Positions 1 to 64,000 of a stretch of 64,000 bases of DNA are shown piece after piece. The first letter of the stretch is position 1; every line of letters starts with the position of its first letter. The position numbers and the translations under genes were made by a program. This DNA comes from an uncultured delta proteobacterium (GTDB lineage Bacteria > Desulfobacterota > Binatia > UBA9968), in contig CAWFJP010000004.1 of NCBI GenBank assembly GCA_963816145.1, forward strand, positions 256,001-320,000, read 5' to 3'. The notes under the pieces are model-generated. The model was not told the DNA's origin and ran no database searches. It saw only the letters and a program-made list of their open reading frames with translations.

Positions 1-1
1 G

Positions 2-820
2 ACCGCGACAGGCAAATTTGCTCATGTGCTTTTGCCCGCGGCGCAATGGAGCGAGAAGGAAGGCGTGATGACCAATTCGGAGCGCCGGATGACTTATATG
101 CCGAAACTAGTCGATCCTCCCGGTGAGGCGCTACCGGATTGGCAAATCATTGCGCGCTTCGCCGGTGCGATGGGCTTCGGCGAAGCATTTGCGTATCAGT
201 CGTCAAAGCAGATCTTTACCGAATACGCCGAGCTGACAAAGAAGAGAGTCTGCGATTGCTCGGGAATGAGTTATCGAAAGCTGAAATCGAGTCCGTTGCA
301 ATGGCCCTATCCGAAATCGATACGAATGCCGGCTGCACGGCTCTATTCTGACGGAATCTTCCCGACGGCGGACGGCCGCGCCAATTTTATCGCCGTCGAA
401 CATGCCGAACCTGCGGAAACGGTCGATGATGCGTACCCGCTGGTCTTGACCACCGGCCGCTCCAAATATCACTGGCACACCATGACGCGAACCGGGAAAA
501 ACCCGGCGCTGCGCAAGAGCGCGCCGGAGCCGATCCTCGATCTCCATCGCGTCGACGCGCGCCGCTATGGCATTCAGGACGCCGATTTCGTCGAGGTTAT
601 TTCTCGGCGCGGCAAGGTCATGGTGCAATGCCGGGTCACTGAAGAGATCACCCGTGGCACTTGTTTCCTGCCGTTTCATTGGGGGCGCGATCAAGGCTTT
701 TTCAAGGCGGCGAACAATCTCACGATCAGCGCGCGCGATCCAGCGTCGCGCCAGCCCGAACTAAAAGCCTGCGCGGTACGGCTGCGCAAGGTGATGGATT
801 TCCCCTTGGAGGACAACTGA
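2..820 (+). CDS. Molybdopterin oxidoreductase, probably assimilatory nitrate reductase catalytic subunit (C-terminal part; 5' truncated by window edge)
   Basis: Frame is open from position 2. Motifs VLLPAAQWSEKEGVMTNSERR, LTTGR...HWHTMTRTG and DPxSRQPELKACAV are typical of NasA/NarB. Adjacent to cobA. Confidence 0.85.
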   Translation, partial: TATGKFAHVLLPAAQWSEKEGVMTNSERRMTYMPKLVDPPGEALPDWQIIARFAGAMGFGEAFAYQSSKQIFTEYAELTKKRVCDCSGMSYRKLKSSPLQWPYPKSIRMPAARLYSDGIFPTADGRANFIAVEHAEPAETVDDAYPLVLTTGRSKYHWHTMTRTGKNPALRKSAPEPILDLHRVDARRYGIQDADFVEVISRRGKVMVQCRVTEEITRGTCFLPFHWGRDQGFFKAANNLTISARDPASRQPELKACAVRLRKVMDFPLEDN

Positions 821-822
821 TC

Positions 823-1641
823 ATGACTCTTCACGGGCTCGGCAAGGTATTTCTAGTTGGCGCGGGTCCGGGTGATCCGGAATTGCTCACGCTTAAAGGC
901 AAGCGCTGTCTCGAAGCGGCGGAGGTAATTCTCTTCGATGAGCTGGCGAACCATGAGCTGTTGGAGTTTGCTGCCTCGGAAGCGCAATTGATCTATGTCG
1001 GGAAGAAACCTGGAAAACATTGCGCCGACCAACGTGAGATCGAAGCGCTGCTGATTCAACACGCCCGGCAGGGCAAATATGTCGTTCGACTTAAGGGCGG
1101 CGACCCGTTTGTTTTCGGCCGCGGCGGTGAGGAGGCCCAGGCCTTGAAGGCGGCGGGGATTCCATTCGAAGTCGTGCCGGGGATTAGCGCAGCCATTGCC
1201 GTGCCGGCCTATGCTGGAATTCCCATAACCCACCGTGGCCGCGCTTCGAGTTTTGCCGTAGTGACCGGACATAACGTCTCTGACTCGGTGGTCAATTGGT
1301 CGGGCTTGGTGCACTCGGTGGATACGCTGGTAATTTTGATGGGGCTAAGCAACTTGGCAGCGATCATGGACCTGCTACTGGAAAACGGCTGCGAGCCGGA
1401 GCGGCCCGTTGGGCTGATCCGGTCCGGTACCCGCAGCCAGCAAGTTGTCGTGACCGGCACGGTTGCGACCATCGGCATGCTCGCCAGCCGAGCCAAATTG
1501 CGCTCACCGGTTACGATTGTTGTGGGCGCGGTAGCCCGCATGGCGGCCGAGCTTGACTGGTTCCCCATCATTGCCAGCACAGCTTCCAGCAATCGTGAGT
1601 TGGCACTCGGCATGACTGAGCTTGAGTTACTACCTGTCTAA
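823..1641 (+). CDS. cobA: Uroporphyrinogen-III C-methyltransferase (stand-alone SUMT, siroheme pathway)
   Basis: GKVFLVGAGPGDPELLTLKG, VVRLKGGDPFVFGRGGEE and VVPGISA motifs. ATG at 823 follows GGAGG and lies 2 nt after the upstream stop. Confidence 0.92.
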   Translation: MTLHGLGKVFLVGAGPGDPELLTLKGKRCLEAAEVILFDELANHELLEFAASEAQLIYVGKKPGKHCADQREIEALLIQHARQGKYVVRLKGGDPFVFGRGGEEAQALKAAGIPFEVVPGISAAIAVPAYAGIPITHRGRASSFAVVTGHNVSDSVVNWSGLVHSVDTLVILMGLSNLAAIMDLLLENGCEPERPVGLIRSGTRSQQVVVTGTVATIGMLASRAKLRSPVTIVVGAVARMAAELDWFPIIASTASSNRELALGMTELELLPV

Positions 1642-1665
1642 AGGCTGCTGGTTTTCCCAAGCGTT

Positions 1666-1702
1666 TGCCTAAATAGTCAGCAGCCATGCCAAAATTTAGG
1701 CA
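1666..1702. promoter_or_regulatory. Tandem putative enhancer-binding protein (NtrC-like) sites
   Basis: TGCCTAAATAGTCAGCA (1666-1682, TGC-N11-GCA) and TGCCAAAATTTAGGCA (1687-1702), about 2 helical turns apart and about 100 nt upstream of a sigma54 box. Confidence 0.55.
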
Positions 1703-1786
1703 CTCGCGATTTCTGCCGTCGGGGTGTCGGTGAAATATTTCAGGGATATTAACCGTTTATGCCGAGCAATTGGCCTTGATCGGTGA

Positions 1787-1802
1787 TGGCATTTAAGTTG
1801 CT
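1787..1802 (+). promoter_or_regulatory. sigma54 (-24/-12) promoter for the porin gene
   Basis: TGGCATTTAAGTTGCT matches TGGCAC-N5-TTGCW with exact GG-N10-GC spacing. Confidence 0.75.
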
Positions 1803-1894
1803 TTATTACTTAGCGCTCGAATTCTATTTGCTTTCGTGTATTATCGACAACATTATTTTCATCGGAATTAATTGGTGTTGAGGAGGACTAACTC

Positions 1895-3130
1895 ATGAAA
1901 CGTCGGATGGTCCGAATGGCGCTCTTGGCCGGAGTGATCGCGCTTAGCGGTCAGAACGTTCGCGCTGATGATGACAAACCGCTCGCTCCTGGCGTGTTGA
2001 GCTTGGACAGCAGCGTCGGTGTCGCCGATCAGGGGATCGCCAACGGCAAAGGTTCGTTGGAGAAAGCATTAGGCATCGGTATCAGCGGATTTATCGATAT
2101 GGGCTACATTTGGAGCTCGAATCATCCAGGTAATCCCTCTGACATTTCTGGCCGCTACTTCGATAAGGACAATAATCAATTTAATGTCAACAATTTTCAT
2201 CTTGCGATTGAAAAGCCGGAAAAGGACTGGGGCGTTGGCTTCAAGGTTTCCGGCGATTTCGGTCGCTACGGCGAGCTACTCCACGAAGCGACACAGTGGA
2301 ACAGCATCGGTGCAAAGTTTTGCTGCGCATCGTCGGCCGAGGTCCGTGAGGCATATCTTACAACCACGATTCCCGTGGGTGAGGGGATCGGTGTCAAAGG
2401 CGGTTTGTTCGTAACGCCTCTAGGTACGGAAATTCTCAACAACCCTGGCGCATATAACGACAATATTTCTCGTTCGTTCGCGTTTAACTATGGTATCCCA
2501 ATTCGCCATCTGGGGACTTTGTTCAGTTACCCGTTTGCCAAAACGGTCACGGCGAGTATTGGTTGGGTGACCGGCTGGGATGATCCGCACGACAACAACG
2601 GCGCGCCGTCCGGTATCGTCGGCGTCAATTATACGCCGAGTGACGCCTTCGGTTTGTCGAGCAATCTGCTATTCGGGCCGGAACAAAGACACAATTCAGG
2701 ACGGATGAGAGTAACCTGGAGCAGCGTGGCGACGATCAAGCCGATGGATCCTTTGACAGTATTGCTTGAGTATACCCTCGGCAGCGAATCGTCGGCGCCG
2801 ACTCCGACCGGTACGCAGGATGCGTACTGGCACGCTCTTGCTGCCATCGCATCCTGGGGCTGGACCGACCGTTTCACCACGGCACTACGAGGTGAGGTTT
2901 TCTTCGATAATCAAGGCGCGCGAACTTTCGGCCTCGCCGCTACCACTCCCCAACATAATGCCACACTCGGCGAGCTGACTTTAACCAGTAGCTATAAGTT
3001 CACTAAGATGCTAATGGGTCGCGCCGAATTGCGTCAAGATTTTGCCAACCATGGTGTTTACAAAGTGGGCAAGACCGGCGCCGATAGCCAGCAGACGACG
3101 ATCGGGATGCAGTTGCTTTACACGTTCTAG
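1895..3130 (+). CDS. Outer-membrane beta-barrel protein / putative porin (OmpL-like, beta-barrel porin-2 type)
   Basis: Signal peptide ending VRA-D, GxFxTPLGxE and N.SRS motifs, amphipathic strands, C-terminal YTF (BamA signal), and a GAGGAGG RBS. Confidence 0.8.
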   Translation: MKRRMVRMALLAGVIALSGQNVRADDDKPLAPGVLSLDSSVGVADQGIANGKGSLEKALGIGISGFIDMGYIWSSNHPGNPSDISGRYFDKDNNQFNVNNFHLAIEKPEKDWGVGFKVSGDFGRYGELLHEATQWNSIGAKFCCASSAEVREAYLTTTIPVGEGIGVKGGLFVTPLGTEILNNPGAYNDNISRSFAFNYGIPIRHLGTLFSYPFAKTVTASIGWVTGWDDPHDNNGAPSGIVGVNYTPSDAFGLSSNLLFGPEQRHNSGRMRVTWSSVATIKPMDPLTVLLEYTLGSESSAPTPTGTQDAYWHALAAIASWGWTDRFTTALRGEVFFDNQGARTFGLAATTPQHNATLGELTLTSSYKFTKMLMGRAELRQDFANHGVYKVGKTGADSQQTTIGMQLLYTF

Positions 3131-3158
3131 GTCGATTGCCTCCACTTAGGGCGGATGG

Positions 3159-3188
3159 GGAGCAGCCGAAGGGCTGCTCCTTTTTTTT
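3159..3188 (+). terminator. Intrinsic terminator after the porin
   Basis: GGAGCAGCC-GAAG-GGCTGCTCC followed by T8. Confidence 0.9.
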
Positions 3189-3349
3189 GGTTGCGGCGTT
3201 TGGCATAGCGGTTCAACATTTCAGCGCTGCGTAACGGAGGGAGTCATGCGGGTTGGCGGCGCAAGTATTTCCCACAGCCATCGGTAGACTTCAGGGCTGA
3301 GCATGCGTCTGAAATTCTTATTACCGCTGATGACTGTCTCCCGGCCCTT

Positions 3350-5050
3350 GTGAACGGCGCTGCTTGCGTCTCTGGAAATTGCCCATGGCGCTTGTTAGTT
3401 GTGAATCATCAAGCCGCTGATTGTTCTAGTCCTTTGATTGCTGAAAAACATTACTCGCTTGCCCTCCTCGTTCTCTGTTCGCTGTTGTTTTTTTTCGGTA
3501 TTGGTTCGCGTGACTTCTGGGCGCCGGTGGAGCCGCGCTACGGCGAGATCGTCCGGGTGATGTTCGCCAAGGGCGAGTGGATCGTCCCCACTGTCAATGG
3601 CGGCATCTACACCGACAAGCCAATCCTTTTTTTCTGGCTGGCGCTGATCGCTTCGAATATCGCCGGCGGCGTGTCCGAGTGGACGGTGAGGCTGCCGGCC
3701 GCACTGGGCGGTATCGGGTTTATTTTGTCGACATACTTCTTCGGCCGGGATTTTTTCAACCCGCGCATCGGTCTCATTGCGGCGGCGATCTTGGCGACAT
3801 CGATGCGGGTGATCTGGGAAGCGCGCTGGGCCCATGTCGACATGGTCTTTTGTTGTTGGTTCATGTTGTCGGTTTACTTCGCCGCGCGAACTTTTCTCGG
3901 CAAAGGCCGCGCTTACGAAATCCTCGTCGCCTACGCCTTCATGGGACTGGCGGTGCTGACCAAGGGCTTGATCGGCGTGGTCTTGCCGGGTTTGGTGTTT
4001 GTTTCGTTCATGGTCGTGCGCCGCGACTGGCGCATGATCGGCGCGGCGAAACTCCATCTGGGAATTCCCATTCTGCTGCTCGTCACCGTGCCATGGTTTT
4101 TTTTGGTTGATCAAGCGACCGACGGTCGATGGCTCCGCGATTTTATTTACCTGCATCATTTGCGGCGTTACATCGCCGGCGCCGGCCATCGACAGCCTGT
4201 CTATTATTATCTCACGACGTTGCCTGCCGATTTTCTACCGTGGACAATCTTCGCTATCCCGGCATTGATCGCGCGTCGGCCGCTTCGCCAGATCTTGAAG
4301 GACGTTCCCAGCCAACTTTGTCTATGCTGGTTTCTGGCGATCCTTGCATTCTTTACGATCTCCGATACCAAGCGCGATCTTTATCTCCTGCCGCTCCTAC
4401 CGACGGTGGCATTACTTGTTGCTTGCTACATCGATTCGCTCGCGACACAGCGCAGCGCCGATGGCGCGTCTTGCCGCTGGATCACCGCGAGCTTCTTCGC
4501 ATTGCTTGCGCTCGGTGCATTCCTTGTTCCAGTGGCGGCGTGGCGCCTTCGCCCCGATGCGGTGCTACCGTTGTTGCCGGCGAGTCTGGTGTTGGCGGTG
4601 AGCGGCGCGTCGGCCGCTGTGTATTTGGTTCGGCGCGAGGTGGATCACGCGATCATCGTGATTGTCGCTTTGATGACCTTGTCGATGTTAACCGCGGCGC
4701 TTTGGGTATTCCCGTATTTGGAAACGTATAAGTCGCCGCGACCGTTCGCCCGCGAAATCGCCCGGCTCGTGCCGCCGTCAGCGCCGCTGTACATCTTTGC
4801 CGATACCATGCATGATTTTAACTATTACGTCGAGCGCGAAGCGATTCCCGTGCTGAGTTCGCCATCCGCAGTGGAAAGACTCTTAACGGGAGTACAACCT
4901 GGTTTTCTGTTGGTCCGGGAGCGTGACTTGGCAGAATTGCCGATGTTGCCGCGATCCTGGGTGATCGCCAGCGATCGCAGAGGGCGCATGCCTTGGCATT
5001 TAGTGCGATTCAACAGTGCCCAGGGATCGAGCGCGGCGAACAAAGAGTAG
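3350..5050 (+). CDS. ArnT-like GT-C membrane glycosyltransferase (GT83/GT39); true start may be TTG at 3434
   Basis: EPRYGEIVRVM, DKPILFFW, RLPAAL, LAVLTKG and KRDLYLLP motifs with many TM segments. Confidence 0.85.
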   Translation: MNGAACVSGNCPWRLLVVNHQAADCSSPLIAEKHYSLALLVLCSLLFFFGIGSRDFWAPVEPRYGEIVRVMFAKGEWIVPTVNGGIYTDKPILFFWLALIASNIAGGVSEWTVRLPAALGGIGFILSTYFFGRDFFNPRIGLIAAAILATSMRVIWEARWAHVDMVFCCWFMLSVYFAARTFLGKGRAYEILVAYAFMGLAVLTKGLIGVVLPGLVFVSFMVVRRDWRMIGAAKLHLGIPILLLVTVPWFFLVDQATDGRWLRDFIYLHHLRRYIAGAGHRQPVYYYLTTLPADFLPWTIFAIPALIARRPLRQILKDVPSQLCLCWFLAILAFFTISDTKRDLYLLPLLPTVALLVACYIDSLATQRSADGASCRWITASFFALLALGAFLVPVAAWRLRPDAVLPLLPASLVLAVSGASAAVYLVRREVDHAIIVIVALMTLSMLTAALWVFPYLETYKSPRPFAREIARLVPPSAPLYIFADTMHDFNYYVEREAIPVLSSPSAVERLLTGVQPGFLLVRERDLAELPMLPRSWVIASDRRGRMPWHLVRFNSAQGSSAANKE

Positions 5051-5060
5051 GTAACGGAAC

Positions 5061-5489
5061 ATGATCAAAAATATTGCGTGGATCGCTATCGGTGTGATTG
5101 CGGCTTACTTGATTTGGTGGATAGTCCCAGACTATTTCCACGGGGAGAAAGGTGATCCGCGCTCGCAGGAGCATTTGAGCCGGATCGCCGCCGAGATCAA
5201 TCAAAGCGTGCCGTTCATGATCGATAACGAAACCGAGCTGATGCCGATCTCGGGCCATGAAGGGATGTTGATCTATAATTATCGTCTCGTGAGCTACTCA
5301 GTGAAAAATTTGGATTATCGGCGATTTGCCGCCGGGGCGCGCGACCGCGTCGTGCAAGGCGCCTGCGGGCGGCCGGAGACACGCGACGATTTTCTCAAAA
5401 AAGGCGTGACGCTGCGCTACTCGTACTTCGACAAAGACAAGCAGCATATCGCAACCATCGACGTGACGCCGCGGGATTGCGGGTTTTGA
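5061..5489 (+). CDS. Hypothetical membrane-anchored periplasmic protein
   Basis: N-terminal TM helix and two Cys (possible disulfide). Starts 10 nt after the ArnT-like stop. Confidence 0.7.
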   Translation: MIKNIAWIAIGVIAAYLIWWIVPDYFHGEKGDPRSQEHLSRIAAEINQSVPFMIDNETELMPISGHEGMLIYNYRLVSYSVKNLDYRRFAAGARDRVVQGACGRPETRDDFLKKGVTLRYSYFDKDKQHIATIDVTPRDCGF

Positions 5490-5511
5490 AGATGGACAGA
5501 AATGGCATGAA

Positions 5512-5584
5512 GGCATGGTGGAGTATCAAAATGGCGGCCCTGTCCTAAGCCCGTAGCTGTACCATTCCAATACTCCATCACGCC
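5512..5584. repeat. Imperfect inverted repeat between convergent genes (possible bidirectional terminator / REP-like)
   Basis: GGCATGGTGGAGTAT..AATGG (5512-5534) pairs with CCATT..ATACTCCATCACGCC (5562-5584). Confidence 0.55.
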
Positions 5585-5595
5585 ATGGTTTTTCA

Positions 5596-6633
5596 CTACT
5601 TCAAAATTTCTTTAGAGCGTGGAATTAGTTTGGGGTCGAGTTTGAATACATCCTTGACACTATTCTCTAACTCCTGCCCATCCAGGGGATCGATATCGAG
5701 CTTTGCCTTCTTGGCATCTGCCAGGAATTCTGGATCCTTCATGACGTCCATGAATGCTTTGCGCAGTATCGTTAAACGATCCTTCGGGGTGCCCGGCGGA
5801 AACAAATAGGGCCTCGCTGCTGGGCCAACGCTGTGAACCAGCGCGTTGATTAAATTTCGAGCCTCATCGGTTTTGGCGTAGCTAATCGCTAGCGGGACCT
5901 TGGAAAGTTCGGGGTGCGACTTGGCAGTCGTCTGCAATACGATCTGCAGGTCGCCGCTTTTGAGCTCGTTAGGCCAAGTGGCTGAAAATGACTGCCAAGC
6001 GTTGCACACCCCTTGGACTTCACCGGCGTCGTAAGCCAATCTTACATCCGCGGTGCCTTTGTAACCCGACACGAGTTGCGCGGGCAGTCCTATGGTTGCA
6101 ATCAATACCTTGGGGATATCGTCCGTGGCCGAACCCGCGCCGACACCCCCAAGCTTGACCATGGTCTTGGACGACATCCATTGGTCCATGGTCGACACGC
6201 CAGTATTTTTTTTCGACACGCCGATTACATAGTTGTCCTGGGTCGGGACGCCGATATATTCAAATTTGGCCGCGTCGAACTGGATGCCCGGTTTACCCAG
6301 GAGTTGCTGCAAGAAAAGCCCACCGATGAAGTGACCGATGGTCAGGCCGTCGGGCTTGGCGATATTGTACATATAGTTGGCCGAGATCAGGAATCCGGCG
6401 CCCGGCATATTCTCAACCACAAAGGTCGGGTTGCCCGGGACGTACTTGGAGATATGCCGAGCGATCGTTCGCGAATAGGTATCGTAACCGCCGCCGGCGG
6501 ATGCGCCGACAATGATGCGGACGGTTTTGCCTTGGTAAAAGTTGTCTTGGGCGAAAACCGCACTTTGCTGCAAGCTCGCTGCGATAAAAGCGACGGTGAG
6601 CGCGAAACGCCATCCCTGTTTCATAAGATTCAT
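5596..6633 (-). CDS. Bug/TctC-family tripartite tricarboxylate transporter substrate-binding protein
   Basis: Signal peptide, FYQGKTVRIIVGASAGGGYDTYSR, VENMPGAG, AKPDGLTI and GYKGTADVRLA motifs. Confidence 0.9.
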   Translation of the reverse strand: MNLMKQGWRFALTVAFIAASLQQSAVFAQDNFYQGKTVRIIVGASAGGGYDTYSRTIARHISKYVPGNPTFVVENMPGAGFLISANYMYNIAKPDGLTIGHFIGGLFLQQLLGKPGIQFDAAKFEYIGVPTQDNYVIGVSKKNTGVSTMDQWMSSKTMVKLGGVGAGSATDDIPKVLIATIGLPAQLVSGYKGTADVRLAYDAGEVQGVCNAWQSFSATWPNELKSGDLQIVLQTTAKSHPELSKVPLAISYAKTDEARNLINALVHSVGPAARPYLFPPGTPKDRLTILRKAFMDVMKDPEFLADAKKAKLDIDPLDGQELENSVKDVFKLDPKLIPRSKEILK

Positions 6634-6670
6634 TCTCCTCTCGTTTTCTATGGACGATAGCTAAGAACGA

Positions 6671-7690
6671 TTATTGCAATATCTCTTTTAGCTGATTAAC
6701 GATGGCAGGATCAATCTTGAAAAGCTGATCGACGATTTTTTCAATTTCCTCACCGGTCAACGGATCAATGTCGAGCCGTGATTTTTTCGCGTCGGCAAGA
6801 AACGCTGAATCTTTAAGTGTCTCGACATACGCTTTGCGCAGTACCATTACGCGATCCTTGGGCGTGCCCGGCGCGACGGCGTAAGGACGGGTTATCGCGG
6901 CAGGATCGTGGCCGCCAAATTTCAAAATTTGTTTGGCATTGTCATTAGCCGCGAAGTCGATGGCGTTGGGTACTTTCGCCAATTCGGGGTGCGGCTTGGC
7001 ATTGACTTGCAAGACCATGTACACGTTGCCCGAGTCGAGGCCCTGGCGCCAAATGGACTTGATCGATTCCCACTGCCAACAGCCGCCCGCCACTTCACCG
7101 GCTTCGGCGGCAAGCCTCACTTCCGCCGTGCCTTTATAGCCCGCCACCAGTTGCAATGGCAGCTTGAGCGCGGCGATCAGGAGCTTTGCGGTGTTGTAAG
7201 TCGTGTCGCCTGGGGCGACGCCGCCGATTTTCACTGGCGTCTTGGCATTTCGCAGGGCGTCAAAAGTAGTGATGCCGCTGGCTTTGGTGAAACCGCAGGC
7301 GACGTTATCCTGGGTCGGGATGCCGATGTACTCGAACTTGCGCGCGTCGAACTCGATACCGGGCTTGCCGATGACCTGATTGATCACCTGGTTGCCGTGG
7401 AAATTGAGAATGGTCAGGCCGTCGGGTTTGGCGACCTTGTATACATGATTCGCGGCCAGCAGGCTGGCCGCACCGGTCATGTTCTCAACGACAATGGCGG
7501 GGTTACCGGGAATATGCCCGCCCAGGTGGCGCGCGATCAAGCGCGAGTAGGTGTCGAAGCCGCCGCCAGCGGAGAAGCCAACAATTACTTTAATTGTCTT
7601 GCCTTCGTAGAAAGATGCGGCGCTGCTGGGCGTACCAAAAGCGGTAATTAATCCCAGTCCAAATATTAAACCACTCAGAGTCTTGTTCAT
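6671..7690 (-). CDS. Bug/TctC-family substrate-binding protein (paralog of 5596-6633)
   Basis: Signal peptide, FYEGKTIKVIVGFSAGGGFDTYSR, VENMTGAA and GYKGTAEVRLA motifs. Confidence 0.9.
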   Translation of the reverse strand: MNKTLSGLIFGLGLITAFGTPSSAASFYEGKTIKVIVGFSAGGGFDTYSRLIARHLGGHIPGNPAIVVENMTGAASLLAANHVYKVAKPDGLTILNFHGNQVINQVIGKPGIEFDARKFEYIGIPTQDNVACGFTKASGITTFDALRNAKTPVKIGGVAPGDTTYNTAKLLIAALKLPLQLVAGYKGTAEVRLAAEAGEVAGGCWQWESIKSIWRQGLDSGNVYMVLQVNAKPHPELAKVPNAIDFAANDNAKQILKFGGHDPAAITRPYAVAPGTPKDRVMVLRKAYVETLKDSAFLADAKKSRLDIDPLTGEEIEKIVDQLFKIDPAIVNQLKEILQ

Positions 7691-8041
7691 GCTTTTTTGT
7701 CCTCAAAGTGCCCGGGCCTTTATCGCGGCAATTAAATATGAAACGGCGGGAGAGTCAACTGCGTTACCTCGATCGTCGCTAACGCGCCATCCCGACACCA
7801 ACGTGGATAGTTCCAAGCTTAAAATTGCTCCGCTGCCTCAATCGTTGACAACGGCCCGCGACGACCCGATGCAAACTACCGATTTCGAAACGGCGTGGCA
7901 TGAAATAGTGCGTCGCTCGCGGTGTCATCGATTAGCTCCTACACTTCGGTTTGGCAGGCAGGGGCGCTGTTGCCGATTTCTAAGAATTCCGCTGCGTTAT
8001 AATCACGCTTGTTAAATCGGCCGAATCGACTTAGCGAGACT

Positions 8042-8839
8042 TCAACCCTTGGCTTCGTTGCGCATCTCGGCCAGCAGCTCGTCTTCCCAGGCGCGGCTGC
8101 CGTCAATCGACCATTGAAACCCTGGGTCGCGGATTTCACCGGAGCGGGTGAACTTGGGCAGCTCTTCGAGCGCGCGTGCGAGTACCGCCTCGTTGCGGGC
8201 GCGGTCATGGGGCGGGCCGAAGGTGCGGCCCACCGGATGATCGACAAAGACTGCGCGCGGCGGAGTGACTTTGCTCATGATGTCATGGGCCGTGCCGATC
8301 ATCAGTGTCGGAATGCCCTGGCCTTCGATGACATGAGCGATGAGACCGACGGTCTCATGGCAGAAGGGTCAATAGGGAACTAGTAACGCGAGGTCGACCT
8401 GGGCTTGCTTCAAGTCGCTCGTAATCGCCGTCGCCAGCTGGTTTTCGACCTTATCATGGTCGCGCAAGCCGCCCATGAACGAAAAATGAAACGGTGACAA
8501 ATCGCCGACAACGCCGCGCTTCTGCAAGTTTGCCAATGCCGTGCGTGGAAAAACGATTTCGGGATCCTGCTTCGGCACCCGGCCGATGCCTGAATGATGA
8601 TCGATAATGATCTCTCCCGCGCTCGGATCGGACGGCACGCGCCGGTAGCCGAAATCTTCGCGTGGAATGAACGGCTCCTGATGCGCCAAACGCAATGCCG
8701 CGCTGCTCAACAGCGCGACGCGAGATTCATTTAACGGTTTCTTGATCGGACACCAAGCCGGCTTGGACGGCGCTACCAGCACGCGCGGCGGTTTGGGCGC
8801 CGAGTTTTGCGCCATGACGGGGAGATATTGGAAGGGCAT
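8042..8839 (-). CDS. Selenoprotein of the D-proline/glycine/betaine reductase selenoprotein B (PrdB/GrdB-like) family, 265 aa with Sec at in-frame TGA 8369-8371
   Basis: ORFs 8369-8839 and 8042-8302 are in the same frame. Reading through gives LLVPY-U-PFCHETVGLIAHVIEGQGIPT...PPRAVFVDHPVG (U-x-x-C). N-terminal KPLNESRVALLSSAA and DPEIVFP are family motifs. Confidence 0.88.
8322..8368 (-). promoter_or_regulatory. Putative bacterial SECIS element
   Basis: Immediately 3' of the UGA: CCCTTCTGCC, then perfect stem ATGAGACC-GTC-GGTCTCAT. The G-initiated loop is 18 nt from the UGA. CCTTC/GAAGG can form a lower stem. Confidence 0.75.
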
Positions 8840-9059
8840 AAAAAGAAAGCCTCCGGTGTGGTATTTCTACTTCAGTCATCGACCGGGATCAACTGAATTA
8901 ACCTGGCCGGCAGTCGTTGGGCGATTCGATGGGAATAATCAGACCATCTCACCTCCTGACTGAATATTCTCTTATCGCGGGTTTAAAAGAGTACGAAAAG
9001 TGGCAAGCCATGCCGCCCTACAGAGCTCGAGCCGGGTGTTGTTATCTGAATCGGTCCTG

Positions 9060-9967
9060 TCAAACTTTGGGAATCGGCATCGTGGCCGGATCGTGCTGAT
9101 AGCCGAGCCCGATGAGAAACTTATCGACGTCTCGTAAGGTTTCGTTGAACCACTTTCCATCGCCATGTCGCGGGTTGAAAAAGCCGTGCTTGGCTCCTGC
9201 GTAACCGACGATTTGACACTGATTACCGTAGGCTCTAGCCGCTGCGCAAAACCGTGTCACATCGGCGAAGGGAGCTTTAGTGTCAGCTTTGCCGTGGAGG
9301 ATTAGGGTGGGCGGTAAATCCGGGCCTAGATGATGCAGCGGCGATCCTTCCAGGGCTCGATCGCCGAACCGCTCCTGCAAATGTCCAAGCCAGGTATGAG
9401 TCGTGTCCACTGTCGGATTGAACAGTACGAGTGCGTTAGGTTTCGAACTGATCGTCCGATCCTCGCCGGCCTCATCGAACCTGCTGAAGAGCGCTGCGCT
9501 CAAAGCGATGTGGCCGCCAGCCGAGCCTCCCGACGCGACAATTCGCGTGGGATCGACGTGCAATTGCGTGGCGTGAGCGCGTACCCAGCGCAAAGCGGAT
9601 TTCGCATCGGCTATCGCTTCGAAGGGAGTGGTGCTGTGGCGGCCAAATACACGATAGTCAACTAGGATCGCAACCATGCCACGTTCGGCAAAGTGATGCG
9701 CTTGGGGCACGAACTGAGTGATCGACCCCTCCAGCCAACCGCCGCTAAAAAAAACACCATCGCCGGCCGGCGATCCTGGGGAGTGGCGCTTTCCGGGCCG
9801 AAGACATGCAGCCGCAACTGGTTGCCGCCGATGCTTTTATAGACGTGGGGCGAGGCACCGTCAACAGTCAGCTGCTGTGGCGGAATGGGGTTGGCGCGAG
9901 CCGATGACGCCAGGGAGGCGACGAGCACCGCAACCCCGATGTAACTTTTGTGGTGAATCACTGACAT
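9060..9967 (-). pseudogene. Secreted alpha/beta-hydrolase (HSL-like esterase) split by a 1-nt frameshift in a T8 run at 9747-9754
   Basis: Upstream ORF has a signal peptide and ...RPAMVFF. Adding one T gives VFFFSGGWLEGSITQFVPQA, joining the downstream ORF with GGSAGGH, HGKAD and HGFFN. Confidence 0.8.
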
Positions 9968-10419
9968 GTTTCAATTACCCGTCGCGGGTTTGTCCACGAA
10001 TGCGGCTCTCCGCCTTTTGTTTCTTTTCTGCGAAATTCCACTGATATTTGCCAATATATAAATATAGACGATTGAGCTTAGTCTATTGTTCACACCCCGA
10101 AGACCGGCTGCAAAATAAGTCTGTGTTGCCCATTTTCGGCACAAGAGTGCTTGTGCTCGGCGGTTTGTACCGCGAAGTCATCGGCAACGCACATTATCGT
10201 CGAAAGGCAGGTAACGGGAAAATTTCTTGCGAACCAGCTCGCACCGGGGCGTGAGCAGCGCCGGTGGCCCGGACTTTTGTCGCATTCGATCTTGCAGTAG
10301 CTAAAGCTGCTGGCGCCGGCTGGTTGGCTGGCGAATATAGAGAGGGACATTTTGACAAATATCTCGCCTTTCTCATGGCGAGTGAAATCTCGCCATCGTT
10401 ATGGTAAGCATTTGCCCTC

Positions 10420-11115
10420 ATGGTCGATGTTGGAGCCAACTATCGCGGCATTCTTGAGCGAATTGCTACTGCTGCGGCGAAGGCGGGGCGGGATGCGCGG
10501 GAGGTTCGGTTGTTGGCGGCTTCGAAGTCGCAGTCGGTTGACGCAATCCGCGTGGCGCTTGCGGCTGGGGTGGTGCTGGTTGGCGAGAATTACGTGCAGG
10601 AGGCGCAGGAAAAGAAGCGCCAATTGGCGGATGCCAAGACCGAATGGCATATGATCGGCCACTTGCAGCGCAATAAGGCAAAGTTGGCGGTGGACTTGTT
10701 CGACGTCATCGAATCGCTGGATAACTTGGCGTTGGCGCGGGAGTTGGACAAAGAGGCGGCTAAACGAAGCAAAATTGTGCGGGCTTTTATCGAAGTGAAT
10801 TTGGCCGGGGAGGAGAGCAAGGCCGGGATTGCTAAAAGTGAAGTTGCCGATTTGTTGGAACAGGTTTCCGGTTTGGCTCACATTAGAATAGAAGGGTTGA
10901 TGACCGTGCCGCCGTTTCGTGAAAATCTCGAAGAAGTCCGGTTGTACTTTCGCGAGTTGCGCGAGTTGCGCGATTCGCTCAGTTCACTGCATTTTCCTAA
11001 CGTGCAACTCAAAGAGCTGTCGATGGGCATGACCCAGGACTTCACCGTGGCGATCGAAGAGGGTGCGACCATCGTGCGCGTCGGTACCGCGCTGTTTGGG
11101 CCGCGGGGAAAATAA
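10420..11115 (+). CDS. yggS: PLP homeostasis protein (YggS/PROSC)
   Basis: LLAASK, GENYVQE, WHMIGHLQRNK, LSMGMT and VRVGTALFG motifs. Confidence 0.95.
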   Translation: MVDVGANYRGILERIATAAAKAGRDAREVRLLAASKSQSVDAIRVALAAGVVLVGENYVQEAQEKKRQLADAKTEWHMIGHLQRNKAKLAVDLFDVIESLDNLALARELDKEAAKRSKIVRAFIEVNLAGEESKAGIAKSEVADLLEQVSGLAHIRIEGLMTVPPFRENLEEVRLYFRELRELRDSLSSLHFPNVQLKELSMGMTQDFTVAIEEGATIVRVGTALFGPRGK

Positions 11116-11118
11116 CCT

Positions 11119-11418
11119 ATGTTTCTGATCGCGAATCTGCTGGTTGCAGTGGCGCAAATTCTTGACTATGTCCTGTGGGCCTATGCCTGGATCTTATTGG
11201 GTCGTGTGGTGATCTCTTACATTAATGCCGATCCCAATAATCCGTTGATTAGGTTTCTTTACAGCGTCACGGAGCCGGTGCTCGAACGGGTGCGGGCGAA
11301 ATTGCCGGTGTCCAGTGGCGGTTTTGATTTTTCGCCAATTCTCGTGTGGTTAGCGGTGATGTTTTTGCAGCGTTTCTTGGTTCGTTCCCTGTACGATTTG
11401 GCGCAAGCGATCAGTTAA
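11119..11418 (+). CDS. yggT: YggT family membrane protein
   Basis: DPNNPLIRFLYSVTEPVL and GFDFSP motifs; follows yggS. Confidence 0.92.
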   Translation: MFLIANLLVAVAQILDYVLWAYAWILLGRVVISYINADPNNPLIRFLYSVTEPVLERVRAKLPVSSGGFDFSPILVWLAVMFLQRFLVRSLYDLAQAIS

Positions 11419-11436
11419 CCACGGGAGGGTATTCAC

Positions 11437-12402
11437 ATGAAGTCTCTCTTTGCCGCCGATATTCGCGACAATCAATTGGTCGATTCTATGTTTCTGGTCG
11501 CGGCGAAAACCCATGGGGTGACCAAGACCGGCAACAGTTACCTGACGCTTAAGCTGGTCGACAAGAGCGGCGAGATCGAAGCGCGGGTGTGGGAGCGCGC
11601 CGACGATCTCGGGCGCGGTTTCGACAAGAATGATTTTGTTCGGGTGCGCGGACAGGCGACACTTTACCAGGGCAAGATGCAGCTGCGCGTGCAAGATGTT
11701 CTACGGGTCGACGAGTCGAAAGTCGCGCCGGAGGATTTTTTGCCCAAGAGTGCTTTCGATCCAGCATCCATGCTTGAAGAACTGCAAACTATTCTCCGCG
11801 CTATGAAAAATCCCCATTTGCTCGCTCTCGCGGAAGCTTGCTTCGCCGACGAGGAGCTGATGCGGTTATTAAGCCAGGCGCCCGGGGCCAAGACCATCCA
11901 TCATCCTTATTTAAGCGGATTGCTGGAGCACACGCTGTCCTTGATGAAGTTGATACTCAAAGTCGTCGAAAATTACCGGGGCATCGATGTCGATTTATTG
12001 CTGATGGGCGGCTTTCTCCATGATATCGGCAAAGTTTATGAATTCACTTTCGACCGGGCGGTGGATTACACCGATGCCGGTCAGTTGTTGGGCCATCTGG
12101 TCATGGAAGTGGAGATGGTGAGCAAAAAGATCGAGGCGATTCCGGACTTTCCCACTGAACTAGCTTTGCTGCTCAAGCATTTGTTGGTCAGTCATCATGG
12201 CGCCTATGAGTTCGGTTCGCCGAAATTGCCGCAGACGGTCGAAGCGGTGATTCTGCATTCCCTCGATGATCTCGACGGCAAGATACAGGCGATTCAGAAT
12301 ATACCGGAAAAAGAGCCGGGATCGAAATGGACTGCGTTTCATCGGGCGTATGGGCGGAGTTTTTATCGGGCCAATGGCGAGAAAACCGAGGCAGAGAAAT
12401 GA
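11437..12402 (+). CDS. yhaM: OB-fold + HD-domain 3'-5' exoribonuclease (YhaM/CBF1 family)
   Basis: N-terminal OB fold (YLTLKLVDKSGEIEARVW), HHPYLSGLLEH, LHDIGK and SHHG..EFGSP motifs. Confidence 0.85.
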   Translation: MKSLFAADIRDNQLVDSMFLVAAKTHGVTKTGNSYLTLKLVDKSGEIEARVWERADDLGRGFDKNDFVRVRGQATLYQGKMQLRVQDVLRVDESKVAPEDFLPKSAFDPASMLEELQTILRAMKNPHLLALAEACFADEELMRLLSQAPGAKTIHHPYLSGLLEHTLSLMKLILKVVENYRGIDVDLLLMGGFLHDIGKVYEFTFDRAVDYTDAGQLLGHLVMEVEMVSKKIEAIPDFPTELALLLKHLLVSHHGAYEFGSPKLPQTVEAVILHSLDDLDGKIQAIQNIPEKEPGSKWTAFHRAYGRSFYRANGEKTEAEK

Positions 12403-12569
12403 TCTGACGTGCGAAGTTGTAACCAAAGCAGCAAAGAGTTTAACCACTAAGGCGACAAGGAAATCCTGGGAGTCTGAGCGTAGTGGCGTATCATGATACG
12501 TCCTTGGGAGGTGAAGTGGTGGTTTTTGTCTCCCAGCGCTGTCAAATTTAGCTAGGGAGGTTTGTTATC

Positions 12570-13988
12570 ATGAGGAATTTGATTGCTGGGCAGTGGATCG
12601 ATAAGGCGAAAAAGATTGATGTTACCAATCCGTTCGACAACTCGGTGATTGATTCCGTGCCGAAGGCGGATGCGGCGGACTTGGAAAAGGCATTGGCCTT
12701 CGCCGAGCGCGGCGCCAAGGTGATGGCGAAGCTGTCGAGCTACGAGCGCTGGAAGATTCTCCGCAAAGCCGCGGATATGATGGCGGCGCGCAATGAAGAG
12801 CTGGGCCAGGTCATTTCCAAGGAAGAAGGCAAGATCATCGCCGAAGGGCGCGGTGAGGCGAATCGGGCGGTGGAAACCATGATGGGCTCGGCCGAGGAGG
12901 CCAAGCGCTTGCACGGCGAGACCGTGCCGCTGGACGCTGACCCTACCGGCAGCAAGAAGCTCGGTTTCACGTTGCGCGTGCCTTGCGGTGTGGTAGCGGC
13001 GATCGCGCCGTTTAATTTTCCCTTGAACCTGGTCTGCCACAAAGTCGGGCCGGCGTTGGCCGCGGGCAACACCGTAATAATCAAGCCGGCATCCGACACG
13101 CCGCTATCGGCGATCAAATTGACTGAAATTTTGCTTGAAGCGGGATTGCCGCCGGAAGGCATTCAATGTCTCACCGGTTCAGGCGGAGAAATTGGCGACG
13201 CGCTGGTGGCAGATCGTAGGGTCCGCAAGGTGACGTTCACCGGCAGCCGCGAGATCGGCGAGCGGATATGCCGCACGGCGGGAATCAAGAAAGTTACCAT
13301 GGAACTGGGTTCCAACAGTCCGGTGATCGTCATGCCCGACGCCGACATGGAAAAAGTCGCGGCGGTGTTAGCGATGACCGGCTACGGCAATGCCGGCCAA
13401 ACTTGCATCTCGACCCAGCGGGTATTGGCGTCGAAAAAGGTATACGGTGATTTGCTCAGCGCATTGAAGCCCAAGGTCGAGGCGCTGGCCACCGGCAATC
13501 AACTCGATGAGAAAAATAAAGTCGGCCCGATGGTCAAGGAGAGCGAAGCCGCCCGGGTGGATGAATGGATCAATGAAGCGGTTAGCAGCGGCGCAAAGTT
13601 GGTGGCCGGAGGCGGCCGGCGTGGCGCGATCTATCTGCCGGCGGTGGTCGCCGACGTCCATCCCGACATGCGCATCTCGCGCGACGAACTGTTCGGTCCG
13701 GCGGTGGCGGTGACGCCGTTTGATACGATTGAAGATGCCATCGCCCTGGCGAACGACAGCATCTATGGATTAGCCGCTGGGATTTTCACCGACAACGTTG
13801 AATGGGCGATGAAGTTCGCGCGTGAAGCGGAAGCGGGCAATCTGCATGTCAATTGGGGCTCCCAGTGGCGTGTCGACCTGATGCCCTATGGCGGACTGAA
13901 AGATTCCGGTTTCGGCAAAGAAGGGCCTAAGTACGCGGTGAACGAGATGACGGAACTGAAGATGGTAGTGTTTCATTTGAACAGTTGA
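12570..13988 (+). CDS. Aldehyde dehydrogenase family protein
   Basis: PFNFP, FTGS, ELGSN, catalytic GQTCIS, ELFGP and PYGGLKDSG motifs. Confidence 0.93.
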   Translation: MRNLIAGQWIDKAKKIDVTNPFDNSVIDSVPKADAADLEKALAFAERGAKVMAKLSSYERWKILRKAADMMAARNEELGQVISKEEGKIIAEGRGEANRAVETMMGSAEEAKRLHGETVPLDADPTGSKKLGFTLRVPCGVVAAIAPFNFPLNLVCHKVGPALAAGNTVIIKPASDTPLSAIKLTEILLEAGLPPEGIQCLTGSGGEIGDALVADRRVRKVTFTGSREIGERICRTAGIKKVTMELGSNSPVIVMPDADMEKVAAVLAMTGYGNAGQTCISTQRVLASKKVYGDLLSALKPKVEALATGNQLDEKNKVGPMVKESEAARVDEWINEAVSSGAKLVAGGGRRGAIYLPAVVADVHPDMRISRDELFGPAVAVTPFDTIEDAIALANDSIYGLAAGIFTDNVEWAMKFAREAEAGNLHVNWGSQWRVDLMPYGGLKDSGFGKEGPKYAVNEMTELKMVVFHLNS

Positions 13989-14029
13989 ACTAGGCGGTAG
14001 GCAATGCGCAAGAAAGAACTCACAATACG

Positions 14030-14764
14030 ATGATCGTAAAACCGAGAAACGACGGACGGAAGCCGAACCAATTGAGATCCGTAAAGATCATCCCGAGCTA
14101 CATCAAAACCGCCGACGGTTCGGTGCTGATCGAGATGGGCGATACCAAAGTGATTTGTACGGCCAAGCTCGAAGAGCGGGTACCGCCGTTTCTGCGCAAC
14201 AGCGGCAAAGGTTGGATCACCGCTGAGTACGGCATGTTGCCCGGCTCTTCGCAGCAACGTATCGGCCGCGAGTCGTCGCGCGGCAAGGTTGGCGGCCGCA
14301 CCCATGAAATTCAACGTTTGATCGGCCGCAGCTTGCGCGCCGTCGCCGACTTGAAACTGCTCGGCGAGCGGACCATTTGGATCGATTGCGACGTCATCCA
14401 GGCCGATGGTGGCACGCGTACGGCGTCGATCACCGGCGCCTACGTTGCGGTGACCGAAGCGGTAAAGAGTTGGCTCGACAAAGGCAAGCTGCTGCAAACC
14501 CCTATAAAGGATGCGGTCGCGGCGGTGAGCATCGGCATTGTCGACGGCAAGATCCTCTTGGATCTTTGCTACCAGGAAGATAGCACCGCCGATGTCGATA
14601 TGAACTTTGTCATGACCGGGTCGGGCAAGTTTATCGAAGTCCAAGGCACCGCCGAAAGCGAGCCGTTCACGCGTAAGCAGATGGAGCGCATGGCTGAGAT
14701 CGCCCAGGGCGGTATCAAGGATTTGCTCAAAGCGCAGAAGCAAGCGATTGCGGGCCTCGCATGA
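14030..14764 (+). CDS. rph: Ribonuclease PH
   Basis: [26 protein letters not shown] and [11 protein letters not shown] motifs. Confidence 0.97.
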
Positions 14765-14816
14765 GAGCCGATGCATCAGCTGCAAAGAGCGCAAAATTCG
14801 CAAAGACAATCTAGCC

Positions 14817-15431
14817 GTGATCGAACTCCTCGTTGCGACGACCAACTCAGGCAAGTTTGCCGAGGTGCAAGCGTTTCTCAGCCGACTGCCGATTCGAATT
14901 CGTTCCCTGCGTGACCTCGCAAATCCGCCCACGGTGCTGGAAGATGGCGCGACGTTCGAAGCCAATGCGCTTAAAAAGGCGCGGAGCTTGGCGGCGTATT
15001 CCGGGTTGCTCACACTCGCCGATGACTCCGGTCTGGAAGTTGATGTGCTGGACGGCGCGCCGGGAATCTACTCCGCGCGCTACTGCGGCGAGGACGGCAA
15101 CGATGATGAAAATAATCGTAAGCTCCTGCGCGAATTGGCCGGCGTCGCCGTAGCGCACCGTAGCGGGCGGTTCGTTTGCGCATTGGCGCTGTGCGCGCCT
15201 GACGATTCCGTCATGTCTGACTGGACCGTGCGTGAGTCTTGCGAGGGGCTAATTGCATTTGAACTCAAAGGCGCCAATGGGTTTGGCTACGATCCGCTAT
15301 TTTTCTATCCAGCGTTTGGCAAAACCTTTGGCGAGATCGACCGCGAAACTAAGGCGACGGTCAGTCACCGTGGTAAAGCGCTAACAAAGCTTGCCGCAGC
15401 GTTGCCTAAACTGGTTGATTTGGCCGGTTAA
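14817..15431 (+). CDS. rdgB: Non-canonical purine NTP pyrophosphatase (RdgB/HAM1)
   Basis: [31 protein letters not shown] and SHRGKA motifs. GTG start at 14817 chosen by homology. Confidence 0.95.
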
Positions 15432-15433
15432 CC

Positions 15434-15461
15434 TTGATTTGATCGAAGCCCAGTGTAGAAT
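15434..15461 (+). promoter_or_regulatory. Putative sigma70 promoter of the tRNA cluster
   Basis: TTGATT-N16-TAGAAT followed by a GC-rich discriminator. Confidence 0.5.
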
Positions 15462-15478
15462 GGCCGCTGGTTAATTGA

Positions 15479-15555
15479 CGGGGCGTAGCGCAGCCTGGTA
15501 GCGCACCTGCCTTGGGCGCAGGGGGTCGGAAGTTCGAATCTTCTCGCCCCGACCA
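15479..15555 (+). tRNA. tRNA-Pro(TGG)
   Basis: Cloverleaf; anticodon arm CCTGC-CTTGGGC-GCAGG; CCA end. Confidence 0.97.
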
Positions 15556-15580
15556 ACGAACAATGGTATGTGCTGAGCTA

Positions 15581-15628
15581 TGAGTACTGAGTAATGTGGG
15601 GCGGAGGGGAAATTCCCCTCAGTACTCA
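15581..15628. repeat. Inverted repeat in the tRNA spacer
   Basis: TGAGTACTGAG (15581-15591) and CTCAGTACTCA (15618-15628) form a perfect 11-bp IR. An inner GAGGGGAA/TTCCCCTC stem overlaps one arm. Confidence 0.7.
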
Positions 15629-15646
15629 GGACTCGTACTCGATTGG

Positions 15647-15723
15647 GCGCCAGTAGCTCAGCTGGATAGAGCAACGGCCTTCTAAGCCGTAGGTCAGGGG
15701 TTCGAATCCCTTCTGGCGCGCCA
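15647..15723 (+). tRNA. tRNA-Arg(TCT)
   Basis: Anticodon arm ACGGC-CTTCTAA-GCCGT; CCA end. Confidence 0.97.
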
Positions 15724-15734
15724 GACTGTTTTGC

Positions 15735-15812
15735 GGTGAGTGTAGCTCAATTGGTTAGAGCACTGGATTGTGGTTCCAGGGGTTGAGGGTTCAAGTCCCT
15801 TCACTCACCCCA
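15735..15812 (+). tRNA. tRNA-His(GTG), with encoded G-1
   Basis: Anticodon arm CTGGA-TTGTGGT-TCCAG; C discriminator plus CCA. Confidence 0.97.
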
Positions 15813-15897
15813 GTTTGAAATCGGTGAATATCGAGGGTCGAGCATAGGTAACTGCAATCCGCGATCTTCCATTTTTCACGTTTAGTTTTATCCGTGC

Positions 15898-15973
<76 letters not shown>

Positions 15974-16135
15974 AATTCTCCTTCCTTATTTCCACAGAGC
16001 CGGGGTGCGAATTCTCCAGTCTGATAATCGATTAAACGAAATTGCGGGATATCTGTAAATCGCCACGGTATGCTATCATTACAACTGTTCGTTTCTGACT
16101 AATGTTGCAGTGAGCAGAAAAAAAAGCTGGTAGCA

Positions 16136-16654
16136 ATGGAACAAGGCTTAACTTATACGATGCCTCTGGAGGTCTACCTCTCTGCGGCGTTGGTGCGTGG
16201 GGTGCTGGAGACCAATCTCGATCGGGTTAGCAGTCACCTCCTGTTTCGCCAGGACGACCAGGTTTTTTCTCTGCGAGACGCGACCGTGGAAGATCTCAAC
16301 GGCCAGCCGATCGTTAGCCGCGCCGCTGAGTATGTCGTGTATATGCGCGAGGTTTACCTGATCGCCGACCTCAGTCCCGCCAACCAGTCACAGCGCTCCG
16401 GCTTCGAAAGTCTCTATCAGAAAAAGGATACCAGCAAGGCGTTGATCAGTGTGGGGCCGCACTTGATCCAGGGAGATGTTTACCTCCTTCCCGGTGGCGC
16501 GTTGTACGATCTGCTGCTCGAAAAGAATCAATTCATTCCCTTGACCCATGCGACCATCCTCGGCCGTCAACCCACTGCGCCGCGGACCTATTTGATCAAT
16601 CGTCATAAGATCGGCTTCATGACCGCGATGGGCGACGGTCTGGTGGAATTTTAA
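16136..16654 (+). CDS. Hypothetical protein with two internal repeats (DUF6812-like)
   Basis: Both halves show an x-G-x..L..LL...F..L..AT pattern. Starts 3 nt before the next gene's ATG spacing (stop 16654, next ATG 16658). Confidence 0.65.
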   Translation: MEQGLTYTMPLEVYLSAALVRGVLETNLDRVSSHLLFRQDDQVFSLRDATVEDLNGQPIVSRAAEYVVYMREVYLIADLSPANQSQRSGFESLYQKKDTSKALISVGPHLIQGDVYLLPGGALYDLLLEKNQFIPLTHATILGRQPTAPRTYLINRHKIGFMTAMGDGLVEF

Positions 16655-16657
16655 CCA

Positions 16658-16978
16658 ATGGCTGTTTATCCAACTGAGATTAATCACATCAAAGCGCGCG
16701 GCATCGTGCGCATAACTTGGGATGACGGCCATATCGGTGAATATGACGAGCCCTATCTGCGCGGTTTTTGCCCCTGCGCCATGTGCCAAGGCCATGGCGC
16801 CCAACGCCGTTTCATTTCGGTGCCCGAAGCGAAGCTTCAGGAGATTCGCGGTGTCGGCAACTATGCAATCGAGTTTCGCTGGCATGACGGCCACAGCACG
16901 GGAATCTATACATTTGAGTATCTGCGTTCGCTTTGTCCTTGTGCTGCCTGCGCTGGGGTGAGCGGCGATGATAGGTAA
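16658..16978 (+). CDS. DUF971 / gamma-butyrobetaine hydroxylase N-terminal-like protein
   Basis: ITWDDGH, YLRGFCPCAMC, VGNYAI.F.W.DGHSTGIY and YLRSLCPCAAC motifs. Confidence 0.85.
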   Translation: MAVYPTEINHIKARGIVRITWDDGHIGEYDEPYLRGFCPCAMCQGHGAQRRFISVPEAKLQEIRGVGNYAIEFRWHDGHSTGIYTFEYLRSLCPCAACAGVSGDDR

Positions 16979-17246
16979 TTGACCTCCAGAAGGTGTGCTC
17001 CCACTTGCCAGATCACTACAGGCCGCGACCCGAACAACTGAGTTTCATCAGTATCATTGACGCTCCGCAAGACGATCAACTGCATGTGTAAAGATGCGCA
17101 CCTGCCAACCGTACGTGAGCCAGTCTAAGATCCGTCTCAAGGCCCGCTACTGGCGCTCGTTGCGCTTGACTTACCACCGGGTAATTCTTACTCTCCTCTC
17201 CGAGTCGGCGAAGCTGGATCGACAGTTTGCAGCGACTGGGCGACCT

Positions 17247-17329
17247 GCGAGAGTGGCGGAATTGGCAGACGCACTAGACTTAGGATCTAGCGGGCAACCG
17301 TGGGGGTTCGAGTCCCCCCTCTCGCACCA
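17247..17329 (+). tRNA. tRNA-Leu(TAG)
   Basis: Anticodon arm CTAGA-CTTAGGA-TCTAG; long variable arm; CCA end. Confidence 0.97.
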
Positions 17330-17471
17330 TGAAAGCTTCTGTTTCGTTCGACATACATTGAGATAGAAAGGTTAACGGTAAGGCTACCGCCCATTCACAT
17401 TGCGAGGTCCGAGACAATCCGGACTCGTCCTGCGTCAAAGCGCAAACGCCTCTGTCGTAAGAACATTGTAG

Positions 17472-18797
17472 ATGAAAGTTGCTATCGATGAATTGAGTTC
17501 GATCCAACGCAAGGTCAGCATTGAATTGCCGGCCGACCGGGTCGTGAACGAGTTTTCCCGCGCCTACAAGAATCTCGGCCAGCGGGTGCATGTCAGGGGA
17601 TTTCGCACCGGCAAGATTCCGCGCAAGGTGCTTCAGGGCATCTACGGTGAGGATGTCAAAGGCGAAGTACGCTCCCACCTGGTTGAGGAATGTCTCGCTG
17701 AGGTGGTTAAGGATCGGGGTCTGCAAATCGTCTCGCGGCCGGAAGTGGAGGCCAATGAGATCAAAGAAGACGATGGGTTTTCGTTCTCGGCGGTCTTTGA
17801 GGTCAAGCCAGCCATCGAATTGAAAGATTATTCGGGTGTCGAAGTCGAGAAGGTGAAGATTGCCGTCAGTGAAGAGCAGGTCGACGAGGCGCTTAAGCGT
17901 TTACAAGAAGGCCACGCGCGACTTGAGCTGGTGGAGGGTCGCGAAATCGTTCAGAAGGGCGACTTCGTGACGGTCGATTTCGAAGGAACGATTGCGGGTA
18001 AACCATTCGCCGGCGGCAAAGGTCAGAACTACGTGCTTGAAGTGGGCGCCGGGCACACCCTACCGCAGTTCGAAGAGGCCGTGGTTGGATTGCAATTGGG
18101 CCAGCAACATTCCTTCCCGGTGACCTATCCCGACAACTATCCAAACGCGGAAATCGCCGGCAAGGCCGTCGAGTTTGCGCTCACGGTTCGTGAGATCAAA
18201 CAGACAGTTCTGCCGGTGCTTGACGATGATTTCGCCAAAGATCACGGCGAGCATAGCTCGCTGGCTGAATTGCGCGGCGCGATTCGCAAGCGGCTTGAGG
18301 ATGAACTTAAGCATTATCAGGACGAGGACCTCAAAGATAAGATAATTAGTCGTCTGATCGAATCCCATATGTTTGTTGTGCCGCCATCGATGATCGATCG
18401 GCAGACCCGCTATTTAATGGAACGTTACCAAAGCCAAATGGCTGGACGTCCGGGCGCAGAAGACGATCCGGCGCCGCCGATGGAAGAGGCGCGCAAGAAT
18501 CTCGAAGGCCGCGCTGCCCGCCAAGTTCAGACGACATTGCTCGTCGAGAAAATCGCCCAGGCTGAAACCATCGAAGTCTCGGACAAAGAGCTGCAAGAGC
18601 GGGTTGACAATCTGGCGCGTGGCGCTGGCGACCGGGGCAAAGGCGTCCGAGAATACTACGCGCGGCCTGATGCACGCGACGATTTGCGCGCACAAATGGT
18701 GTTCGATCGCACGCTCAGCCTCTTGCTTGAGCGGGCAAAAATAAAAGAGGTCGATGCACCGACATCTACAGTTGATGCTACCGCCGAAAAAAGCTAG
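17472..18797 (+). CDS. tig: Trigger factor
   Basis: GFRTGKIP ribosome-binding motif and FKBP domain; precedes clpP. Confidence 0.96.
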   Translation: MKVAIDELSSIQRKVSIELPADRVVNEFSRAYKNLGQRVHVRGFRTGKIPRKVLQGIYGEDVKGEVRSHLVEECLAEVVKDRGLQIVSRPEVEANEIKEDDGFSFSAVFEVKPAIELKDYSGVEVEKVKIAVSEEQVDEALKRLQEGHARLELVEGREIVQKGDFVTVDFEGTIAGKPFAGGKGQNYVLEVGAGHTLPQFEEAVVGLQLGQQHSFPVTYPDNYPNAEIAGKAVEFALTVREIKQTVLPVLDDDFAKDHGEHSSLAELRGAIRKRLEDELKHYQDEDLKDKIISRLIESHMFVVPPSMIDRQTRYLMERYQSQMAGRPGAEDDPAPPMEEARKNLEGRAARQVQTTLLVEKIAQAETIEVSDKELQERVDNLARGAGDRGKGVREYYARPDARDDLRAQMVFDRTLSLLLERAKIKEVDAPTSTVDATAEKS

Positions 18798-18830
18798 AAT
18801 GGCCTTCGTGATTGAGGGGTTTAGCCACTT

Positions 18831-19433
18831 ATGAACTTCATCCCCATGGTCGTCGAGCAAACTGGGCGAGGCGAACGGGCATATGATATCTATTCGCGTC
18901 TGCTAAAAGAACGAATCATCTTTCTTGGCTCGGTGGTCACCGACGAAGTCGCCAACGTCATTACCGCGCAGTTGCTGTTCCTCGAATCCGAAGATCCCGA
19001 GCGAGAGATTTTCTTCTACATCAACAGTCCCGGCGGGTCGGTTACCGCCGGATTGGCGATTTATGACACGATGCAGTACGTGCGCCCGCAAATTTCGACG
19101 CTATGCGTCGGCCAAGCGGCAAGCATGGCTGCCGTATTGCTGGCGGCCGGCGCCAAAGGTAAGCGTTTCGCACTGCCTCACTCGCGGATCATGATTCATC
19201 AGCCCCTGGGTGGGTTCGAAGGCCAGGCGACCGATATTGAGATTCACGCCCGGGAAATTCTCCGTATGCGCGAGGAATTGAACAATATTCTCATGAAACA
19301 TACGGGCCAGAACCTCAAGAAAATCGAAAAAGACACGGAGCGCGACATGTTTTTGACGGGGAAGCAGGCGCAAGAGTACGGCCTGGTCGACGATGTGATC
19401 GCGGCACGTCCTGATAATACGCTCAAGAAATAG
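18831..19433 (+). CDS. clpP: ATP-dependent Clp protease proteolytic subunit
   Basis: [28 protein letters not shown] and MIHQP motifs. Confidence 0.98.
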
Positions 19434-19457
19434 CTCTTAGTTTAGCTTGGGGGGTCT

Positions 19458-20717
19458 ATGCCTAAACATGGTGAGCACGGATCGGGAAATCTCGTCTGTT
19501 CTTTTTGCGGCAAAAGCCAGGACGAGGTTCGCAAGCTGATCGCCGGTCCGACGGTATACATCTGCGATGAATGCATCGACCTCTGCAACGACATTATCGC
19601 CGAAGAAATCGACCATGACGAGAATCTGAGTTCGTCGTCGAATGTTCCCAAGCCTGCCGAAATCAAACGCGTACTCGACCAATACGTAATCGGCCAGGAA
19701 CGCGCTAAGAAAATCTTGGCGGTTGCGGTCCACAATCATTACAAGCGCATCGACAGCCAGATGGTGACGGGGGATGTCGAGCTGCAAAAGAGCAACATCC
19801 TGCTGCTTGGCCCCACCGGGTCTGGCAAGACCCTACTTGCCCAAACCCTTGCCCGCTTTCTGCAGGTGCCCTTTACCATTGCCGATGCGACCAGCTTGAC
19901 TGAGGCCGGCTATGTCGGTGAGGATGTCGAGAATATAATTCTCAATTTGTTGCAGGCGGCCGAGTACGACGTTGAAAAAGCCCAGCGCGGTATCGTCTAT
20001 ATTGATGAGATCGATAAAATTTCGCGCAAGTCGGACAATCCGTCGATTACCCGAGATGTCTCCGGAGAAGGTGTGCAACAGGCGTTGCTCAAAATTATCG
20101 AAGGGACCATGGCGAGTGTGCCACCAAAGGGTGGGCGAAAACATCCCCAGCAAGAGTTCTTGCAGGTGGACACCACCAATATCTTGTTTATTTGCGGTGG
20201 CGCTTTCGTCGGTTTAGAAGACATTATCCGCAAACGGACCGGCCGCAAACGCATGGGCTTTGGCGGGCAATTAGAAGAAAGTGAAAAAAATGGCCAACGG
20301 TCTTCAGATCTGCTGCACAGTGTTCAGACGGAGGATTTGCTCAAGTTTGGCTTAATTCCTGAATTCATTGGCCGATTGCCGGTGATAGCTACTCTTGACG
20401 AGTTGGACGATAGCGCATTGATGCGTATTTTGAAGGAACCCAAAAACGCCTTGACCAAGCAGTATTCCAAGCTGTTTGAAATGGAGTCGGTGCATCTTAA
20501 GTTCACAGAAGATGCGTTGCGAGCGATCGCGCGCGAAGCCATGAAACGGAAGTCCGGAGCGCGCGGGCTACGGGCGATCATGGAAAATATTATGTTGGAT
20601 ATCATGTACGACATGCCATCGCAGCCAAATATCAAAGAGGTTGTGATCTCAGAGGATGTTGTTGAAAAGCATGAACCTCCGATCGTCGTATACACCAAGG
20701 CAGCAGAGAGCGCTTAG
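19458..20717 (+). CDS. clpX: Clp protease ATP-binding subunit
   Basis: Zn finger CSFC...[17 protein letters not shown] and RKH loop. Confidence 0.98.
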
Positions 20718-20728
20718 GAGGGGACCGT

Positions 20729-23191
20729 ATGTTGTTTAGGAACGATAAGAAGGATCCGGAAGCCACCGCTGGCGGAACAAGGGTGCCGTTGCTGCCGTTG
20801 CGGGATATTATCGTTTTCCCGCACATGGTCGTGCCGCTATTTGTCGGGCGCCAGCGCTCGATCAAGGCCCTTGAAGAGGCGACTCAGAAGCAGAGTTTGA
20901 TTTTCTTGTCCTCGCAGAAAGACGCCAAAACCAACGAGCCCAGTGAAGATGATATTTACCGAATTGGCACGCTCGGTTCGGTGGTGCAGATGCTCAAGTT
21001 GCCGGATGGCACGGTCAAAGTCCTAATCGAGGGAAAGAAGCGCGCTAAAATCGCTAACTTTGTCGCCAATCCGGATTTTTTCCTAGTCGACGTGGAAGAT
21101 GCGCAGGAGTCGAGCGATCGCACCACGGAAGCCGAGGCGCTGATCCGCGAAGTTCACACAACCTTTGAAAATTACGTTAAGTTAAAAAAGAAAATTCCCC
21201 CGGAAATGGTCATGTCGGTGTCCTCCATCGATGAACCGGGGCGGCTGTCCGATACTATAGTGGCCCATCTCGGTATCAAGCTAGAAGACCGGCAAAATTT
21301 GCTGGAAACGTTTAATGCCGCGGATCGGTTGGAGAAGGTGCTCGGCCATATGCGCGCCGAGATCGAGATCCTTGAGGTCGAGCGGCGTATTCGTTCGCGC
21401 GTCAAGAAACAGATGGAGCGCTCGCAAAAGGAATATTATCTCAATGAACAGATGCGGGCGATCCAAAAAGAGCTGGGCGAAAAGGATGAGTTTAAGAACG
21501 AGATTCAAGAGATAGAAGAAAAGTTAAAACAGAAAAAGCTCTCTGCTGAAGCTAAAGATAAGGTCGACAAAGAGCTCAAGAAGCTCAAGATGATGTCGCC
21601 AATGTCGGCCGAAGCGACGGTGGTCAGAAACTATGTCGACTGGATTATCAGTTTGCCTTGGAATGAGTTCACCGACGATAAGCTCGATATTAACGAAGCG
21701 GAAAAGGTTTTGGATGAGGACCATTTTGGCTTAGAAAAGGTGAAAGAACGGATTCTCGAGTATCTCGCCGTGCAAAGTCTGGTGGGCAAGATCAAGGGGC
21801 CAATCCTTTGTTTGGTTGGACCTCCGGGCGTTGGCAAAACCTCGTTAGGTAGATCAATCGCCAGGGCAACCGGCCGGAAGTTCATTCGGGTTTCGCTCGG
21901 GGGGGTTCGCGACGAAGCGGAAATTCGCGGCCATCGCCGCACCTACATCGGCGCACTACCGGGCAAGATCATCCAATCGATGAAGAAGGCTGGGTCGAGC
22001 AACCCAGTCTTCCTGATGGACGAGATCGACAAGATGTCCACGGATTTCCGTGGTGATCCATCCTCGGCGCTGTTGGAGGTGCTCGATCCCGAACAGAATA
22101 CATCGTTTAACGATCACTATCTCGATCTCGATTTCGACCTTTCTAAGGTCATGTTCATTACGACTGCCAATACCTTGGATCGGATTCCTCGGCCGTTGCA
22201 AGATCGCATGGAGATCATTCGCATTGCCGGTTATACCGAGCTGGAAAAGGTTAATATCGCTAAGAAATACTTGATTGACAAGCAACGTGAAGCCAATGGG
22301 TTGACGCCGGAGAACATAGTCTTTACCGACAACGCATTGATGGGTGTGGTCCGCCACTATACCAAAGAAGCCGGAGTGCGGAGCCTGGAGCGGGAAATCG
22401 CCGCTGTTTGTCGTAAGGTCGCGGTTGAAGTCGTCAAGAAAGACCGCAACTCCCATGTTCAGGTCGGGACTAAGAGTCTACACAAGTATCTCGGGCCGAT
22501 AAAATTCCGCTACGGCAAAGCCGATGCCGATACCAAAGTCGGCGTGACTACTGGGTTAGCGTGGACGGAATTGGGTGGCGAGCTACTCTCAACAGAAGTA
22601 ACCGTTATGCCTGGCAAGGGGCAACTCATTATCACCGGGAAACTGGGTGATGTGATGCAGGAGTCGGCGCAGGCGGCAATGAGTTACGTTCGATCGCGTG
22701 CGACCGCATTGGGTTTAGAAAAGGACTTTTATCAAAAGCTGGATGTTCATCTACATGTACCGGAGGGAGCAATCCCCAAGGATGGTCCCTCAGCAGGCAT
22801 AACGATGGCAACATCGCTGGTGTCCGCGTTGATAAAGACTCCCGTACGCAACGATCTTGCAATGACGGGTGAAATCACGCTGCGTGGCACGGTGTTGCCA
22901 ATTGGTGGCCTGAAAGAAAAAGTTTTGGCGGCGCACCGGGCTGGGATCAAGAAAATCCTGATTCCGGCGGAGAACGAAAAGGACATTGAGGAAATTCCGG
23001 CGAGCGTACTTAAGAGTGTGGAATTGGAACTCGTTTCTCATGTTGATGAGGTGCTTAAGAAAGCTCTGGTACTCGATGATCCTGAAGCGCTATTCAGCCA
23101 CACCCCGGTCGAGCTTCAGCCGAAAGAGGAGAGCCCGCCGTTTGCCGACAAGGTCGAGGAAGTTCCCGCGAGCGAAATTCTTCCCCAGTAA
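20729..23191 (+). CDS. lon: Lon protease
   Basis: [21 protein letters not shown] and PIGGLKEK motifs. Confidence 0.98.
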
Positions 23192-23225
23192 GTCGCGAGA
23201 ATCTGGCACGGAAATGCCGGGTAAT

Positions 23226-23254
23226 TTGACACCCGGTATTTCCGCTGTTATAAC
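23226..23254 (+). promoter_or_regulatory. sigma70 promoter embedded in an inverted repeat (23209-23244)
   Basis: TTGACA-N17-TATAAC with TG extended -10. Flanking IR is CGGAAATGCCGGGT/ACCCGGTATTTCCG. Confidence 0.7.
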
Positions 23255-23479
23255 ACCGCATTGCTGATTATTAGCGGTCTATAGCCGTTAGTATCGCCAA
23301 AGCCCCAATGTTAGGACAATCATTTATATTTATTCCGCCTAGCCAGTCGAGTTGGGGATCGCAGTGGCAGCGATCGGTTACAGGGGCGCCCACGAGATTT
23401 TAAGGAGCACATCGGGTGGTTTTCGCAGCATTCATTGGGACGGCCGCCCGGGCTAAGCACTCGATGTATATTTTAGTAG

Positions 23480-23554
23480 GGGCGGTTAGCTCAGTGGGAG
23501 AGCATCGGCCTTACAAGCCGGGGGTCACAGGTTCAAGCCCTGTACCGCCCACCA
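23480..23554 (+). tRNA. tRNA-Val(TAC)
   Basis: Anticodon loop CTTACAA; CCA end. Confidence 0.97.
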
Positions 23555-23581
23555 ATTAAGTTTGTGTTGTTTGGATAAATC

Positions 23582-23658
23582 GGGGTCGTAGTTCAGTCGG
23601 TTAGAACGCCGGCCTGTCACGCCGGAGGTCGCGAGTTCGAGTCTCGTCGGCCCCGCCA
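23582..23658 (+). tRNA. tRNA-Asp(GTC)
   Basis: Anticodon arm CCGGC-CTGTCAC-GCCGG; CCA end. Confidence 0.97.
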
Positions 23659-23704
23659 TTTTTTGCAAGTTCAATTGAACTTGGAGTTGACTGGAGCAAG
23701 TGCT

Positions 23705-24130
23705 ATGAACAGGGAAGATGCGCTGACTCAACGTCATTGGTACGTGATCGACGCTCAAGGAAAGATTCTTGGGCGAATGGCCACAGAGATTGCCAAGGTT
23801 TTGCGCGGCAAACATAAACCGGTTTTTACGCCCAACCAAGACGCAGGCGACTTTGTGATTGTCATAAATGCGCGGGGTTTGAAGCTAACCGGCGCTAAAC
23901 TGGACCAAAAGATTTACTTTCGGCATACCAATTATCCTGGCGGTATCCGTCAACGTACCGCCGCGGAAATGCTCCAAGAGAAGCCCGAAGAATTGGTGCG
24001 GTTAGCCGTAAAGGGAATGTTGCCAAAAAACCGTTTAAGCCGGCACTTAGTTACCAAGCTAAAAATCTACGCAGGTCCGGACCATCCCCACGCGGCGCAG
24101 ATGCCTCAACCGCTGGCAGTCGAAGCATAG
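23705..24130 (+). CDS. rplM: 50S ribosomal protein L13
   Basis: WYVIDA..LGR, LRGKHKP and GMLPKN motifs; ATG after GGAG. Confidence 0.97.
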
Positions 24131-24143
24131 GAGAATTTGATCG

Positions 24144-24536
24144 ATGGCAGATAAAATGATCGTGTCGACAGGACGGCGAAAGACTTCGGTTGCCCGGGTC
24201 TTTCTCAAACCCGGGAAAGGCAGCTTGCGGATAAACAATCGCACGCTGCAAGAATATTTCGGACGTGAGACCGCGCGTATGATTGTCTTGCAACCTTTTC
24301 AAGTTACTCAGACAGCTGGAAATTTTGATATTGAGGTAAATGTCGACGGTGGCGGTAACTCAGGGCAGGCCGGAGCGATTCGCCACGGTATCACCCGCGC
24401 CTTGATGAAATTTAATCCTGACCTACGTCCTTCCCTTAAGAAAGCCGGCTTTGTCACCCGCGATCCACGCGCAGTCGAGCGCAAAAAGTATGGTCGTCAT
24501 AAAGCCCGCAAACGGCCCCAGTATTCAAAGCGCTAA
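24144..24536 (+). CDS. rpsI: 30S ribosomal protein S9
   Basis: [16 protein letters not shown] and QYSKR motifs. Confidence 0.98.
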
Positions 24537-24569
24537 TTCGTAGCCGCTATTTCATCGATTCACTTACCA

Positions 24570-24612
24570 AAGAGCTTGGCCTTGCCGGATGAGCAAGACC
24601 GAGCTCTTTCTT
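24570..24612 (+). terminator. Hairpin after rpsI (probable terminator)
   Basis: AAGAGCTTGGCCTTGC...GCAAGACCGAGCTCTT followed by a short T-rich tail. Confidence 0.55.
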
Positions 24613-24892
24613 GGCTCAAGCGATGCATCGTCCGGTTTCTGCAACTGGAAGAATTCGCTGGGCGAACACCCTCTGCGACGGAGAAACGCGTGGCCGTCAG
24701 TTACTCTAAATCTGGGGAAAAGTGTTGTGCGTCGGGTTTGTTTACGCTTTAAATCGATTGGGAGAGCGGCGGATGGTCCGCACTTGGTCGCCATGCTTCG
24801 GTGGCATTGCCCATGCGGATGCCATCTTGCTGGTCGAACTGCCAACCGGCTCTCGCGGGTCGAAGCTACAACAAAACCCCAAGTCGAAGCGA

Positions 24893-26005
24893 TCACTCTT
24901 CAGAGGTGAAGAAATAGAGGCCGATCATTAAGAATATTATATTGGGGATCCATGCCGCGGGCAGCGCGGGGAGCGCACCCCCATGACCTAAAGAAGTGCA
25001 AAAGGCTGTCAGTACCCAATACCCGAAGGCGATCGCCATCGTTACGCCGAAGCTGAGCGATAGGTTGCCGCTTATCTGCCGCTTGATCGCAAACGGCGTA
25101 GCTAACAGAACCATCAGAAAAGAGACCAATGGAATCGCGAGTTTGATTTGCAAATCCACTTCGGGGGCGGTGGTATCGATGCCCTTGGATTTCATGTCGC
25201 CAACCTGCTTTTCTAAATCGAAATAACTAAATTCTTCGGCGTCGCGCGCAAGCAGTTTTAGATCCTCCGGAGTTTCCGTAATCGGAATGTTTGCGACACT
25301 TTCAGTGCGATTCAATTTCCCGTCCTCTTGCAACTCCCATTCGACTGCGGCGTCGGTATGCCAATTTCGCTCACGCCATTGAGCATTGGGAATCTCGATC
25401 AAAGAGCGTAAACTGAAATCCCGATTCAGCTTAAACACCGTGACCCCCTGCAGGTTATTCGTCCGCGGATCGAAGTTGTCGATGTTGATGAAACTGGCCT
25501 CACCGCGAATCCAAATATTTCGCGTCCCGAATAAGCTCAATTGTTGTTTTTGTTTGATCTCGGTTCGATAGATCTGTTGAGCGTTGCGGCTAAAAATTGG
25601 CACCAGCGTCTCGTTCCAAAAAAAAGTCATGCCCGAGATTAACAAAGACAGCACAAGCAACGGCAGGGCGATCCGCTGGACGCTAACGCCGCTTGACCTT
25701 ATCGCCGTGATTTCTTGAGTCCGAGCGAGTAGGCCCAAACAAAACAGTGTCGAGAACAATGTCGCAAATCCGACCACTCGAGAAATTAATAGCGGTGCTT
25801 TGAACAGGAAATAGCGCAAGACCGTTATCACCGACGCACCGGATTCCAGCAGGCTGCCGATTCTTTCGAAAAAATCGGCGGTTAAATAAAGTCCGGTGAT
25901 CACCGCTAAGCTAATTCCGAAGATGCGCAAAAATCCTGTTGAAATATACCGATCCAGGATGCTGCCTAGGGGCATTGTGCGATGTTGCACTCTTGCTGTC
26001 ATCAC
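24893..26005 (-). CDS. lptG: LPS export ABC permease LptG (start possibly 25975)
   Basis: ILDRYI, EITAIRSSGVS and AAWIPN motifs (YjgP/YjgQ family); follows lptF. Confidence 0.9.
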   Translation of the reverse strand: MMTARVQHRTMPLGSILDRYISTGFLRIFGISLAVITGLYLTADFFERIGSLLESGASVITVLRYFLFKAPLLISRVVGFATLFSTLFCLGLLARTQEITAIRSSGVSVQRIALPLLVLSLLISGMTFFWNETLVPIFSRNAQQIYRTEIKQKQQLSLFGTRNIWIRGEASFINIDNFDPRTNNLQGVTVFKLNRDFSLRSLIEIPNAQWRERNWHTDAAVEWELQEDGKLNRTESVANIPITETPEDLKLLARDAEEFSYFDLEKQVGDMKSKGIDTTAPEVDLQIKLAIPLVSFLMVLLATPFAIKRQISGNLSLSFGVTMAIAFGYWVLTAFCTSLGHGGALPALPAAWIPNIIFLMIGLYFFTSEE

Positions 26006-26008
26006 GAC

Positions 26009-27208
26009 TTAGTCCTTCGTTCGTCTCACTATTCTTTTCACCCGTTGTAAAGTGGCGCTACCGACACGCGAGGCAAACGCTGGCAACACGAGCGGCGATT
26101 CGCGCATCGCCTTGCGAAAGAAAACCGATGCAATGAATCCAAGGGTCAGGTTAGGTAGCCATAGGGCTGGAATGGGCTGTAGGTGTCCCTTGTCACCCAA
26201 AGCCTTACCGAAGGAGAGCAAGACGTAGTACACCAACAGCCAGAACAAGCACAGCATGAATCCCCACGAGCGCCCGGCTCGCGATGTGCGCGGCAGTAGC
26301 GCCAGTGCCACGCCAAGCACGCCAAACACTAAAGGGATAAAGCCGAAAGCGATGCGCTGGTGCAATTCCATTCTCTCTGGAATCGAGTTGCTGCCGCGCC
26401 GCTGTTTTTCTTCGATGGATTTGCGCAATTCCGCTAAGGACAACTCTTTCGGCCCGGCTTCCCTCTGTCGCATCGGGCCGACCAGTTCGTCCAGGTCAAG
26501 CTTGAAATCGTAAATATTGAAGCGAGTTTGGCTAAAGCCCTCGCGAGTTTTTTCTCGTTCGTAGATCGAGCCGTCGAAAAGCCTGAGTGACAAAGTGTTT
26601 GATTCGTCGTCGGTGGTGATTCGAGCGACTTTGCCGAGAATGATGTCTTCGCGCACGCGATCCCGTTTGTCGACGATGAGGATCCCTTGCGCGGTATTCC
26701 CAGGTGGAATGATTTCTTCGACGTAAATCAGGATCTTGGGAAAGTCATCGTTAAAGACTTTTTCTTTGAGCGCCGTTCCAACCCGAGATTTAGCGATGTT
26801 GTAAAGTTCTTTTTTGAGAGCCGAATTGGCAGTTGGCCGCGCGTAGAGAGTGGTGATTAGGGTTAGAATTGAAACCATCAGCGACAAGCCGGCGATGGGC
26901 CACAAAATCTGCAATGGACTGACACCCGAGGCTTTCATGGCAAGCAGCTCTTGGTCGTTGGCCATGCGACCGAGGCCCAACAGAATCGCCAGTAGGAACG
27001 CCATCGGCACGGTCATTTCCAAGAACGTCGGCATGATCAACGCCAAAAGTTTCCCGACTTGGGTCAGCGGGACGCCGCGGCTGATGACCAGTTCGATCAG
27101 TTTCAAAAGGCGCCCAATTAGCAAAATAAACGTAAAGGCCAGCAGTCCGAGAAGAAATGGCGGCAAGACTTCAGAAATGAGATAACGGATCAACGTCTTT
27201 CGTTTCAC
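26009..27208 (-). CDS. lptF: LPS export ABC permease LptF
   Basis: RYLISEVLPPF, GRMANDQELLAMKASGVS and LWLPN motifs. Confidence 0.9.
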   Translation of the reverse strand: MKRKTLIRYLISEVLPPFLLGLLAFTFILLIGRLLKLIELVISRGVPLTQVGKLLALIMPTFLEMTVPMAFLLAILLGLGRMANDQELLAMKASGVSPLQILWPIAGLSLMVSILTLITTLYARPTANSALKKELYNIAKSRVGTALKEKVFNDDFPKILIYVEEIIPPGNTAQGILIVDKRDRVREDIILGKVARITTDDESNTLSLRLFDGSIYEREKTREGFSQTRFNIYDFKLDLDELVGPMRQREAGPKELSLAELRKSIEEKQRRGSNSIPERMELHQRIAFGFIPLVFGVLGVALALLPRTSRAGRSWGFMLCLFWLLVYYVLLSFGKALGDKGHLQPIPALWLPNLTLGFIASVFFRKAMRESPLVLPAFASRVGSATLQRVKRIVRRTKD

Positions 27209-27271
27209 GGTTGCGGCATGTTAACTGTTGTACTCTTGGTTGTAAAATCCATTGTTAGTTTGAAGTGAATC

Positions 27272-28021
27272 ATGGCAACGGACTATCTTTTCGGCATCAA
27301 CACAATTCATGAAATGTTTATTGCGGCACCAAAAAGTGTGCGGGAGATTATCGTTAGTGACAATGCCAATCATGGTCGGCTACAAGCATTAGTCGTTGAA
27401 GCGCGACGTCTCGGGCTGCCGGTTAGTTTTCGCTCTGCTCGCGAATTGGATCGTTTGGCTCAAGGTGAGCGCCATCAGGGGGTGGTGGCAGCCGTTGACG
27501 CTTACGCCTATCCGGGATTTGAAAAATTGCTGCAACGCATTGCCGATGCGGAGATTGCCGAATGGATCTTGATTTTGGACGGCATCGTCGATCCCCGTAA
27601 CTTTGGGGCTCTGTTGCGTACAGCGGAAGCCGCCGGTGTTCGGCATATTGTAATTCCAAAGGATCGTAGCGTCGAGGTGACACCATTAGTCGTCAAAGCG
27701 TCAGCCGGAGCGACGCACCATCTGAACATTTACAAGGTGACGAATCTGCGACGCACAATGCAGGAGCTAAAACAGGCGGGTTATTGGACGGTTGGCTTGG
27801 TGGTCGGTGCCAAGGAATGCTTATATGATCGGGTTTACCCAGAGAAATTGGCTATTGTGCTCGGCAGCGAAGCCACCGGAGTACGCCCGATCAATCTTCG
27901 GGAGTGTGATTTTCTTGTTTCAATTCCAATGCTTGGAAATGTCGCTTCGCTTAACGTAGGGGTCGCTGGGGCGATTTGTCTATATGAAATGGTGCGTCAG
28001 CAGAGGTTGGTCCGACGATAG
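27272..28021 (+). CDS. rlmB: 23S rRNA Gm2251 methyltransferase
   Basis: HQGVVA, DPRNFGALLRTA, GSEATG and SLNVGVA motifs (SPOUT). Confidence 0.93.
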   Translation: MATDYLFGINTIHEMFIAAPKSVREIIVSDNANHGRLQALVVEARRLGLPVSFRSARELDRLAQGERHQGVVAAVDAYAYPGFEKLLQRIADAEIAEWILILDGIVDPRNFGALLRTAEAAGVRHIVIPKDRSVEVTPLVVKASAGATHHLNIYKVTNLRRTMQELKQAGYWTVGLVVGAKECLYDRVYPEKLAIVLGSEATGVRPINLRECDFLVSIPMLGNVASLNVGVAGAICLYEMVRQQRLVRR

Positions 28022-28090
28022 CCGTCGGCTGGTAGTTGGGCGGCTTTTCAAGGCAGTACTACTACATTGGCATGAAACCTCGGTGCGCTG

Positions 28091-28120
28091 TTGACATGGC
28101 TAATCGAAGATGGTTTAAAT
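28091..28120 (+). promoter_or_regulatory. Putative sigma70 promoter of the tRNA-tuf operon
   Basis: TTGACA followed 17-18 nt later by TTTAAAT. Confidence 0.5.
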
Positions 28121-28284
28121 ACCCGTTTACAAACGGGGAAAACTCCCTGGCGTCGTGGTTTGCCTGGCAGGCAAATGATCCGTACTTATAAACTGTAAAA
28201 ATTTGTTGAGATAAGTATCTTTACCGCTGCCTAAAGAGGTAATTGGCAATTTTTTCGCTGGTTCGAGAAACCCAAGGGCGGTGG

Positions 28285-28359
28285 GCTGGCGTAGCTCAAC
28301 GGTAGAGCAGCTGATTTGTAATCAGCAGGTTGTAGGTTCAAGTCCTATCGCCAGCTCCA
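28285..28359 (+). tRNA. tRNA-Thr(TGT)
   Basis: Anticodon arm GCTGA-TTTGTAA-TCAGC; CCA end. Confidence 0.97.
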
Positions 28360-28415
28360 GCTAATCCATTTAGGAAAGTTGGCGCGGCGAGAAATTTGTT
28401 TCTGGGGGGAGTCGA

Positions 28416-28500
<85 letters not shown>

Positions 28501-28505
28501 ATTTT

Positions 28506-28581
28506 GCGGGAATAGCTCAGTTGGTAGAGCGCAAGCCTTCCAAGCTTGGGGTCGCGGGTTCGAGTCCCGTTTCCCGCTCCA
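28506..28581 (+). tRNA. tRNA-Gly(TCC)
   Basis: Anticodon arm CAAGC-CTTCCAA-GCTTG; CCA end. Confidence 0.97.
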
Positions 28582-28666
28582 TATTGGTTAGTGGCGGATG
28601 GCATTTTGCCTGGCCGGTCTCTCGCCCCGATGGTGGGCACCGTGGCCAACAGCCATCGACCGACAT

Positions 28667-28739
28667 GCCCAGGTAGCTCAGTCGGTAGAGCACGTCCTTG
28701 GTAAGGACGAGGTCAGCGGTTCAATCCCGCTCCTGGGCT
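28667..28739 (+). tRNA. tRNA-Thr(GGT), no encoded CCA
   Basis: Anticodon arm CGTCC-TTGGTAA-GGACG; acceptor GCCCAGG/CCTGGGC followed by T-TTG. Confidence 0.95.
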
Positions 28740-28824
28740 TTGCCTTTCGGTTTGGAGAATTCTGGGGAGAGTAGTTGGCAGAAGCCTTAAGGGTGATGAT
28801 TCGGAAATCAATTAGGAGGACGCG

Positions 28825-30015
28825 ATGAGCAAAGCGAAATTTGAGCGTAAAAAACCACATTTGAATATTGGTACGATCGGTCATGTCGACCACGGTAAAA
28901 CAACCTTGACTGCAGCGATTACCAAGGTGCTGGCGAAGACGGGACGAGCCACGTTCCTAGCCTACGATCAGATCGATAAGGCGCCCGAAGAAAGAGAACG
29001 TGGCGTTACCATTAACATCGCCCATGTCGAGTATGAAACCGACAAACGGCACTACGCTCACGTCGATTGCCCTGGACATGCCGACTACGTAAAGAACATG
29101 ATCACCGGGGCGGCCCAGATGGACGGCGCGATTTTGGTGGTTTCTGCCGCCGATGGCCCCATGCCGCAAACTCGCGAGCATATTCTGCTGGCGCGCCAAG
29201 TCGGCGTTCCTGCCATTGTGGTCTTTTTGAACAAGGCGGATATGGTCGATGACAAGGAGCTTTTGGAACTCGTCGAACTCGAAGTGCGCGAGCTGCTCTC
29301 CAAGTACAAATTCCCCGGCGACGATACACCCATCGTCATCGGTAGCGCGCTCAAGGCCCTGGAAGGGGATACCTCCGAAATGGGCGAGGGTGCTATCTTG
29401 AAGTTGATGGAAGCTGTCGATTCGTTCGTTCAGGAACCAGAGCGCGAAATCGATAAACCCTTCATCATGCCGGTCGAAGACGTTTTCACTATCAGTGGCC
29501 GAGGTACAGTGGTAACGGGCCGGGTTGAACGCGGCATTATTAAAGTCGGCGAAGAAATTGAAATCGTCGGCTTCAAACCGACGCAAAAGACTGTCGCCAC
29601 GGGCGTCGAAATGTTCCGCAAACTGCTCGACGAAGGCCGAGCCGGCGATAACATCGGCGTGCTTTTGCGCGGTACCAAGCGCGAAGAAGTCGAGCGCGGT
29701 CAAGTATTGGCCAAGCCCGGCAGCATTACGCCGCACACCAAGTTCAACGCCGAGGCTTACGTGTTGACCAAGGAAGAGGGTGGCCGCCATACGCCGTTCT
29801 TCAATGGCTACCGGCCGCAATTCTACTTCCGTACGACCGATGTTACCGGAGTGGTGAAATTGCCGGAAGGCACGGAGATGGTTATGCCGGGCGACAATAT
29901 CAATGTCGAAATCGAGTTGATTACTCCGGTCGCCATGGATCAAGGCTTAAAATTCGCTATTCGTGAAGGTGGGCGTACCGTCGGCGCCGGCGTGGTTACG
30001 AAGATCCTTCAGTGA
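28825..30015 (+). CDS. tuf: Elongation factor Tu
   Basis: [17 protein letters not shown] and NKAD motifs. Confidence 0.99.
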
Positions 30016-30045
30016 CTTAACGCCGATCGCCAGGAGGATAAGGTC

Positions 30046-30198
30046 ATGCGGGAGTTGGTAGGGTTTGCATGCGATAAGTGTAAACGGAAGAACTACACGT
30101 CATCGAAGAACCGGAAAACAACCACCGAGAAACTGGCGCTCAAGAAGTTTTGTGCGTCTTGTCGGTCACACACCCTGCATCGTGAGGTTAAAGTTTAA
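30046..30198 (+). CDS. rpmG: 50S ribosomal protein L33 (Zn-binding form; not in ORF track)
   Basis: MRELVGFACDKCKRKNYTSSKNRKTTTEKLALKKFCASCRSHTLHREVKV after AGGAGG. Confidence 0.96.
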   Translation: MRELVGFACDKCKRKNYTSSKNRKTTTEKLALKKFCASCRSHTLHREVKV

Positions 30199-30209
30199 CG
30201 AGGATACAG

Positions 30210-30286
30210 GGGTCAGTAGCTCCAATTGGTAGAGCGCCGGACTCCAAATCCGGTTGTTGCAGGTTCGAGTCCTGCCTGACCCGCCA
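30210..30286 (+). tRNA. tRNA-Trp(CCA)
   Basis: Anticodon arm CCGGA-CTCCAAA-TCCGG; CCA end. Confidence 0.97.
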
Positions 30287-30311
30287 CTTTATCGCGTTGG
30301 AGACACCTCAA

Positions 30312-30527
30312 ATGGGGGATTGGATTCAAAAAATTCAGGACGGCGTCCAACAGGGCGTCGAATTTTGCAAAGAGTCCTGGCAGGAGTTGCAAAAAGTCCA
30401 TTGGCCGTCGCGTAAGGAGACTTACATGGCGACCATGGTCGTTATCGTCGTTGTTATCCTGGTGTCATTGTATTTGGCGACCGTGGATTTCGTCCTGACA
30501 AAGGCGGTCCAGGCGATTATCGGTTAG
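30312..30527 (+). CDS. secE: Preprotein translocase subunit SecE
   Basis: ELQKVHWPSRKET plus a TM helix; lies between tRNA-Trp and nusG. Confidence 0.95.
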   Translation: MGDWIQKIQDGVQQGVEFCKESWQELQKVHWPSRKETYMATMVVIVVVILVSLYLATVDFVLTKAVQAIIG

Positions 30528-30545
30528 TTGCGTAGGCTCTCTTCT

Positions 30546-31076
30546 ATGGCGAAACAGTGGTACATCGTTCACACCTTTTCTGGCTTTGAACAAAAGACCA
30601 AGGCTGCCCTAGAGGAGCGCGTTAAACAGCTAGGCAAGCAGGATCTCTTCGGCGAAATCCTTGTGCCCATGGAAAAGGTCGTCGAGTTGGTCAAAGGGAA
30701 GAAGAAGACTTCGTCGCGAAAATTTTTTCCCGGCTATATTCTCGTGCAGATGGAGCTTAACGACGAGACTTGGCATGTGGTTAAAGAGACCCCGAAGGTG
30801 ACCGGTTTCGTCGGTGGAAGCACCAACCCGCCTTCGGTTAGCGATGAAGAGGTGAGAGCGATCACGCAGCAAATGGAAGAGGGGGCGATCAAGCCCAAAC
30901 CGCGCGTGTCGTTCTCCGTCGGTGAAAACGTCAAGGTGGTCGATGGTCCGTTCGCAGACTTCAACGGCGTGGTCGAAGAGGTCAAGCCGGACAAGGGCAA
31001 GCTAAGAGTGCTTATTAGCATATTTGGGCGCGCGACACCGGTTGAGCTGGAGTTTGTCCAGGTCGAACGCAATTAG
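30546..31076 (+). CDS. nusG: Transcription antitermination factor NusG
   Basis: WYIVHTFSGFE, FFPGY and KOW motif with IFGRATPVEL. Confidence 0.98.
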   Translation: MAKQWYIVHTFSGFEQKTKAALEERVKQLGKQDLFGEILVPMEKVVELVKGKKKTSSRKFFPGYILVQMELNDETWHVVKETPKVTGFVGGSTNPPSVSDEEVRAITQQMEEGAIKPKPRVSFSVGENVKVVDGPFADFNGVVEEVKPDKGKLRVLISIFGRATPVELEFVQVERN

Positions 31077-31099
31077 TTTGATTAGAAGGGTCGAAAGCA

Positions 31100-31525
31100 A
31101 TGGCTAAGAAAGTCATCGGTGAAATCAAATTACAAATCCCTGCCGGGCAGGCGAACCCCAGTCCGCCAGTGGGCCCAGCACTCGGCCAGCGTGGCGTCAA
31201 TATCATGGAGTTCTGCAAGGCCTTTAATGCCGCAACCCAGGCGCAGGTCGGCATGGTTACGCCAGTAATCATCACCGTCTATGCCGACCGTTCATTTACA
31301 TTTGTCACCAAGACACCGCCAGCGTCGATCTTGCTCAAGAAGGCCGCTGGTCTGGAAAGGGGCTCCAAGGAACCGGGCAAGACCAAGGTCGGCAAAGTGA
31401 CCAGGGCTCAGGTGAGAGAGATCGCGGAGTTAAAGCTCAAGGATTTAACGGCCAGCGACCTGGCCGCGGCGGAAAAGTCTGTCGCGGGAACTGCCCGGAG
31501 TATCGGCTTGGACGTCGAAGGTTAG
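31100..31525 (+). CDS. rplK: 50S ribosomal protein L11
   Basis: [13 protein letters not shown] motif. Confidence 0.98.
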
Positions 31526-31566
31526 TCTGGCAAACGTAAATTGTCTCAGCTAAATCGAGGATCGCC

Positions 31567-32271
31567 ATGAGTGGAATGGGAAAAAGCTATCGCAAAGTTT
31601 TTGAGAAGGTAGATCGCACCCAGCGCTACCAATTAGAAGATAGTTTGAAGTTGGTCAAGGAAACCGCGCGGGCAAAATTCGATGAAACCGTCGATTTGGC
31701 GATTCGCTTGGGGGTCGATCCACGCCAGGCCGATCAAAATATTCGCGGTACGGTGGCGTTGCCGCACGGCATGGGCAAAACGGTTCGTGTATTGGCATTC
31801 GCCAAGGGCGAAAAGGAGCGCGAAGCGCAAGACGCTGGCGCCGATTTTGTTGGCAGCGACGAATTGATCAAGAAAATCAGCGAAGGCTGGCTTGATTTCG
31901 ACAAGGCGGTTGCCACGCCGGATATGATGGCTGCGGTCGGTCGTATTGGTAAAATCCTCGGTCCGCGCGGTCTGATGCCCAACCCTAAAACTGGAACGGT
32001 AAGCTTGGATATCGGTAAAGCGGTCAGAGAAATCAAGGCGGGTAAGTTGGAATTTCGCGTCGATAAGGCAGGGATCGTTCACGTGCCCGTGGGCCGTGCG
32101 TCGTTTTCCGCCGAACAATTGATCGACAATGCCCGGATGGTTTTACTGACCGTGCTGCGGGCAAAACCCGCATCGGCCAAGGGGAACTACGTCAAGGGCG
32201 TAACGGTTGCCACCACCATGGGGCCTGGCATCAAAATCGATTTGGCGCAGATCCGGGCGATGGCCGCTTAA
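31567..32271 (+). CDS. rplA: 50S ribosomal protein L1
   Basis: [14 protein letters not shown] and TMGPG motifs. Confidence 0.98.
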
Positions 32272-32333
32272 AGGCTGAGGATCATTCGCGGGCCCAATCA
32301 ACATCAGATCAGAATAGGATCGGGGAGAAGAAA

Positions 32334-32876
32334 ATGTCGGAAGCGCAGGTTGTCCGTGCCGGTTACAGCGAGAAATCCGAAACGGTGAACGCCGTTCACG
32401 AGCGGCTCAAGTCCGCGAAAATGGCGATTGTGACGGAGTACCGCGGCCTGACGGTTGCGCAAATGACCAAGTTGCGCCGCGAAGTCCGCCAGGTTTCAGG
32501 CGAATATCAAGTGATCAAGAATACCTTGGTGCGGCGCGCACTCAAGGACACCGTTTACGGCGATTTAGCAAAGTTGCTCGAGGGGCCCAACGGTTGGGTG
32601 TTCGCTTATGATGACCCGGTTCTACTAACCAAGACTTTGCTCAAGTTTGCCGACGACAACGATAAACTGACCATTAAGGGCGGCGTCTTCGAAGGCCGCT
32701 TCATGGATTCGGCCGGCGTAAAAGTTCTCTCGCAAATGCCCAGCAAGCCGGAATTGCAGGCGAAGTTGCTGGCGATGATCAACGCTCCGGCGACTCAGTT
32801 GCTGCGCACTATTCAAGAGCCCGGTGCACAGATGGTCCGTTTGCTCGAATCCCTGCGCAAAGCAAAAAGCGAATAA
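32334..32876 (+). CDS. rplJ: 50S ribosomal protein L10
   Basis: YRGLTV and KNTL motifs; conserved position. Confidence 0.96.
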   Translation: MSEAQVVRAGYSEKSETVNAVHERLKSAKMAIVTEYRGLTVAQMTKLRREVRQVSGEYQVIKNTLVRRALKDTVYGDLAKLLEGPNGWVFAYDDPVLLTKTLLKFADDNDKLTIKGGVFEGRFMDSAGVKVLSQMPSKPELQAKLLAMINAPATQLLRTIQEPGAQMVRLLESLRKAKSE

Positions 32877-32915
32877 CAATCAACTAACTAGCAGATATTT
32901 TAAAGGGGGAACGTT

Positions 32916-33293
32916 ATGGAAGGCGTATCAAGAGAACAAGTTAAAGATTACATCAAGAACATGACCTTGATGGATGCAGCGACGTTGGTGAAGGAACTCG
33001 AAGAAGAGTTAGGCGTGAGCGCAGCGGCGCCCGTCGCGGTGGCGGCGGCAGCCGGCCCAGCGGCCGCGGCGGCCGAGGAGAAGACCGAGTTCAACGTCAT
33101 TCTCGCCGAGGCCGGTGAAAAGAAGATTCAGGTCATCAAAGTCGTTCGCGAATTGACCGGGTTGGGTTTGAAGGAAGCCAAGGATTTGGTCGATGGCGCG
33201 CCCAAGCCTGTCAAAGAGGGCGTCTCCAAGGCCGATGCCGAGAATATCAAGAAGAAGCTCGAAGAACAGGGCGCTAAAGTCGAAGTCAAGTAA
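32916..33293 (+). CDS. rplL: 50S ribosomal protein L7/L12
   Basis: EEKTEF and [20 protein letters not shown] motifs. Confidence 0.98.
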
Positions 33294-33367
33294 ATCTCTC
33301 GCAGTGGATCGCTCCGTTGAGTTGTTTGAAATGGATCGTTAACCGCTAGTTCGAGAGAGGAGCACGC

Positions 33368-36300
33368 ATGGCCTTTCAGGTTGCCAATAACTTACGATTC
33401 CGCCGTAGCTTCGGGAGAATTCGAAAAATTATCGACCTCCCGTATTTGATCGAAATCCAGAAAAACTCTTACGAGCTGTTCCTGCAGAAAGATGCGGCGC
33501 CGACCGAGCGCCAGAACATGGGTCTGCAGGAGGTTTTTAAGTCGGTCTTTCCGATTAAGGATTTTAACGAAACCGCTTCTTTGGAATTTGTCAGTTATAC
33601 CCTCGGCGAGCCCAAGTATGACGTCGAGGAGTGTCACCAACGCGGCATGACCTACGCTGCGCCTTTAAAGGTGACGGTGCAGTTGGTGCTGTGGGATGTT
33701 GACCAGCAGACCGGTGCCCGCAGCATCAAGAACGTCAAAGAGCAGGAAGTTTATTTCGGTGAAGTCCCGCTCATGACGATCAACGGCACCTTCATGATCA
33801 ACGGTACGGAGCGGGTGATTGTCAGCCAGTTGCACCGTTCGCCCGGCGTATTCTTCGAGCATGACAAAGGCAAGACCCACGCCAGCGGCAAGTTGCTGTA
33901 TTCGGCGCGGGTGATTCCTTATCGTGGGTCGTGGGTCGACCTCGAATTCGATCCACGCGACGTGGTCTATGTGCGGATCGACCGGCGGCGCAAATTTCAC
34001 GCGACGGTATTGTTGCGCGCGCTCGGAATGACCAGCGAAGACTTGCTCAATTACTACTATCGCAGCGACACGATTCACTTCGACGGCCGCAAGGCGACGT
34101 TGGAGTTCAATGCGAACCATCTGCTCGGCGCGAAGGTCAGCGCAGATGTGCGCGACCCAAAGAGCAACGATATCATCGTCAAAGAAGGCAAGAAATTCAC
34201 CCGGCCGGTGTTGCGCCAGATGGAAGCGGCGCGGGTCAAGCAAGTGCCGATCGCGCTGGAAGAAATCCTTGGACGCGTGGCGTCTCATGACGTTGTCGAC
34301 CCCCACGGCAAAGAAGTGCTGGTCGAGTGCAATCACGAGATCACTCAGGAAAAACTCGATCTGATCCGCGATAAAGGGCTCACCCAGGTCGAAGTTTTGT
34401 TTATCGATGAATCGAGCGTCGGTCCGTATCTGCGCAACACGCTACTGCAAGACCGGATTCGTTCCCCCCAAGATGCCATCCTGGAAATTTACCGGCGCTT
34501 ACGGCCCGGCGATCCACCGACGGTGGAGTCGGCGACCAATTTTTTCAACAACTTGTTTTTCAATCCGGATCGCTACGATCTCTCCAAGGTAGGCCGGTTG
34601 AAGCTCAACCATCGGCTCAAGCTCAACATCCCGCTGGAGCAGGGCACGTTGCGTAAAGAGGATATCCTCGAAGTGGTGCGCTACTTGATGGAGCTCAAGA
34701 ATGGCAACGGCTCGGTGGACGACATCGATCACCTGGGTAATCGCCGCGTGCGGGCAGTCGGCGAATTGGTAGAAAACCATTTCCGTGTCGGCTTGGTGCG
34801 CATGGAGCGGGCGATTAAAGAGAAGATGAGCTTGCAGGACATCGAGACATTGATGCCGCAGGAACTCATCAACTACAAACCGGTTTCAGCTGCGCTTAAA
34901 GAGTTCTTTGGCTCCAGCCAGCTATCGCAGTTTATGGATCAAACCAATCCACTGTCGGAAATCACCCATAAGCGGCGGCTTTCGGCTCTTGGACCCGGCG
35001 GTTTGACGCGCGAGCGCGCCGGTTTCGAAGTGCGCGATGTGCATCCGACCCACTATGGTCGGGTCTGTCCGATCGAAACTCCGGAAGGTCCGAATATCGG
35101 CTTGATCGCGTCGCTGACCACCTATGCGCGGGTCAATGACTTTGGTTTTATCGAAACCCCTTATCGCGAAGTCGAAAATGGTCGGGTTACCGACAAGATT
35201 CGCTATCTTTCGGCCCTCGAAGAAGAAGACCACGTGATTGCCCAGGCGAATGCGCCCATCGACGGCCGCGGAAATTTCTCCGCGGATTTGGTTTCGTCGC
35301 GCAAGGGCGGCGAATTCGTCATGGCCCGTCCCGAAGAAGTCAATTTCATGGACGTGTCCCCGAATCAGCTGGTCAGTGTAGCTGCTTCGCTAATTCCTTT
35401 CTTGGAAAACGACGACGCCAACCGCGCGCTGATGGGTTCCAACATGCAGCGCCAGGCAGTGCCGCTGTTGCGCACCGAGGCGCCGTTTGTCGGTACCGGG
35501 ATGGAGCGGACCGTGGCGCGGGATTCCGGTGTCACGATCGTTGCACGCCGCGACGGTTTAGTTGAAAGCGTCGATTCCACGCGCATTGTCGTAAAAGCCG
35601 ACAAGCCGGCCGGCTCGCGGGATACGGGTGTCGATATCTACAACCTAGTTAAATACCAGCGTTCCAATCAAAACACCTGTAACAACCAGCGTCCCATTGT
35701 CGTGGTCGGCGATCAAGTCAAAGCCGGTGACGTCATTGCTGACGGTCCGTCGACTGAGATGGGCGAGCTGGCGCTTGGACGCAACGTCGTCGTCGCACTG
35801 ATGCCGTGGGGCGGTTATAACTTCGAAGATTCCATTTTGATCAACGAACGGGTGGTCAAAGAAGACATTTTCACATCGATTCATATCGAAGAGTTCGAGT
35901 GCGTATCGCGCGACACGAAATTAGGGCCCGAGGAAATCACCAGGGATATCCCGAACGTTGGTGACGAGGCGCTCACCGATCTCGATGAAAGCGGTATCAT
36001 TCGCATCGGCGCCGAAGTCAAGCCGGGTCAGATCCTGGTCGGCAAGATTACGCCGAAGGGCGAAACCCAATTGTCGCCGGAAGAAAAGTTGTTGCGCGCG
36101 ATTTTCGGCGAAAAGGCCGGTGAAGTGCGCGACACCTCGCTGCGCGTACCGCCTGGCGTTGAAGGAACGGTTATCAACGTCCGCATCTTTTCGCGAAAAG
36201 GCTTAGGTAAAGACGATCGCAGCAAATCGATCGAGGACGAAGAGGTAACACGGCTGCGCAAAGATCAGCATGACGAGGTGCGGATTCTCCAAGAAGGCGC

Positions 36301-37471
36301 ACTTCGCCGGCTGAAAAAACTTCTGGTCGGCCGCCGCCTGGCGAGCCGCATCAGCGACGATAGCCGCAAAGTCCTGCTCAACAAGGGGCAGGAGGTGACC
36401 GAGGAAGATCTCGATCAGCTGCCGATGTCCTACTGGAGCGAGATTCAAGTCGATAATGAATCGGTGGAGAATGAGCTCGGCCGGATCATCGAGAGCACGA
36501 CCACTCAGGTTAACCTGATCAAGCATGCGTTCGAAGATAAAATCGAAAAACTTAAAGGCGGCGATGAGCTGCCTCCCGGCGTCATCAAGATGGTCAAGGT
36601 TTTTGTCGCCATCAAACGTAAGCTCCAAGTCGGCGACAAGATGGCCGGCCGGCATGGCAACAAGGGTGTCATTTCCCGGATTCTGCCCGAGGAAGACATG
36701 CCGTATTTAGAGGACGGCACGCCCGTCGACGTGGTGCTGAATCCGTTAGGGGTCCCGTCGCGTATGAACGTGGGGCAGATTCTCGAGGCCCATTTGGGTT
36801 GGGCGGCGCGCAGTCTGGGACACCAAATCGACGATCTCTTGCGTACCCACAATGGAGATGTCGATCAATTGCGGCGCCGCTTGAAAGACTACTTGAATAC
36901 CCGGGACGCCAACGAATTGATCGATGGCGCCAAAGATGTCGAGGTGTTGAAGCTCGCGTCCAAATATCGCGACGGCGTGCGCATCGCATCACCGGTCTTC
37001 GACGGTGCCGCGGAAGAGGAAATTTTCAACCTGTTGCGCAAAGCCGGGTTGCCGGCCACCGGACAGGCGACGTTGTACGATGGCCGTACTGGCGAACCCT
37101 TCGACGGCAAAGTCACCGTCGGCGTCATGTACATCATGAAGCTGCATCACTTGGTCGACGATAAGATCCACGCCCGCTCGACCGGGCCCTATTCACTTGT
37201 CACGCAGCAGCCCCTGGGCGGTAAGGCGCAGTTCGGTGGCCAGCGTTTGGGTGAGATGGAAGTCTGGGCACTGGAAGCTTATGGCGCCGCGTATACGTTG
37301 CAAGAGATGCTCACGGTGAAGTCCGACGACGTGGTTGGACGCACGCGCATGTACGAAGCGATCGTCAAGGGCGATAATCTGCTCGAACCGGGGCTTCCCG
37401 AATCTTTCAACGTCATGGTGAAAGAGCTCCAAAGCCTGGGTTTGGATGTCGATCTCGTCGAAGAAAAGTAG
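33368..37471 (+). CDS. rpoB: RNA polymerase beta subunit
   Basis: [25 protein letters not shown] and GEMEVWAL motifs. Confidence 0.99.
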
Positions 37472-37517
37472 GTAACCCCAGTAAGGCTGTGCCGCTAAAA
37501 CCGGAGGTGATCCTGAT

Positions 37518-40500
37518 ATGGAAGATCTGTTCAATTTATTCGAAAAACCGAAGAATCCGCTAAGTTTTAACGCGATCAAAGTTTCCGTGGCTTCGCCAGA
37601 AAAGATTCGCTCTTGGTCCCATGGCGAAGTGAAGAAGCCCGAGACGATTAATTACCGGACTTTCAAGCCGGAACGGGATGGCTTGTTTTGCGCCAAGATC
37701 TTCGGTCCAACCAAAGATTACGAATGCAACTGCGGCAAATACAAGCGCATGCGCCACCGTGGTGTGGTCTGCGAAAAGTGCGGCGTCGAAGTTATCCAGT
37801 CCAAAGTGCGCCGCGAGCGCATGGGGCACATCGAATTGGCGACGCCGGTCGTGCATATTTGGTTTTTGAAGAGCCTCCCCAGCCGAATCGGCGCGCTGCT
37901 CGACATGTCGCTTAAAGACATCGAGAAGGTGCTCTACTTCGAGTCCTACATCGTCGTCGATCCGGGCGAGACCCCGCTGCAATACAAAGAGCTTTTAACC
38001 GAAGCGCGTTACCGCAAGGCGGTGGAGGAGTACGGCGGCAAATTTGTCGCCGGGATGGGCGCCGAGGCAGTGCGCAAGCTGCTCAAAGAGATCGATATTC
38101 CCAAGGTTGCCGACGAATTGCGCCAGGAAATGCGCGATGCCAATTCCGAAGTGCGGCGCAAAAAGATGGCCAAGCGGCTCAAAGTTTTGACCGCTTTCCG
38201 GACTTCAGGTAATCGTCCGGAGTGGATGGTTATGGAAGTGATTCCAGTGATTCCGCCAGACTTGCGTCCTCTAGTCCCTCTCGACGGCGGCCGCTTCGCG
38301 ACTTCCGATTTGAACGACCTCTATCGCCGCGTCATCAATCGTAACAACCGGCTCAAACGGCTGATGGAATTGAGCGCGCCGGACATGATCATCCGTAACG
38401 AAAAGCGCATGCTCCAAGAAGCGGTCGATGCCTTGTTCGACAACGGGCGGCGCGGCCGGGCGATTACCGGCCAAAACCGCCGGCCGCTCAAATCTTTGAG
38501 CGAAATGCTCAAAGGCAAAACCGGCCGTTTCCGCCAGAACCTGCTCGGCAAACGTGTCGACTATTCAGGCCGTTCGGTTATCGTCGTCGGTCCAGAACTG
38601 CGCTTGCATCAGTGCGGTTTACCGAAAAAGATGGCCCTCGAGCTCTTCAAGCCGTTTATCTACAATAAGCTCGAAGAACGGGGCCATGTGACGACGATCA
38701 AAAGTGCCAAAAAGATGGTCGAACGCGAGCTCCCGGAAGTTTGGGATATTCTCGACGAAGTCATCCGCGAGCATCCCGTTTTGCTCAACCGGGCGCCGAC
38801 GCTGCATCGTTTGGGCATTCAGGCCTTCGAACCCATCTTGATCGAGGGCAAGGCGATTCAGCTTCATCCGCTGGTTTGCGCTGCTTACAACGCCGATTTC
38901 GACGGCGATCAGATGGCAGTGCATGTGCCGTTATCCGTCGAAGCTCAGGTCGAGGCACGCGCTTTAATGATGTCGACTAACAATATCTTGTCACCAGCTC
39001 ATGGCAAGCCGATCATCGTGCCGACCCAGGATATCGTATTGGGCCTATACTACATGACCCGCGACCGCTTGCATGCCAAAGGGAGTGGCCGGTTATTCAG
39101 TAGCCCGACCGAGGTCCGCGTGGCCTACGATCAGGGCGAGGTCGACCTCCAAGCGCCGATCACGGTGCGTATCAATGGCGAGCGAATCGACACCACCACC
39201 GGTCGTGTGCTGCTTTACGACGTGGTTCCCGAGGTAATTCCTTTCAAGGAAGTCAATCGGGTGATGAAGAAAAAAGAGCTTGCCAACTTGATCGACGTGA
39301 GCTTCCGACTCGCCGGCAACAAGGCGACGGTTATTCTTGCCGATCGCTTGAAAGATGTCGGTTATCGCCATGCCACGAAGGCCGGCATCTCGATCTCGAT
39401 TAAGGACATGCTGATTCCGCCGACGAAAGAGGCGATGCTCAAGCGGGCGCATGACGATGTGCGCGAGATCGAAGAGCAATACAAGAACGGTCTGATTACC
39501 GACGGCGAGCGCTATAATAAAGTCGTCGACATCTGGGCTGAAGTCACCGACCGTATCGCCGATCAGATGCTCGGCGATTTGGGCACGGAGAAGGTCACCG
39601 ACGAGCACGGTCATGAATTTACCGTGCCGAGCTTCAATCCGATTTTCATGATGGCCGACTCCGGCGCGCGCGGCAGCGCGCAGCAAATTCGCCAATTGGC
39701 CGGCATGCGCGGCTTGATGGCGAAGCCTTCCGGTGAAATTATTGAGACCCCGATCACGGCCAATTTCCGCGAAGGATTGACCGTGTTGCAGTATTTCATC
39801 TCGACCCACGGCGCGCGCAAGGGTCTGGCCGATACGGCATTGAAAACCGCCAATTCCGGTTACCTGACGCGCCGTCTCGTCGACGTCGCTCAGGACGCGG
39901 TCATTGGTGAATCGGATTGCGGCACCATGGACGGCATCGAGATCACGCCGTTGATGGAAGGCGGCGAAGTCATCGAACCGCTTGGTGATCGCGTCCTAGG
40001 CCGGGTGGCTCTAGAAGATGTGGTCGATCCCTTTACCGGCGAGGTGATCGTCAAGGCCAACCAAGAAATCAACGAAGAATTGGTACAACGGGTCGAAGAT
40101 GCCGGCCTGGAACGAATCAAGATTCGTTCGGTATTAACCTGCGCGTCCCGTCGCGGTGTATGCATCATGTGTTACGGGCGCGACTTGGGCCGCGGTCATA
40201 TGATCAACATGGGCGAGGCGGTTGGCGTGATCGCCGCCCAGTCGATCGGTGAACCGGGCACGCAGTTGACGATGCGTACCTTCCATATCGGCGGTACGGC
40301 GAGCCGGCGCGCGGAGCAGACCACGCTCGAAGCGCGTAACGATGGTAATCTGAAATTCATCAACGTTAACACCGTAACCAATAAAGAGGGCGATTTCGTC
40401 GTTATGAACCGTAACGGTGAAGTGGCGATTGTCGACTATCCAGAGGGTGAGAAGGGGCGCGTGCGTGAACGCGAACGCTACCCGGTGGTCTATGGCGCAA

Positions 40501-41645
40501 AGCTCAAGAAGAAAGATGGCGCCAAGGTCAAAGCCGGTGAACTGCTGGCTGAATGGGACCCGTACACCATCCCAATTCTCACCGAGGTTAGCGGCCCGGT
40601 GAAGTTCGGTGACGTGATTGAAAACGTCACCATGGAAGAGAAAGTCGATGAGCGGACCGGTCTATCGACCAAGGTTATCATCGACTCGAAAGATATCGAT
40701 AAGCGGCCGCGCATTTCGATTAAGGACACCCAGGGTCAGACCACCCGGCTAACAGCAACGGCGGAAGCTCGATATTTAATTCCGGTCGGCGCCCATATCA
40801 ATGTCCAGGACGGCCAAGAAGTATTTGCCGGCGATATCTTGGCGAAAATCCCAAGGGAAACCACCAAGACCAAAGACATCACCGGTGGCTTGCCGCGTGT
40901 CGCGGAACTCTTCGAAGCGCGCAAGCCGAAAGAATTCGCCGTTATCAGCGAAATCGACGGTGCGGTTTCTTTCGGTAAGGACACCAAGGGGAAACGTAAA
41001 GTCGTGGTCACTCCGGAAATCGGCGAGCCGCGTGAATATTTGATTCCCAAAGGCAAGCACATCAGCGTCCATGACGGTGATCGTATCCGCGCCGGCGAGG
41101 CGTTGATGGACGGCTCGTCCAACCCGCACGATATTCTCAATATTCTCGGCGAAAAGGCTCTGGCGAAGTATCTCGTCGACGAAGTGCAGGAGATCTATCG
41201 GCTCCAGGGTGTGCGCATCAACGACAAGCATATCGAGGTTATCGTGCGCCAAATGCTGCGCCGCGTGCGCATCAAAGATGTCGGCGATGCCGATTTCTTG
41301 GTTGGCGACCAGATCGAGAAGTGGCGTTTCGAAGATGAAAACCAGCGGGTTATCGGCGAGAATGGCAAACCCGCGGTTGCCGAACCGCTTTTGCTAGGTA
41401 TTACCAAGGCGTCGTTGTCGACCGAAAGTTTCATCTCCGCTGCGTCGTTCCAAGAGACCACTAAGGTGCTCACGGAAGCCGCTATCCAAGGCAAAGTCGA
41501 TTTGCTGCGCGGTTTGAAAGAGAACGTCATTATGGGTCGGCTAATCCCGGCCGGTACCGGTGTGACTAATTACGCCAAAGCCGAAATCGAAACTGACGAA
41601 ATTGAAGACGGCGCCGCCCCGATGGATCATGCGGCGGAGGCATAA
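37518..41645 (+). CDS. rpoC: RNA polymerase beta' subunit
   Basis: NADFDGD catalytic motif and Zn fingers. Confidence 0.99.
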
Positions 41646-41648
41646 GCT

Positions 41649-41677
41649 TTGACAATGGCGAAATATTTTGTTAATTA
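41649..41677 (+). promoter_or_regulatory. Putative sigma70 promoter for rpsL
   Basis: TTGACA-N16/17-TTAATT/TAATTA immediately after the rpoC stop. Confidence 0.55.
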
Positions 41678-41753
41678 AAGGATTTTCCTAGGGGAGTTGT
41701 GAGGGCTAATTTGCTCCCCAGAATCCTAACGAGATCGACGAGAAACATGAGTT

Positions 41754-42125
41754 ATGCCAACTATTAGTCAACTAGTGCGTGAGAGCCGAGAAAAGCAGCG
41801 CCGCAAGAATACCGCACCGGCGCTGCAAAGCTGTCCGCAGAAGCGCGGCGTGTGCACACGTGTTTACACATCGACGCCGAAAAAACCGAACTCGGCGCTC
41901 CGTAAAGTCGCTCGCGTGCGATTAACCAATGGTGTCGAAGTGACGTCTTACATTCCTGGGGTCGGCCACAATTTGCAGGAGCACTCGGTGGTTTTGATTC
42001 GCGGCGGCCGTGTAAAGGATCTACCCGGAGTTCGTTATCATATCGTCCGCGGCACACTGGATTCTATCGGGGTTCAGGATCGCCGTCAGAGCCGCTCTAA
42101 ATATGGCGCCAAGAAACCGAAGTAA
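41754..42125 (+). CDS. rpsL: 30S ribosomal protein S12
   Basis: [10 protein letters not shown] and [10 protein letters not shown] motifs. Confidence 0.99.
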
Positions 42126-42130
42126 TATTT

Positions 42131-42601
42131 ATGCCGCGTAAAGGTGAAGTAAGAAAACGAGAGATTTTGCCGGACCCAAAATACGGCGATAAGGTCGTGG
42201 CGAAGTTTGTCAATACGATCATGAATCAGGGCAAGAAGAGCGTGGCGGAATCGATCCTCTATCATAGCCTCGATATCATTACAGCCAAGACCAAAGAAGA
42301 TTCTTTGGGAATCTTCAAGCGTGCCATCGAGAACACCCGGCCCACCGTCGAGGTTCGGTCCCGGCGCGTCGGGGGTGCTACCTATCAGGTGCCCGTTGAA
42401 GTGCGGCCGCAGCGGCGTCTGTCCCTCAGTATGCGCTGGTTAATTGACGCGGCCCGGGAGCGCGCCGAAAAGTCTATGGAAGAAAAATTGGCGGCGGAAT
42501 TGATCGATGCCGCCAACAATCGCGGCACAGCGATTAAGAAAAAAGAAGACACGCATCGTATGGCGGAGGCCAACCGGGCCTTTGCTCACTATCGTTGGTA
42601 A
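42131..42601 (+). CDS. rpsG: 30S ribosomal protein S7
   Basis: [11 protein letters not shown] and AFAHYRW motifs. Confidence 0.99.
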
Positions 42602-42624
42602 GTAACATTTAAATTTGAGTTCGT

Positions 42625-42656
42625 AAAAGGAGGCGGTTTGACCGCCTCCTTTTTTT
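42625..42656 (+). terminator. Intrinsic terminator-like hairpin between rpsG and fusA
   Basis: AAAAGGAGGCGGT-TTG-ACCGCCTCC followed by T7. Confidence 0.7.
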
Positions 42657-42670
42657 CCGGCGTAAAGAAA

Positions 42671-44767
42671 ATGGCTAGAACCGTCTCATTAGAGAAGACC
42701 CGCAATATCGGCATCATGGCCCACATCGATGCCGGTAAGACCACGACCACGGAGCGGATCCTCTACTACACCGGGATCAACTATAAGATCGGTGAAGTGC
42801 ATGAGGGTACCGCAACCATGGACTGGATGGTCCAGGAGCAAGAGCGCGGGATCACGATCACTTCGGCGGCGACCACCTGTTTCTGGCGCGACCATCGAGT
42901 CAATATCATCGATACTCCGGGCCATGTGGATTTCACCATCGAAGTCGAGCGCTCGCTGCGCGTTCTTGACGGCGCGGTGGCAGTATTCTGCTCGGTCGGC
43001 GGCGTCGAACCGCAGACAGAGACGGTTTGGCGTCAGGCCGATAAATATGGTGTTCCTCGTCTCGCCTTCATCAACAAGATGGATCGTCTCGGCGCCGACT
43101 TCTTCCGGGTCGTCAAAATGATCGAGACCCGCCTGGGCGCCCGTCCGGCGGTCATGCAATTGCCGATCGGCGCCGAAGACAAGTTCACTGGTATCGTTGA
43201 CTTGATCACCATGAAGGCAGTGGTCTGGGAAGATGAGAGCTTGGGCGCCAAGTTTCATGAAGAAGAAATCCCGGCAGATCTAAAAGTTCAAGCCGATGAG
43301 TATCGGGAAAAATTGCTGGAAGCTGCCGCCGACGCTGACGAAGCGTTGATGGAAAAGTATCTCGACGGCAAGCCCATTAGCGAAGCTGAGTTACGGGCCG
43401 CGATTCGCAAGGCCACACTCGCTCTCAAGATTGTTCCAATAGTCTGTGGTACGGCTTTCCGCAACAAGGGTGTTCAGCCGATGCTTGATGCGGTCGTGGA
43501 CTTTCTACCGTCACCTGTCGATATTCCGCCGGTTAAGGGGGTCGTAGCCGGCACCGACAAGCCGGATGAGCGGCCGGCTAGGGACGATGTGCCGTTCTCG
43601 GCGTTAGCTTTCAAGATCATGACCGACCCGTTCGTCGGAACCTTGACGTTTTTCCGGGTCTATTCTGGTTCCATCAGTTCCGGCGCGAGTATTTATAACT
43701 CGACCAAAACTAAACGTGAACGGGTCGGTCGTTTGCTCAAGATGCACGCCAACAAGCGGGAAGAAATCAAAGACGTTTATGCCGGTGATATTGCGGCCGC
43801 CGTGGGTCTAAGAACCGCGACCACCGGCGACACTTTATGCGATGAAGATAAGCCCATTGTTCTTGAGTCTATCGATTTCCCGGAACCCGTCATATCGATC
43901 GCAATCGAACCTAAGAGTAAAGCCGATCAGGAAAAGCTCGGACTATCGTTGCAGAAGTTGGCCACCGAAGATCCTTCCTTTCGTGTGCGTACGGATGAAG
44001 AAACCGGGCAGACGATTATTTCCGGCATGGGCGAGTTGCACCTAGAGATTATCGTCGATCGTTTGCTCCGCGAATTTAGTGTCGGTGCCAGTGTCGGTAA
44101 GCCCCAGGTCGCCTATCGCGAGACGGTGCGAAAAGTTGTCGAGCAGCAGGGCCGTTTTGTGCGGCAGACCGGCGGTCGTGGTCAGTACGGCGATGTTTGG
44201 ATAAAACTCGAACCTCAGGAACCAGGTGGCGGTTTCGAATTTGTCGACGCCATCAAGGGCGGATCGATTCCGCGCGAATATATCCCGGCGGTTGAGAAGG
44301 GCATTCGCGAAGCGCTCGATAATGGGGTGCTAGCCGGCTATCCCGTGGTCGATGTTAAGGTGACTTTGTTCGATGGCAGCTATCACGACGTCGACTCATC
44401 GGAAATCGCCTTCAAAATCGCCGGTTCGATGGCATTCAAACAGGCGGCGCGTAAGGCCAGCCCGGTGTTGCTCGAACCGATTATGTCGGTGGAAGTCGTC
44501 GTGCCGGAAGATTTCATGGGCGATGTGATTGGCGACCTGAGCTCGCGGCGCGGCAAGGTGCTTGGCATGGACACGCGGCCGGCGGCCCAAGCGATCGATG
44601 CTCGGGTGCCATTGGCCCAGATGTTCGGTTACGCTACGGACGTGCGTTCGATGACTCAAGGGCGGGCGACCTATACAATGCAGTTTTCCCATTATGAACC
44701 TGTTCCAGCGGCGGTTGCTGAAGGTATTATCGCCAAATTTGATGGCAAGTCGGATGATGAAGTATGA
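42671..44767 (+). CDS. fusA: Elongation factor G
   Basis: [20 protein letters not shown] and GMGELHL motifs. Confidence 0.99.
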
Positions 44768-45072
44768 ACGAGAAAATTAGGATTCGGCTGAAAGCCTATG
44801 ACCACCGCGTTTTGGATCAGTCGGTGGGCGAGATCGTCGAGACCGTACGGCGCACCGGCGGCCGGGTTGCGGGACCTATTCCGTTGCCCACCCGCATTGA
44901 GCGATTCACGGTCAACCGTTCGCCCCATGTCGACAAAAAGTCGCGCGATCAATATGAAATTCGCACGCATAAGCGTTTGCTCGATATTCTCGAACCGACC
45001 CAGCAGACGATTGACGCTCTGGGCAAGCTCGATATCGCCGCGGGTGTGGATGTGGAGATAAAGCTCCAGTAA
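44764..45072 (+). CDS. rpsJ: 30S ribosomal protein S10
   Basis: IRIRLKAYD and GPIPLPT motifs; ATGA overlap with fusA. Confidence 0.98.
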
Positions 45073-45121
45073 CCAAAGGATAAAAGAGTCGGACTAACCA
45101 AGCGCCGATGGGAATGAGATC

Positions 45122-45754
45122 ATGACTGGGCTAATTGGCAGAAAAATTGGAATGACGCAGTGCTACAGCGCTGAAGGCAACGTAGTTCCCGTCACTGTTG
45201 TGGAGACCGGGCCCTGTGTGGTCGTCCAGAAGAAAGAACCGGCGAACGACGGCTACAGCGCGTTGCAAGTTGGCTTCGGCAGCAAGAAGGCCCAACGGGT
45301 CAACAAAGCCGAACAAGGCCATATGGGCAAGGCCGGCAAGGGTGCTTTCGAGGTGCTGCGCGAGTTCCGCCTCGACGACGTCTCTTCCTATGAAGTCGGA
45401 CAGGAAATCAAAGCGACCGATCTGTTCAAGGTCGGTGATTTAATCGACGTTGCGGGTATTTCTAAGGGGCATGGTTTTACCGGTGTCATTAAGCGCTGGT
45501 CCTTTGCGGGTTTTCCAGGTGCCCATGGTACTCACGAATATTTCCGCCATGGCGGTTCCATCGGTAACCGTTCTTATCCGGGCCGTGTGCGGAAAGGCAA
45601 AAAGATGGCTGGCCATTGGGGTAACGAGCGGATCGCCACGCAGAACCTCTTGGTCGTCGAAATCCGCGCCGAGGAAAATCTGATGTTTGTTCGCGGCGCG
45701 GTGCCGGGGGCTAAGCAGGGTGTAGTAATCTTGCGTCCGGCTGCAAAAAGGTAA
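45122..45754 (+). CDS. rplC: 50S ribosomal protein L3
   Basis: GRKIGMTQ, GSIG and GKKMAG motifs. Confidence 0.98.
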   Translation: MTGLIGRKIGMTQCYSAEGNVVPVTVVETGPCVVVQKKEPANDGYSALQVGFGSKKAQRVNKAEQGHMGKAGKGAFEVLREFRLDDVSSYEVGQEIKATDLFKVGDLIDVAGISKGHGFTGVIKRWSFAGFPGAHGTHEYFRHGGSIGNRSYPGRVRKGKKMAGHWGNERIATQNLLVVEIRAEENLMFVRGAVPGAKQGVVILRPAAKR

Positions 45755-45759
45755 TTGAA

Positions 45760-46356
45760 ATGGAAGTCCACGTGATCCAACCCACGCTCAACGAAGCGAT
45801 TTTCGGCGCCAAGACCCGGCCGCATTTATTGCACCAGACGGTGGTCATGCAATTGGCTAACCGCCGTGCCGGTACGGCGGCAACCAAAACCAAGGGGTTT
45901 GTCAGCGGCGGCGGTAAAAAGCCCTGGCGGCAAAAGGGCACCGGCCGGGCCCGTTCCGGTAGCATTCGTTCGCCTATTTGGGTCGGTGGCGGTACCGCAT
46001 TCGGCCCTACACCACGCGATTATTCTTATCGAATGCCGCGATCGGCGCGGCGCGAAGCGCTGTTGTCGGCGCTCAGTCTCAAGAATCGCGAAGGCAAACT
46101 GATTGTAGTCGATAAATTCGAGCTCGAAGCAGCCAAGACCAAAATCATGGTACAAGCGTTGGCCGAGCTGAAGGTCGCCAGCGCGGTGATCGTCGTCGCT
46201 CACGCAGACGAGAAGATCGAACGCTCCGCGCGCAATTTACCTAAGATCAAAGTGCTGCGGGTCGAGGGTTTGAATGTTTACGATATAATGCGTTATGAGC
46301 ACCTGATTTTGACCGACGGAGCGCTCAAGCTTTTAGAAGAAAGGTTGGCAGCATGA
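45760..46356 (+). CDS. rplD: 50S ribosomal protein L4
   Basis: KPWRQKGTGRARSGS motif. Confidence 0.97.
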   Translation: MEVHVIQPTLNEAIFGAKTRPHLLHQTVVMQLANRRAGTAATKTKGFVSGGGKKPWRQKGTGRARSGSIRSPIWVGGGTAFGPTPRDYSYRMPRSARREALLSALSLKNREGKLIVVDKFELEAAKTKIMVQALAELKVASAVIVVAHADEKIERSARNLPKIKVLRVEGLNVYDIMRYEHLILTDGALKLLEERLAA

Positions 46357-46643
46357 AAGCGCCACATGAAGTGATCAAAGCGCCGTTGATCTCCGAAAAG
46401 GGCACGGCACTGACGGAAAGCGCGAATCAGGTATTGTTCAAAGTTCGGCCCAACGCCAACAAGATCGAGGTCAAGCAGGCGGTGGAGCAAATGTTCAAGG
46501 TCAAAGTTGAGCAAGTGCGCATGGCACGTTATCTCGGCAAGGTGCGCCGTATCGGCCGCAGCATGGGACGCCGTCCCGATTGGAAAAAGGCATACGTCAC
46601 GCTCAAGGAAGGCGACAAAATTGATTTTTTTGGCGCCGCCTAA
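46353..46643 (+). CDS. rplW: 50S ribosomal protein L23
   Basis: ISEK, ANKIEVK and WKKAYVTL motifs. Confidence 0.97.
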   Translation: MKAPHEVIKAPLISEKGTALTESANQVLFKVRPNANKIEVKQAVEQMFKVKVEQVRMARYLGKVRRIGRSMGRRPDWKKAYVTLKEGDKIDFFGAA

Positions 46644-46675
46644 AGTGACTTCAATAGTGATTCGAGAGTAAGAAA

Positions 46676-47503
46676 ATGGCGATTAGAACTTACCGGCCAA
46701 CTTCCGCGGGCATGCGTTTTCGCACCGGCCACACCTTCGACGAGGTGACCAAGGCACGGCCGGAAAAAACCCTGCTGGAACCCAACAATCATAGCGGTGG
46801 GCGCAACAACACTGGCCGGATAACGGCGTTTCATCGTGGCGGTGGCCATAAGCGGCGTTATCGTTTGATCGATTTCAAACGCAACAAGCTCAGAATTCCA
46901 GCCAGGGTCGAGGCCATCGAATACGATCCCAATCGATCCGCCCGTATTGCCCTATTATGTTACGCGGACGGCGTACGGCGCTATATCCTGGCGCCGGAAA
47001 AGCTCCAATTAGGCGCCACGGTTATTGCTGGCGATGACAATATCGACATTCAGCCGGGTAATTCCATGCCTCTTAAGTTCATTCCGGTGGGTACGATTCT
47101 CCACAATATTGAACTTAAGATCGGCAAAGGCGGCCAGCTCGTGCGAAGCGCCGGCTTGGGCGCGCAGTTGATGGCCAAAGAAGGTACCTATGCGCTACTC
47201 AAGCTGCCTTCCGGAGAGTTGCGCTACGTGTTAGCAGAGTGCCGCGCGACGGTCGGGCAAGTAGGTAATGCCGAACAGGAAAATGTTTCCTGGGGCAAGG
47301 CGGGTCGCATGCGCTGGTTGGGTTTTTTACCCGGGAGCCGCGGGATCGCGAAAAATCCTGTCGATCATCCCCATGGCGGCGGTGAAGGCCGATCCAAGGG
47401 GAATCATCCGATGACGCCTTGGGGCAAGCCGACCAAGGGCTATAAAACGCGAAAAAATCAGTCGACCGATAAATATATTGTGCAACGGAGAAAAGGTAGG
47501 TAG
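46676..47503 (+). CDS. rplB: 50S ribosomal protein L2
   Basis: IEYDPNRSA and DHPHGGGEG motifs. Confidence 0.98.
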
Positions 47504-47505
47504 CG

Positions 47506-47826
47506 ATGGCCCGTTCGGTTAAAAAAGGACCTTTTATCGACGAGCATTTGCAGAAAAAGGTCACGGCGATGGCGGAGACTCGCGGTCGCCAGGTGATCCG
47601 CACTTGGTCGCGCCGCTCGACGGTGACGCCGGAGATGGTGGGCCTGACCATCGGCGTGCACAACGGCCGGAAATTCATTCCGGTGTTTGTCAGCGAAAAT
47701 ATGGTCGGCCACAAACTCGGCGAGTTCTCCCCGACGCGGACGTTTTACGCGCATTCTGGGGACCGCAAGAGCGAGGCTAAAGAGTCTGGCGGCGGCGCGC
47801 CGCGGCCAGCACCGACAAAGAGCTAA
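47506..47826 (+). CDS. rpsS: 30S ribosomal protein S19
   Basis: RSVKKGPF and GHKLGEF motifs. Confidence 0.98.
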
Positions 47827-47863
47827 GTCATGCGAAAACCGATTAGGAATGATTGACCAAGTC

Positions 47864-48208
47864 ATGGAAACACGCGCGATCACAAAATTTATCCGGGTCT
47901 CACCGCGAAAAGTGCGTTTGGTGGTGGACCAAATTCGCGGCAAGGGTGTCGAGGAAGCGCTCAATATTCTCAAGTTTATTCCCAAGCGCTCGGCGGGCAT
48001 AGTCGCCAAGACTGTGCGCACGGCAGTGGCTAATGCGGAGAATACCCAGAGCGTTGACGTCGACCGATTATTCGTCAAGCAGGCTAAAGTTGATGAGGCC
48101 GGTATGTGGAAACGTTTTACTTCCCGCGCTCAAGGCCGCGCGACGCGAGTGCGCAAACGGTTGAGCCATGTGACAATCGTCCTCGATGAATCCGAGGAGA
48201 GGAGTTAA
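47864..48208 (+). CDS. rplV: 50S ribosomal protein L22
   Basis: [10 protein letters not shown] and RAQGRA motifs; start chosen by homology. Confidence 0.97.
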
Positions 48209-48215
48209 CTTTAAG

Positions 48216-48878
48216 ATGGGTCAAAAAACGCATCCAAAACTGTTTCGCCTCGGTGTCATCGAGACCTGGGATTCCAAATGGTTTGCGCGCCATGACTACC
48301 CCAAGCTCTTGCACGAAGATTTTCGGATCAAGAAATTTCTTAAGACCCGGCTCTACCATGCGGGTATCTCGCGCATTGAAATTGAACGGGCGGCGAATAA
48401 GGCTAAAATCAACATCCATACGGCGCGACCCGGTATCGTGATCGGCAAGAAGGGCGCGGAGATCGAAAAGCTCAAGGAAGAAATCACCAAGCTCACCCAT
48501 CGTGAAACCTATATCAACATTCACGAAGTGCGGCGGCCGGATTTAGACGCGCAATTGACTTCGGAAAATGTCGCTTTGCAGCTCGAGCGTCGCGTCGCCT
48601 TCCGCCGCGCCATGAAGGAAAGTGTTTCGCGCGCATTACGCATGGGCGCCCAAGGTGTCAGGATTCAATGTGCCGGCCGCCTTGGCGGCTCTGAAATTGC
48701 CCGCACGGAGTGGTACCGAGAAGGTCGTGTGCCGCTGCATACATTACGCGCCGACGTGAATTATGGCACTGCCGAAGCGCATACGACCTACGGCATTATC
48801 GGGGTCAAGGTTTGGATCTTCCGTGGCGAGGTTTTGACCGCAGAAGAAGAACAGCAGAAAGCGATGATGGGCGGTTGA
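48216..48878 (+). CDS. rpsC: 30S ribosomal protein S3
   Basis: MGQKTHP and [10 protein letters not shown] motifs. Confidence 0.98.
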
Positions 48879-48925
48879 TCGATTGGATCTATACGTAGAA
48901 TATCTTTTTCAATATCACCAAGAAA

Positions 48926-49351
48926 ATGCTTGAACCGAAAAAAGTAAAGTTTCGCAAAGTGCAAAAGGGCCGCCGTCGCGGCACGGCACACCGAGGCTCC
49001 ACGCTCGCCTTCGGCGATTATGGGCTGAAAGCGCTGGGGCGGGGATGGATGAGTGCGCGAGAGATCGAGGCTGCTCGGGTTGCCTTGACTCGGTATTTGA
49101 AACGCGGTGGGAAAGTGTGGATTCGCATTTTCCCAGACAAACCGTTGACCAAAAAGCCCTTGGAAACTCGCATGGGCAAAGGCAAAGGCGCCACCGAGAA
49201 ATGGGTCGCGGTGGTCCAGCCGGGACGGATTTTGTTCGAGATGGAAGGTGTCGAAGCCGTGCTTGCCAAGGAAGCCTTTCGTTTGGCGGCGCATAAACTA
49301 TCGATCCCGACCATGATGGTGGAACGCAGAGGATTAGTTCATGGAAGCTAG
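48926..49351 (+). CDS. rplP: 50S ribosomal protein L16
   Basis: RIFPDKP and RMGKGKG motifs. Confidence 0.98.
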
Positions 49352-49544
49352 AGAACTGCGCGGCATGAGCACCGCTGATTTGACCGACAAGCTTGCAACC
49401 CTGCGCGAAGAAATCGGCCACCTGGCGCTGAAGCGAGCGACCAGCCGGTTGGATAATCCCGTGAAGCTGAAAGAGACCAAGCGAGAGCTCGCCCGGGTCG
49501 CAACCATTTTGCGCGAAAAAGCGCTGCAGAGTCAGGAAGGCTGA
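49341..49544 (+). CDS. rpmC: 50S ribosomal protein L29
   Basis: ELR and [10 protein letters not shown] motifs; conserved position. Confidence 0.95.
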
Positions 49545-49546
49545 GC

Positions 49547-49828
49547 ATGGAAGGCAGAGGATTACAGAAACAGCGTAGCGGCGTGGTCGTGAGCGACAAG
49601 ATGGCCAAAACCGTGGTGGTGTCGATTGAGCGGACGGTGATGCACCCCCGATACAAAAAGATTTTGCGCCGACGCTCGAAGGTGAAGGCGCACGACGAAA
49701 CCAATCAGTGCCGAGTCGGCGACCGCGTATTGCTGGTCGAATGCCGGCCCCTCAGTCGTGACAAGCGATGGCGCGTCAGCAAGGTTTTGGAAAAGACCAA
49801 GTCGGGTGCCGAAGTGACCGTCGGGTAG
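49547..49828 (+). CDS. rpsQ: 30S ribosomal protein S17
   Basis: GVVVSDKM and ECRPLSRDKRW motifs. Confidence 0.97.
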   Translation: MEGRGLQKQRSGVVVSDKMAKTVVVSIERTVMHPRYKKILRRRSKVKAHDETNQCRVGDRVLLVECRPLSRDKRWRVSKVLEKTKSGAEVTVG

Positions 49829-49862
49829 TCTTCGCGCGAGGAAAGTGAGTCCAGACTGATTT

Positions 49863-50231
49863 ATGATTCAGACCAATTCAAACTTGGATGTCGCGGATAA
49901 TTCGGGCGCACGGCGAGTTCAATGCATCAAAGTTTTGGGCGGTAGCAAGCGCCGGTACGCTTCCGTCGGCGATATTATTGTCGTCGCGGTTAAAGAAGCG
50001 ATTCCCAACGGCAAAGTGAAAAAGGGCGACGTCGTCAAGGCCGTGGTGGTACGGACGGCCAAGGAACTCGGGCGGCCCGATGGAACCTACATCCGCTTTG
50101 ACAATAACTCAGCGGTGTTGATCGACAATCAAAAAGAGCCGGTGGGAACGCGTATCTTCGGACCGGTGGCGCGTGAACTTCGCGCCAAGAAATTCATGAA
50201 GATCATTTCTCTGGCGCCTGAAGTGCTTTAG
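49863..50231 (+). CDS. rplN: 50S ribosomal protein L14
   Basis: VADNSGA and GTRIFGPV motifs. Confidence 0.99.
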
Positions 50232-50256
50232 CTGGAGTATTGAGGAGAAATCGCTC

Positions 50257-50568
50257 GTGGAGATTCGTAAAAACGACAGCGTGATGGTGATTGCCGGCAA
50301 GGAACGGGGCAAGACCGGCAAAGTCCTGCGCGTGCTGCCCGAGAAGAACGCGGTCATCATTGAGAGGATCAGCATCGTCAAACGGCACACCAAGCCGCGC
50401 GGGCCGCAGCAGACCGGCGGGATCATCGAAAAAGAAGCCGCCATCAATGCTTCCAATGTCATGATGATGTGCGATAAATGCAACGCGCCGGTTCGTATTG
50501 GCCACAAGGATCTCACCGACGGCAAAAAAATTCGCATCTGCCGCCGTTGCAACGAGGCGCTGGAATAG
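50257..50568 (+). CDS. rplX: 50S ribosomal protein L24
   Basis: KOW motif VIAGKERGKTGKV; CxxC...CxxC. Confidence 0.97.
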   Translation: MEIRKNDSVMVIAGKERGKTGKVLRVLPEKNAVIIERISIVKRHTKPRGPQQTGGIIEKEAAINASNVMMMCDKCNAPVRIGHKDLTDGKKIRICRRCNEALE

Positions 50569-50600
50569 TTTGCTAGACCAGTGGGACAATTGAAGTGACC

Positions 50601-51140
50601 ATGGCAAGATTAAAAACCAAATACAAAGATGATGTCGTGCCGGCGATGATCAAGGAGTTCGGTTACAAAAACCCCATGCAGGTACCCAAGCTCAATAAGA
50701 TCACGATCAATGTCGGCTTGGGCGAGGCGACGCAAAATGCCAAGGCGATCGATAGTGCGGTGGTTGATATCACGGCAATCACCGGGCAAAAGCCGGTGGT
50801 AACCAAGTCGAGAAAGGCCATCGCCAACTTCAAGCTGCGCGAAAACATTCCGATCGGCTGCATGGTCACCCTGCGGCGCGATCGCATGTATGAATTTCTC
50901 GACCGCTTGATCCACACCGCGTTGCCCCGGGTGCGCGATTTCAAAGGCGTGTCGGACAAATCCTTCGACGGCCGTGGCAATTATTCTTTGGGCCTGCGTG
51001 AACAGATTATTTTTCCAGAGATTCAAGCCGACAAAGTCGACAAAACCAGGGGTATGACGATCACGATAGCGACCTCGGCGACTACCGATCAGGAAGGCCG
51101 GACTTTGCTTCGGCTCATGGGTATGCCGTTCGCGAGTTAG
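50601..51140 (+). CDS. rplE: 50S ribosomal protein L5
   Basis: ITGQKP, PRVRDF and FDGRGNY motifs. Confidence 0.98.
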
Positions 51141-51157
51141 TGTAGGGGGAAATTCCA

Positions 51158-51343
51158 TTGGCCAAGACATGTCTGAGAATTAAGGCCGAACGACCAAACA
51201 AGTTTAAAGTTCGGGAATACAACCGCTGTCCGCTGTGCGGGCGTTCGCGGGCATTTTATCGCCGTTTTCGCATGTGCCGGTTATGTCTGCGCGATAACGC
51301 GCGCAAGGGAAATATCCCCGGACTGATCAAGGCCAGTTGGTAG
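51158..51343 (+). CDS. rpsN: 30S ribosomal protein S14, type Z
   Basis: 61 aa; CPLC...CRLC and ASW end; TTG start. Confidence 0.97.
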   Translation: MAKTCLRIKAERPNKFKVREYNRCPLCGRSRAFYRRFRMCRLCLRDNARKGNIPGLIKASW

Positions 51344-51358
51344 AGGCTGGAGTTTATT

Positions 51359-51763
51359 ATGGGAATGACCGATCCGATCGCGGATTTACTAACACGGATT
51401 CGCAACGCGTCACGGGCGCGCCATCAAAAAGTTACCGTGCCCTGGTCGCGTTTAAAAGAAAACATCGTCAAGATTTTGATCGATGAAGGCTATCTCAAGG
51501 ACCAGAAGAAGGTCAAGGCCGCTATCGGCGGCGGTGATGAGATGGTTATTACATTAAAGTTCGACCGCGAAAGCCGGCCGATTATTCTGGGAATGAAGCG
51601 AGTGAGCAAGCCTGGCCGGCGGATCTACGTTGGGTCCCAAGAAGCCGCGCCGATCCGTAAAGGATTGGGCATCCATGTGCTGTCGACGCCCAAGGGGATC
51701 CTGGTCGATCGCGAAGCGCAGCGCGCCAAAGTTGGCGGTGAATTGATCTGTACTGTTTGGTAG
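51359..51763 (+). CDS. rpsH: 30S ribosomal protein S8
   Basis: DPIADLLTRIRN and SKPGRRIY motifs. Confidence 0.98.
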   Translation: MGMTDPIADLLTRIRNASRARHQKVTVPWSRLKENIVKILIDEGYLKDQKKVKAAIGGGDEMVITLKFDRESRPIILGMKRVSKPGRRIYVGSQEAAPIRKGLGIHVLSTPKGILVDREAQRAKVGGELICTVW

Positions 51764-51781
51764 GATGGATAGAGGTGTAAT

Positions 51782-52333
51782 GTGTCACGTATCGGTAAGC
51801 TGCCCATAGCGATCCCCAGTGGCGTGAAGGTCGCAGTTGACGCCAATCGGATTCGTCTCGAAGGGCCGAAGGGCAAGTTGCAAGCCGGGGTTCCTTCCGG
51901 TGTCAGTGTCATAGTTGATGGCAACTTGCTGCGCGTCGAGCGCGCCAACGAAGACCGTAAAGTCCGTGCGCTCCATGGTTTAACGCGCAAGCTGATCGCC
52001 AATATGGCGCAGGGCGTAAGCGTCGGATTTAGCCGTGTGTTAGATATCAACGGCGTCGGTTATCGTGCCGAGGTCAAGGGCCAGGAAATTCACATGACGC
52101 TGGGCTACTCTCATCCCGTGGTGTTTCCGTTGCCTGTGGGCGTAAGCGCGGCGGTCGAGAGGCAAATTATTATCACCCTTTCCAGCGCCGATCGCCAGGT
52201 GTTGGGCGAAACTGCGGCTAAAATCCGCATGCTCAGACCGCCGGAACCCTACAAGGGTAAGGGTATCAAGTATCGTGAAGAGTTTATCAAGCGCAAAGCC
52301 GGCAAAGCCGTCGGTTCGGCGGGTGGAAAGTAA
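51782..52333 (+). CDS. rplF: 50S ribosomal protein L6
   Basis: SRIGK and PEPYKGKG motifs. Confidence 0.98.
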
Positions 52334-52350
52334 TCAACCGAGGAATTGAG

Positions 52351-52716
52351 ATGTCGAGCAAGCGTTTAGACATAGGTCGGCAACGGCGAAAAATTAGAGT
52401 CCGTAAGAAAGTTCGCGGCACGGATATGCGCCCACGAGTTTGCGTATTCCGCAGCAATAAGCATATTTACGCACAGGTCATTTCGGACAGCCAGGGAAGG
52501 ACCTTGGTGACGGTGTCGACACTGTCTGAAGACCTAGCGGAACAGCTTAAAAAATCCAAAGGCATCGATGCCGCCAAGCAGGTGGGTGTGGCTTTGGCCA
52601 AGGTTTGCAAGGATAGGAACATTACCCGCGTCGTTTTCGACCGCAACGGGTTTATCTACCACGGCCGGGTGAAGGCAGTGGCGGATGGCGCTCGCGAAGG
52701 CGGATTAGAATTTTAA
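52351..52716 (+). CDS. rplR: 50S ribosomal protein L18
   Basis: [11 protein letters not shown] and YHGRV motifs. Confidence 0.98.
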
Positions 52717-52739
52717 CCAGCGTTGAACGAGAGGTTGCT

Positions 52740-53237
52740 TTGGAACGGATTGATCCGCAAGGTTTAGAGTTGAAAGAAAAGGTGGTTCACATCAGCCGGG
52801 TGGCCAAGGTCGTTAAAGGGGGCCGGCGCTTTAGCTTCAGCGCCTTAGTGGTCACCGGTGACAGCCACTCGGTAGTTGGCTACGGTATGGGCAAGGCTAA
52901 GGAAGTGCCTGAAGCGATCCGTAAGGGCCTGGAGCAGGCGAAAAAGAATTTAATCCGGGTGCCGATTATGGATGGGACCATTCCCTTCGAAGTGATCGGA
53001 CATTACGGAGCGGGCCATGTCATTCTCAAGCCCGCCTCGGGCGGAACCGGGGTGATCGCCGGTGGCGGTGTGCGCGCAGTGGTTGAAGCCTCCGGCATCC
53101 AGAATGTCTTGACCAAGTGCCTTGGTTCGAATAATCCCCATAATATGGTCAAAGCGACCTTTGAAGCCCTACGCGATTTGCGTCAGCCGGAAGAAATCGC
53201 GGAACGACGTGGTAAAACCTTGGCGGAGATTCGCTAA
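52740..53237 (+). CDS. rpsE: 30S ribosomal protein S5
   Basis: KVVKGGRRF and GTGVIAGG motifs. Confidence 0.98.
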
Positions 53238-53239
53238 CT

Positions 53240-53692
53240 ATGAAACTCGACGATCTGAGGCCAGCCGCTGGCTCGAATAAGAAGCGCAAACGCGTCGGTA
53301 GAGGCGACGGCTCTGGCCATGGCAAGACTTCTTGCCGCGGACACAAAGGGCAAGGTTCGCGCTCCGGCGGTAACACCAAGCCGGGTTTTGAAGGCGGCCA
53401 GATGCCACTACAGCGGCGCCTGCCCAAGCGCGGCTTTCATAACATCTTTCGCAACGCAATGGCCGTAGTTAATTTAGCGCAGCTGGAGGCGCTCGCCGGT
53501 GTCGGCGAAATCGCCCCCGAAACCATGGCGCAACATGGCTTGATCAGCGGTAAGAACCGCCATGTGAAAGTTTTGGGCGAAGGCAATTTGACCAAGGCGC
53601 TGATGATTCGCGCCCATGGGTTTTCCGCGGGCGCCAAAGAGAAAATAGAAGCGGCCGGCGGTAAAGCGGAGTTGATCGAGCTCCATGCTTAG
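53240..53692 (+). CDS. rplO: 50S ribosomal protein L15
   Basis: GRGDGSG and FEGGQMPL motifs. Confidence 0.98.
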   Translation: MKLDDLRPAAGSNKKRKRVGRGDGSGHGKTSCRGHKGQGSRSGGNTKPGFEGGQMPLQRRLPKRGFHNIFRNAMAVVNLAQLEALAGVGEIAPETMAQHGLISGKNRHVKVLGEGNLTKALMIRAHGFSAGAKEKIEAAGGKAELIELHA

Positions 53693-54995
53693 CGGATTTC
53701 AAAACGCATCGCGGGTGCCGGAGCTGCGCCGCCGGGTGATTTTCGCCATGGCGATGCTGGCCGTCTATCGCCTTGGCGTCCATGTGCCGACGCCGGGCAT
53801 CGACCGCGCCGCCATGGCGGCGTTTTTCGAGCAGCAGAAGAATACCCTATTCGGCTTTCTCAATCTGTTTTCCGGCGGCGCGCTGGAACAATTTTCCGTT
53901 TTTTCCCTGGGCATTATGCCTTACATCAGCGCGTCGATCATTTTGCAATTGCTCACGGTCGTGTTCCCGTATCTGGAAAGGCTTTCGAAGGAAGGTGAAG
54001 TCGGCCGGCGTAAGATTACTCAATACACGCGCTACGGCACCGTGGTCCTATCGATTATCCAAGGGACCATGATTGCCATCGGCTTGGAAGGTACGCAGGG
54101 ACCCGGCGGAACGCCTTTGGTGTTAAACCCGGGATTTGCTTTCCGCTTTATGACGGTGGTTACGCTCACATCCGGCACTGCCTTTATCATGTGGTTGGGC
54201 GAGCAGATCACCGAGCGGGGCATCGGCAATGGCATGTCATTGATCATCTTCGCCGGTATTGTTGCTCGCCTGCCGTCAGCGATTTGGTCGACCTTTGAGT
54301 TCATGCGCAACGGCGAGCTCGGCCCATTGGTAGCTTTGGTGATGTTGATTCTCAGTGTCACGATCATTGGCGCGATTATTTTCGTCGAACGCGGCCAGCG
54401 GCGCATACCGGTACAATACGCCAAGCGGGTAGTCGGCCGGCGCATGTATGGCGGCATGACCTCGCACCTGCCGCTAAAAGTTAACACGGCAAATGTCATT
54501 CCGATTATCTTTGCATCGTCGGTGTTAATCTTTCCGGCGACCATGGCGCAGTTCGCCAAGCATCCGTGGATTCAAACGATTTCGGGAATGCTGGCGCCGG
54601 GCCAATGGCTCTATGAGATCGCGCAGATCTCACTGATCATCTTTTTCGCGTTTTTCTACACCGCAGTGGTGTTTAACCCGAGCGACGTGGCGGAAAATAT
54701 GAAGAAGGCCGGCGGTTACATTCCAGGCATCCGCCCTGGGCAGAAAACCGCCGAATTTATCGAGAAGGTGTTGTCGCGCATTACCTTGAGCGGGGCGGTT
54801 TATTTGTGCCTGATCGCATTGTTGCCGTCGATGTTGGTGCGGCAGTTAAACGTGCCATTTTATTTTGGTGGGACCGCCTTATTAATTGTCGTCGGCGTCG
54901 CATTGGACACTGTCGCGCAGATGGAAACCCATCTCATTAGTCGGAACTATGAAGGGTTCATGAAGCGTGGCAGGTTGCGCGGTAGAAAGGGCTAG
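53685..54995 (+). CDS. secY: Preprotein translocase subunit SecY
   Basis: LGIMPYISASII, GIGNG and IPGIRPG motifs. Confidence 0.99.
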   Translation: MLSGFQNASRVPELRRRVIFAMAMLAVYRLGVHVPTPGIDRAAMAAFFEQQKNTLFGFLNLFSGGALEQFSVFSLGIMPYISASIILQLLTVVFPYLERLSKEGEVGRRKITQYTRYGTVVLSIIQGTMIAIGLEGTQGPGGTPLVLNPGFAFRFMTVVTLTSGTAFIMWLGEQITERGIGNGMSLIIFAGIVARLPSAIWSTFEFMRNGELGPLVALVMLILSVTIIGAIIFVERGQRRIPVQYAKRVVGRRMYGGMTSHLPLKVNTANVIPIIFASSVLIFPATMAQFAKHPWIQTISGMLAPGQWLYEIAQISLIIFFAFFYTAVVFNPSDVAENMKKAGGYIPGIRPGQKTAEFIEKVLSRITLSGAVYLCLIALLPSMLVRQLNVPFYFGGTALLIVVGVALDTVAQMETHLISRNYEGFMKRGRLRGRKG

Positions 54996-54999
54996 AGAC

Positions 55000-55665
55000 T
55001 TGGCCGCTAGCGCACGTGTGGTTCTGCTCGGCCCTCCGGGAGCCGGAAAGGGCACCCAGGCGAAGTTACTCGAGCAGGAGTTTGGCGCGGTGCAAATCTC
55101 CACAGGAGATATCCTTCGAAAGGCGGTAGCCGATCAAACTCCCCTCGGTAAGCAAGCTGGGGATTTTATCACGCGCGGTGCGTTAGTTCCCGACGATGTG
55201 ATTGTCGAGCTAATCGCCGAAAGATTGCAGCAAAAGGATTGCGCCAGGGGGTTTCTGCTGGATGGTTTCCCGCGGACGATTCCGCAGGCCGAAAGCCTTG
55301 ACGCAATTCTAAAAAATTTGGCGCTGAGCCTAAACGGTGTACTGTCGGTTCAAGTGCCGAGGGAAGTTATTATCGAACGGCTGGCGGGACGGCGCACCTG
55401 TAAGCGGTGCGGTGCCCTTAGCCATGTCGTTTTTGAACCGTCAAAGCAGGCGGGGGTTTGCGACCGCTGCGGTGGTGAGCTGTTTCAGCGCGACGACGAC
55501 CGGGAAGAAACCATCGCCAACCGTCTGACGGTCTATGAAGCGCAAACGGCGCCGCTAGTGGACTATTACCGTCGCCAGGGCATGTTGCGGGAGATCGACG
55601 GTGTCGGCAGCATCAGTGATATCCGCGCCCGGGTGATGACCGCCTTAGAAGGCTTGGTGTCGTGA
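55000..55665 (+). CDS. adk: Adenylate kinase (Zn-lid type); start approximate
   Basis: GPPGAGKGTQA, LDGFPRT and CxxC...CxxC lid. Confidence 0.96.
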   Translation: MAASARVVLLGPPGAGKGTQAKLLEQEFGAVQISTGDILRKAVADQTPLGKQAGDFITRGALVPDDVIVELIAERLQQKDCARGFLLDGFPRTIPQAESLDAILKNLALSLNGVLSVQVPREVIIERLAGRRTCKRCGALSHVVFEPSKQAGVCDRCGGELFQRDDDREETIANRLTVYEAQTAPLVDYYRRQGMLREIDGVGSISDIRARVMTALEGLVS

Positions 55666-56420
55666 TTTCGCTCAAGTCGGCTCGAGAAATCGAGATCATG
55701 CGAAGCGCGAATGTCATCGTTGCCGAGGTCCTGCAAGAGCTCAAGAAGCGCGTGGCTCCAGGTATTACGACTCTGGACCTGGATGCCATTGCCGAGGAGA
55801 TGACCCTCAGCCGGAAGGCGATTCCGGCGTTCAAGGGATACAACGTCGCAGGGCGGGTTTATCCGCGCTGCTTATGTGCTTCGATCAATGACGAGATCGT
55901 CCATGGCATCCCGTCAAACCGCCCCTTGCGTGAAGGCGACATCGTCGGACTGGACTACGGCGTCATCTACGACGGCTTCTATGGCGACGCCGCAATGACT
56001 GTCGCGGTCGGCAAGGTGAGCGCGGCGGCGCAAAGGTTGATGGACGTGACCGAGAAGTCGCTCTATGCCGGAATCGAGCAGCTCCATGAGGGCAAACGCT
56101 TGGGCGATCTCGGCGCCGCGGTGCAAAAGGTTGCAGAGGATGCGGGTTATTCTGTTGTCCGCGCCTTTGTCGGCCATGGAATCGGCAAAAAGCTCCATGA
56201 AGAGCCGCCGGTGCCGAACTATGGCGAGAAGGACCGCGGCCTGCGATTGAAGGAAGGCATGGTGCTGGCGGTTGAGCCGATGGTAAACGTCGGCAGTTAC
56301 GAAGTCGAAATTAAAGAAGATGGTTGGACCGCAGTGACCAAAGATGGTAGCTTAGCGGCCCATTTCGAGCATTCGATAGCGATTACAAAGAATGGCCCGT
56401 ATATTTTGAGTCAACTTTAG
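55662..56420 (+). CDS. map: Methionine aminopeptidase type I
   Basis: HGIP, GHGIG...HEEP and AHFEH motifs. Confidence 0.98.
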   Translation: MISLKSAREIEIMRSANVIVAEVLQELKKRVAPGITTLDLDAIAEEMTLSRKAIPAFKGYNVAGRVYPRCLCASINDEIVHGIPSNRPLREGDIVGLDYGVIYDGFYGDAAMTVAVGKVSAAAQRLMDVTEKSLYAGIEQLHEGKRLGDLGAAVQKVAEDAGYSVVRAFVGHGIGKKLHEEPPVPNYGEKDRGLRLKEGMVLAVEPMVNVGSYEVEIKEDGWTAVTKDGSLAAHFEHSIAITKNGPYILSQL

Positions 56421-56460
56421 CGCTTAGGAGAGACAACCGTAGAGGAAACCCGATTTAGCT

Positions 56461-56679
56461 ATGGCAAAACAAGACGCCATCGAAGTCACCGGTACAGTGC
56501 TAGAGACTTTACCCAATGCGATGTTTCGGGTGGAGTTGGAAAACGGCCATAAAGTGTTGGCCCATATATCGGGGAAAATGCGCATGCACTACATCAAAAT
56601 TTTGCCGGGAGACAAAGTGAAGATCGAGCTGTCTCCCTACGATTTGGCGCGCGGACGCATCGTTTTCCGCGAGCGCTAG
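56461..56679 (+). CDS. infA: Translation initiation factor IF-1
   Basis: LPNAMF, SGKMR and SPYDL motifs. Confidence 0.99.
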
Positions 56680-56693
56680 CAAGAGGGGTAATC

Positions 56694-56807
56694 GTGAAGG
56701 TTAGAGCGTCTGTCAAAAAGATTTGCAACAAATGCAAAGTGATTCGCCGTAAGGGCGTGGTGCGGGTGCTGTGCGAAAACACCAAGCACAAACAACGCCA
56801 AGGCTAG
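56694..56807 (+). CDS. rpmJ: 50S ribosomal protein L36 (Zn form; not in ORF track)
   Basis: GTG start; [37 protein letters not shown]. Confidence 0.97.
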
Positions 56808-56876
56808 TTCGGATTACGCTTTTTGGTCTAATTGTAACCGCGCCAGCGCAAGGTTGAGCGCGCTAGGGAGTGAAAT

Positions 56877-57260
56877 ATGGCACGTATCGCAGGGGTTGAC
56901 TTACCGAGGGCCAAACGGATGGAAATCGCGCTGACTTATGTTTACGGCATTGGCCGCAGCACGTCGCGCGATATTCTGACGGCTGCCGGGGTTTCTTTGG
57001 ATTTGCGCAGCGACGATTTGAGCGACGACGATGTCGCGAAAATTCGTCAGGTGCTCGATCAGAGCTACAAAGTCGAAGGCGATCTGCGCCGCGAGGTGAC
57101 TGGCAATATCAAACGGCACTTGGACATGGGTTCTTACCGCGGTCTACGCCATCGCAAGAATTTACCGGTGCGTGGCCAGCGTACCCATACCAACGCGCGC
57201 ACCCGCAAGGGGCCGCGCAAAACCGTCGCCGGCAAAAAAACCGCGCCGTCCAAGGGTTAA
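56877..57260 (+). CDS. rpsM: 30S ribosomal protein S13
   Basis: ARIAGV and PVRGQRT motifs. Confidence 0.98.
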
Positions 57261-57279
57261 TATAAGTTAGGAGAATGTC

Positions 57280-57723
57280 ATGGCAGATGCTGCGGATGAA
57301 AAGAAGAGCGAAGCGCCGGCGGGCGATGCCAAAGCCGTTGACAAGGCGGCGGCCCGCAAACGGCGCGGCCGCAAGAATATTGCCGAGGGTGTGGTGCATA
57401 TCCATTCCACTTTCAATAACACCATCGTGACGATCTCGGATTATCAGGGCAATGTGATCTCCTGGTCGAGCGCCGGCGCGATGGGTTTCAAAGGCTCGCG
57501 CAAAGGCACCCCGTTCGCGGCCCAGCAGGCCGCCGATAGCGCCGCCAAGAAAGCCATGGATCATGGCTTACGCACGGTACAAATCTATGTCCGCGGCCCC
57601 GGCGCAGGACGCGAGTCGGCGCTGCGCGCGCTGCAGTCGGCGGGTATAAGCATCAGTCTGATCAAAGACGTTACGCCGATCCCGCACAACGGTTGCCGCC
57701 CGCCCAAGCGGCGGCGGGTCTGA
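57280..57723 (+). CDS. rpsK: 30S ribosomal protein S11
   Basis: STFNNT and [14 protein letters not shown] motifs. Confidence 0.98.
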
Positions 57724-57744
57724 TTTTTAGAGGAGGAAGCAGGT

Positions 57745-58371
57745 TTGGCTAGATATATAGAATCCGTGTGCCGCCTTTGCCGGCGCGAGAATCTTAAGCT
57801 CTTTCTAAAGGGCGAGCGTTGTTATACCGACAAGTGCGCCATTGAGCGGCGCACCTACCCGCCAGGGCAACATGGCCAAGGGCGGCCGAAATTTTCGGAG
57901 TACAGCATTCAGCTGCGTGAAAAGCAAAAAGTAAAGCGCATGTACGGCCTATTGGAAAACCAATTTCGCCGCACGTTTGCTGAAGCGGCGCGCACCAAAG
58001 GCATCACCGGCGAGACCCTGCTGGTGCTGCTTGAACGCCGCCTTGACAACGTCGCCTTTCGGATGGGCTTCGCCAGCTCGAGAGCTGAAGCACGCACGCT
58101 GGTGCGCCATGGCCACATCTTGGTGAACGGCAAGAAGGTGAATATCCCATCCTATACGGTTCGCGTCGCCGATGTGATTTCCGTTAAGGAGCCGAGCCGG
58201 CAGATCACCCGGGTGATGTCGGCGTTGGAAGGCTCGCAACGGCGCGGTGTACCCGATTGGGCAGAAGTCGACCGCGAAGCGTTTAGCGGGCGCATCAAGA
58301 TCCTGCCCACGCGCAGCGATATCACCATGCCGATCAACGAAAAACTGATCGTAGAATTGTATTCGAAATAG
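57745..58371 (+). CDS. rpsD: 30S ribosomal protein S4 (Zn form)
   Basis: CRLCRRE...CYTDKC, LERRLDN and ELYSK motifs; TTG start. Confidence 0.98.
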
Positions 58372-58393
58372 GTTTCGAATCTTGGGAGACGAT

Positions 58394-59416
58394 ATGTCGA
58401 CAATGTACAAGCATTGGACGGAGCTGATCAAACCCAAACAGTTGGAGGTGGAAGAGCGAACTCTGACCGCGACGTTTGGCCGTTTTACGGCGGAACCGTT
58501 CGAGCGCGGGTTCGGTCAAACCATCGGCAACTCGGTGCGCCGGATTCTTTTATCCTCGCTGATGGGCGCCTCCATTGTTGCGGTCCGCATCAAGGGCGTT
58601 TTGCACGAATTCTCCACGGTGGCCGGGGTCACCGAAGATGTTGCCGAAATTATTCTAAACTTAAAAGAAGTTCGCCTGCGGCTGAACGAGGGCGAACAAG
58701 CAACGCTGAAGATCGATGCCAAAGGCCCGGGTGTCGTGTGCGCCAAGGATATTAGCGGGTCGGCGGCGGTCGATATTCTCAATCCCGAGCACAAGATCGC
58801 GACCCTATCGCGCGACGGCAAACTCGATATGGAATTGTTGGTCAAGCTCGGCCGTGGCTATGTGCCGGCAGAGCGCAACAAAGAAGAGAACGCGCCGGTG
58901 GACACGATCTTTATCGATGCGATCTTTTCGCCGGTGCTGAAGGTCAACTTCACGGTCTCCAACGCGCGGGTCGGTCAGCGCACCGACTACGACCGCTTGG
59001 TGTTCGATGTGCACACCGACGGCAGCGTCAAGCCCGACGATGCCATGGCCTACGCGGCGAAGATTTTGCAGGATCAGGTCAGCATCTTTGTCAACTTCCA
59101 AGACGAACCGCGGCCCGAGAAGCGCGACGACGGTCCGTCGATTCCGCTCAACGAAAATCTGTTTCGCTCCGTCGATGAGCTGGAGTTTTCGGTGCGCTCG
59201 CAAAACTGCTTGCAGAACGCCGACATCAAATACATCGGTGAGCTGGTGCAAAAGAGCGAACAAGAAATGCTCCGGACGAAAAATTTTGGCCATAAATCTT
59301 TGAACGAGATCAAAGAAATCCTGCGCGAGATGGGACTGGAGCTGGGGATGAAAGTGGATCACTTTCCGACACGCGCCGAAATCGAAGCCCGCAAGCGCGA
59401 AATTACCAAGGAGTAG
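58394..59416 (+). CDS. rpoA: RNA polymerase alpha subunit
   Basis: [17 protein letters not shown] and alpha-[11 protein letters not shown]; ATG after GGGAG. Confidence 0.98.
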
Positions 59417-59425
59417 CTTGAAGCC

Positions 59426-59875
59426 ATGCGTCATCTAAAATCCGGCCGGCAACTAAGCCGTAATTCCAGCCACCGCTGGGCGTTGATGCGCAATCTGATT
59501 ACCGCGCTGTTGCGCGAGGAAAAGATTCAAACCACCGATCCTAAGGCAAAAGAACTGCGCCGTTGGGTCGATCGGGTCATCACCCTCGGCAAGCGCGGCG
59601 ACTTGCACGCGCGCCGTCAGGCGGCGGCCATCATTTTCGATAAGGCTGTGGTCAAGAAACTTTTCGATACCATCGGACCGCGCTTCAAAGACCGCCCCGG
59701 CGGTTTCACCAGAATCATCAAGTTGGGGATTCGCCATGGGGATGCCGCGCAGATGGCTTTGATTGAGTTGGTTGGCGGCGAAGCGAGCGCCGAGGCTTCT
59801 TCCGGGGGCGCCAAAAAAGGCCGCCGCGCGCGCCGCCGCGAACGCGAGCAACAGCAACAGGTGGCAGCCGCTTAG
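59426..59875 (+). CDS. rplQ: 50S ribosomal protein L17
   Basis: [11 protein letters not shown] and GDAA motifs. Confidence 0.98.
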
Positions 59876-59903
59876 TCCGCTTGTCAAAATTGACCGTCGT
59901 GAG

Positions 59904-59943
59904 CAACAGCCCGCTAGAATCCAGTTGATTCAGCGGGCTGTTG
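59904..59943 (+). terminator. Long hairpin closing the ribosomal cluster
   Basis: CAACAGCCCGCT-A-GAATC-CAGTT-GATTC-AGCGGGCTGTTG; no clear U tract. Confidence 0.55.
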
Positions 59944-60119
59944 TCGTCTCGAGTCTTCCAGCGACCTGTGCAAGTCGGCATGTTTAAATTTTCCCCGGTC
60001 TTTGGTTTTGTCAAAATTTTCCTTCAGTGTAATCTGTGAACGGCTGGAGTTTGTTCGTAACCAATGATCCGAGGCGGTTTACCGCCTGGGCATGAACCAA
60101 CAAATAAAAATCCAGTGGA

Positions 60120-61034
60120 GTGGATGAACGCGTGAACCCGATAGGCGCTTTTTCAAATCTTGAGTCCGAGTCCATCGAGATCTTCCGTGAAGTGGCGGCA
60201 ACGGCGGCTCGTCCGGTGATGCTTTACTCCATTGGCAAGGATTCTTCCGTTATGCTGCGTTTGGCGCAGAAGGCGTTTTACCCTGGGCCGATTCCCTTTC
60301 CATTGCTGCATATAGATACCGGCTGGAAATTTCGCGAGATGATTGCGTTCCGCGACCGTATCTCCAAGGAAATTGGCCTTCGGCTGATTGCTTATACCAA
60401 CCCGCGCGGCGCCGCCGAGGGGATCGGTCCATTCAGCCATGGGTCTGCCTATCATACGGATGTCATGAAGACCGAAGCGCTCAAACAAGCGCTCGACCTG
60501 CACGGCTTTGACGTCGCTTTCGGCGGTGCACGGCGCGACGAGGAGAAATCGCGGGCGAAAGAAAGAGTTTTTTCCTTTCGCGCGCCGGGCCATCGTTGGG
60601 AGCCCAAAGCGCAGCGGCCCGAGCTGTGGAATCTATACAACACGCGGGTCAATCCCGGCGAAACTATCCGTGTCTTCCCCTTGTCCAACTGGACCGAGGC
60701 CGATATCTGGGGCTACATCCAGCAAGAGCAGATTCCCATCGTGCCGCTATATTTCGCCGCTAAACGTCCGGTGGTTAAGCGTTACGGCCAATGGATTATG
60801 GTCGACGACGAACGCCTGCCGCTCGAACCGGGCGAGTCGGCGCAGCTATTGATGGTGCGTTTCCGCACCCTCGGCTGTTATCCGTTGACGGCGGCGGTGG
60901 AAAGCACGGCGATCACTCTCGACGAGATCGTCGCTGAAACTCTCGGCGCGACGACCTCGGAGCGCCAGGGCCGAGTGATCGACCATGACGGCGCCGGCTC
61001 CATGGAGCGAAAAAAGCAGGAGGGCTATTTCTAA
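60120..61034 (+). CDS. cysD: Sulfate adenylyltransferase subunit 2
   Basis: [29 protein letters not shown] and KQEGYF motifs. Confidence 0.97.
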
Positions 61035-61035
61035 C

Positions 61036-62862
61036 ATGGACCTGCTGCGCTTCATCACCTGCGGTAGCGTCGACGACGGCAAGTCGACGCTCATTGGCCG
61101 CCTGCTCTTTGAGACCAAATTAATCTTTGAAGATCAGCTCGAAGCGCTCAAGGCCGATTCCAAAAAGTACGGCACCCAGGGCGAACGGCTTGACTTCGCG
61201 TTGCTGGTCGACGGCTTGCAGGCGGAACGGGAGCAGGGCATTACCATCGATGTCGCCTACCGGTTTTTCGCCACGCCCAAGCGGCGCTTCATCGTTGCCG
61301 ATACGCCGGGTCACGAACAGTACACCCGCAACATGGCTACCGGCGCATCGACAGCACAGGCAGCCGTACTGCTCATCGACGCGCGTAAAGGCGTGCTGAC
61401 TCAGACCAAGCGGCACAGCCGAATTGTCGCCATGCTCGGCATTCGCCATGTTGTTTTGGCGATCAACAAAATGGACATGGTAGACTGGTCGCAGACGGTC
61501 TGCGGCGAAATCGATCAGGAGTTTCGCGCCTTCGCGCAGGATTTAAACTTCGCGACGATCACGTCGATTCCGCTCTCGGCGCTCGAAGGCACCAACGTCG
61601 TTGAGTCCGGCCAAACTTCGATGCCGTGGTATGCCGGACCTAGCCTTTTACAATGGCTCGAAACCGTAGAGCCCGAGGACGCCGCAGTGACCCGCCCCTT
61701 CGCCATGCCGGTACAGTGGGTCAACCGGCCCCATTTGGATTTCCGCGGTTTCTCCGGCCGCATCGCCAGCGGCAGCGTGCAGCCGGGCGATCCGGTGCGC
61801 ATCAGCCCGTCGGGCGTCCGCAGCCGGATTAAAGCTATTTCGGTCTGGGGTGGAGATCAGCTCAAAGCGGACAGCGGCGAATCAGTTACTCTTGTGCTTG
61901 AAGACGAAGTCGATGCCAGCCGCGGCGATGTCGTCGCCGCGGCGACCCATCCAGTCGAGGCCGCCGACCAATTCGAAGCCGATCTTCTGTGGATGAGCGA
62001 GCATGCGCTTCTGCCCGGCCGCTCCTACGCCGCCTTGATTCACAGCAAAGCCGCGAGCGTGACGATCACCGACATCAAACACCAACTCGACATCAACAGC
62101 GGCGCCCGCCTGGCAGCGAAGAGCTTGGCGCTGAACGAGATCGCCACGGTCAATGTGAGCTTCGACCGCGTAGTTCCCTTCGCGCCCTACCGAGAGAACA
62201 AGCGCTTGGGTTCGTTTATCGTCATAGACAAGCTGACCAACGAGACTGTCGGTGCGGGCATCCTACACTTCGCCCTGCGGCGCTCCGTCAACGTTCACTG
62301 GCAGGCCATTGAAGTGTCCAAAACGGCGCGTGCAGTGATGAAGCAGCAACGCGCCCGCTGTCTGTGGTTCACCGGACTGTCTGGCTCCGGCAAATCGACC
62401 ATCGCCAATTTACTAGAGAAACGGCTGCACGCAGCCGGCAAACACACCTATATCCTCGACGGCGACAACGTGCGCCACGGGCTTAACCGAGATCTTGGAT
62501 TCACTGAAGTTGATCGGGTCGAAAACATTCGGCGCGTCGCCGAAGTCGCCCGGCTCATGGTCGACGCCGGCTTGATCGTCATCGTGGCCTTCATCTCGCC
62601 GTTCCGAACCGATCGCGACACTGCGCGCAACCTGCTTAACCGCGGTGAATTCATTGAAGTTTACGTCGACACCCCGCTCGACGAATGCGAACGGCGCGAC
62701 GTCAAAGGTCTCTATGCTAAAGCCCGGCGCGGTGAACTCAAAAACTTCACCGGCATCGACAGCGCCTACGAGCCGCCGGAGGCGGCGGAGATCCACCTGC
62801 AAACCCTCGGTGCCTCGCCGGAGGTCTGCGTGGATCGGATTGTGGCGTGGCTGCGGTCGTAG
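61036..62862 (+). CDS. cysNC: Bifunctional sulfate adenylyltransferase subunit 1 / APS kinase (CysNC, NodQ-type)
   Basis: GSVDDGKST and DTPGH GTPase motifs; C-terminal [17 protein letters not shown] and FTGIDS. Confidence 0.96.
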
Positions 62863-63100
62863 TGTTGCAATGCAGGATCAGAAAGCATCAGATAGCCTGA
62901 GTTTGACGGATACCAACTCTATCTGCTCCGGGCGATGGTCAAGTCCCAATTCTTACGTCCATTGAGCAAAAGCAGATTATCCCAACTCTAACTTTAGGGT
63001 TATTTCTGCTGTAATGCGGCCGCCGCGGTCTTGGGGTTGTCGCTTTCAGAGGCAGCAGTCCCGTCTTTAGTTCATTTGGCAGTCGTGATAGGTAATCGCC

Positions 63101-63481
63101 GTGGCGGAAAATGGCACTGGCGTGTTGCGCCGTTCGCTTAACGATTTCCTGTCGTTTCAGCTCGACGAAGCGGCGCTGGATCGTTTGACCTGGCGCGACT
63201 TCGGCAATGGGCTGGGGATGTCGCGCTTGGCGCGGCAGGGCAAGCGCGAGTTGGTGCTCTACCGTATCGCCGCGGACGCTTCGTCCGACGCGTTTCTCAA
63301 GCACGAGCATTTGGGCGGTGAGTTTTATCTGGTGCTCAAGGGCAAGATCGGCGATGAGACCGGCGAGTACGAAACTGGCGACGTGGTATTTCTCGATCCC
63401 CAGTCGGTGCATACGCCGCGAGCGATCGGCGAGACCGTTGTTCTGGTTTTGTGGCCGGCCGGGGTGCGGTTGGTGGACTGA
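63101..63481 (+). CDS. Cupin-domain protein (ChrR/cupin_7-like)
   Basis: HEHLGGEFYLVLKG and GDVVF...SVHTP motifs. Confidence 0.8.
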   Translation: MAENGTGVLRRSLNDFLSFQLDEAALDRLTWRDFGNGLGMSRLARQGKRELVLYRIAADASSDAFLKHEHLGGEFYLVLKGKIGDETGEYETGDVVFLDPQSVHTPRAIGETVVLVLWPAGVRLVD

Positions 63482-63607
63482 GCCGCGACTAACGAATAGA
63501 TACGGAATCGGATGATTAACCGCAAAGCGCGCAAAAAATGAGTTGAAAACTAAAGGCAGCCCATTGTGGTTGTTCTGCTAAATGTATTGTTCTTACAGGG
63601 AGGCAAC

Positions 63608-64000
63608 ATGGCAAATTTAGGATTCATCGGCACCGGCGGCATGGGTAGCGGCATGGCCGCCAACTTGATCAAGGCGGGCCATAAACTGACCGTCACCGAT
63701 CTGCGCCGCGAGCAGAGCAAAGGCTTGGAAAGTCAGGGCGCGGTCTTCAAAGACTCACCCAAGGCGGTGGCGGAATCTTGCGACGTGGTTTGTTCGATGT
63801 TGCCTTACAACCAAGCGGTGCAAGCCGTCGGTTTGGGCAAAGGCGGATTGCACGAAGCGGCCAGCGGCGCCAAGACCTGGATCGATTTCAGCAGCATCGA
63901 CAAGAAGACCATCGTCGGCGTCGATGCCGAGCTCAGCAAAAAGGGCTGGACGATACTCGACGGCTCAGCGGGCGGCGTTGAAGAGGCGGCGGCGGCCGGC
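63608..64000 (+). CDS. NAD(P)-dependent oxidoreductase, 3-hydroxyisobutyrate/6-phosphogluconate dehydrogenase family (3' truncated; not in ORF track)
   Basis: MANLGFIGTGGMGSGMAANLIKAGH after GGGAGG; frame stays open to the window end. Confidence 0.88.
   Translation, partial: MANLGFIGTGGMGSGMAANLIKAGHKLTVTDLRREQSKGLESQGAVFKDSPKAVAESCDVVCSMLPYNQAVQAVGLGKGGLHEAASGAKTWIDFSSIDKKTIVGVDAELSKKGWTILDGSAGGVEEAAAAG

Follow-up and report, generated by a model that had tools for sequence, protein, structure and literature searches.

Does the in-frame TGA codon that divides a reading frame on the minus strand of this DNA end one gene and precede another, or is it decoded as selenocysteine (Sec) within a single, longer gene? 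The window, which is the whole 64-kb stretch of DNA that was analyzed, holds two minus-strand open reading frames (ORFs), 8839-8369 (156 aa) and 8302-8042 (86 aa), and the sequence and ORF list place both in a common frame, in which the sole stop codon between 8839 and 8042 is the TGA at 8371-8369. The 86-aa ORF begins at an internal ATG (8302), and the frame is split in two under translation table 11. When the TGA is read as Sec (U), the frame yields 265 residues that include the stretch ...LLVPY-U157-PFC160-HETVGLIA... (Table 1), beginning with an N-terminus (MPFxYLP) that is kept among related loci.

The original prediction had described two same-frame ORFs parted by the TGA at 8369-8371 alone, an arrangement with which the sequence and ORF list agree, and had proposed that they form one 265-aa selenoprotein split by gene callers. 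This second proposal is now supported by the conservation of the UGA, the coding character of the sequence downstream of it, the presence of Cys in homologs, and the constraint acting on an adjacent hairpin. Judged from its sequence, the minus strand from 8839 to 8045 is very likely a single gene whose product is a 265-residue member of the PrdB/GrdB reductase superfamily, a selenoprotein in which UGA157 is decoded as Sec.

Table 1. Features of the predicted selenoprotein gene and its immediate surroundings in the window.
Feature	Position	Strand	Remarks
Predicted PrdB-like selenoprotein CDS	8045..8839	-	265 codons including UGA157; terminal stop TGA at 8044-8042
Predicted Sec codon UGA (U157)	8369..8371	-	TGA in 42/42 loci; Cys in distant homologs
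Cys160 codon TGC, resolving Cys of U-x-x-C (predicted role)	8360..8362	-	Conserved column
SECIS-like hairpin	8340..8358	-	8 perfect pairs, of which the inner 6 (GAGACC/GGUCUC) are the conserved core
GGAGG, RBS-like	8850..8854	-	10 nt before the ATG at 8839; read off the sequence
TctC-like paralog gene, 339 aa (context)	6671..7690	-	54% identical to the product of 5596-6633
TctC (Bug/TTT) solute-binding protein gene, 345 aa (context)	5596..6633	-	PF03401, 30.8 bits against a cut-off of 27

Conservation of the UGA Codon and of the Sequence Beyond It

A tblastn search of 185,579 species genomes returned 43 related loci of approximately 12 kb each (given L numbers below), most of which come from MAGs labeled uncultured delta proteobacterium, Thermodesulfobacteriota, Syntrophobacter(aceae), or Candidatus Binatia. 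The matches in most loci cover residues 1-262 of the window protein. Every one of the 42 loci that contain the site has TGA there, and none has TAA, TAG, or a Cys codon (TGY), across a range of protein identity from 38% to 89%; L042 was left out of this count as its contig ends before the site. The codon is TGA even in the distant locus L039 (49% identity) and in the Acidimicrobiales locus L043 (38%).

Protein databases show the same position as a boundary. The best 120 database matches comprise 113 proteins of 156 aa, five of 148 aa, one of 149 aa, and one of 259 aa. The last residues of 117 among the 119 short proteins are ...PY, which puts their C-terminus right at the TGA, and matches of just 43-50% identity also terminate at the UGA position. 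The single long match, P0002 (259 aa, 67% identical), has W at the UGA column, where a TGA was probably translated as Trp, and its similarity to the window protein continues to the C-terminus.

Beyond the UGA, the sequence behaves as coding DNA. Codon-position entropies of 0.59/0.47/1.28 downstream show the same pattern as those upstream (0.70/0.44/1.37), and when the 95 downstream codons are read in 38 sequences, frame 0 contains one stop (in L018), compared with 102 and 106 in the other two frames. At least 15 representative clusters are made solely of the part that follows the UGA.

These observations bear on the possibility that the locus is a pseudogene, in which a PrdB-like gene with Cys was lost to a nonsense mutation and the hairpin arose by chance. 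A single in-frame stop does resemble a fresh nonsense mutation, frame disruptions are present in three related loci (L037, L040, and L041), and an early TAG lies 94 codons past the UGA in L018, yet the same TGA is kept in all 42 loci from 38% to 89% identity, the downstream codons carry the same pattern of purifying selection as the upstream codons, and the hairpin codons show almost no synonymous change (see below). As a decaying pseudogene would show neither a kept TGA, nor selection, nor such constraint on the hairpin, this explanation is refuted in practice and its probability is negligible.

The UGA Column in Homologs

Cys or Sec at the UGA column is what the original prediction had proposed to look for in homologs, and both are found: in addition to the TGA of the 42 related loci, Cys occupies the column in 74 of 99 other full-length homologs (23-37% identity), the rest having Ser (8), Gly (7), Trp (3), or other residues (7). 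Among the 101 aligned full-length sequences, 82 have Cys in column 160, and the codon for residue 160 is TGC or TGT in all 39 sequences of the codon alignment. Cys is also present in P0219, a certified PrdB that scores 453.2 bits against the cut-off of 300 for the PrdB model (TIGR04483). This protein is 27% identical to the window protein, the first C of its C-G-T-C-H motif (GGCGTCH) aligns with U157, and C160 and H161 are conserved between the two.

Protein Family and Predicted Fold

Similarity to curated families runs through the UGA position. The PrdB model TIGR04483 spans residues 24-237 of the window protein, which correspond to positions 16-228 of its 238 (118.8 bits against a cut-off of 300; E = 2.4e-34), and TIGR01918 spans residues 89-204 at positions 279-396 of 431 (33.5 bits against a cut-off of 65.45). 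The GrdB-type models (TIGR01918/TIGR01917) together align with residues 89-204/225, below cut-off. The link to the PrdB/GrdB reductase subunits drawn in the original prediction stands at the level of the superfamily, with matches that cross the Sec column, but does not extend to a certified PrdB or GrdB, as all scores fall below the curated cut-offs. On this evidence the protein is PrdB-like and a member of the PrdB/GrdB superfamily, and is not a demonstrated D-proline reductase. All 60 members of the full-length homolog alignment match TIGR04483, and one of the 20 that were scanned singly, P0219, reaches the PrdB cut-off.

The Pfam GRDB model (PF07355) gives a match of 16.7 bits against a cut-off of 22 that stops at residue 153 (profile positions 281-344 of 347). 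Its end near the UGA could be taken for a halt in homology, a reading that was rejected as an artefact, since the profile has no positions beyond 347 and stops just short of the Sec column.

An AlphaFold2 model built on the homolog alignment (pLDDT 95.9, pTM 0.93) places both halves of the protein in one compact alpha/beta domain. U157 opens a helix (158-173) straight after a strand (150-154), and a beta-alpha-beta unit straddles the UGA. The N-terminus of a helix that directly follows a strand is the usual place of a redox-active CxxC. Among solved structures, no credible relative was found by sequence, by profile, or by Foldseek on the model (none at E <= 0.001), the matches listed being low-complexity helices or generic alpha/beta folds. 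Because no solved structure resembles the model, the catalytic mechanism proposed below draws on homology alone.

The predicted fold, the homolog alignment, and the invariant TGA also help to weigh a reading in which the locus makes two products, a 156-aa protein ending at UGA157 and a downstream part translated from an internal start such as the ATG at 8302. Gene callers yield exactly these two ORFs, and the databases contain many 156-aa entries as well as separate C-terminal fragments. A true stop codon, however, would drift among TAA, TAG, and TGA, whereas the TGA here does not vary; the 22 codons from the UGA to M180, which hold the C160 motif and precede the internal start, are in frame and among the best-conserved parts of the protein; full-length homologs have Cys at the column; and the model forms one domain with its beta-alpha-beta unit across the UGA. 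Two separate products are therefore very improbable, and the sequence on either side of the UGA is considered below as one gene with a predicted Sec codon.

A SECIS-Like Hairpin Downstream of the UGA

A perfect 8-bp stem at 8340-8358, with a G-initiated loop 18 nt past the UGA, had been pointed out in the original prediction, and each of these features can be read from the sequence. The hairpin is composed of a 5' arm ATGAGACC (8358-8351), a GTC loop (GUC in the RNA; 8350-8348), and a 3' arm GGTCTCAT (8347-8340); the spacing of 18 nt is counted from the A of the UGA to the G of the loop, and the loop is just 3 nt long. The model described for bacterial SECIS elements has a loop of 3-9 nt, a stem of 4-16 bp, and a spacing of 16-37 nt between UGA and loop (PMC13188914), together with a G in loop positions 1-2, usually followed by G or U, and a minimum free energy (MFE) of -7.5 kcal/mol or lower (PMC13188914). 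The window hairpin lies within all four model constraints: its loop is GUC, its stem has 8 bp, the spacing is 18 nt, and the 19 nt on their own have an MFE of -9.7 kcal/mol. These 19 nt suffice for the MFE threshold in 42 of 43 sequences; in L043, the most distant locus, the homologous 19 nt fold with just -3.0 kcal/mol, and the 45-nt stretch has z = 0.19.

Considered with its flanks, the 45 nt that begin at the UGA in the window have a folding energy of -16.1 kcal/mol (z = -3.63), which one of 200 shuffled sequences matches, and the fold of a 66-nt stretch is not unusual (z = -1.01; 32 of 200 shuffles match). A comparable hairpin, defined as a perfect stem of at least 8 bp with a loop of 3-10 nt that lies within 5-25 nt after a TGA, follows 13 of the 1952 TGA trinucleotides on both strands of the window; requiring in addition a G at loop position 1 or 2 leaves eight of the 1952. 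The hairpin by itself is uncommon and not decisive; its weight comes from comparison with the related loci.

This comparison was made on a codon alignment of 39 sequences, from which three loci with frame disruptions (L037, L040, and L041), the truncated L042, and the overly distant L043 were left out. The alignment contains 135 conserved degenerate codon columns with a mean normalized codon entropy of 0.68. Codon entropy falls below 0.2 bits in four of them, GAG162, ACC163, GGT165, and CTC166, which make up both arms of the stem, and the loop codon GTC164 has a normalized entropy of 0.32. The 5-codon window of the hairpin is the lowest of 131 such windows, and none of 100000 random draws of five columns was equally low. 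Synonymous codons vary freely at P158, F159, and H161, before the stem, and at H169, E172, and G175, after it. That the stem codons are frozen while flanking synonymous sites vary indicates selection on the RNA and not on the protein alone.

Pairing is likewise maintained, with 92.2% of stem cells in the alignment paired compared with 25-40% when the partner column is slid. Double changes that preserve pairing are seen at two pairs only, U-A to C-G (L036 and L039) and G-C to C-G (L043), and a C.A mismatch occurs at the second outer pair in 23 of 43 sequences, so that the conserved part is the inner 6 bp. RNAalifold retains the inner five pairs, with covariation contributing -0.02 kcal/mol. Classical covariation is weak because the stem is nearly invariant, and the synonymous-site test was used in its place for that reason.

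Relative to the bacterial SECIS consensus, the window hairpin is alike in lying directly 3' of the UGA inside the ORF, in its G-U loop start, and in its 18-nt spacing, and its 3-nt loop is the smallest size allowed. A bulged U and a loop of 4 nt characterize the fdhF element of E. coli, whereas the window hairpin has no bulge. A search of the window with Rfam at gathering thresholds returned tRNAs only and no SECIS match; bacterial SECIS elements are described in a preprint as poorly represented in Rfam.

The hairpin is also relevant to whether the UGA might be read through without selenium, by insertion of Cys (from Cys-tRNASec or a near-cognate tRNA) or Trp, or through reassignment of UGA. 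Such a reading could account for the W found at the column in four aligned database proteins, P0002 among them, and would be in keeping with the finding of no Sec machinery in the 64-kb window or the 43 loci. Among the 54 genes of the window, however, 22 end in TAA, 20 in TAG, and 12 in TGA, the PrdB-like gene itself being one of the 12, and the genetic code is therefore standard. The W entries are most simply explained by a pipeline that reads TGA as Trp, the homologs show Cys, the usual counterpart of Sec, and not Trp, and a conserved bSECIS-like hairpin at the canonical distance is needed for decoding by SelB but not for plain read-through. Selenium-free read-through is accordingly judged unlikely, and decoding of UGA157 as Sec is the reading followed here.

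Proposed Decoding and Redox Chemistry

The conservation of the codon suggests that UGA157 would be read as Sec in a SelB-dependent manner. The hairpin within the ORF, with its GAGACC/GGUCUC core and GUC loop, probably acts as the bacterial SECIS element, and would bring the SelB-GTP-Sec-tRNASec complex to the ribosome while the UGA occupies the A site. Homology with PrdB and GrdB, together with the structural model, predicts that U157 and C160 act as the redox pair of the U-x-x-C motif at the start of helix 158-173. The homologous enzymes further suggest a cycle in which nucleophilic attack by the selenol would be followed by formation of a selenenyl-sulfide with C160 and by re-reduction through a thiol or an electron donor, and the predicted overall reaction, again by homology with PrdB and GrdB, is a reductive cleavage.

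Relation to Known Selenoproteins

PrdB and GrdB are textbook UxxC selenoproteins that appear in review tables. The window protein resembles clostridial PrdB (TIGR04483) in its near full-length homology, its similar size, and the U/C-x-x-C-H motif at the catalytic column, but scores 118.8 bits where the cut-off is 300, has no prd genes nearby, and belongs to hosts that are not clostridia but MAGs labeled delta proteobacterium, Thermodesulfobacteriota, Syntrophobacter, and Candidatus Binatia. With GrdB, GrdF, and GrdH (protein B of glycine, sarcosine, and betaine reductase) it shares the UxxC motif and an alignment that crosses the Sec column; compared with GrdB (approximately 430 aa), its 265 aa match only the last third of the profile, and an N-terminal stretch of approximately 280 residues is absent.

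UxxC selenoproteins of the PrdB type were already known from metagenomes in 2005, and the window gene is an unannotated addition to this known family. In the Sargasso Sea data, 'Proline reductase PrdB' is given as the third most abundant selenoprotein family, with 42 Sec forms and one Cys form (Zhang et al. 2005, PMC1088965), and in the GOS data PrdB is listed among the most abundant, with 235 Sec and 110 Cys forms (Zhang & Gladyshev 2008, PMC2398784). The selenoproteins listed for Anaeromyxobacter dehalogenans and Geobacter uraniumreducens likewise include a 'Proline reductase' (PMC1794560). The marine family and the window protein are alike in being PrdB-related, in having UxxC, and in that Sec forms are the commoner, a likeness drawn from the published descriptions. 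None of the listed literature matches on selenocysteine names Binatia or Binatota, and a literature search for 'PrdB-like' together with 'selenoprotein' found nothing.

The gene leaves knowledge of selenoprotein families and of the decoding mechanism as before, but it matters for annotation. Of the 120 best database matches, 119 stop at the UGA as stumps of 148-156 aa; because gene callers end the gene there, protein databases lack the catalytic half with its U-x-x-C center, which no curated model reaches. The conserved UGA and SECIS-like hairpin would imply Sec machinery and a need for selenium in these uncultured bacteria, a trait that reconstructions from MAGs miss.

Genomic Surroundings

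With respect to function, the locus presents a well-supported PrdB-like selenoprotein without a local PrdA. No prdA, prdC, or other prd or grd genes (grdA, grdC, and grdE) were found among the window ORFs scanned, of which 36 were searched with NCBIfam (leaving out the ribosomal/rpoBC block at 30-57 kb) and 13 with Pfam, and no PrdA-like or Grd gene was found among 36 flanking ORFs of eight non-syntenic loci. Likewise, selA, selB, selD, and tRNA-Sec are absent from the 64-kb window, which covers local DNA only, and tRNA-Sec is absent from the 43 loci of approximately 12 kb; absence from the window and these loci says nothing about the rest of the genome. A scan of 5400-9300 for promoters and terminators gave counts at or below those expected from shuffled sequence.

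Downstream of the PrdB-like gene lie the two binding-protein genes listed in Table 1, of which the product of 6671-7690 has no Pfam or NCBIfam match of its own. A total of 31 of the 43 loci have one or two genes of this kind downstream of the PrdB-like gene, and as the wider region (yggS, aldehyde dehydrogenase, and a tRNA cluster) is also syntenic, this adjacency may reflect relatedness rather than function. Eight of 12 non-syntenic loci were examined, and an NMT1/THI5-like binding-protein gene adjoins the PrdB-like gene in three of them (L014, L038, and L039). In single loci, an ornithine-cyclodeaminase-family gene lies beside the PrdB-like gene (L038), an Asp/Glu/hydantoin-racemase gene lies directly downstream (L043), and a gene for a CCG/4Fe-4S protein is found nearby (L029).

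It is conceivable, though doubtful, that the clade represents a PrdA-independent selenoenzyme with a substrate of its own and not a subunit of D-proline reductase. Several circumstantial observations point in this direction, namely the lack of a Cys form within the clade (UGA in 42/42), the near-frozen SECIS-like element, a fold without a solved relative, and the recurrence of solute-binding-protein genes (TctC/Bug in 31/43 loci and NMT1 in 3/8 others), to which the racemase gene of L043 and the ornithine-cyclodeaminase gene of L038 may be added. If such an enzyme exists, its gene neighborhood would be consistent with import of a carboxylate or of a compound resembling an amino acid, which these uncultured bacteria, many labeled Candidatus Binatia, would then cleave reductively.

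A read-through screen of the window, requiring at least 40 codons on either side of a TGA, also returned further selenoprotein candidates, all of which were rejected as lying inside or antisense to a better gene or within a non-conserved insert at 9.7-10.4 kb. The window as a whole is chromosomal in character, with nasC/fdh-like, cobA, tig-clpP-clpX-lon, tuf, and cysDN genes (NCBIfam) as well as tRNA genes, and the block at 30-57 kb is taken to be rpoBC and ribosomal-protein operons from the sizes and order of its ORFs.

Profile coverage and integrity of the reading frame

The Pfam GRDB profile PF07355 matches residues 89-153 of the PrdB-like protein, with the match terminating at profile position 344 of 347, four residues short of the column occupied by the predicted selenocysteine (Sec). 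The Pfam model itself apparently extends only as far as the Sec codon, which can create the false impression that homology halts at the in-frame UGA; the NCBIfam TIGR profiles that comprise 431 positions extend beyond the Sec column.

Four of the related loci retrieved by tblastn show an apparent disruption of the gene. The reading frame is broken in the N-terminal half in L037, L040, and L041, upstream of the UGA, with the UGA and the site of the predicted SECIS hairpin intact, while L018 contains an in-frame TAG 94 codons past the UGA and 13 codons short of the usual end. These disruptions could represent assembly errors or real decay.

Genomic context

A cluster of four tRNA genes (Pro-Arg-His-Lys) recurs at the matching ends of related loci: 14 of the 43 retain all four genes, arranged and oriented as in the window, and one further locus, L013, carries Pro-Arg-His without Lys (15 of 43 in all). 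This conservation across loci shows that the entire region surrounding the PrdB-like gene is syntenic in this lineage. In three loci of non-syntenic context, the genes adjoining the PrdB-like gene suggest a link to the metabolism of amino acids and a candidate source of electrons (see table).

Features in the window and in related loci
Feature	Sequence	Position	Remark
tRNA cluster Pro(tgg)-Arg(tct)-His(gtg)-Lys(ctt)	window	15479-15973	
Alpha/beta-hydrolase ORF, 216 aa	window	9060-9710	esterase families
108-aa ORF	window	9718-10044	
Asp/Glu/hydantoin racemase gene	L043	6620-7525	adjoins PrdB-like gene, non-syntenic context
Ornithine cyclodeaminase/mu-crystallin family gene	L038	7583-8668	adjoins PrdB-like gene, non-syntenic context
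CCG/4Fe-4S protein gene, HdrD/GlpC type	L029	5310-6578	adjoins PrdB-like gene, non-syntenic context

Many of the related loci have yggS immediately upstream of the PrdB-like gene, and compared with these the window contains approximately 1.6 kb of extra sequence (8840-10419). Two ORFs occupy this stretch, the alpha/beta-hydrolase ORF, which is probably N-terminally truncated, and the 108-aa ORF; all 43 loci lack relatives of both.

Downstream, 351 nt separate the PrdB-like gene from the first binding-protein gene in the window (7691-8041). This distance is approximately 3-3.5 kb in L001, L002, L035, and L037, which are the four closest loci, and just 70-150 nt or so in most others. The PrdB-like gene terminates in TGA in 40 of 42 loci, and the sequence TTGAC overlaps this terminal stop in 28 of 43 sequences (the window plus 42 loci). 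By-eye reading of the 45 nt after the stop also revealed a motif such as TTTCATAGTTAATTGCC, located about 20 nt past TTGAC and the terminal stop and common to many loci among L003-L041; it is absent from window positions 8041-7990. This arrangement could represent a candidate promoter or operator of the binding-protein genes. A canonical TAnnnT -10 hexamer lies 15-19 nt downstream of TTGAC in only one of the 28 sequences that bear it.

Elsewhere in the window, several minus-strand ORFs of 118-206 aa (47458-51170 and 57109-57564) run antisense to presumed ribosomal-protein operons, whose identity is taken from ORF order. Both these ORFs and the apparent read-through pairs in the same two intervals are probably spurious.
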